A stretch of DNA of 32,000 bases, taken from assembly GCA_963718915.1 (NCBI GenBank), contig CAVRAI010000003.1, positions 450,001 through 482,000 on the forward strand, written 5' to 3'. Below the pieces are notes generated by a model that saw only the letters and a program-made list of their open reading frames with translations, ran no database searches and was not told the origin of the DNA. This document shows, piece by piece, positions 1 through 32,000 of this stretch. The stretch comes from an uncultured Chloroflexia bacterium (GTDB lineage Bacteria > Chloroflexota > Ktedonobacteria > Ktedonobacterales > JADMIN01). The translations under genes were made by a program, and so were the position numbers. Every line of letters starts with the position of its first letter. Positions within the stretch are counted from its first letter, which is position 1.

Positions 1-353
1 GCGGTCGTCGTGACACAGCGCGCCAGCAGCCAGAGACTTGCCAGCAGCGCCGCCAGCGAGAGCATCCACCAGAGGATGCGCGCCGCCGAATAGGGCAGGA
101 ACCCGAACGGGATCAGCAGCGCGGCGGAGGGTGGCGTCCAGCGGAAGTCCGACGGCCCAGCAGGCAGATGCAGCACCTGCATGTTGAAGATGCGCTGCAT
201 CGGCACGTTGTAGACCTGGAGCGCGGCGTGATGGGCCAGCGCATAGCCCGCCTCATACGGCCCCGTGAAGTCGTAGCCGCTGCTATGCAACGGCAGCCAG
301 ACACCCCAGTAGCCGAAGATGCCAAGGGCAAGCAGCAGGGCGCCTATCCCCAC
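1..353 (-). CDS. Partial membrane protein, DUF2029/GT87-like glycosyltransferase N-terminus (continues beyond left edge)
   Basis: Absent from the ORF track because it runs off the window. My minus-strand translation from about 386 stays open to position 1: ..VVGIGALLLALGIFGYWGVWLPLHSSGYDFTGPYEAGYALAHHAALQVYNVP..FRWTPPSAALLIPFGFLPYSAARILWWMLSLAALLASLW.. It is TM-rich, and the DF..Y / (F/Y)xxPP..all.P pattern recalls GT87-type glycosyltransferases. Start is uncertain (GTG near 353). Confidence 0.4.
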   Translation of the reverse strand, partial: MGIGALLLALGIFGYWGVWLPLHSSGYDFTGPYEAGYALAHHAALQVYNVPMQRIFNMQVLHLPAGPSDFRWTPPSAALLIPFGFLPYSAARILWWMLSLAALLASLWLLARCVTTT

Positions 354-400
354 GACCGCGCGCGATGGGCCGTGAAAGCATCCGTGTGATACTCGCTCTC

Positions 401-895
401 CTATAAGTCAGGCGTTGGCAGGCCATTCATGCCGAGCGTGTAGAACAGCTCGCCGCCATGATGGAGGTCGTGCTCGATCAGATGCCAGATGACCCACTGG
501 CGCGTATACGCCTCAGGATCGCCGGGATCGGGCTGGTCATTCGGAAATGTATCCGCCAGGTTGGCGAGCGTCCAGCGGCCCAAGCACTCGCTGATGACGC
601 CCCACGACTGTTCCAGCCCCTGCTCCAGTTCGGCGGCGTTGCGCCTGGGCTGGTTGGGGCGATCCCAGACTGTCAGATTGGCCATCGTCTCGCCACCCTC
701 GCCCATCAGTCGGTGGAACCAGCGCGCCCGCGCGCCGATGATATGCGTCACGATGGCATAGACGTTGCGCAGGTTCGGCGCTGGCCGCAACTCGAGTTGC
801 TCCAGGGTGAGCGGCGCCACCGCCTCGACCAGATAGCGGGTGTAGACATCCCAGCCCGCGTAGACCTGCTTCAGGGTCATTGTCTCATCGCTCAT
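401..895 (-). CDS. DinB family protein (metal-binding four-helix bundle)
   Basis: 164-aa ORF with DinB-like His motifs (..VTHIIGARARW.., ..WHLIEHDLHHGGEL..). Its ATG overlaps the stop of the upstream gene (ATGA at 892-895), which suggests translational coupling. Confidence 0.85.
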   Translation of the reverse strand: MSDETMTLKQVYAGWDVYTRYLVEAVAPLTLEQLELRPAPNLRNVYAIVTHIIGARARWFHRLMGEGGETMANLTVWDRPNQPRRNAAELEQGLEQSWGVISECLGRWTLANLADTFPNDQPDPGDPEAYTRQWVIWHLIEHDLHHGGELFYTLGMNGLPTPDL

Positions 896-1371
896 GATTG
901 CGCCTCCACAGATTGTCCTTGCTCCAGCATCGCGATATGTTCGCGATAGTGCTCGAAGGTGTCGCCCGCGACGAGGCCATGCATCTCCTCGTCGTCCAAC
1001 TGCTCCGTGCTCAACGTCTCGACCAGCGCCAGCGTCTCCTGATACGAATCGTCGAAGGCGGCGCGCACCTCGGCGAGCGGGCGGTCGCGGTTGGCGGCCA
1101 GCACCCCGGCGTTGATCCGGTCAACCGCCGTCTGTTCGTTCTCGCCCGGTTGGACGAGGCTCTCCTTCGCGCCGTTGACGTAGGCGATCAGGCGCTGCTC
1201 CCAGAACGTGATGTGCGCCAGCATATCTTTGACGGACCACTCACCGAATCGCCCCGGCTGGACAAACTGCTCGTCGCCGATGGTGGCAAGCAGCGCATCG
1301 AGGCGCGCATGCTCCGCGCGCATCCGGTCGGCCACGGATGTCGCTTCATTGGTCTGGTTGTTGGATGGCAT
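892..1371 (-). CDS. DinB-like / ClbS-DfsB-like four-helix-bundle protein
   Basis: 159-aa ORF. Motifs ..WSVKDMLAHITFWEQRLI.. and ..GDTFEHYREHIAMLE.. are typical of the DinB/ClbS-like superfamily. Forms an operon with the gene at 401-895. Confidence 0.7.
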   Translation of the reverse strand: MPSNNQTNEATSVADRMRAEHARLDALLATIGDEQFVQPGRFGEWSVKDMLAHITFWEQRLIAYVNGAKESLVQPGENEQTAVDRINAGVLAANRDRPLAEVRAAFDDSYQETLALVETLSTEQLDDEEMHGLVAGDTFEHYREHIAMLEQGQSVEAQS

Positions 1372-1435
1372 AGTTGGTTCTCCTGGCCGAGTCGGCGTCT
1401 GGACTGTAGACTACGACGCGCGCGGCTGATGAACT

Positions 1436-1579
1436 TTTAGAAATAACCCCGTACAGCGTCCTATGGCGGGCGTCCAGGAAGCCCAAAGGCCCCGGCGAAT
1501 GGGCCAGAGCAGCCGGGAAATTCGCCGTAGCGTTCACGCTACGGTCTGCCTCGCCCACCACGACGTGCGGTGTTCGGCG
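1436..1579 (+). repeat. Dispersed REP-like intergenic element, copy 1 (TTTTAGAAAT ... ATTCGCCGTAGCGTTCACGCTACGGTCTGCCTCGCC...)
   Basis: The core at 1518-1579 contains a perfect 8-bp hairpin, CCGTAGCG-TTCA-CGCTACGG. Near-identical cores occur at 15877-15937 (+) and 21611-21675 (-), with a right-half copy at 22961-23010. Confidence 0.8.
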
Positions 1580-1622
1580 TACATAGTAAATCGACATGAT
1601 GCTACGGCCAGCTCCCCCTGCT

Positions 1623-2894
1623 CTAGTAAACGCCACGAGTAGCTGTTTCTATGCGCAGGTCGGCCCAGATGGCCGTCTCGCGATAGCGGTTCGCCTGGCC
1701 GCCCCCCGGCAGCAGCTCGCGCCCAAGCGCCGACAGCCGCGCGCGCCGTTCGCTCAGCGTCAGACCCGGCTCGACGGCAACAGGGTCAATCATAACCCAT
1801 GGCGCGACCGCCAGAAAGCCTCCCACCAGCGCCGCGCCCGTCACAGTATGGACCGCCTCATCCACGCCGACAAAGGCGCCGCCTGGTCGCGATGGCGCGG
1901 GAGCATCGCGCGCCGTGATGCTGGACTGGCCATCGAAGGTGATATCGAACAGATTGCCGGTCTGCATCGCGCAGACATTGTAGCGCAGGCGCGAATAGAG
2001 CGGCTGAATCGAGCCGAGGACGGCGTTGAGCCACTCGGCGGGCTGCCATTCCCAGGTCTTCGAGGGCGCGGCCCACGGCTGGTCGTTGGCGTCGGGCTGC
2101 AAGACCACCTCAACCCCTTGCGCATCCAGGTGGCGCAGGTAATCTGGTGTGAAGGCATCGAGGCTGATGGCGACGCCGAGACGACCCGCCGACGTCGGGA
2201 TCGCGCGCACATCGCTCAGCAAACCCGGCGTCAGATCCAGCGTCTCGCGCTCGCTGCTGGTCAGATAGACCTTGTTCACCCGTTCGAGCAGCGCGCCATC
2301 CGGGCCAAAGACCAGCGCGGCGTTATAGACCTCTGGCGCCGTCGGCGGATAGACCGACCGCGCGCCCGGCCTGCCCCAGCGGGCGATATCGCGTGGATCG
2401 TCAGAGTGGCGCACCTGCGGGGCGAGCGCCGTGGCGACGAGATGGGTGTGGTACTGCGCCGCCAGCCGCGAGAGCGTCTCGGCGAAGGGGCGATAGAGCG
2501 CGTCGGTGGCCGCCAGCAGCAGCGCTCGTGGCAGTGAGATGCCCGGCCACATCCGGCGGCAGCGCATCAGCCGTGGCAGCAGCCCCGCCGCCATCTCGGC
2601 CATCGCCATCTGCGCCGTGCTGGCGCGTCGGGCCAGCAGCGCCCGTTGTCCGGTGAACGCCGCGGGCAACCCCAGCATCTCGCCCAGCACAAGCACGTTA
2701 GGCTGCGTAGGCGAGAGATACTGCGCGCCGAGGCCGACGATGCGCTCCAGTTCGGCGACGAAGGCCGCTTCGGTCGCTGGCAGCGTGATCCGGTTGCCGA
2801 CCGCTACCGCCCGGACATGCGTCGTCTGTTGTGGTCGGCGTTGCCATGGTGATGTTGGGCTAGGCCGCGCTGGCCGATGCGGCGGCCACACCAC
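1623..2894 (-). CDS. Carbon-nitrogen hydrolase (nitrilase superfamily) family protein; start uncertain
   Basis: The ORF is open up to 2939 (TTG). The only ATG seen just upstream of the conserved domain is out of frame; in-frame candidate starts there are TTG and GTG (2939, 2894, 2891). CN-hydrolase layout: ..VLVLGEMLG.. (Glu), ..VNKVYLTSSE.. (Lys), ..RLGVAISLDAFTPDY.. at the nucleophile position, ..YNVCAMQTGN..FDGQSSI... Confidence 0.7.
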   Translation of the reverse strand: MVWPPHRPARPSPTSPWQRRPQQTTHVRAVAVGNRITLPATEAAFVAELERIVGLGAQYLSPTQPNVLVLGEMLGLPAAFTGQRALLARRASTAQMAMAEMAAGLLPRLMRCRRMWPGISLPRALLLAATDALYRPFAETLSRLAAQYHTHLVATALAPQVRHSDDPRDIARWGRPGARSVYPPTAPEVYNAALVFGPDGALLERVNKVYLTSSERETLDLTPGLLSDVRAIPTSAGRLGVAISLDAFTPDYLRHLDAQGVEVVLQPDANDQPWAAPSKTWEWQPAEWLNAVLGSIQPLYSRLRYNVCAMQTGNLFDITFDGQSSITARDAPAPSRPGGAFVGVDEAVHTVTGAALVGGFLAVAPWVMIDPVAVEPGLTLSERRARLSALGRELLPGGGQANRYRETAIWADLRIETATRGVY

Positions 2895-3252
2895 GTTTGT
2901 AGCGCGCGGCGGACGCCTCGCCGATGCCAATGCCCGCAATCGCCAGCAGCAGATGGATTATCTGGATGACCCAGTGGGCCGATGTCGGCATCAACCCCTG
3001 CTGAATCATGCCAAAGATCGCGATAATCAACCCGACGACGAATGTGCCAAGAACCAGGCCCAGGCTGCCATTCTTCTGTAGGCCCTGCGCCAGCCCCAGC
3101 AGCCAGATCGCCGCGACGAAGAGAATGCCGACGAACATATGAATCAGTACCAGCCAGTGCGGCTCGGCGATGCCGAACCAGAAGAGCAGGCCCAGGACCA
3201 GGTTAATCACGAAGAGCGCGCGAAGCGACATGTCGGCGATACGAACGACCAC
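2860..3252 (-). CDS. Small integral membrane protein (about 4 TM helices), unknown function
   Basis: Strongly hydrophobic ORF (..LFVINLVLGLLFWFGIAEPHWLVLIHMFVGILFVAAIWLLGLA..). The GTG at 3252 is preceded by GGAGGA with a 7-nt spacer. The ORF-track start at 3336 is probably an extension. Confidence 0.6.
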   Translation of the reverse strand: MVVRIADMSLRALFVINLVLGLLFWFGIAEPHWLVLIHMFVGILFVAAIWLLGLAQGLQKNGSLGLVLGTFVVGLIIAIFGMIQQGLMPTSAHWVIQIIHLLLAIAGIGIGEASAARYKRGVAAASASAA

Positions 3253-3369
3253 GAGTGTTTCCTCCACTACATGAGCGATGAGAACGGATGACGTTGAGAA
3301 CAGTCCGCCCATAGCATACCGCACGCGGGCCAGCATCTTGATGGGCTATGGAGGATGCCGCTATCTCGC

Positions 3370-3564
3370 TCACTTGCGAAGATAAGCCGGATAGCGCGCG
3401 GGATCAAAGCGCCAGCGGCCATCTTTGCCCCACGACCAGGGGTCCGAGAATTCCCACCAGTGGAGCAGGACGTCTGCCACCTCGGCGTACGGCTCATCTG
3501 GCTCAGCCAGCGTAGCATCCATAGGAGGATCGAGTGGATAGCGCGCCGTAAGCAAGCTTCGCAT
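3370..3564 (-). CDS. Hypothetical small protein (64 aa), weak call
   Basis: ORF only: ..EVADVLLHWWEFSDPWSWGKDGRWRFDPARYPAYLRK. No family recognised and no clear SD. Confidence 0.25.
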   Translation of the reverse strand: MRSLLTARYPLDPPMDATLAEPDEPYAEVADVLLHWWEFSDPWSWGKDGRWRFDPARYPAYLRK

Positions 3565-3690
3565 GTGCCGATCTGTCCGTTCTCTTTGAGGTCGTGATGC
3601 CGCGAAAGGGATGGTGTCGGTACGAACGGCTCATGAACAGAGGACTCCATCGTTCCATGCTGGCGGTAATTGCTCGTCGAGGATTGGTCA

Positions 3691-4062
3691 TCAGGCGTGA
3701 GCATCGAGTGGCGGGCGCAGACCACGCTCCACAGCTACCTTGAGCGCCTGCGCTTTCTGTACCATGCCGCGGCGGTAGCTCGTCATCAGTTCATCCAGCC
3801 GATGACGTGCAGCTTCATCCAGTGTTGCCTCGCGTTGGCGTGCCAGCAGGGCGCTGAGTTCACGCTGTTCGCCTCGGCTCATCTCAAGGTCGCACAACGC
3901 CAGCACCTGATCGTCCGAGAGCGATTCGACCGGAACTTCAATGGCGGCTCGGCCAAGCCACTCCAGTAGTACGTCCTCCACCCGTCGGTGTGTCTGCTGG
4001 GCAACCGCCGCTGCGCGCTGCGCAAGATCGGGTGGCAAATCAAGGGTAACTGTCTGGCCCAT
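3691..4062 (-). CDS. Antitoxin-like hypothetical protein (N-terminal RHH-like segment plus helical tail)
   Basis: The ATG at 4062 is preceded by GGAGGAG with a 6-nt spacer. MGQTVTLDLPPDLAQRAAAVAQQTHRRVEDVLLEWL.. resembles small antitoxin-type proteins common in Chloroflexi and cyanobacteria. No recognisable toxin partner lies downstream. Confidence 0.55.
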   Translation of the reverse strand: MGQTVTLDLPPDLAQRAAAVAQQTHRRVEDVLLEWLGRAAIEVPVESLSDDQVLALCDLEMSRGEQRELSALLARQREATLDEAARHRLDELMTSYRRGMVQKAQALKVAVERGLRPPLDAHA

Positions 4063-4161
4063 GGACAACTCCTCCAACGAATGTGTTGCTGTTTCATCGT
4101 ATCATGCGCCAAACCAGCCTCGCCAACATGCTGAAGCATCAGCCGAAGCCGCTGCTGGGCA

Positions 4162-4190
4162 TTGAAAATCAACCTTCCCCATGGTAGAAT
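4162..4190 (+). promoter_or_regulatory. Sigma-70-like promoter for the arsR-CDF operon (TTGAAA-17 nt-TAGAAT)
   Basis: TTGAAA at 4162-4167, a 17-nt spacer, and TAGAAT at 4185-4190, about 70 nt upstream of the ArsR start. A direct TTGCGAT repeat follows at about 4216-4231 and may be an operator. Confidence 0.45.
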
Positions 4191-4259
4191 GATTTAGTAA
4201 TCTCTAAATCGTCGGTTGCGATTTTGCGATATTTCCAGATAGAGAGTGGAGACAGAGAG

Positions 4260-4784
4260 ATGGCGCAGAGGCGTAGCACCGTTGCTCGCCGGGTAGAGGC
4301 CGCGACGACGGCGGACGATGTAGTGGACGACATCTGCCTGACACCAGGCGCCGACCCCGAGCGTACCGCGCATGGCCGCGCGCTCTTGCCGGATGCGCGC
4401 TCGCAGATTGCCCTGGCCGACACGTTTCGCGCTTTGGCCGATCCGACGCGCGTCAGCATCGCGCTCTCGCTGCTGCGCCAGGAGTTGTGCACTTGCGATC
4501 TGGCAGCGATCACCGGCGTCACCGAGTCCGCCGTCTCGCAACATCTGCGCGTCCTCCGCCGTCTGCGGCTGGTGAAGAGCCGTCGTGAGGGCCGGTTGGT
4601 CTTCTATAGCCTCGACGACCTGCACATCCGCATTCTGCTGACGGTCTGCCTGCACCATATTCGCGATGACGGGCAGCAGCATGATGGACTTGAGCGCATC
4701 CTCGATTTCTTCCCTGCTCTGCCCGAAGCGCCCGTTACCCTGGCCGCTCCTGAGCGGGAGTCGGTGAAAGAGGTGACGCTATGA
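4260..4784 (+). CDS. ArsR/SmtB family metalloregulatory transcriptional repressor
   Basis: ..LADTFRALADPTRVSIALSLLRQELCTCDLAAITGVTESAVSQHLRVLRRLRLV.. is a winged HTH with a CxC metal site. GGAGA SD with a 7-nt spacer before the ATG at 4260. ATGA overlap with the downstream CDF gene. Confidence 0.85.
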   Translation: MAQRRSTVARRVEAATTADDVVDDICLTPGADPERTAHGRALLPDARSQIALADTFRALADPTRVSIALSLLRQELCTCDLAAITGVTESAVSQHLRVLRRLRLVKSRREGRLVFYSLDDLHIRILLTVCLHHIRDDGQQHDGLERILDFFPALPEAPVTLAAPERESVKEVTL

Positions 4785-5761
4785 GCGCGCGCACCATACA
4801 ACATAGCCACGGCAGCGATCACACCCATGCTCACGCAAACCCAAAGGTCGCGCTGGGTACCGCCTTCGCGCTGACCACGCTAGTGCTGCTCGTCGAGGTA
4901 GTGGGCGGAATTGCCTCGCATTCTCTGGCGCTGCTCTCGGATGCCGGGCACGTGCTGACCGATATCGTGGCGCTGGGGCTGGCGTGGTTCGCCGCCGTGC
5001 AGGCCGAGCGCCCATCTGATGACCGCCGCACCTATGGCTACCATCGCGTCGGCATTCTAGCGGCGCTTGCCAACGCCATCACCCTGATCGTGATCGTCGT
5101 CTGGATCGCCTATGAGGCCATCCATCGGCTTCAGACGCCAGAGCAGGTGACGCCGTGGATCATGTTCGTCGCGGCGTCGGTTGGCGTGGCCGTCAATCTC
5201 TTCATCGGACTGCGCCTGCGCCATCAGGGACAGCACAATATCAACGTCCGCGCGGCGATGCTCCACGTCTTCGGCGATGTCGGCGCGTCGGCGGCGGTGA
5301 TCGTCGGTGGCATCGTCATCGCGCTGACGGGGTGGTATCTTGCCGACCCGATCATCTCGCTGGCCATTGCGCTGCTGATTGCCTGGGGCGCGTGGGGCGT
5401 GTTGCGCGAGACGATTGCTATTCTGATGGAGTCCACGCCACGCGATGTCGATGTGACACGCCTGCTGCGCGACCTGGGGAAAATCTCCGGCGTGAGTGGG
5501 GTGCATGACCTGCACGTCTGGTCCATCGCTGGCGGGATGCGCGCCCTCTCGGCGCATATCCAGGTGATTGACCGCCCGCTCAGCGCCTGCGATTCCCTGC
5601 GCGTGAAGATCAACGCATTGCTACGCAAAGATTACTCCATCGGCCATTCGACACTCCAATTCGAGTGCCGCGACTGCGACCGTTGCGACGGCAGCAACCT
5701 CTACTGCCAGCTCGATCCGGGCGAGTCCGCGCACGCGCATAGCCACAGCCATTTCCATTAG
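4781..5761 (+). CDS. Cation diffusion facilitator (CzcD/ZitB-type) divalent metal efflux transporter
   Basis: CDF signature ..HSLALLSDAGHVLTD.. and six TM segments. His-rich N-terminus (HSHGSDHTHAH) and a Cys/His-rich C-terminus (CRDCDRCDGSNLYC..HAHSHSHFH). Confidence 0.9.
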   Translation: MSARTIQHSHGSDHTHAHANPKVALGTAFALTTLVLLVEVVGGIASHSLALLSDAGHVLTDIVALGLAWFAAVQAERPSDDRRTYGYHRVGILAALANAITLIVIVVWIAYEAIHRLQTPEQVTPWIMFVAASVGVAVNLFIGLRLRHQGQHNINVRAAMLHVFGDVGASAAVIVGGIVIALTGWYLADPIISLAIALLIAWGAWGVLRETIAILMESTPRDVDVTRLLRDLGKISGVSGVHDLHVWSIAGGMRALSAHIQVIDRPLSACDSLRVKINALLRKDYSIGHSTLQFECRDCDRCDGSNLYCQLDPGESAHAHSHSHFH

Positions 5762-5803
5762 CCGCTCGCAGCGTAGCCAGGAGCGCGTAGACGGGAGAAG
5801 ACT

Positions 5804-7030
5804 ATGGCGCAGGGCGTCTTCTTCAATATTCCCTTCCATGGGCATATCAATCCCACTCTGCCGCTGGTCGAGGAGTTAACCCGGCGCGGCGACCGCATCA
5901 TCTACTACTCGTCCGAAGCTTTCCGGCCCGCTATCGAGCAGGCGGGCGCCACGTTTCGCGGCATAGATGCCTTTTTCACCGAACAGACGCCCGTTGATGC
6001 GAACCTGGTGCGCTTCGCATATACGCTGATACACGCCACGCAGCGGATACTGCCGGGTCTGCTGGCCGAGACGCGCGCCAACCCGCCGGACTATATCCTG
6101 TTTGATACGCTCTGTATCTGGGGCAGATGTGTGGCTGAGATTCTGCGCATCCCGGCGGTGGCCTCGGTCTCTACGATAGCAAGGCCACACGAGCCGATGC
6201 GGCGCGAGATCGCGATGGCCATGCTTCCCATGCTGCCCAGTTCGGTGCGGATGCTGCTCGAAGGGCGGCGGGAGCTGCGCAAATTCAACGAGATCGCCGG
6301 GCAGTTGCGCGCGACCTATCACATCCCCAAAATGGGGCTTGCCGACGCCTATAACAACCTCGCCGACCTCAACATCGTCTACTCGATCAAAGACCTGCAA
6401 GCCTGGCCCAACACTTTCGATGAGCGATTCAAGTTCGTCGGGCCTTTCCTCGCTGACCCCGCCCAAACCGCCGAGACGGCGAATTTCCCGTTCGCGGAGC
6501 TGGGCGAGCAGCCAGCGATCTATATCTCGTTAGGAACGGTCTTTAACGACCGCGATGATTTCTATCGCCTGTGCTTTGAAGCCTTCGCCGACCTCAACCG
6601 TCGCGTGATACTCTCCATCGGCTCCCGGACGGATATGAGCCAACTGGGCGCGATTCCCGCGAACTTTATCGTCAGGCCGTTTGTGCCGCAACTTTGGGTT
6701 CTGCGCCACGCCGCGCTTTTCATCACCCATGCTGGCATGAATAGCGTCAACGAAGGACTGTTCGAGAGTGTGCCGCTCCTCATGATCCCACAGGCCGCCG
6801 ATCAGTTCTTTATCGCTCGTCGTCTTCAGCGGCTTGGTGTGGGCAAAACGCTCGACTCCAGCCAGTTGAGCACCGACCGTTTGCGGAGCGCCGCTGAAGA
6901 GATGCTGGCGAATCCGGTGTATCACCAGCAATGCGAAAGACTCAGCGCCGCGCTGCATCAGGCAGGCGGCCCCTCAGCGGCGGCTGATGCGATTGATGCG
7001 TTCAAGCGTCAGCACGCTTTGGTGAGCTAG
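5804..7030 (+). CDS. Macrolide-type (MGT/OleD-like) GT1 family UDP-glycosyltransferase
   Basis: N-terminal ..FNIPFHGHINPTLPLVEEL.. and a C-terminal UDPGT-like motif ..FITHAGMNSVNEGLFESVPLLMIPQAADQ.. SD GGGAGAAG lies upstream. Confidence 0.85.
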   Translation: MAQGVFFNIPFHGHINPTLPLVEELTRRGDRIIYYSSEAFRPAIEQAGATFRGIDAFFTEQTPVDANLVRFAYTLIHATQRILPGLLAETRANPPDYILFDTLCIWGRCVAEILRIPAVASVSTIARPHEPMRREIAMAMLPMLPSSVRMLLEGRRELRKFNEIAGQLRATYHIPKMGLADAYNNLADLNIVYSIKDLQAWPNTFDERFKFVGPFLADPAQTAETANFPFAELGEQPAIYISLGTVFNDRDDFYRLCFEAFADLNRRVILSIGSRTDMSQLGAIPANFIVRPFVPQLWVLRHAALFITHAGMNSVNEGLFESVPLLMIPQAADQFFIARRLQRLGVGKTLDSSQLSTDRLRSAAEEMLANPVYHQQCERLSAALHQAGGPSAAADAIDAFKRQHALVS

Positions 7031-9171
7031 TAGCCGACCGTTAGCCGGAAGCTCGCCGTGAGTGGCTGCGGCGCGCCCTGGGGTACGACCTTCACGACCA
7101 GCTCCCAGTGGCCGCCCATCGACAAGACGCCGGGGCTGCTATAGACGCCCGGCTGATCGGCGCCGACTGCCTTGAGTTGAGTGCTTTCCTGGCCCATATC
7201 CATATCGAGGTCACTGGTCGTAACGGTGACGATAGCGTTCGTCACTGGCTGACCCTTGTTGTCCTTCACCGTCACCGTGAACGTGTTGTCGCCAAACTTC
7301 GCCGGGACGATATTGAGCGTGATGGCGTAGCTCCCCGCCTGTTGCGTCTGTAGGAATGGGCCGCTTGGCGTGGTGGTTGTTCCGCCAGAGGCCGGGGCCG
7401 CCGCCAGCGTTCCGGCGAACGCGCCCAGCAGCGCCGCGCAGAGCAGCACCGCCGCGCCCAGCATCGCCTCACGCCGTAGCCAGTCCTCCAGCTTCACCGC
7501 CAGCTCGCGCACGACCCCGTCACCGCCCTTGCCGCCGCTTCCATTCCCATTCCCATTCCCATTCACCGCCGTGCGGGCATCCACCCTGGTGGCGCCAGTG
7601 GCGGTTATCGTGACGGCGACGGGGCTGCCACTGCCAACCGGCGCCATCGCGTCCTGTTTGGCGAGCGCCTGCGCCAGCTGCGGGCGGACGCGGAAGGCAT
7701 GCCACGCGCTGATGCCCACCATCAGCAGGAAGAGCTCGATTTTGACGAAGAGCGTCCGGCCATAGGCGGTCGTCAGGAACTGATCGATGGAGGTCAGGTG
7801 GATGGTGGTGTTGAGCGTGCCAGTGGCGGCGAGCAGGAACGCGCTCAAGATGGCGACCGCTCCGAACTCTGGCAGGCCTAGCGCCAGCACGCGGGCGCGG
7901 CTGCGCATATCCAGATGGGCGAGCGCGGGCACGAAGATCAGGCTGATATAGAGCAATCCACCGACCCACGCCGCGTTGCAGACAAGATGGAACAGGTCCA
8001 CCACCAGCGCATAGGCCAGCTCGTTGCTGGGGACGGCGGCAGCATGGCCCGAGAGCGCGAAGGCGACGATAAGCGCGCCGGCCAGCGCCAGCAGCGCCCC
8101 GCCGAGCAGCGTGCGCGCCCGCAACCCGGCGACCAGCCGCCCAGGTAACTGCGGTATTCTGCGCAGCGTCAGCAGCAGTTCGTGTCCCCAGCCGCTGATG
8201 GTGCCCTCATCGTCGGCGGTTTCCTCAGCCCGGTCTATCGGCTGCTGGCGACCAAACGGCAGGCCCCGGCGTGTCGCCAGCACGGTCAGGACGAGCGCCG
8301 CCAGTGTCACCAGCTCGCGCATCCACCAGAACGTGCCAAAGCGGCTGCCAAAGAGCACCGCGCGCAGCAACGGCGGCGAGATCGCGCCAGAAAAGTCCCC
8401 CGCCAGTTCGGCGGACTGCGCCAGGATCATGCCGATATCCGCCACCAGCACCACGATCAGCGCGATGGGCGCCCACCGCCGGAAGCGCTGTTCCGCCGCC
8501 AGCGCGGCCTCTCTCAGCGCGCCGTCACGGGTTAGCCCGGAGGGGAGAATCCACGTCTCCCAGATGACGCCGCCGATCCAGAACACCATGCCCAGCAGCG
8601 CCAGCCAGGTGAAGATCGCCTGGGCGATGCCCGGCGCGTCCAGCCCGCTCGACGACGCATCGCCGAGGCCGCCACCACCGGGGATGTTGCCGGTGGGCAG
8701 CGTCGAAGGGATCGGCGGCACCTCGCCATCGGGCGCCTGAATGCGGAAGATGAACGAGCCGCCGGTAATGTGGCCATCGTCGGCGGATTGTGTGCGCCAG
8801 ACGACGACATACGTCCCCGCCTTGAGCAGCGGCAACGTGACGACCATCTGTTTCGAGTTGTCGTCGCTGACGTGCGCGTCTTTGTTATCCACTTCCTGGT
8901 TCGCGGTATTCACCACGACTGCGCGCGAGGTCAGCGGGTTGACGTCCTCGCTGAACCACATCACCACGTGTGATGGTGGAGCGTTGAGAATCGCATTCGC
9001 GGCGGGATCAGAGCGCACCAGCAGGGCATGCGCTGAGGCCACTGGCAGCAGGTTCGCGGCCGGGCCAACGGGGGAGAACGCGAGCAGCGCCAGAAAAATG
9101 CCACAGCCAACCGCCAGAAGAAGCCGTATCACAAGGCGTCGTGTCGCCAAAAAAGAATGCTTTGCTTTCAT
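7027..9171 (-). CDS. Copper resistance fusion protein: CopC domain + CopD membrane domain + C-terminal YtkA/FixH-like domain
   Basis: Signal/TM segment, then a CopC motif (HALLVRSDPAANAILNAPPSHVVMWFSEDVNP), a polytopic CopD-like core, a Gly/Asn linker (NGNGNGNGSGGKGG), and an Ig-like tail (..ITLNIVPAKFGDNTFTVTVKDNKGQPV..GGHWELVVKV). Start set at MKAKHS (9171). The ORF-track start at 9333 is probably an extension. Confidence 0.85.
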   Translation of the reverse strand: MKAKHSFLATRRLVIRLLLAVGCGIFLALLAFSPVGPAANLLPVASAHALLVRSDPAANAILNAPPSHVVMWFSEDVNPLTSRAVVVNTANQEVDNKDAHVSDDNSKQMVVTLPLLKAGTYVVVWRTQSADDGHITGGSFIFRIQAPDGEVPPIPSTLPTGNIPGGGGLGDASSSGLDAPGIAQAIFTWLALLGMVFWIGGVIWETWILPSGLTRDGALREAALAAEQRFRRWAPIALIVVLVADIGMILAQSAELAGDFSGAISPPLLRAVLFGSRFGTFWWMRELVTLAALVLTVLATRRGLPFGRQQPIDRAEETADDEGTISGWGHELLLTLRRIPQLPGRLVAGLRARTLLGGALLALAGALIVAFALSGHAAAVPSNELAYALVVDLFHLVCNAAWVGGLLYISLIFVPALAHLDMRSRARVLALGLPEFGAVAILSAFLLAATGTLNTTIHLTSIDQFLTTAYGRTLFVKIELFLLMVGISAWHAFRVRPQLAQALAKQDAMAPVGSGSPVAVTITATGATRVDARTAVNGNGNGNGSGGKGGDGVVRELAVKLEDWLRREAMLGAAVLLCAALLGAFAGTLAAAPASGGTTTTPSGPFLQTQQAGSYAITLNIVPAKFGDNTFTVTVKDNKGQPVTNAIVTVTTSDLDMDMGQESTQLKAVGADQPGVYSSPGVLSMGGHWELVVKVVPQGAPQPLTASFRLTVGY

Positions 9172-9382
9172 CACTCGCCCCGCGCTGTTATAGATAAGTC
9201 GCTTCTCTGCCGCCAGTATCCAGTAGTACTCATATGAATTACACTTCGCCCAATGCGTCAGGTTTCCCAGCGGCCACATACCGTTTGATGACTGAGAGGA
9301 ACACCCCAGGATAGCATTAGCCGCGGCATTCATGCCGCGAAGCCGGATTGCCCTGCCTCAGCGCCACGCTGGTGGCCTGCGG

Positions 9383-9405
9383 CCCCTCCCCTCGCAGGGG
9401 AGGGG
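9383..9405. repeat. C/G-rich hairpin repeat (CCCCTCCCCT-CGC-AGGGGAGGGG)
   Basis: Perfect 10-bp stem with a 3-nt loop, lying between the SCO gene and the copCD fusion gene. Same family as the hairpins at 11833-11853, 11893-11915, 17523-17546 and 20385-20409. Confidence 0.8.
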
Positions 9406-9508
9406 GAGAGGTCTGCCGCCAGCCACTCCCCTCCACATCGTAAGCCAGAGAAAGCGATGTACGCCAGCGGACGGGACGTGCCAGCGGGTTCGGCGCGGGA
9501 CTGGCGTG

Positions 9509-10213
9509 TCAGTGCGCCAGCAGATACTGCACGTCGTTGGTGATCTGGTGCGGGTCGATTCCTGGCCCGGCGTCGAGAACAACGCGCTCGCGTCCCTGCT
9601 GGTCGATGATGTAGATGTAGGTCGAGTGATCAATCACTCCCGGAAGCTGTGGGTCTGGCACCGAGACGATATGGTAAGCCTTCCAGAGTGGCGAAAGCTG
9701 GTCCTCTGTGCCGAGCAGGTAATGGATATCGAAGGTCACGCCATTGTGGCTCAGGAATGTGGCGACCGACGCGGGCGTATCGGCGGTGTTGACACTCAGC
9801 GCGACCCATGTCGCCTGGCTGGCCTGCTTCCCCAGGGCTTTATAGGCTTGTTCCAGTCCAACCGCCGTCAGCGGACACTCCTCATGCGGGCAGTGTGAGT
9901 CGAAGAACGTCAGCACAACTGGTTTGCCCTGGAGCTTCGAGAGTTGCACCATCTGGCCATTCTGGTCTTTGAGCGTCATATCAGTGGCAGGGATGGCGCC
10001 CAGATCAACGCCGAGCATCCCCGACGGCCCTGACGCAGTCTGTGTCGCCCGATTCGCCAGCCCGTTGAAGATGAAGATACTGGCGACGACGACGACGACC
10101 AGCGCGCCAGTGATGACCCATGACGTCGTCCGCCGGGAGATGGTTGGTCTGGGTTGCTGGGGAGGATCCGCATCTGGCCGAGTCTCTATCACCGATGGTG
10201 GCTGTTGCGACAT
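9509..10213 (-). CDS. SCO1/SenC family copper chaperone / thioredoxin-fold protein
   Basis: N-terminal TM anchor. ..GKPVVLTFFDSHCPHEECPLT.. and the downstream ..IDHSTYIYIIDQQG.. match the Sco layout. The ATG at 10213 is preceded by GGAGG with a 7-nt spacer. Confidence 0.8.
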   Translation of the reverse strand: MSQQPPSVIETRPDADPPQQPRPTISRRTTSWVITGALVVVVVASIFIFNGLANRATQTASGPSGMLGVDLGAIPATDMTLKDQNGQMVQLSKLQGKPVVLTFFDSHCPHEECPLTAVGLEQAYKALGKQASQATWVALSVNTADTPASVATFLSHNGVTFDIHYLLGTEDQLSPLWKAYHIVSVPDPQLPGVIDHSTYIYIIDQQGRERVVLDAGPGIDPHQITNDVQYLLAH

Positions 10214-10284
10214 AATGAGACCTCCGCTCCCAATAAGCACTGGCGGCTGATGCGGTTTTAGAACATAGGCGGAACACCCGCCAG

Positions 10285-10463
10285 ACGCGGGCGGTTAAAA
10301 CCGCGCCTGAAGGGCCTCGCTACGCTCTGCCACGAAACCCGCCGTCGAGGGTTTCAACGAGTCGCTTACAATTCAGCTACATCGTTGGGACAGCGTCTGG
10401 GAGTCCGCGCAGGCGGACTTCGTGGCCGCAGGCCATTGAGGCGCGGTTTTAACCGCCCGCGTG
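10285..10463. repeat. MITE-like multi-hairpin element, copy A (about 180 bp with terminal inverted repeats)
   Basis: The ends ACGCGGGCGGTTAAAACCGCGCC ... GGCGCGGTTTTAACCGCCCGCGT are inverted repeats. Internal hairpins include AAACCCGCC..GGGTTT and GTCCGCGCAGGCGGAC. It is colinear and highly similar to 21751-21935. No coding capacity. Confidence 0.8.
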
Positions 10464-10561
10464 TCCGCGACAGCCACATCGCCTACAGAAATCATTACCA
10501 CAGCCGCGTACTCGCTCACATGGTGTGAATACACCAGTGCTATGATACTACACCTGCCTGG

Positions 10562-11665
10562 CTATTCCGCACCGCCAACCTTGTTGCCTGCGTTCGCATG
10601 GGCAGGCGTCTGCCAGATCAGCTCGTCCTCCGGGTGGGCCAGCGCCTCCGACTCACGCTGGGCGCGCTCCTGGCTGGCCATCCAGCGGAAGAAGAGGATG
10701 GTGATCGTCACGATCAGCGGGATATCCATGATGAGCCACATAATCAGCCCGGCAAGCTGCTGATCGCCCAGCGGCGTGAAGCCCCAGAGCGACGGCGCGC
10801 CCGCGTAGATGCTGTAGAGCGGCTGACCGGAGAAGACGATCAGCGCGCCCAGCGCCATCATCGGCTGCGTGCTGATGAACATGTAGAGCATCCCGAAGAC
10901 CGGCGTGATGCGTGGCAGTTGCGGAACCGGGTTCAGAATGGGGCACCAGTAGAGAATCGCCGTGCCGATGAACATCAGGTTCATCACCGTGTGGATGGGG
11001 TTGTGCGGCTGCGATGAGACCGGCCAGTTCGCCACGCTGAGCGACCCTATTACCGTCAGCGCGATGATCCCCGCGAAGACGAGCACGCTGGCGGCCAGGT
11101 TGACCGTGGCGTTGCCAGCGCGCATGAGTCGCGGCAACACGAGAAATCCTCCCACGAGCAGCGCCCCCAGCAGCAGCGCGTAATCGAGCAGCTCCGTGGC
11201 CGCGATGACGCCGCCCGATGGCGTGGCGTCCAGCAGGAACGGGACGTGCCAGACCCACATGTTGAGGTTATAGAGGCCGAATGCCACGAACGGATGCGTC
11301 AGGAATCGCCCCACCCGCTGCGCGCGCGTGCCCCGGAAGAATGGCTCGACCATCCATCCGGGGATGCCAAGCAGCAGCAGCGGCGGGCCAATGACCGAGA
11401 AGAAGACATGCTGAATCATGTGGGCGGTCAGCAGGAAATGCATGCCGAGGATATCGAGCGGCGAGAAGAGCGCCAGCGCCAGGGCGGCGATGCCCACGTA
11501 GAAATAGCGTGGATACCTCGCCTCGACGGGTGTCTCGCGGCCATACCAGCGCAGCCCCGCCGGGCTGATCGCCCAGGCATAGGCGATGGCGGGCAGCGCC
11601 ACCGCGATCAGCGGTATCGGCTCGAAATTCCACGCGAGCCAGAGTGGCAATGCGCCGAATACCAT
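10562..11665 (-). CDS. Cytochrome c oxidase assembly factor CtaG-like (caa3_CtaG / COG3336) membrane protein
   Basis: Polytopic membrane protein with ..LLTAHMIQHVFFSVIGPPLLLLGIP.. and ..FVAFGLYNLNMWVWHVP.., typical of the Bacillus-type CtaG family. Confidence 0.8.
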   Translation of the reverse strand: MVFGALPLWLAWNFEPIPLIAVALPAIAYAWAISPAGLRWYGRETPVEARYPRYFYVGIAALALALFSPLDILGMHFLLTAHMIQHVFFSVIGPPLLLLGIPGWMVEPFFRGTRAQRVGRFLTHPFVAFGLYNLNMWVWHVPFLLDATPSGGVIAATELLDYALLLGALLVGGFLVLPRLMRAGNATVNLAASVLVFAGIIALTVIGSLSVANWPVSSQPHNPIHTVMNLMFIGTAILYWCPILNPVPQLPRITPVFGMLYMFISTQPMMALGALIVFSGQPLYSIYAGAPSLWGFTPLGDQQLAGLIMWLIMDIPLIVTITILFFRWMASQERAQRESEALAHPEDELIWQTPAHANAGNKVGGAE

Positions 11666-11752
11666 CCCTTGCCGATCCTTCCTCCACTACGCAACTGCCG
11701 CTTAAAAGCGTACATCCCAAACGATGTGTCTGCCATTCGCCGTAGCATCTGG

Positions 11753-11915
11753 CTCCCCCTTCCGCTTTAGGGGAGGGGGGCTGGGGGGTGAGGGTCTCTG
11801 GCTGGCGACAAACCCCACCCGGCCTTCGGCCACCCTCCCCTACAAGGGGAGGGACTAGGCGACCAGAACGGCAAAGGGATGCGCCTCTGCCTCCCCTCTC
11901 CTGCGAGGAGAGGGG
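11753..11915. repeat. Cluster of three C/G-rich hairpin repeats between copC and the ctaG-like gene
   Basis: An imperfect hairpin at about 11753-11775; CCCTCCCC-TACAA-GGGGAGGG at 11833-11853; CCCCTCTCCT-GCG-AGGAGAGGGG at 11893-11915. A fragment of the REP-like core (ATTCGCCGTAGC) lies at about 11736-11747. Confidence 0.75.
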
Positions 11916-11935
11916 CCGGGGGTGAGGTTCGCCGC

Positions 11936-12544
11936 TTACCCCTTCGTCTGATTCCGTCGGCCCGCCAGCACGAACGTTCCCGCGCTACCAATGACCAGGC
12001 CGAGCACCCCCACCAGCGCGACAACCCAACCGGAGACGCCAGATGATGCGCTCTCCGCCGAAGCCGATGCGCCAGACGTCGTCGATCCGCCGCCGTCACC
12101 CGCTTTGGCTGTGCTGCCAACGTTGAAGATAAACGCGCCGACTGCGGCATCGCCATCGTCAAGCGAAACTGTGTGCCAGACCACCAGATAGCTGTCGGAG
12201 TCGTCGCCCGCCATCGGAACGGTCATCGTCTTCGCGTCGTTGGTATCCACCGTGCCCGCGGCGGTGCTAACCTTATTCCCTTTTGTATCATAGACAATGA
12301 GGTCACTACCTGCCGGATTCACATCTTCCGCGAAATGCACCGTCACGACAGTTGGCGCCTCGGTGACAGTTGAATTTGCCGCCGGGACCGAACTCGTGTA
12401 CTTCGCGTGCGCGGCGGCGATTGGCGCCTGTGTTACCAGGACGACGGCGGCGAGCGAGAGTCCCAGCGCCAGGCTCAGGGCGAGCGATGTGGTCAACATG
12501 CGTGCGCGCGGGCGGGTAGTATTGTGGGTATTCCAGACAGTCAT
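11936..12544 (-). CDS. CopC domain copper-binding protein with C-terminal membrane anchor
   Basis: Signal peptide, then HAKYTSSVPAANSTVTEAPTVVTVHFAEDVNP.. (CopC motif), a Gly/Ser linker and a C-terminal TM helix. AGGAGA SD with a 9-nt spacer. Confidence 0.85.
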   Translation of the reverse strand: MTVWNTHNTTRPRARMLTTSLALSLALGLSLAAVVLVTQAPIAAAHAKYTSSVPAANSTVTEAPTVVTVHFAEDVNPAGSDLIVYDTKGNKVSTAAGTVDTNDAKTMTVPMAGDDSDSYLVVWHTVSLDDGDAAVGAFIFNVGSTAKAGDGGGSTTSGASASAESASSGVSGWVVALVGVLGLVIGSAGTFVLAGRRNQTKG

Positions 12545-12976
12545 AGGTCACGTTCTCCTGACGCACGTGTGCGGCATCCGTAGCTGACAGTGGTTCACAT
12601 CGTGATGATCCTGTATCAGCCAACAACTTTGACGTCCTGGCTATTCCTTGCTATGATAACGCGCCAGCGTATATCTCTCCATCAGGTGTGCGCCTGATTT
12701 AGCTCGGTGAGAATACTTTTGGCCCATCGCCATCTCGCCAGTGTTTATGCGCATACAGGGCGGTAGAGGCGCGTTTTCCCCACCCAATACGCCGTTTCTT
12801 AGAGTTTTCCAATGATAGCTATGATAGAATGGGCGTAACATGGGAAATTATGTAGGGATAGGGGAGCGCGCGTCATCTCTTCGAAGTATGAACTAACGGC
12901 ACAGGGATGTCCGGCGCTTTCACGATACCGCATGCGGTGAGGATAGACGAGAACACGCTGGTGGAGGATCTGGCGA

Positions 12977-14041
12977 ATGGCAAAGAAGCGGAGTAATCAT
13001 AGTGGGGCGCAACGCCCATCTGGTAGCGCGTCTGGCGGCGCGAAAGGCTCAACCGCCACGGCGACCCGGCCAGCGGTGAAGTCCGCGCCCGCGAGCACGA
13101 CGACCTCGAAAACCGTCGGCTCCGGAGCGCAGAACCAGAACGACCGTATCGCTGCGGCGCGCGCGCGTAATGCGGCGGCTCGTGCGGCGGCGGATCGGCG
13201 GCGTTCGATGCAGGGCGGCTGGCTGCGGCGGCAGTGGCCGATGGTCGCGGCGGTTGTCACGGTTGTGCTGCTGATCGCCGTCTTCTTCACCATTGCTCAC
13301 AATGCCTCATCCGGCTCGGCAAGCATCGGTAGCCCCGTGCCCGCGTCCGTGCTGAGCAAGGTGACCAGCGTCAGCCAGTCAACCTTTGAGAAGGTGGGCA
13401 AAGGGACAATCGCCAACTCCTTCCAGCCCGCGCAGGGGAACCCTCCTGTCAATAAGGACGCCAACGGCAAGCCGATCTTCTTCTATACCGGCGGCGAATA
13501 CTGCCCCTATTGCGCGGCGGAACGCTGGTCGATGGTGGTGGCGCTCAGCCGCTTCGGAACCTTTAACGGTCTGACGCTGATGCAATCGAGCAGCAGCGAT
13601 GTCTATCCCAACACCAGCACCTTCAGTTTCCACGGCGCCAGCTACAGCAGTCAGTATCTCGACTTCCAGGCGGTGGAGACGCAGGATCGCAACCAGCAGC
13701 CGCTGGACAAGCTGACGAGCGCCCAGCAGGACATCTTCAACAAGTATGATGCGCCACCCTACATTGACTCGCAATACGCCGGATCGATTCCCTTCCTGAG
13801 CGTGGGCAACCAGTTCATCGAGATTAGCGCTGGATTCATCCCCGACCAAATGCAGGGGCTGACCTGGCAGCAGATTGCCGACAAACTGAGTAATCCCAAC
13901 GATACGGTGACGCAGAGCATCGTCGCCAACGCCAACTACATCACGGCGGCGATCTGCCAGGTGACCGGTAACAAGCCCGCCAATGTTTGCACCGCCGCGC
14001 CGATTCCGTCGATCATCAGTGATATGAAGGCAGGGAAATAG
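12977..14041 (+). CDS. DUF929 domain protein (membrane-anchored thioredoxin-like CxxC protein)
   Basis: Basic, low-complexity N-terminus, one TM helix, then ..[31 protein letters not shown].., characteristic of DUF929. GGAGGA SD with an 8-nt spacer. Confidence 0.85.
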
Positions 14042-14043
14042 CC

Positions 14044-14724
14044 ATGGCGGGAGTGCCAGTCGAGCGATCATCCAATGAGACCGGCGCGCGTCTGCTGTTG
14101 CTGGCGAAGCGCGCGCCTGGCCTGGTGGCGATGCTGTTGATGGCCCTGCTGGGCCTTGGCATCTCGATCTACCTGACCGTCATCCACTATCAGGGCGCCG
14201 GGGTAGCCTTCTGCTCCACGACGGGCATCGTCAACTGCAACAAGGTCACCAGCAGTGGCAACTCGGTCTTGTTCGGCAGCAGTATCCCGATCACGATTCC
14301 GGGCATGCTATGGTTTATCGTCAGCGGCGGCATGGCGCTGGTCGCGCTGCTGGCGATCTGGCGCAACCGCCGCGAGCCAGCCCGTCTGCGGGCGGCGCAT
14401 CTGCTCTGGGGCATCCTGGGCGTGGTCTTCGTGCTCTATCTCGTCTATGCCGAGATCGTCTTGCTGCACACATTCTGCGAGTGGTGCACGGTTGTCCATC
14501 TCCTGACCTTCGCCACCTTCCTGCTGACGCTCAATCGCTGGCAGCAGCGTGGTCTGCCCGCGCCGGATTTGAATGTGGTTGCGGTCAGCCCGCGCGCCAG
14601 CAATGGCAATGACGGCAAATCTCGCCCCGTGACGACGGCCAGCCGTCAGCCATCCACCGCCAACACTGCTGGCCGCCATTCCGCTGGCAGCGGAGCTACA
14701 TCGCGGCAGCGCGTGCGACGGTAG
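14044..14724 (+). CDS. Vitamin K epoxide reductase (VKOR) family protein
   Basis: Polytopic protein with the loop Cys pair ..FCSTTGIVNC.. and the active-site CxxC ..FCEWCTVVHL... Starts 2 nt after the DUF929 stop. Confidence 0.85.
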   Translation: MAGVPVERSSNETGARLLLLAKRAPGLVAMLLMALLGLGISIYLTVIHYQGAGVAFCSTTGIVNCNKVTSSGNSVLFGSSIPITIPGMLWFIVSGGMALVALLAIWRNRREPARLRAAHLLWGILGVVFVLYLVYAEIVLLHTFCEWCTVVHLLTFATFLLTLNRWQQRGLPAPDLNVVAVSPRASNGNDGKSRPVTTASRQPSTANTAGRHSAGSGATSRQRVRR

Positions 14725-14978
14725 GCGCCAATAGGCGGAAAGTCACCTCCGGCAAGCGCTTTTCGCCAGAGGCACGGTATAGTGGGAACCGCTGCGCGTT
14801 TTCGCACAGGACTTTCCGCCTGGGCAGGGATGAAGCGTGTTGTCTCGCTTCGTCTTGCTAGATAGCCAGCGTTCAGGCAGAATCAGGCATATTACCAGAC
14901 ATATGACATCGTGTCGCGTGCTCTAATTTAGTGAGGGTTGGTGCTGTGCGGAATCGGGCAGGAAGTCAACTAGCGGCT

Positions 14979-15623
14979 ATGGGCCGCGCAAGCGTAAAAC
15001 GCTGGGTGGGTGGAAGTGCGGCGCTGGGGCTGCTGCTGTTGACGCTGGCGCTGAGCGGATGCGCGTTGTTTGGCGGCGGTGGTGATGGTGTCACGGCGAG
15101 TGGCACGAAGTCACTTGCGTCGCTCTCCTGGTGCGACCGTCCGCTTATCACCTTCCAGGATGACAGCACCACCGCGCAGAAGCTGCTCTCGAACTGGGAT
15201 GATGTTAAGGATCAGCTTGGGTTCACCCCCTACCTGCCGGAGAGCATGCCAGAGGGTACCTGCCTGGCGCTGGCGGGTGGCTCGATCCACAATCCAATCT
15301 ATGGCGGCCAGTTCAGCATCACCTATGTCTTGCCGAAGATTGGCCCGGTCAGCTTCTCCGAGGCGCCCCTCCATCAGGGCATGAGCAACAAGACGCAGTG
15401 CATCCAGAGCGCGCAGGATAGCAAGACGATGATCTGTGTCGGCGCGATTTCCAACACCAGCATCACCATTGCCTCGCGCCAGACTGAGGCGGATATCCAG
15501 GCGATGTTCGGCACGCTCAAATCGAACGTGGCCTGGGTGCCTGCCGGTACCTCGTCCGGCTCGTCCAGTTCGACGCCGACAACCGCGCCTGCCGCGACTG
15601 CCACCGCAACGGCGACCAAATAG
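14979..15623 (+). CDS. Putative lipoprotein, unknown function
   Basis: MGRASVKRWVGGSAALGLLLLTLALSGC contains a lipobox (LSGC). Ser/Thr/Ala-rich C-terminal tail. Start is ambiguous (GTG at 14931 or 14946, or ATG at 14979). Confidence 0.6.
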   Translation: MGRASVKRWVGGSAALGLLLLTLALSGCALFGGGGDGVTASGTKSLASLSWCDRPLITFQDDSTTAQKLLSNWDDVKDQLGFTPYLPESMPEGTCLALAGGSIHNPIYGGQFSITYVLPKIGPVSFSEAPLHQGMSNKTQCIQSAQDSKTMICVGAISNTSITIASRQTEADIQAMFGTLKSNVAWVPAGTSSGSSSSTPTTAPAATATATATK

Positions 15624-15876
15624 CCGCGTTCAGCGCGAAAATCCCCTATTCCTCAATACAGTGGACGGCCAGAGTGATGGTCGTCCACTCGCGTTTTCCC
15701 ACCCGCATGTAGTGTCACTATGATGACTGTCTCCGGGCGGAATTCGCCGCGGCATAATGTAGTTTGAGAACATAGGAGGGACAGATCTTCGACCTGCGGC
15801 AGCAGTCTGCTGAGGGGCGCCTGCCGGAGCATAAATGCCCCGGCGAAATGCCCCGCTCCACTCCTCGCATGCGCCC

Positions 15877-15937
15877 ATTCGCCGTAGCGTTCACGCTACG
15901 GTCTGCCTCGCCTGCCACGACGTAGGGTGTCCGTCGC
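15877..15937 (+). repeat. REP-like element core, copy 2
   Basis: ATTCGCCGTAGCGTTCACGCTACGGTCTGCCTCGCCTGCCACGACGT.. is nearly identical to 1520-1579. The upstream CCCCGGCGAAAT segment is also shared with copy 1. Confidence 0.8.
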
Positions 15938-16044
15938 ACATGCTAAAACCACGTCATGCCTGCGTTGCGTGCCTCATCCGTGTATCTCGCTTGTACGTGG
16001 TACAACGTCAGCACATTGTCCACACGATCATGAGGTACACATCC

Positions 16045-16089
16045 ATGCCCGACTCCATGCCCGACTCCATGCCCGACTCCATGCCCGAC
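16045..16089 (+). repeat. 12-bp tandem repeat (ATGCCCGACTCC x3 plus a partial unit) encoding MPDS-MPDS-MPDS-MPD
   Basis: Read directly: three perfect units at 16045-16080 and a partial unit at 16081-16089. Every unit carries an in-frame ATG. Confidence 0.9.
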
Positions 16090-17442
16090 CCAACATCTGA
16101 CCTGCTCGCCCTCGCCGCCGAGCGCGGCGCCCGCTACCGCGCCGAACTGGACGCGCGGCCCGTTTTCCCCTCGCCCGAAGCGGTGGAGCGCCTTTCCGCG
16201 TTGGGTGGGCCGCTGCCCGAAACATCCCAGTCGCCTGAAGAGGTCTTCGCGCTGCTCGACGAGATTGGTTCGCCCGCGACCGTCGCCACCACAGGCGGGC
16301 GCTACTTCGGCTTCGTCACCGGGAGCTCGCTGCCCGTCACCGTCGCCGCCAACTGGCTGGCCGCCGCCTGGGACCAGAACGCCGGGCTGTACGTCATGTC
16401 GCCGGTCGCCGCCGAGCTTGAAACAATCGCCCTTGGCTGGCTGCTGGATATCCTCGGTCTGCCCGCCGAGACTGGCGGCGCGTTCGTCACCGGGGCGACG
16501 ATGGCCAACTTCACCGCGCTGGCCGCCGCGCGCCATGCCGTCCTGCGGCGTGTCGGTTGGGATGTTGAGGCGAATGGCCTCTTTGGCGCGCCAGCGATCA
16601 CCGTGGTCGTCGGCGCCGAGGCGCATACGACGCTCCACAAAGCGCTCGCGCTGCTTGGGCTGGGCCGCAGCCGCGTCGTCACCGTGCCCGTCGATGACCA
16701 GGGACGCATGCGCGCCGACGCGCTGCCGGAGATCACCGCCCCCGCGATTGCCTGCATCCAGGCGGGCAACGTGAATACCGGCGCGTTCGACCCGGCGGGC
16801 GCGATTCTGCCGTGGGCGCATCGCGCGGGCGCGTGGGTGCATGTGGATGGCGCGTTCGGCCTCTGGGCAGCCGCCGCCCCCGAGCGCGCCTCGCTCGTCG
16901 CCGATTTCGCCGGGGCCGACTCCTGGGCAACCGATGCCCACAAGTATCTGAATACGCCGTACGACTGCGGGCTGGCGTTCGTCCGCGACTCCGACGCCCT
17001 GCGCCGCGCAATGGCCGCCACCGCCGCCTATCTGCCCACCGCCGACCAGCGCGACCCGATGCACTACACGCCCGAATCGTCGCGGCGCGCGCGTGGCGTC
17101 GAGGTCTGGGCGGCGCTCCGCACACTGGGGCGCGCGGGCGTGGCCGAACTGGTCGAGCGCTGCTGCCGCCACGCCACCCATTTTGCCGAGGGACTGCGCC
17201 TGGCGGGCTACGATGTCCTCAACGAGGTCGGCTTCAATCAGGTATTGGTAGCCTTTGGAGACGACGAGACCACCCGCCGTGTCATCGACGCCGTGCAGCG
17301 TGATGGCACATGCTGGTGTGGCGGCACCGTCTGGCAGGGGCGCGCCGCCATGCGCATCAGCGTCTCCTCCTATGCCACGACAGAAGCTGACGTCGAGCGC
17401 AGCCTCGCCGCCATCATCCGCCTCGCTGGCGACCGGCGATAG
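16045..17442 (+). CDS. PLP-dependent decarboxylase (group II / class V-fold aminotransferase superfamily)
   Basis: ..GGRYFGFVTGS.., ..FVTGATMANFTALAAAR.. and ..ADSWATDAHKYLNTPYDCG.. (PLP-binding Lys). The start lies within ATG-containing repeats. The ATG at 16045 has GAGGT with an 8-nt spacer; the ATG at 16030 is an alternative. Confidence 0.8.
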   Translation: MPDSMPDSMPDSMPDPTSDLLALAAERGARYRAELDARPVFPSPEAVERLSALGGPLPETSQSPEEVFALLDEIGSPATVATTGGRYFGFVTGSSLPVTVAANWLAAAWDQNAGLYVMSPVAAELETIALGWLLDILGLPAETGGAFVTGATMANFTALAAARHAVLRRVGWDVEANGLFGAPAITVVVGAEAHTTLHKALALLGLGRSRVVTVPVDDQGRMRADALPEITAPAIACIQAGNVNTGAFDPAGAILPWAHRAGAWVHVDGAFGLWAAAAPERASLVADFAGADSWATDAHKYLNTPYDCGLAFVRDSDALRRAMAATAAYLPTADQRDPMHYTPESSRRARGVEVWAALRTLGRAGVAELVERCCRHATHFAEGLRLAGYDVLNEVGFNQVLVAFGDDETTRRVIDAVQRDGTCWCGGTVWQGRAAMRISVSSYATTEADVERSLAAIIRLAGDRR

Positions 17443-17589
17443 CCCCGGCAACATCGTCACATTTCGCTATAATATGGGCGAGACGTGAAGATACATCACC
17501 AAGACCATCTCTGCCTCTGGCTCCCCCTCTCCTGTGGGAGAGGGGGCCGGGGGGAGAGGGCAGGCGCAAAAAGCCGGGAGGACTATCGC

Positions 17590-20368
17590 ATGGCCAGGAT
17601 GACAGCATTGACGCTGGATCAGGCAGTGAAGCAATCACCTCGCAAGTGGGTCTATCTCTTCAACGAGGGCAACGCCACCATGCGCGCGCTGCTGGGCGGC
17701 AAGGGCGCGGGCGTCGCCGAGATGACCAACGCCGGGCTGCCGGTTCCACCGGGCTTCACCATTACCACTGAGGCCTGTAACGAGTATTACACCAACAATA
17801 AGCAGTTCCCTGATGGTATGTGGGAGCAGGCGCAGGCGGCGCTCCGTGTCGTGGAGGAGCAGACCGGCAAGACCTTCGGCGACGCCGAAAATCCGCTGCT
17901 CGTCTCCGTCCGCTCTGGCGCGAAATTCTCGATGCCGGGCATGATGGACACTGTCCTCAACCTGGGGCTGAACGACGAGACGGTGAAAGGGTTGATCGCG
18001 CGCAGTGGCGACGAGCGCTTCTGCTATGACGCCTATCGCCGCTTCGTTCAGATGTTCTCCAAAATTGTGCTGGACGCGAAGCCCGACGCCTTTGAGGATA
18101 AACTCACGGAATATCGCGAGAAGACGGGCGCAGCCAACGATGCCGAGATTCCCGCCGACGCACTCAAACAGGTGGTCGAGGACTTCAAGCAGATCGCGCG
18201 CGACGCCTCGGGCAAACCCTTCCCCGAAGACCCTATCGAGCAGCTCCGGCTGGCCATCGAGGCGGTCTTCGCCTCCTGGAACAACAAGCGCGCCATCGAC
18301 TACCGCAACTTCAACAAGATTGCCCACGATCTGGGCACCGCTGTCAACGTCCAGACGATGGTCTTCGGCAACATGGGCGACACCAGCGCGACCGGCGTTG
18401 CCTTCACGCGCAATCCCTCGACCGGAGAGAAGCGGCTCTACGGCGACTATCTGATCAATGCCCAGGGCGAGGATGTCGTCGCGGGCATCCGCAACACCTC
18501 GCCCATCGCCAGACTGGCCGAGGAGATGCCGGAAGTCTACCAGCAGTTCGAGCAGATCGCCGAGCGGCTGGAGCGCCACTATCGCGATGTGCAAGATATG
18601 GAGTTCACTATCGAGCAGGGACGGCTCTATATGTTGCAGACGCGCGCGGCCAAGCGCACCGCCGCCGCCGCCGTCAAGTCCGCCGTCGATATGGTGAGCG
18701 AGGGGCTGATTACCTCGGATGAGGCGGTGCAGCGAGTCGATCCCAATCAGGTGGATCAATTGCTGTTGCCGCGCTTCGATGGAGATGAACTCGCACAGGC
18801 GCGACGCGAGAAGCGCGAGCTGGCTACCGGCGTTAATGCCTCGCCCGGCGCGGCGGTGGGCATTGTCATCTTCGACGCCGACCGTGCCGAGGCGGCAGGC
18901 AAGGCTGGCCAGGCGATCATCCTGGTCCGGCAGGAGACCAGTCCCGACGATTTTCACGGCATGGTGGTCGCGAAGGGTATTCTGACGAGCCGAGGTGGCA
19001 CCGGCAGTCATGCCTCCGTCGTGGCGCGGGGGTTGGGAGTGCCAGCGGTCGTCGGCTGCGAGGGCATCCGCGTGGACTATGCGCAGCGCCAGTTCGAGGT
19101 GAAGGCGACCGGGCTGGTGGTGCGCGAGGGCGAGATGATCTCCATCGATGGCACGGAAGGTGTTGTCTACCAGGGAGCAATCAAGACCATCGAGGTGAAC
19201 TACGACGCCGAACACGACCTGCATACGCTGCTCGCCTGGGCCGATGGCATTCGCAGACTGGGGGTCTGGGCCAACGCCGATTATCCAGAGGATGCCGAGC
19301 GATCTGTCAAGTTTGGCGCGCAGGGCATTGGTCTCTGCCGCACCGAGCACATGTTCAGAGAACAGGATCGCCTGCCGATTGTGCGCGAGATGATACTCGC
19401 CGCATCGGCCGAAGAGCGTCAGGCGAAGCTCGATCAACTGCTGCCCATCCAGCGCTCCGATTTCGAGGGCATCTTCCGCGCCATGCGCGATCCCAAAACC
19501 GGCGAGGGCTATCCCGTCGTCATCCGCCTGATCGACCCGCCGTTGCACGAGTTCCTGCCAAGCTATGAAGATACGCTGGTCGAGGTCACGCGGCTGGAGG
19601 ATAGCGGCAAAGACCCGGCGGAGCTGGCGAAGAAGCGCGAGCTGCTCAAGGCAATCGCGGGCATGCGCGAGATGAACCCGATGCTCGGACTGCGCGGCTG
19701 TCGTCTGGGCCTGATCTTCCCCGAAATCAACGTGATGCAGACCCGCGCGATTCTTGAGGCGGCGGCCAATGTCGCGAAGGAGGGCATCAAGCTTCATCCG
19801 AAGATCATGATCCCACTGGTCGGCCACGTCAACGAGCTGGCCGAGGTGCGCCGCCAGCTTGAGGCGGTGGCGCGAGGAGATGAGCGAGCAGCTTGGCGGC
19901 AAGGTGAACTACAAGTTCGGCACGATGATCGAGCTGCCCCGCGCCGCGCTGACCGCCGGGCAGATCGCCCAGGTGGCCGATTTCTTCAGCTTCGGCACCA
20001 ACGACCTGACCCAGACGACCTTTGGCATGAGCCGCGACGACGCCGAGGGCAAGTTCCTGCTGCAATATGTGGAGGGGTTGAAGGAGCCCGGACTCGACCA
20101 GCCAGTGAAGATCCTCAAAACGAATCCGTTCCAGACGCTCGACCGCGACGGTGTGGGGCGGCTGGTGCGCATCGGCTTCGAGGAGGGCCGCGCCGCCAAT
20201 CCCGCGCTGGAGGTGGGCATCTGTGGCGAGCACGGCGGCGACCCGGAGAGTATCGCCTTCTGCGACGAAGTCGGCCTGAACTACGTCAGCTGCTCGCCGT
20301 TCCGCGTGCCCAAGGCGCGGCTGGCCGCTGCCCAGGCAGTCCTTACCGGCGCCGAGAAAGACAAGTAG
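17590..20368 (+). pseudogene. ppdK: Pyruvate,phosphate dikinase, disrupted by a frameshift near 19873 (or a sequencing error)
   Basis: The frame starting at the ATG at 17590 (GGGAGGA SD) gives canonical PPDK up to ..[26 protein letters not shown] (about 19872), including the phospho-His site ..TSRGGTGSHASVVARGLG... The remaining PPDK sequence ([65 protein letters not shown]) is in the +1 frame from 19874 to 20368. The original frame runs on as Arg/Pro-rich nonsense to 20580. Confidence 0.9.
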
Positions 20369-20384
20369 GGAGACTCTGCCCCTG

Positions 20385-20409
20385 CCCCCTTCCCGTGTCG
20401 GGGAGGGGG
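20385..20409. terminator. Candidate bidirectional terminator hairpin between convergent ppdK and the GNAT gene
   Basis: CCCCCTTCCC-GTGTC-GGGGAGGGGG: a 10-bp stem with one mismatch, followed by TTCTTCC. It lies 17 nt after the ppdK stop and 10 nt before the GNAT stop. Member of the C/G-rich hairpin family. Confidence 0.5.
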
Positions 20410-20419
20410 TTCTTCCGTA

Positions 20420-20890
20420 TCAGCCGATTCGCCGCTGATAAACCGGCTCACCCCAGCGCTCGCCGCCCGTCGGCTGGAAGCCCGCTGCGGTGTAGAGGCG
20501 CTGCGCCGCCACGTTCTCAGGATGCACCGTCAGGCGCAGCCATTGGCGCTGTGGATGCTCCCGCCTCGCCATCTCGATGAGGCGCTTCAATGCGGCTGTG
20601 CCATAGCCTCGACCCTGGTAGCGCTGGTCGATGAAGAAATGGAAGAGCCAGTACTGGTCGGTCGTTGCCGGTTCGTAGGCCAGCGCGAGGAATCCCACCA
20701 CCGTGGCGCCTGCATAGAGAGCGTAGGGCGCCCAGGTCATGCCGCCGGGGCGGATATACGCCTTGGCGAGCGCGATGGCGGCGATGGGCGCGTAATCGCT
20801 GATGAAGCGCTGTTGCTCAGGCCGTACCGCAAGCTTTAGTGTCTCACGCCAGTTCGCGTCTGTCACCGCGCGGATGTCTATCCTTTGCAT
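20420..20890 (-). CDS. GNAT family N-acetyltransferase
   Basis: 156 aa. The acetyl-CoA motif ..IDQRYQGRGYGTAALKRLIEMAR.. and ..LTVHPENVAAQRLYTAAGFQPTG.. are typical of GNAT proteins. Confidence 0.85.
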   Translation of the reverse strand: MQRIDIRAVTDANWRETLKLAVRPEQQRFISDYAPIAAIALAKAYIRPGGMTWAPYALYAGATVVGFLALAYEPATTDQYWLFHFFIDQRYQGRGYGTAALKRLIEMARREHPQRQWLRLTVHPENVAAQRLYTAAGFQPTGGERWGEPVYQRRIG

Positions 20891-20977
20891 GGTTCAAACT
20901 CTGCTATGCTTTGAGAATGCAACATACAGGTTGCTCCAGAGACGCCATATCAGATGATAGAGACGGAGATACCGCCG

Positions 20978-21565
20978 ATGCCAAACAGCCCCCAGGATAT
21001 GATGAGCGCCGTGATCGCCAATCTGCCCGCGAAGACCGGACGCGACTACGACGAGTGGATCGCGCTCATCCGCGAGCGGGCCATCGCGGGCCAGGGGATG
21101 AGCAAGAACGGCGAGATACTCAACTGGCTCAAGCGCGAGTATGGCCTGGGGCATAGCACCGCGTTTATCCTGGCGGCGGAGGCGCTCAAGCCCGCCGACT
21201 ACATCGCGCCGACCGACGAGCAGATGATCGACGCGCAGTATGCTGGCCCAAAGGCGGCGTTACGGCCGATCTTCGAGCGCGTGCTGGCCTGCGTCAGGAC
21301 GCTCGGCGACGATGTGCGCAGCGAGACGCGCCAGAGCTACGTCGCGTTTGCCCGCGCCAAACAGTTCGCGCTCATCCAGCCCTCCACCAAAACGCGCGTC
21401 GATTTGGGATTGGTGCTGCCGAGCGTCGCGCCATCGGGTCGGCTGGCCGTCTCCACCAACTTTGGCAGCGGCAGCATCAACCGCCGCGTCGCCCTGGCCA
21501 CGCCGGATGACGTGGACGCCGAGATCAAGGGCTGGCTGCGTCAGGCCTATGACTGTTGCCGCTGA
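20978..21565 (+). CDS. DUF4287 / DUF5655-like domain protein
   Basis: ..NLPAKTGRDYDEWIALIRE..NWLKREYGLGHSTAFILA.. is DUF4287-like, and the C-terminal half resembles DUF5655. The ATG at 20978 is preceded by GGAGA. Confidence 0.7.
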   Translation: MPNSPQDMMSAVIANLPAKTGRDYDEWIALIRERAIAGQGMSKNGEILNWLKREYGLGHSTAFILAAEALKPADYIAPTDEQMIDAQYAGPKAALRPIFERVLACVRTLGDDVRSETRQSYVAFARAKQFALIQPSTKTRVDLGLVLPSVAPSGRLAVSTNFGSGSINRRVALATPDDVDAEIKGWLRQAYDCCR

Positions 21566-21610
21566 GCGCATATCAAGCGGATCGTAGCGTAATGAACTTT
21601 CATTTATTCC

Positions 21611-21675
21611 TCTGAACACCGCGCGTTATGGTGGGCGAGGTAAACCGTAGCGTGAACGCTACGGCGAATTTCCCC
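21611..21675 (-). repeat. REP-like element core, copy 3 (inverted orientation)
   Basis: The reverse complement reads GGGGAAATTCGCCGTAGCGTTCACGCTACGGTTTACCTCGCCCACCATAACGCGCGGTGTTCAGAG, colinear with 1517-1579. A degenerate extra copy (CATTCGCCATAGCATTTATGCTG) follows at about 21694-21716, then TTTTAGAAAT. Confidence 0.8.
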
Positions 21676-21750
21676 ATCGGAGCGGCGCATCACCCATTCG
21701 CCATAGCATTTATGCTGTTTTAGAAATTACAAGGGACACGCACTGGGCAG

Positions 21751-21935
21751 CGCGGGCGGTTGAAACCGCGCCTACAGGGCCTCGCCTGCTGCGCGCGCTC
21801 CGCCACAAAACCCGCCTGCGCGGGTTTCAGCTCCCCGCTCGCCAACGCGTATCTCGTTGGGACACGGTCTGGGCAGTCCGCGTCGGCGGACTTCGTGGCC
21901 GCAGGCCCTCCAGGCGCGGTTTCAACCGCCCGCGC
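21751..21935. repeat. MITE-like multi-hairpin element, copy B
   Basis: CGCGGGCGGTTGAAACCGCGCC ... GGCGCGGTTTCAACCGCCCGCG are terminal inverted repeats. It is colinear with 10285-10463 and abuts the left end of the IS982 copy. Confidence 0.8.
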
Positions 21936-21951
21936 GTCCTCGCCCCTGTCC

Positions 21952-22958
21952 TCACTAATTTACGTGAATCTCGGATAAGCTATGCCGTCGGCAAGGCGAG
22001 CAGGTCACGGTCGAGATGCAACGACGGCTTCTTGGGCAGATGGCAGTAGGCGACCAAGCCCGCCAGCAGGTGGGCGAGGAAGTTGTAGGGGCTGCGGTGG
22101 CGGGTATGCTCAATCTGACAGACGTTCTTGAGTTCATCGTTGACGCTCTCGATGATCGCCCGCTTGCGCAGCAGCAGCTTGTCACGGAGCGTCAGCAGCC
22201 GGTGACGCATGTTCTTGCGTGCTTTGGTGACAAGCTGCAGGCCGTGTTCAACCAAGAGCTGCTCGGCGAGCGCTTGGGAGAGGTAGCCCTTGTCGCCGAA
22301 GAGCTTGCCGAAGAGGCGGCGCACCAAACGCGGGACGGGACGACGGTCGTCGACATTGCCCGGCGTGAGGCAGAAGGCCAGCAGTTCGCCGCGGTCGTTG
22401 ACGACCAGGTGCAGCTTGAAGCCGTAGAACCAGCCCAGCGTCGTCTTGCCACGCCGCGCATCGGTGCGAAAGACCTTGTGCTGATGAATGCGCTGAGGGC
22501 GGCAGACGCTCAGGGCGGTGGCGTCGACGAAGCTGATGCCCGTACAGGCGCCGAGCTGGGTGTGGAGATAGACGGCCAGGGGGATCACGACCCGTGGCAT
22601 CAGGGCGACGAAGCGCGTGTAGCTCACCAACTGGGGGAACTCCGCATGCAGATGACGCTGGACGTAGTCGGTGTAGTACCCTTTAAACGTCCGGTAGCCG
22701 GACTGCTGGAACAGGATCAGGATGGTCATGATCTCGCTGGGATGCAGCCGCGTCGCACGACGGCGCTGGCGACCGGCAGCCACCTGTTGCTGCTCCCACC
22801 ACGGCTCGAAGTGCTGCCAAAACGCATCCACCGAGGAGAACAGGTCGAGTATACTCATGAACAATGCCTCCAATCAGGGTCTGACGGGTTGTCGTAAACC
22901 GCATCATATCCTTGCTGAAGGCATTTCGCTTATCCAAGATTCACGTTAATTTGTAAAA
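21952..22958 (-). mobile_element. IS982 family insertion sequence (about 1 kb)
   Basis: A single transposase ORF is flanked by imperfect terminal inverted repeats: AATTTACGTGAATCTCGGATAAGC (21957-21980) against the reverse complement of 22928-22953, AAATTAACGTGAATCTTGGATAAGCG. I could not see a clear target-site duplication. Confidence 0.85.
21980..22858 (-). CDS. IS982 family transposase (DDE)
   Basis: MSILDLFSSVDAFWQHFEPWW..LHPSEIMTILILFQQSGYRTFKGYY..ISFVDATALSVC..GWFYGFKLHLVVNDRGELLAF..GNVDDR..LFGDKGYLS..RAIIESVNDELKN.. is the classic IS982 transposase pattern. Confidence 0.9.
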   Translation of the reverse strand: MSILDLFSSVDAFWQHFEPWWEQQQVAAGRQRRRATRLHPSEIMTILILFQQSGYRTFKGYYTDYVQRHLHAEFPQLVSYTRFVALMPRVVIPLAVYLHTQLGACTGISFVDATALSVCRPQRIHQHKVFRTDARRGKTTLGWFYGFKLHLVVNDRGELLAFCLTPGNVDDRRPVPRLVRRLFGKLFGDKGYLSQALAEQLLVEHGLQLVTKARKNMRHRLLTLRDKLLLRKRAIIESVNDELKNVCQIEHTRHRSPYNFLAHLLAGLVAYCHLPKKPSLHLDRDLLALPTA

Positions 22959-22960
22959 CT

Positions 22961-23010
22961 GCATTACGCTACGGCCCGCGTCGCCCGCCAGGATGCGCGG
23001 TGTTCGGAGG
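22961..23010 (+). repeat. REP-like element, right-half copy abutting the IS982 right end
   Basis: ..ACGCTACGGCCCGCGTCGCCCGCCAGGATGCGCGGTGTTCGGAGG matches the right half of copy 1 (ACGCTACGGTCTGCCTCGCCCACCACGACGTGCGGTGTTCGGCG). Confidence 0.6.
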
Positions 23011-23097
23011 AAAACACGACTCCCCATCACCGTATCGGCGATGGGGAGCGTCTCTGGTTGCCCATCTCCTCGTGGAAGAGGGGGTAGGAAGTGATGT

Positions 23098-23847
23098 TTA
23101 CGGCTGGCTGCTCGCAGTGGGCGCGGCGCAGTATGCCTCGGTCAGCGTCTCGCAGCGCTGATTGAGCCACGTCATCAGCGGCTCCAGCGCGGCCAACGCA
23201 CTCGCCAGCGCGTTCACCTCAGGCATACGGAGGCCCTGCGTCTGAATCGGACCCAGAATCTCCCGCGTGGCCTGCTCCGTCTCGCGGAATGCCCGCTGCA
23301 GATCGCGCGCCATCCGCTTGAATCCGCCACGGCCCAGATCGCGCACGACCGGCGCGGCAAGCGGGCCGCTGGGATTGCCATTCAGCAAGAGCGGGCGCGA
23401 GGGAGACGCGGGCGCCGCCAGCATTGACGTCCCGTTTACCCCGTTTGCCCCTGCCACCGACGCCACCGGCACGGCGGGCAGTTGTGGCTGTGTCGCCTCC
23501 ACGAGGTAGGCGCAGACGGCGCGGGTCGTGTCGAGCTGGTGTACGATGCCGGTCAGGCGTCCGAGCGCCATGCTCAACCGCACCTGCGTGCGCATGCTGC
23601 GCTGGCCCAGCGCCCTATCCTGCTCGGCGCACGTCGCCAGAATCCCCGCGAGATCCTGGTTGAGCCGGGTCGCCAGCGCGCGTGTCCGATTCGCGTTGTC
23701 CCGGCGCTCTTGAAGGGCGCGAACCCATCCCGACATAGCCTGCGAGAACTTGCCACTGTTTCCCGCCTGTGGCGATGTGGGGGTTGATGCGGTCGCGCGC
23801 CCCTTGCGCCGGAACCAGCCACCGCGCTGCGTCTTCTGAGTTGTCAT
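23098..23847 (-). CDS. Hypothetical protein (Ala/Arg-rich, predicted helical or coiled regions)
   Basis: The ATG at 23847 (MTTQKTQRGGWFRRKG..) is preceded by GGGAGG with a 9-nt spacer. No family recognised. The ORF-track start at 23928 is probably an extension. Confidence 0.55.
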   Translation of the reverse strand: MTTQKTQRGGWFRRKGRATASTPTSPQAGNSGKFSQAMSGWVRALQERRDNANRTRALATRLNQDLAGILATCAEQDRALGQRSMRTQVRLSMALGRLTGIVHQLDTTRAVCAYLVEATQPQLPAVPVASVAGANGVNGTSMLAAPASPSRPLLLNGNPSGPLAAPVVRDLGRGGFKRMARDLQRAFRETEQATREILGPIQTQGLRMPEVNALASALAALEPLMTWLNQRCETLTEAYCAAPTASSQP

Positions 23848-23886
23848 TGTCGCGTGCCTCCCTGTTCTCTGCGGTGACGTTCCTCT

Positions 23887-23930
23887 CAACAATCTGCCAA
23901 CAATCTGCCAACAATCTGCCAACAACATGC
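23887..23930. repeat. 11-bp tandem repeat CAACAATCTGC x3 plus a degenerate fourth unit (CAACAACATGC)
   Basis: Read directly. It lies 40 nt upstream of the minus-strand gene start (23847), in the divergent intergenic region shared with the HTH gene. Confidence 0.9.
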
Positions 23931-24156
23931 GAGGCCTTCACCCGCTGGACTGCCCGGCGCCCCAGGAGAGTCTACGCGCCTGGGTTTCGTCGCCTGCTGA
24001 AGCCTCTTCAGGCCAGCGACCAGACGGCCTCGTTCGTTGCTTGCATCGGTACTATATCCCCCCAGGTGCGCCCGCCACCGTACAAAAGCGTCCGCGTACG
24101 TATCTGTACGGTAGATTCTCTCCAGACTCTGACAAAATGGAATTCAACAGGGGGCG

Positions 24157-24185
24157 TTGCCCTCACTGCCAGGCTGCCTTATACT
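24157..24185 (+). promoter_or_regulatory. Candidate promoter (TTGCCC-17 nt-TATACT) giving a leaderless or near-leaderless transcript for the HTH gene
   Basis: TATACT at 24180-24185 ends 6 nt before the ATG at 24192. There is no SD upstream of that ATG. Confidence 0.4.
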
Positions 24186-24191
24186 GATTGT

Positions 24192-24503
24192 ATGAGCAAG
24201 GAGATGAACGGCAACGCGGCGCGTAGCAGCCACCCGCTGGTGGTCTTGCTGCGTGAGATTCGCGAGCGCCATCCCGAGGTGACGCTGACCGAGATCGAGG
24301 CGTGCATGGGCATTCCGTTCGATACATTGCGCCATATCGAGAAGGGGCGTCGTCCGCTGCCGGGGCTGCAAGACGGCCTGGGCCGCTGGATTCTCCATCT
24401 GCTCGATTGCGTCCGCGCGACACCTGAGGAGCGCGCGATGGTCGAGACGCTGCTCTCCCGCATCATCCTGGCAGAGTGGAGCGAAGAACTGGGCGAGAAG
24501 TGA
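24192..24503 (+). CDS. Small XRE-like helix-turn-helix protein (103 aa)
   Basis: ..LLREIRERHPEVTLTEIEACMGIPFDTLRHIEKGRRPLP.. is an HTH pattern. The long upstream part of ORF 23769-24503 is antisense to the neighbouring gene and was rejected. Confidence 0.6.
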   Translation: MSKEMNGNAARSSHPLVVLLREIRERHPEVTLTEIEACMGIPFDTLRHIEKGRRPLPGLQDGLGRWILHLLDCVRATPEERAMVETLLSRIILAEWSEELGEK

Positions 24504-24507
24504 CAGC

Positions 24508-24568
24508 AGCCCGCGCAGGCGGGCTTTGTGGCGGAACGCCCTTAGGCGCGGCTTTAGCCGCCAGCGCA
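24508..24568 (-). repeat. Partial MITE-like element (copy C, internally deleted, inverted orientation)
   Basis: GCCCGCGCAGGCGGGCTTTGTGGCGGAACGC-CCTTAGGCGCGGCTTTAGCCGCC aligns with the reverse complement of the left third of copies A and B. Confidence 0.6.
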
Positions 24569-24591
24569 GTGTGCAGGAAGGGACGGCAGAT

Positions 24592-25173
24592 GTGGGCAGC
24601 TCGTTGACTCCCGACGGCAGGGGCGATATCGCCTGGGCATTGCGTACCTCACTCGCGCAGGTCACGCGGGATGATCTGGGGTCGCCAGCCCTGCGAGACT
24701 CCTGGCAACGCGCCTCGGACTGGCTCTGTAGCCTGGGGAGCACGAACGGCAACGCCGCGCCCGCCGATCCGACGCCGTTCCCGCTAACGGGCCGCGAGTT
24801 GCGCGAGTTACAGGAAGCGATTGATCGCATCGTCGCCGCCCGGCTGAAAGCCAGCGCGCCCAGACGCCCCTCCCGCCTCGAACGCCTCTACGCGCGCTCC
24901 TTCCGCCATCCGCTGCTCTCCAACGCCACCCGGCTCCGGCTGACCTTCTCCGCCGCGCATCGCTCCTCGCTCGTGCTCGCGGGCATCCTGGCGCTCTCGC
25001 TACTGCTCAACATCCTCGACCTGACGCTGATCGCCGAAGCGCCGAAGCTGCTGCTCTTTGGCGCCAACCTCGCCGTCACCCTCACCGCTGTCGGCGTCTG
25101 GTCCGTGCTGCATGCGCGCTTGCGCCGCCACGGCTGGTCGCTGCCCCACCGCCAGGTTCACCTGCGCGGCTGA
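24592..25173 (+). CDS. Hypothetical protein with two C-terminal TM helices
   Basis: The GTG at 24592 is preceded by AGGAAGGGA. C-terminus ..SLVLAGILALSLLLNILDL..LLLFGANLAVTLTAVGVWSVLHA... No family recognised. Confidence 0.4.
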   Translation: MGSSLTPDGRGDIAWALRTSLAQVTRDDLGSPALRDSWQRASDWLCSLGSTNGNAAPADPTPFPLTGRELRELQEAIDRIVAARLKASAPRRPSRLERLYARSFRHPLLSNATRLRLTFSAAHRSSLVLAGILALSLLLNILDLTLIAEAPKLLLFGANLAVTLTAVGVWSVLHARLRRHGWSLPHRQVHLRG

Positions 25174-25295
25174 ATGGGTAAGCGGGCACTACTTCCCATC
25201 GCGACATATTCTCTGCTATACTGGTTGCGGTAGCGAGCAACTGGCAATGTGCCCAATCGCGCTCACCTCGCCCCACGGTCAGGAGTTATCCATCT

Positions 25296-26864
25296 ATGCC
25301 CGGCCCCCTCGACGATCTGGAAACGCGGCTCTGGGATGCCGCCGACACTATGCGCGCCAACTCTGGCCTGCGCTCGTCCGAATATTCCACACCTGTCCTC
25401 GGCCTGATCTTCCTCCGTTTCGCCGACGTCAAGTTTGGCCACGCTGACCAGCAGCTACGCGCTGAGCTCCCCGCCAACAGCCGCCGCACCATCGGCCCCG
25501 CTGATTACCAGGCGCGCGGTGTGATGTATCTGCCCGATGCCGCCCGCTACTCCCGGCTGATGCGGCTTCCCGAAGGCGCCGACATCGGCACGGCGCTCAA
25601 CGAGGCGATGCGCGCTATCGAGGCGGAGAACCCCGACCTGCGCGACACGCTGCCCAAAACCTATAACCAGCCCGGCCTGACACGCGATGTCCTCTGGTCG
25701 CTCCTGGGCACGTTCGCCAACATCCCGCTCGACATCGAGGGCGATATCTTCGGCAAGATTTACGAATACTTCCTGGGCGAGTTCGCCAAAAACGAAGGCT
25801 CCAAGGGCGGCGAGTTCTTTACCCCCACCGCTCTCGTCAAGCTGATCGTCGCGATTCTGCAGCCGTTCCACGGACGCATCCTCGACCCTGCCTGTGGCTC
25901 CGGCGGCATGTTCGTTCAGAGCGCGCGTTTCGTCCAGAACCACCGCCACGACCCCAACGCCGAAATCTCGCTCTATGGCCAGGAGAAGACGCGCGAGACG
26001 GTCCGCCTCTGCAAGATGAATCTGGCGGTCCACGGTCTCTCCGGCGATATCCGCGAGGCCAATACCTACTACGAGCAGGTTGCCGATGGGAATGGCGTCG
26101 GCCACTTCGACTTCGTGATGGCGAATCCGCCGTTCAATGTGGATGGCGTGGATAAATCGCGGCTGGCTGGCGATCCGCGCTACGCCTTCGGCCTGCCTCG
26201 GGTGGACAACGCGAACTATCTCTGGATTCAGGAGTTCTATAGCTCGCTCAACGACCAGGGCCGCGCCGGTTTCGTGATGGCGAACTCCGCCAGCGACGCC
26301 CGCAACTCTGAGCAGGACATCCGCCGCCAGTTGATCCAGTCCCACGCCGTGGATGTGATGGTCTCTGTTGGCCCCAACTTCTTCTACACCGTCACGCTGC
26401 CTTGCACGCTCTGGTTCTTCGACAAGGGCAAGCGCGAGACGCCCCGCGCCGAGACCGTCCTCTTCCTCGACGCCCGCCACATCTTCACGCAGGTTGACCG
26501 CGCCCATCGCGAGTTCACGTCCCAGCAGATCGAATATCTCGCCAACATTGTCCGGCTCTATCGCGCCGAGCCAACGGAGAACGCGCACGAGAGCGCCGCG
26601 CTATTGGCCGAGCACTTCGCCGATGGCGTCTATCGCGATGTGGCGGGACTCTGCAAGGTGGCGACGATCACTGAGATCGAGGCGCAGGGCTGGAGCCTGA
26701 ACCCTGGCCGCTATGTTGGCGTGGCCGAGCGCGCCGATGACGACGGCGATTTCCGCGAACGGCTGGAGCTGCTGTATGAAGAATACGAGACGCTGACCAA
26801 CGCGGCGCACGAGCTGGAAGACCGCATCAGCGCGAATGTCACTGCCCTGCTGGAGGCGGAGTGA
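25296..26864 (+). CDS. hsdM: Type I restriction-modification system DNA methyltransferase subunit M (N6-adenine)
   Basis: N-terminal HsdM domain (..[33 protein letters not shown]..), AdoMet motif ..[12 protein letters not shown].., and catalytic motif ..FVMANPPFN... AGGAG SD. G+C is similar to the core genome. Confidence 0.95.
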
Positions 26865-26866
26865 TG
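26844..26866 (+). repeat. Direct repeat, copy 1: hsdM 3' end plus TGATG junction (GCCCTGCTGGAGGCGGAGTGATG)
   Basis: 22 of 23 positions are identical to 28546-28568. Together the two copies bracket the XRE-ImmA/MazF cassette. Confidence 0.9.
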
Positions 26867-26872
26867 CACAGG

Positions 26873-26962
26873 TTATCCACAGAATCGTTGACTAATTGTG
26901 GATAAAATCGTACAATGTCAACGTTGACACGAGGGGAGAGAAATATAGATCTGTCAACGTTA
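26873..26962 (+). promoter_or_regulatory. Cassette promoter (TTGACT-17 nt-TACAAT) with palindromic operators
   Basis: -35 TTGACT at 26888-26893, a 17-nt spacer, and -10 TACAAT at 26911-26916. A perfect 14-bp palindrome, TGTCAACGTTGACA, lies at 26916-26929 and overlaps the -10/+1 region. A half-site, TGTCAACGTTA, lies at 26952-26962 next to the SD. A 9-bp inverted repeat, TTATCCACA (26873-26881) / TGTGGATAA (26897-26905), brackets the -35. Confidence 0.65.
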
Positions 26963-26973
26963 GGAGACACACC

Positions 26974-28218
26974 ATGATCGGCAGCCAGCTACGACAAGCC
27001 AGACTCGCAGCGGGATTGACACAAGATGAGGTCGTCGAACGCCTCGCCCAGATTGGCTGTGTCATCACCAAGCAGGGGTTGTCGAAATACGAGCTTGGCA
27101 AGAGCATCCCGAAAGCGGCCTTTGTGCTCAAGGCGGCGCAGGCGCTAGGGGTGAAGTCGTCATACCTCCTACATGAGCCTACCATCGAAATTGAGTGGCT
27201 CGCATTCCGTAAGCAGGTGACTCTCACAGAGCGGCGGCAAGATCAGATCAAGGTACAGGTACAGTCCATCGCCGAAGCCCATGTCGAACTGAGGCGGATG
27301 CTGACTCCCAGCGAGCAAATTTTCTTCCCCACGCGGCGTGTAGTCACGTCTCCAGAAGATGCTGAGGTCGCTGCTGATGAACTGCGCCGTCTATGGGGGC
27401 TAGGAAATGACCCCATCGAAAGTGTTGTGCAAGTTGCCGAGGATCGCGGAGCCATCGTCGTGGAGCAAGCAGAACCCGGCGTGACGTTCGACGGCCTTTC
27501 TGGCTACGCCACAGGATTCATACCCATTGCGGTCATCAACAGTACGGTTCCTCGCGACAGGAAGCGCTTTGACCTGGCCCATGAGCTTGGCCATCTTGTC
27601 ATGGATACTGACGGGTTGCCAGATGCTGAGGCCGAGCGGCGGGCGCATCGGTTCGCGGGAGCCTTCCTCGTCCCGGCTGAAACGGCGCGTCGCGAGCTAG
27701 GCGTAAGGCGACACGAGCTGGGCCTCGATGAGTTGAGCCTGCTGAAATTGAAGCATGGGCTCAGCATGCAGGCGTGGATTTACCGCGCCTTTGACCTCGA
27801 CATCATCACCAAAGCGCTCTGCTCGCGTCTGTTCGCCAAACTCAACGCGATGGGGGCGCGTAAGCAAGAGCCTGTGCAGTTCGATGGAACCGAGGAACCA
27901 GTACGTCTGAAACAGATGACGCTACGTGCCCTGAGCGAGCGGCTCATCACTGAGGACAAAGCGCTCGAACTTTGCCCTGGCTGCGTCACACCCACGCCGC
28001 CGACGCCCGCACTGGCGGGGCGCATGACCGCACGTGAGCTCATGAAGCTGCCACTTGAGGAGCGCAACCGCATCCTGGCCCAGTCGGCAGCGCTCGCAAG
28101 GGACGTCTACGCCACCAATAAGGACTTGACGGACTTTGAGGCGTTTGGGGATGGTGATCTGTTTGACGAGTACCCGGAGGATGAGCATGTCCGCAGTCGT
28201 AGACCCCGCGCGCGGTGA
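26974..28218 (+). CDS. XRE-family HTH fused to an ImmA/IrrE (COG2856) zinc metallopeptidase, with an acidic antitoxin-like C-terminal tail
   Basis: N-terminus MIGSQLRQARLAAGLTQDEVVERL..QGLSKYELGK is an XRE HTH. HEXXH motif ..FDLAHELGHLVMD.. followed by ..RRAHRFAGAFLVP... C-terminus ..MTARELMKLPLEERNRILAQSAALARDVYATNKDLTDFEAFGDGDLFDEYPEDE. GGAGA SD before the ATG at 26974. Confidence 0.9.
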   Translation: MIGSQLRQARLAAGLTQDEVVERLAQIGCVITKQGLSKYELGKSIPKAAFVLKAAQALGVKSSYLLHEPTIEIEWLAFRKQVTLTERRQDQIKVQVQSIAEAHVELRRMLTPSEQIFFPTRRVVTSPEDAEVAADELRRLWGLGNDPIESVVQVAEDRGAIVVEQAEPGVTFDGLSGYATGFIPIAVINSTVPRDRKRFDLAHELGHLVMDTDGLPDAEAERRAHRFAGAFLVPAETARRELGVRRHELGLDELSLLKLKHGLSMQAWIYRAFDLDIITKALCSRLFAKLNAMGARKQEPVQFDGTEEPVRLKQMTLRALSERLITEDKALELCPGCVTPTPPTPALAGRMTARELMKLPLEERNRILAQSAALARDVYATNKDLTDFEAFGDGDLFDEYPEDEHVRSRRPRAR

Positions 28219-28543
28219 GGTTTGGCGGGTGGAGTTCGACCCCACTGTGGGGCAGGAAATGTTTAAAACCCGTCCCGCAGTGGTGGTGAACGTGGCTGAC
28301 GTGGGCATATACGACTTGTGCATCGTTGTTCCACTGACTGAATGGGATCCACGCTACGAAGACATGATTTGGATGACGCCCATTCCGTCCAACACAGCGA
28401 ATGGATTGAGCAAAGACTCTGGCGCGGATGCGTTTCAGGTGAAGTCGGTTTCGCATCTGCGGTTTCGCGCTAAGCTCGGCGTGCTGACTGACGAGCAAGT
28501 AGAGAACATTGCCGCCGCAATTGCGCTATGCGTCGGCTATTAG
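28187..28543 (+). CDS. mazF: PemK/MazF family type II toxin (mRNA interferase)
   Basis: MSAVVDPARGEVWRVEFDPTVGQEMFKTRPAVVVN..CIVVPLTEW..SGADAFQVKSVSHLRF.. is the canonical MazF/PemK pattern. GGAGG SD with a 6-nt spacer. Overlaps the upstream gene by 32 nt. Confidence 0.9.
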   Translation: MSAVVDPARGEVWRVEFDPTVGQEMFKTRPAVVVNVADVGIYDLCIVVPLTEWDPRYEDMIWMTPIPSNTANGLSKDSGADAFQVKSVSHLRFRAKLGVLTDEQVENIAAAIALCVGY

Positions 28544-28545
28544 TC

Positions 28546-28568
28546 GCCCTGCTGGAGGCGGAATGATG
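28546..28568 (+). repeat. Direct repeat, copy 2 (GCCCTGCTGGAGGCGGAATGATG)
   Basis: Begins 2 nt after the mazF stop. Its terminal ATG opens the hsdS remnant. Confidence 0.9.
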
Positions 28569-29816
28569 GCAATGGTATCAACGCAAGTAGCGTGGCGATC
28601 TTGTTCTCTTGGCGAACGTGATAATGCTGCATCATCGAGGGATATCCGATCTTCCACGCAAAATGGGCGTGAACGCTCGCTCAGGACGGCGTGAACCCAT
28701 TATCTCCGGTCGTCTAGGCGTAACTGGACGCCGACGATATTACCCACCGTAAAAGGAGACATGGTGCTCGTCACTGAAGCCGCTATGGCACCTTGGAGTG
28801 AAGTGTCTTACATTGAAGAGGATTACTGGCCGCTCAACACAACGCTATTCGTCGAGTGAATTCAAGGGCATTGATCCGCGCTACTATCATGCTATTTTCT
28901 GCGCACGCTTAACTTTGGAAATGCAGAATGCGAGCTGGCGCTCGTTCCGGTGCTACTGTGACACAGCAAACCATCTACACCTGCTACCAGCTGCCATACT
29001 TCCGCCGCTGCCCATCCAGCGCAAGATCGCCGCCATCCTCTCCGCCTACGACGACCTGATCGAGAACAACACCCGCCGCATCGCCCTCCTCGAAGCCATG
29101 GCCCAGGCGCTCTACCGCGAGTGGTTCGTCCGCTTCCGCTTCCCCGGCCACCAGTCCGTGCCAATGGTAGACTCGCCGCTCGGGCCGATCCCGCAGGGCT
29201 GGCAGGTGGTGAAGCTGGGCAGCCTAGTGGAGACTCAATATGGGTATACCGAGTCGGCAACTACCAACGACATAGGGCCGAAATTCCTTCGGGGAATGGA
29301 CATCAATAAGTCCTCCTATATCCAATGGGATACAGTGCCATACTGCTCCATACCCGATTATTTGGTTGGCCGTTACCGCCTCTCTATAGGTGATGTTGTG
29401 GTGATTCGCATGGCCGATCCTGGAAAAGTTGGGATCTGTAGCGAAAGACGTTAATGCCAATTTTTGCGTCCTATCTTATTCGCCTTCATATCACATCGTC
29501 CCGCATTTCACCTTATTACCTGTTCTACTTTCTCCTCTCAGATCGCTATCAAAGCTATGTCACGGGCGCCAGCACAGGAACCACGCGCAAGAGCGCGAGC
29601 GCAGGAGTCATCACCGACATCGAAACAGCCGTCCCACCAGCAGATATTCTTGCTCAGTTTGAAGAGCAAATCGCGGCCCTTCGAGCAACACTTAGCAATC
29701 TACTCGAACAAAACGCCAACCTCCGCCGCACGCGCGATCTGCTGCTGCCGAAGCTCGTGTCGGGCGCGGTCGATGTGGCCGGGATGGAGATAGCGGCAGG
29801 GGAGGATAACAATTGA
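28566..29816 (+). pseudogene. hsdS: Type I R-M specificity subunit S, multiply frameshifted
   Basis: HsdS-like pieces are spread over all three frames: MAMVSTQVAWRSCSLGE.. (frame a); ..EPIISGRLGVTG.. (a+1); ..[11 protein letters not shown] (a); ..[77 protein letters not shown] (a+1); VAKDVNANF (a+2); ASYLIRLHI..PPADILAQFEEQIAALRATL..RRTRDLLLPKLVSG..* (frame a again). Stops at 28692, 28750, 28856 and 29452 interrupt them. Confidence 0.8.
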
Positions 29817-30673
29817 TGGACCCAATAAGTGACATCATCATTGCCGCTGCTGTGGGTGCAGTAACTACTCAGACAGTAGGCGGGATCGCGGCATTGGTGA
29901 AGAGCATTGTACCTGGACTCTGGGAGCATCTAAGCCCCAAAGGCAAAAAACAGTTAGAGACAAACCTTACCAACTTCATGAACCACTTTAAGTCCGAAGT
30001 TCAACATCGCACTGAGGCAGGGCAACTTTCTGAGGAGCAGATTCATGCATTGGAAGACGACCCTGCTGTTATCGACCTGCTCCTACGAACTCTTGAACAA
30101 GCAGCCTTGACGAGCGATGCAGACAAACAGACACTGCTCGCTAAGCTTTTGGCAGAGAGACTTGGCACTGATACAGACTCTGAGCTTGCTCTCGTAAGTC
30201 GTATGGCATGCAATACCATCCCTAACCTAAGTGGCCAGCAGCTCAAGATCATAGCGGTGCGCTATATCCTATTCTTTCAGCGATACAACGAGACCATCGA
30301 GAGTCAGAGTGACGATGTTTCCACACGTCGCCTACGTGAAGTTGAGTGGCTCATCAGCATGTTCGAGCCATACCAGGATATAATAGCAAGCACACACGAT
30401 GCCGAGCATCTTGCAGGTGTTGGATGTTTCTTTGGGAAACAAGGATTTCTTGCGTACGAACTCAAGTCTACCCTAACACAGATGGTATCCCCTGATCTCG
30501 ATCTAGATATGGTAATGAAAACGGCAACCTGGCAGCATCTTGAAACAGTATGGAACAACGCCAGACTGGCAGGTTTCGATCTTACGTCGGTGGGCTCGAT
30601 GCTAGGAATGTACACATCCGATATCTTGGCAAATCGCCCGAACGATGTAGACAAATGGTTGAACCGTAGCTAA
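29816..30673 (+). CDS. Uncharacterised protein, LPO_1073/Vpar_1526-like (Abi-alpha/DUF4393-related?), first gene of the embedded cassette
   Basis: 285 aa. The ATG overlaps the hsdS stop (TGATG), with GGAGGA 9 nt upstream. Hydrophobic N-terminus (IIIAAAVGAVTTQTVGGIAALV). ..DDPAVIDLLLRTLEQAALTSDADKQTLLAKLLAERL..LSGQQLKIIAVRYILFF..HLAGVGCFFGKQG..FDLTSVGSMLG... Family assignment is from memory and unverified. G+C is visibly lower, at 42-57% in spot counts. Confidence 0.7.
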   Translation: MDPISDIIIAAAVGAVTTQTVGGIAALVKSIVPGLWEHLSPKGKKQLETNLTNFMNHFKSEVQHRTEAGQLSEEQIHALEDDPAVIDLLLRTLEQAALTSDADKQTLLAKLLAERLGTDTDSELALVSRMACNTIPNLSGQQLKIIAVRYILFFQRYNETIESQSDDVSTRRLREVEWLISMFEPYQDIIASTHDAEHLAGVGCFFGKQGFLAYELKSTLTQMVSPDLDLDMVMKTATWQHLETVWNNARLAGFDLTSVGSMLGMYTSDILANRPNDVDKWLNRS

Positions 30674-30690
30674 GCGTTAAGGAGCAACTA

Positions 30691-31524
30691 ATGCAACCAG
30701 GATGGGATATAACGTCTGAATGGCTGGAATGTCCGGTGTGTCATCACATCATTCTTCGTTCACAGGAACTCAGCAAAACAAGTACTCCATGCCCTGAATG
30801 CGGGAAACCTGGCACCAGGAGTCTATATCCCGACTCGCCCGAAGCCGACTTCATCCACATGGCCGCGTACTTCTTTGGGCAAGGAGAGAAACGCAGAATC
30901 GCGAATCAGGCTGAGCGGCTAGAGGAGGCGCTCCTTGAAATTGGGAAGCAGTACGACCCTGAGTACCTCGAAGAGCTCGCAACAGAGTTGGCCCAAAGAT
31001 TTAACGGCTCAGCGGACCCAGTAATTGACGCACAAATGCTTCAATGTTCGCTCGATTACCTCATGAGTATCCTCGATATTTCGATGGATCAAGCGATACG
31101 CGTGTGGCATCCACTGATGGGTTCCACAAAGGGCACTTTTGAGGAGCACAAAGCCACTGTCCTCATGGCATGCAGCGCATTTGAGAGCATGTTTCTCAGC
31201 CTGCTAATACATGTAGGTATCTGGCGTGGTGGTCTGGAACCCCAAAAGGCGAAACGCATAGTTGAGCAGTTAGGAGTACCAGGGCGGACTTATAGCCAGT
31301 TTGAAAAGTGGGCTAATTGCTCCATTGATGATAAGGCAGAACAGATTGGATACTCAGCTTTCTGGGAGAATTGGCGCAAGATTAGGGCCGTTCGTAACAA
31401 ATTCATGCACGGGAAAGATGATCCAATCAAAAGGAGTACCGCCATTGATGCTTTTAAGTTACTACCGCAACTCGTCGCATTCTTTGTAACTCTAAACAAC
31501 CACTTTGCCCCAAAGGCACCCTAA
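30691..31524 (+). CDS. Zinc-ribbon protein with a C-terminal HEPN-like (R-x4-H) domain, predicted RNase effector; second gene of the cassette
   Basis: 277 aa. AAGGAG SD with a 7-nt spacer. N-terminal CPVC-x16-CPEC. Helical C-terminal region ending ..FWENWRKIRAVRNKFMHGKDDPIKRSTAIDAFKLLPQLVAFF.., where RNKFMH matches the HEPN Rx4-6H signature. Low G+C. Confidence 0.7.
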   Translation: MQPGWDITSEWLECPVCHHIILRSQELSKTSTPCPECGKPGTRSLYPDSPEADFIHMAAYFFGQGEKRRIANQAERLEEALLEIGKQYDPEYLEELATELAQRFNGSADPVIDAQMLQCSLDYLMSILDISMDQAIRVWHPLMGSTKGTFEEHKATVLMACSAFESMFLSLLIHVGIWRGGLEPQKAKRIVEQLGVPGRTYSQFEKWANCSIDDKAEQIGYSAFWENWRKIRAVRNKFMHGKDDPIKRSTAIDAFKLLPQLVAFFVTLNNHFAPKAP

Positions 31525-31544
31525 CTGGGGACGGAGACACACTC

Positions 31545-31631
31545 ATGCATAACTACACCGAAGGCGCCCTCGTCGAGCAGCCCGCCATCGCCCTGCTCAA
31601 ACAACTCGGCTGGCAGCATCTCAACTGCTGA
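31545..31631 (+). pseudogene. hsdR: Type I R-M restriction subunit R, N-terminal 28-codon remnant
   Basis: MHNYTEGALVEQPAIALLKQLGWQHLNC* matches the typical HsdR N-terminus (..E..lvEqPai.lL..LGW..). GGAGA SD is retained. The reading frame ends where the sequence switches to an hsdS 3' end. Confidence 0.6.
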
Positions 31632-31699
31632 CGAAGCTCGTATCGGGCGAGGCCGATGTCGCGGCGCTGGAGATAGCGGAGCGGGAAGATGCGATATGA
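31625..31699 (+). pseudogene. hsdS: Second hsdS 3'-terminal fragment (25 codons) fused to the hsdR stub
   Basis: LLTKLVSGEADVAALEIAEREDAI* compared with the hsdS end LLPKLVSGAVDVAGMEIAAGEDNN* (29742-29816). The nucleotide alignment is colinear over about 75 nt, with roughly four-fifths of positions identical by eye. Confidence 0.6.
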
Positions 31700-31713
31700 T
31701 GAGGAGAACAACC

Positions 31714-31950
31714 ATGCGTGATACCCAGCCCCCCATCACCGACGACGAAGAATATCATGGCTATCAGCGAGCACGGGATAAAATGACCCTGCTCGTTGAA
31801 CAACGTGAAGCACGGCTGATTGATGCGCTGGCGCGTGGGAATGGAGAAGAGATTGAGGATCGGCGCTTTGATCTGCTCGATGCCTTACGCAAGCGCCAGG
31901 GCATCCTTGATGCGCTCAGCGTGTATGAACACCGCCAGCAGAGCGCCTAG
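31714..31950 (+). CDS. Hypothetical small acidic/helical protein (78 aa)
   Basis: The ATG at 31714 is preceded by GAGGAG with a 7-nt spacer. In-frame ATGs at 31696 and 31699 overlap the hsdS-fragment stop. MRDTQPPITDDEEYHGYQRARDKMTLLVEQREARLIDAL... No family recognised. Confidence 0.45.
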   Translation: MRDTQPPITDDEEYHGYQRARDKMTLLVEQREARLIDALARGNGEEIEDRRFDLLDALRKRQGILDALSVYEHRQQSA

Positions 31951-32000
31951 CATCAGCCAACATTGGCCACGTGTGTCGTCCCCTCAGTGGCGCGCGCCGT

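Follow-up and report, generated by a model that had tools for sequence, protein, structure and literature searches.

The window analysed here, a stretch of 32,000 nucleotides from an uncultured Chloroflexia bacterium, carries a damaged type I R-M locus with two further genes, ORF-A and ORF-B, between hsdS and the remnant of hsdR. The features of the locus are:

25296-26864, plus strand: hsdM, 522 aa, intact methyltransferase subunit (Pfam N6_Mtase 1.2e-84, HsdM_N 2.1e-18)
26896-28218, plus strand: RmrA-like HTH and ImmA/IrrE (M78) protease (PADLOC RmrA 1.1e-47; Pfam Peptidase_M78, HTH_3)
28136-28543, plus strand: MazF/PemK-like toxin (Pfam PemK_toxin 3.1e-20)
28798-29454 and 29454-29816, plus strand: hsdS pseudogene in two frames, with Pfam Methylase_S on fragment 1 and a short first target-recognition domain
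29742-29818, plus strand: hsdS 3' tail, copy 1 of a 77-nt direct repeat, ending in TGATG, which contains the ORF-A start
29816-30673, plus strand: ORF-A, 285 aa, all-alpha protein of the LPO_1073/Vpar_1526 family
30691-31524, plus strand: ORF-B, 277 aa, zinc ribbon, helical linker and predicted HEPN-like C-terminal domain
30730-30801, plus strand: Cys4 zinc ribbon of ORF-B, C14-x2-C17-x16-C34-x2-C37
31393-31410, plus strand: R-x4-H motif of ORF-B (HEPN-type), R235-N-K-F-M-H240
31545-31631, plus strand: hsdR stub, 28 codons of the conserved HsdR N-terminus, then TGA
31625-31701, plus strand: hsdS 3' tail, copy 2 of the 77-nt repeat, 78% identical to copy 1, ending in TGATG, which contains the orf84 start
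31696-31950, plus strand: orf84, a small conserved ORF with 92% nucleotide identity to L002 9696-9949

An earlier note on this DNA described ORF-A and ORF-B as tandem plus-strand frames with good Shine-Dalgarno sequences, the first overlapping the hsdS stop, and both the coordinates and the sequence agree. The ATG of ORF-A shares TGATG with the TGA of hsdS and has GGAGG approximately 10 nt upstream, AAGGAG lies 7 nt upstream of the ORF-B start, and 17 nt separate the two genes. Full-length homologues of both are known at 53-81% identity, and dN/dS is 0.12-0.25 for ORF-A and ORF-B alike, indicating purifying selection; these two observations identify them as real genes and not chance ORFs. The G+C content of 29816-31524 is 0.490 compared with 0.635 for positions 1-25295, and GC3 is 0.53 compared with 0.83 in hsdM. 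The segment is thus poor in G+C relative to its surroundings, as had been noted, but the 65-75% then given for core genes was somewhat high, since 500-nt windows upstream of the island mostly fall at 0.59-0.70.

The type I R-M setting is confirmed, and HsdM is 70% identical to that of a related locus, L001. The single-frame alignment of hsdS covers only residues 153-277 of the 373-aa L001 HsdS (tblastn), with a frameshift at approximately 29454. The hsdR stub corresponds to residues 1-28 of 1058 at 57% identity (tblastn) and aligns with the hsdR starts of L001, L003 and L006; no intact hsdR was found upstream within the window, where the genes are housekeeping genes (PPDK, PLP decarboxylase, CopCD). 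Both hsdS and hsdR had been described as decayed, which is correct for the frameshifted hsdS, but the hsdR stub is not a product of decay in situ: it ends at a recombination junction with the second hsdS tail, to which it is joined by CTGCT microhomology (31625-31630). The 77-nt hsdS-tail repeat and this junction show that the segment arrived by recombination: the block consisting of the hsdS tail, ORF-A, ORF-B and the 5' end of hsdR entered the genome at the conserved hsdS tail. The proposal that the two genes are maintained on their own while their neighbours decayed over-reads the locus; the low G+C, like the hsdS-tail repeat, is what a segment recently acquired by recombination would show. 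No family match was found for orf84, the counterpart of which in L002 lies upstream of an hsdS tail and ORF-A.

Between hsdM and hsdS, the region 26896-28543 has the arrangement by which RosmerTA is defined, in which an HTH and ImmA/M78 protease antitoxin (RmrA) adjoins a toxin gene (PMC10440598): the RmrA match at 1.1e-47 is adjacent to the PemK_toxin match at 3.1e-20. By sequence, the MazF/PemK-like gene is likely to be the toxin partner of the RmrA-like gene, and the same pair recurs in another locus, L022.

ORF-A was correctly placed among LPO_1073/Vpar_1526-type proteins, with 103.4 bits against NCBIfam NF045477, well over the cut-off of 45, and with residues 38-282 aligned to profile positions 21-257 of 257. 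PF28206 is the precomputed annotation for ORF-A and all its homologues, phrog_19542 is matched at 5.3e-15, and no difference was found between ORF-A and the family that these three models describe. Every ORF-A motif quoted previously occurs in the translation. The AF2 model (pLDDT 80.7) has 16 helices and no structural neighbour in the PDB by Foldseek. A suggested relationship to Abi-alpha found no support, as neither Pfam Abi_alpha nor any PADLOC model is matched at E<=1. The literature yielded no paper on the function of LPO_1073/Vpar_1526, and LPO_1073, Vpar_1526 and RiboL-PSP are all unmentioned in the supplements of Payne et al. Searches of plasmid and phage collections (tblastn) returned nothing for ORF-A, ORF-B or a distant ORF-A relative, P0166, and neither ORF-A nor ORF-B was found in scans of viral contigs.

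Judged by its sequence, ORF-B founds a rare family without an existing model. Only seven close homologues were found among 5.8e9 proteins, an exhaustive profile search recovered 218 clusters among 1.8 billion representatives, and the family is not captured by any model in Pfam, NCBIfam or PADLOC v2.0.0. Alignments A1 and A3, each used to scan GTDB genome contigs, recovered no relative of ORF-B. The earlier note did not recognise the gene pair as any named defence system, and in PADLOC v2.0.0 no system is matched by either protein. The two motifs previously read in ORF-B are both present: C14-P-V-C17 is separated by 16 residues from C34-P-E-C37, and WRKIRAVRNKFMHG contains R235-x4-H240. In an alignment of 62 relatives at approximately 20-25% identity (A2), seven residues do not vary (C14, C17, C34, C37, R235, H240 and N270), and N236 reaches at least 90% conservation; a further alignment, A6, likewise has R and H invariant and N nearly so. 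In an alignment of 26 short forms, C14, C36, R146 and H151 are invariant and C11 and E76 nearly so. The ribbon has weak matches to Zn_ribbon_8 and FmdB (Pfam, NCBIfam), and the AF2 model of ORF-B (pLDDT 81.8) has beta strands at residues 11-13 and 20-22.

A conserved R-x4-6-H motif is one mark of the HEPN superfamily, and ORF-B carries one. The earlier reading of ORF-B as a HEPN protein has support at the level of the family, where R and H are invariant and relatives reach HEPN models, but the window protein itself matches HEPN_RiboL-PSP only at E 0.14, below the cut-off. Five of the 62 relatives match Pfam HEPN_RiboL-PSP (best E 3.2e-6), and short relatives match CARF-HEPN, Csm6 and RT-HEPN models (best E 3.4e-5, for CARF-HEPN). 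The Foldseek matches of highest probability are the HEPN toxins HepT 6m6w/6m6u, 1wty and 5yep, none of them significant; HepT 6m6w/6m6u gives TM 0.46 and rmsd 5.1 over about 120 columns. When the family was compared by hhalign with single HEPN neighbours (a RiboL-PSP-like protein, DUF3644 and a PDC-M14A-like protein), probabilities were low and only the R...H motif or the ribbon was aligned. The DUF4145 domain that had been suggested was not found, either in ORF-B at E<=1 or in the 62 relatives at E<=0.01. An HD domain considered at the N-terminus of a fusion protein, P0020, had no support in a PDB sequence search.

The neighbourhoods of the two genes were compared in a sample of about 20 loci, many on short contigs, with HMM searches of all loci for ORF-A and ORF-B. 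The pair occurs only in the window, L002/L010 and L004, which represent three lineages. ORF-B is found without ORF-A in six loci (L001, L003, L012, L015, L017 and L018), and ORF-A without ORF-B in five lineages (L007/L008, L009, L019, L020 and L022). The earlier note had proposed a two-component module, which this distribution does not support, since the two genes lack the co-conservation of an obligate system. That they form a single abortive-infection system, in which ORF-A is the sensor, regulator or antitoxin and ORF-B the HEPN RNase effector, seems unlikely to us. Such a system would suit two genes adjacent on one strand, 17 nt apart and each with its own Shine-Dalgarno sequence, and the adjacency is seen again in L002 and, at 53-59% identity, in the diverged L004. 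However, the intergenic gap in L004 is 75 nt, so that translational coupling is not conserved, and the six loci with ORF-B alone include L001 and L003 of its close clade. ORF-A is also found beside Kiwa (KwaA/KwaB in L007/L008) or non-HEPN genes. In L009 and L022 the next gene after ORF-A encodes a DUF3644/PDC-S19 protein, and overall a zinc-binding HEPN protein (ORF-B or DUF3644) follows ORF-A in five of the seven lineages with known context. This recurrence speaks for a joint system and could reflect functional partnership instead of stacking in a hotspot, but HEC-08, itself a DUF3644 protein, defends on its own.

By a modest measure we favour the reading that 29816-31524 contains two modules of cargo, each a single gene independent of the other, stacked between hsdS and hsdR, with ORF-B as a latent HEPN RNase. 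ORF-A would then probably be a separate defence-island gene that occupies the same slot and travels with the hsdS 3' tail, and ORF-B would be the functional core of the segment. The literature already names the hsdS-hsdR interval as a hotspot (PMC12255303) and contains the guilt-by-embedding argument for type I R-M loci (bioRxiv 10.1101/2024.01.29.577857). The Campylobacter jejuni rlo genes, TgvAB in Vibrio cholerae VPI-2 and DarTG2 in the EPEC RRDM island resemble the present case as foreign defence genes lying between hsdS and hsdR or between hsdM and hsdS, at a site that acts as a recombination hotspot; here, however, the cargo genes are different and the host R-M system is inactivated, with hsdS frameshifted and hsdR reduced to a stub.

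The position of ORF-B relative to hsdR is constant within its close clade, where it lies directly upstream of hsdR in five of five loci (the window, L001, L003, L004 and L006). The distance from the ORF-B stop to the hsdR start is 15-23 nt in the window, L001, L003 and L006, and L004, which ends nine codons into the hsdR ORF, has the start approximately 22 nt past the stop. The order in L001 is hsdM-hsdS-B-hsdR-AbiU/AIPR, and in L003 a PDC-M14A-like gene, a TM protein gene, ORF-B and hsdR. As the last gene ahead of hsdR, ORF-B of this clade is probably co-transcribed with it. This adjacency is an argument for a guard function like that of PrrC: ORF-B, with or without ORF-A, would watch over the type I restriction enzyme, being kept latent by the HsdR/HsdM/HsdS complex or monitoring it, and would be released when a phage anti-restriction protein disables the complex; we consider this too an improbable explanation. 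PrrC and RloC are HEPN anticodon nucleases of R-M operons (Anantharaman 2013), PrrC being almost exclusively embedded in type I R-M, and ORF-B, if it is an RNase, would resemble them as HEPN-motif RNases inside such operons with a proposed role as a second line of defence. However, ORF-B lacks the ABC-ATPase domain that defines PrrC/RloC (Pfam, NCBIfam and PADLOC scans) and has a zinc ribbon instead, and it has 277 aa compared with approximately 400-800 aa. In the window, hsdR and hsdS are defective, yet ORF-B is intact. Embedding in type I R-M holds for the five close-clade loci but not for the wider relatives (L011-L018), none of which has hsdR, hsdM or hsdS; these adjoin DNA methylases (type II/III-like), RAMA, SIR2, HNH or a second RiboL-PSP HEPN protein, or have no R-M genes nearby. 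Because the wider family lies outside type I R-M loci, ORF-B likely acts autonomously, and dependence of that family on an R-M complex appears unlikely from these contexts. An integron attC site considered downstream of the B-like genes in L011-L014 was rejected, the conserved flanks being synteny of close relatives with one hairpin-containing indel.

Under the favoured reading of independent modules, ORF-B would be a latent RNase in which a helical linker connects a Cys4 zinc ribbon to a HEPN domain. If it works as RAZR/PD-T7-4 and other HEPN defence proteins do, its variable N-terminal part, ribbon and linker, may respond to a phage cue or drive oligomerisation; paired HEPN domains would then supply the composite R...H active site, and the resulting cleavage of RNA would halt translation and abort infection. 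RAZR/PD-T7-4, the ring-activated zinc-finger RNase, is a single abortive-infection protein with a zinc ribbon and HEPN domain (Nature 2026, PMC13017515). Its HEPN domain is DUF4145 with R146...H154, and it is activated by assembly on phage ring proteins, namely the portal and a recombinase (PMC13017515). ORF-B has the N-terminal Cys4 ribbon of RAZR (CxxC-x16-CxxC) and is likewise a single polypeptide, with a linker and a predicted C-terminal HEPN domain containing the R and H that are essential in RAZR; both are defence-island genes whose specificity is likely set by the variable N-terminal region. In contrast, the nearest profiles to ORF-B are RiboL-PSP and CARF-type HEPN, a helical insert of approximately 100 residues lies between ribbon and HEPN domain, and R-N-x3-H spacing is strictly kept. 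No sequence link to RAZR was detected, with no DUF4145, no match in PADLOC v2.0.0 (which presumably contains a PD-T7-4 model) and no RAZR chain returned by profile searches of the PDB at E<=10; ORF-B and its relatives matched no PDB sequence. The analogy suggests that ORF-B is probably a stand-alone abortive-infection nuclease. As a concept this is less new than the earlier note supposed, since both single-gene zinc-ribbon and HEPN defence (PMC13017515) and guilt by embedding (bioRxiv 10.1101/2024.01.29.577857) have been published.

HEC-08/PDC-S19 combines a DUF3644 HEPN domain with C-terminal zinc fingers and defends alone (Payne et al. 2024 preprint). It resembles ORF-B as a zinc-binding HEPN single-gene defence embedded in other defence operons, and it occupies exactly the ORF-B slot, between ORF-A and hsdR, in L022 and follows ORF-A in L009. 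The order of domains is the reverse of that in ORF-B, with HEPN N-terminal and zinc fingers C-terminal, and the HEPN family is a different one, in which hhalign found no similarity to the ORF-B family. There is a further reading, which we rate as distinctly improbable: the ORF-B family would be a novel kind of HEPN RNase that senses phage and is functionally tied to type I restriction enzymes. Transcribed together with hsdR, it would act as a zinc-ribbon analogue of PrrC and be set free by an attack on the restriction complex, and LPO_1073/Vpar_1526 proteins, ORF-A among them, would serve upstream as interchangeable regulators or sensors able to work with different zinc-binding HEPN effectors (ORF-B or DUF3644).

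It is highly improbable that the two genes are non-defence passengers of the recombined fragment, with ORF-B a housekeeping or regulatory protein that binds or processes RNA, or a selfish addiction element. ORF-A has no recognisable catalytic fold, and a wider ORF-B relative (L012) and a distant ORF-A relative (L020) sit among housekeeping genes, all of which would suit passengers. Against this, both families are rare, patchy and mosaic, their repeated neighbours are R-M, Kiwa, RosmerTA, AbiU/AIPR, PDC-S19, PDC-M14A and SIR2, and neither occurs in the GTDB representative genomes scanned, which fits accessory defence cargo.

The locus does not overturn current views of defence islands. ORF-B belongs to a family outside Pfam, NCBIfam and PADLOC v2.0.0 with sharply conserved residues of metal-binding and catalytic type and a very specific place directly upstream of hsdR, and this conservation and position make it an inexpensive, clearly delimited candidate for a new anti-phage RNase encoded by a single gene. 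RAZR is the natural comparison: that two HEPN lineages share one architecture suggests more than one origin or diversification of the ribbon-plus-HEPN design. The LPO_1073/Vpar_1526 family gains a concrete defence-island context. The slot between hsdS and hsdR also holds a nucleotide-level record of cargo swapping, in the hsdS-tail repeats, the hsdR 5' stub and the replacement of ORF-B by DUF3644: L022 is identical to the window at 94% in the hsdS core, 78% in the hsdS tail and ORF-A, and 94% in the hsdR start, with DUF3644 in the place of ORF-B.

ORF-A and ORF-B, which lie between hsdS and a short hsdR remnant, are real genes: homologues exist over their full length (53-81% identity), and dN/dS in pairwise comparisons is 0.12-0.25, with dS near saturation. 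Each is preceded by a Shine-Dalgarno-like sequence (GGAGG about 10 nt 5' of ORF-A, AAGGAG 7 nt 5' of ORF-B), and every peptide motif quoted in the earlier note was found in them. Their segment has a G+C content of 0.490 (GC3 0.53), against 0.635 in the 25 kb upstream and a GC3 of 0.83 in hsdM. The features of the locus are as follows.

25296-26864: hsdM, intact
26896-28218: HTH and M78 protease gene, PADLOC RmrA match (1e-47)
28136-28543: MazF/PemK-like toxin gene, directly after the RmrA-like gene
29816-30673, plus strand: ORF-A, 285 aa, its ATG overlapping the TGA stop of the final hsdS fragment (TGATG)
30691-31524, plus strand: ORF-B, 277 aa
31545-31631: start of hsdR, 28 codons of about 1058, 3' of ORF-B
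31696-31950: orf84, a small ORF with no family match

The hsdS gene is defective: in a single frame it aligns only over a stretch corresponding to residues 153-277 in an HsdS of 373 aa, followed by a frameshift near 29454. No hsdR is present in the upstream part of the window, where the genes are housekeeping genes. A RosmerTA-type module (26896-28543) is placed between hsdM and hsdS; the published RosmerTA pattern pairs an antitoxin of protease type with toxins that vary (PMC10440598), and the predicted RmrA-like and MazF/PemK-like pair fits it. An RmrA-PemK pair is also found in L022, a database locus with an ORF-A homologue, while in L002, a close relative of the window from an assembly rich in frameshifts, an HTH-domain gene takes the corresponding place after hsdM. 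About 2 kb 5' of hsdM, ARAGORN predicts a tRNA-Pro (TGG; 23134-23234, minus strand) that is unusually long at 101 nt and shares sequence with a listed ORF; the prediction could mark an island boundary or be false.

The supposition that hsdR had decayed in place is not borne out by the sequence around its remnant. The hsdS 3' tail is present twice, at 29742-29818 and 31625-31701, as a direct repeat of 77 nt (78% identity) that flanks ORF-A, ORF-B, and the hsdR stub. Both copies end in TGATG, the start of the next ORF (ORF-A after copy 1, orf84 after copy 2). A CTGCT microhomology (31625-31630) links the hsdR frame (...AAC TGC T) to tail copy 2 (CTG CTG ACG...); the "stub" is a recombination junction. 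In L002, a homologue of orf84 (9707-9943, 92% nucleotide identity) follows a DUF6932 gene and lies 5' of an hsdS-tail remnant, A, and B, which is the reverse of the window order; L009, which has A but not B, also carries a short hsdS-tail remnant 5' of A. ORF-A is itself a mosaic when compared with the L002 protein (10001-10855), having the last ~115 residues identical, a diverged N-terminal part, and 77% identity overall, a pattern that suggests intragenic recombination. Taken with the low G+C, the tail repeat, the CTGCT junction, the tail remnants of L002 and L009, and this mosaicism indicate that the hsdS tail, A, B, and the hsdR 5' end entered a resident hsdM-RosmerTA-hsdS-orf84 locus as one block, by recombination. 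That A and B are still intact may mean no more than that they arrived recently.

With NCBIfam NF045477 (LPO_1073/Vpar_1526), whose cut-off is 45, ORF-A reaches 103.4 bits; it has a precomputed assignment to Pfam PF28206 "Vpar_1526," and also matches phrog_19542 (unknown function), so the family named in the earlier note was correct. The kinship with Abi-alpha proposed alongside it is not detectable, with no Abi_alpha match at E<=1 and none in PADLOC. The AlphaFold model is all-alpha, with 16 helices (pLDDT 80.7) and a glycine-rich N-terminus of low confidence; Foldseek against the PDB returned designed helical proteins only, and profile searches of PDB sequences returned nothing. K104-x2-LL, D195/H198/C204, and LTSVG256-260 are among the residues conserved in 13 sequences, whose identity falls as low as 25%; they justify no catalytic inference. 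The sole paper mentioning Vpar_1526 is an outer-membrane proteome study of Veillonella parvula, whose section on subcellular fractionation has a table that lists it as an uncharacterised protein. ORF-A adds one member to a family that is known but uncharacterised.

The two genes had been read as a two-component RNase-based abortive-infection module. The observation of the genes and motifs stands; the two-component interpretation is only partly supported, because homologue contexts split the pair. A and B occur together in the window, L010 (identical to the window), L002, and L004 (59% and 53% identity). B is found without A in L001 (hsdM, hsdS, B, hsdR, then an AIPR/AbiU-like gene), in L003 (a PDC-M14A-like zinc-ribbon protein, a 385-aa protein, B, hsdR), and in loci of the wider B family (L012, L015, L017, L018). 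A is found without B ahead of KwaA and KwaB (L007/L008), ahead of a DUF3644/PDC-S19 HEPN protein (L009, L022), near a DUF5615 gene (L019), and, as a distant homologue, after a radical-SAM gene amid biosynthetic genes (L020). Judged by these contexts, A and B do not form one system. The order of A followed by a HEPN protein recurs in five of seven lineages and makes a regulatory partnership conceivable, though unlikely.

The L022 locus is the most informative of these. Nucleotide identity to the window is 94% in the hsdS core, 78% in the hsdS tail and A, and 94% in the hsdR start, and the RmrA-PemK pair is common to both; on this backbone a DUF3644 gene (3988-5087, PDC-S19/HEC-08-like HEPN) lies after A and ahead of the hsdR start, exactly where the window has ORF-B, so the slot ahead of hsdR is exchangeable. 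HEC-08, a DUF3644 and zinc-finger protein, defends alone (Payne et al. preprint). The hsdR reading frame of L022 diverges after ~18 codons and may likewise be a stub.

ORF-B has no significant match in Pfam, NCBIfam, PADLOC, or PHROG, and only weak matches to zinc-ribbon models and HEPN_RiboL-PSP (E 0.14). A word-indexed search of 5.8 billion proteins found only 7 relatives, while an exhaustive profile search of 1.84 billion representatives found 218 clusters at E<=1e-3 and 79 at E<=1e-10. Most members are 270-300 aa long, a subset of 190-230 aa is without the central helical insert, and two are fusions: P0161 (586 aa) has the ribbon-HEPN unit N-terminal to a long extension, and P0020 (729 aa) has a ~460-aa N-terminal extension with an H...HD-like motif seen by eye that a PDB sequence search did not confirm. 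In an alignment of 62 sequences, averaging ~20-25% identity to the window protein, C14, C17, C34, C37, R235, H240, and N270 are invariant and P47, E165, N236, and F265 nearly so; in 26 short forms two cysteines, the arginine, and the histidine are invariant and a third cysteine nearly so.

The C-terminal domain of ORF-B probably belongs to the HEPN superfamily. Pfam HEPN_RiboL-PSP is matched by 5 of the 62 relatives (best E 3.2e-6), the short forms match CARF-HEPN, Csm6/Csx1, and RT-HEPN models (best E 3.4e-5), and weak PDB sequence matches at the R...H motif are to HepS and Csm6. In the AF2 model (pLDDT 81.8), a small beta ribbon is followed by ten helices, and the motif ends helix 222-239, ahead of the last helix. 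Foldseek against the PDB gave no significant match; the highest-probability hits, none significant, are HEPN toxins (HepT 6m6w/6m6u, 5yep, 1wty). The predicted domain is nearest the RiboL-PSP/CARF-type lineages, not DUF4145. HEPN RNases form composite active sites through dimerisation.

In every close-clade locus with visible downstream sequence (the window, L001, L003, L004, L006), the stop codon of B is followed by an hsdR start with the consensus M-[HKY]-[NDE]-Y-[ST]-E-[DG]-[AT]-L-[VI]-E-Q-P-A-I.... Stop and start are 15-23 nt apart in the window, L001, L003, and L006, and ~22 nt apart in L004, where the contig stops after only 9 hsdR codons, a fragment to which tblastn gave no score. No hsdR, hsdM, or hsdS is near the wider-family genes of L011-L018, several of which carry DNA methylases, a RAMA protein, SIR2, HNH, or another RiboL-PSP HEPN protein; the type I R-M link therefore belongs to the clade and not to the family. 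Dependence of ORF-B on the restriction complex in the manner of PrrC is possible within the close clade but disfavoured, as ORF-B is without an ATPase domain, is intact at a locus without HsdR, and has relatives whose contexts speak against such dependence. Most likely, ORF-B would act as a self-contained sensor-effector. In RAZR/PD-T7-4, an N-terminal Cys4 ribbon is the source of phage specificity and promotes assembly on ring proteins of the phage; this assembly activates RNA cleavage, which is nonspecific, and abortive infection (PMC13017515). The order of parts is alike in ORF-B, which adds a helical insert of ~100 residues; by sequence, however, ORF-B falls outside RAZR, with no DUF4145, PADLOC, or PDB match.

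HEPN genes in R-M operons are known (Anantharaman 2013), and both the hsdS-hsdR hotspot and the fusion of zinc ribbons with HEPN domains have also been published. What is new is a rare, unannotated zinc-ribbon family with a predicted HEPN part, its strict place 5' of hsdR in the close clade, and a clear example of cargo swapping ahead of hsdR.

In L003 (113-2210), 5' of B, a 316-aa multi-CxxC protein matching PDC-M14A (1e-16) has its own R-N-L-L-A-H motif and is followed by the 385-aa protein, which has no family match and a hydrophobic stretch, putatively membrane-spanning by eye; the slot ahead of hsdR may here hold a second cargo of HEPN-like type. In L015 (1735-3887), the neighbours of the ORF-B relative are a SIR2_2 protein and another protein, which matches HEPN_RiboL-PSP (1.5e-5), giving two related HEPN genes within one small island. 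An indel 3' of the B-like genes in L011 (1095-1150) and at the equivalent place in L013 includes a perfect inverted repeat of 11 bp (CCAGATTGGCG ... CGCCAATCTGG). L012 and L014, which are syntenic in other respects, lack this indel, possibly a small hairpin element.
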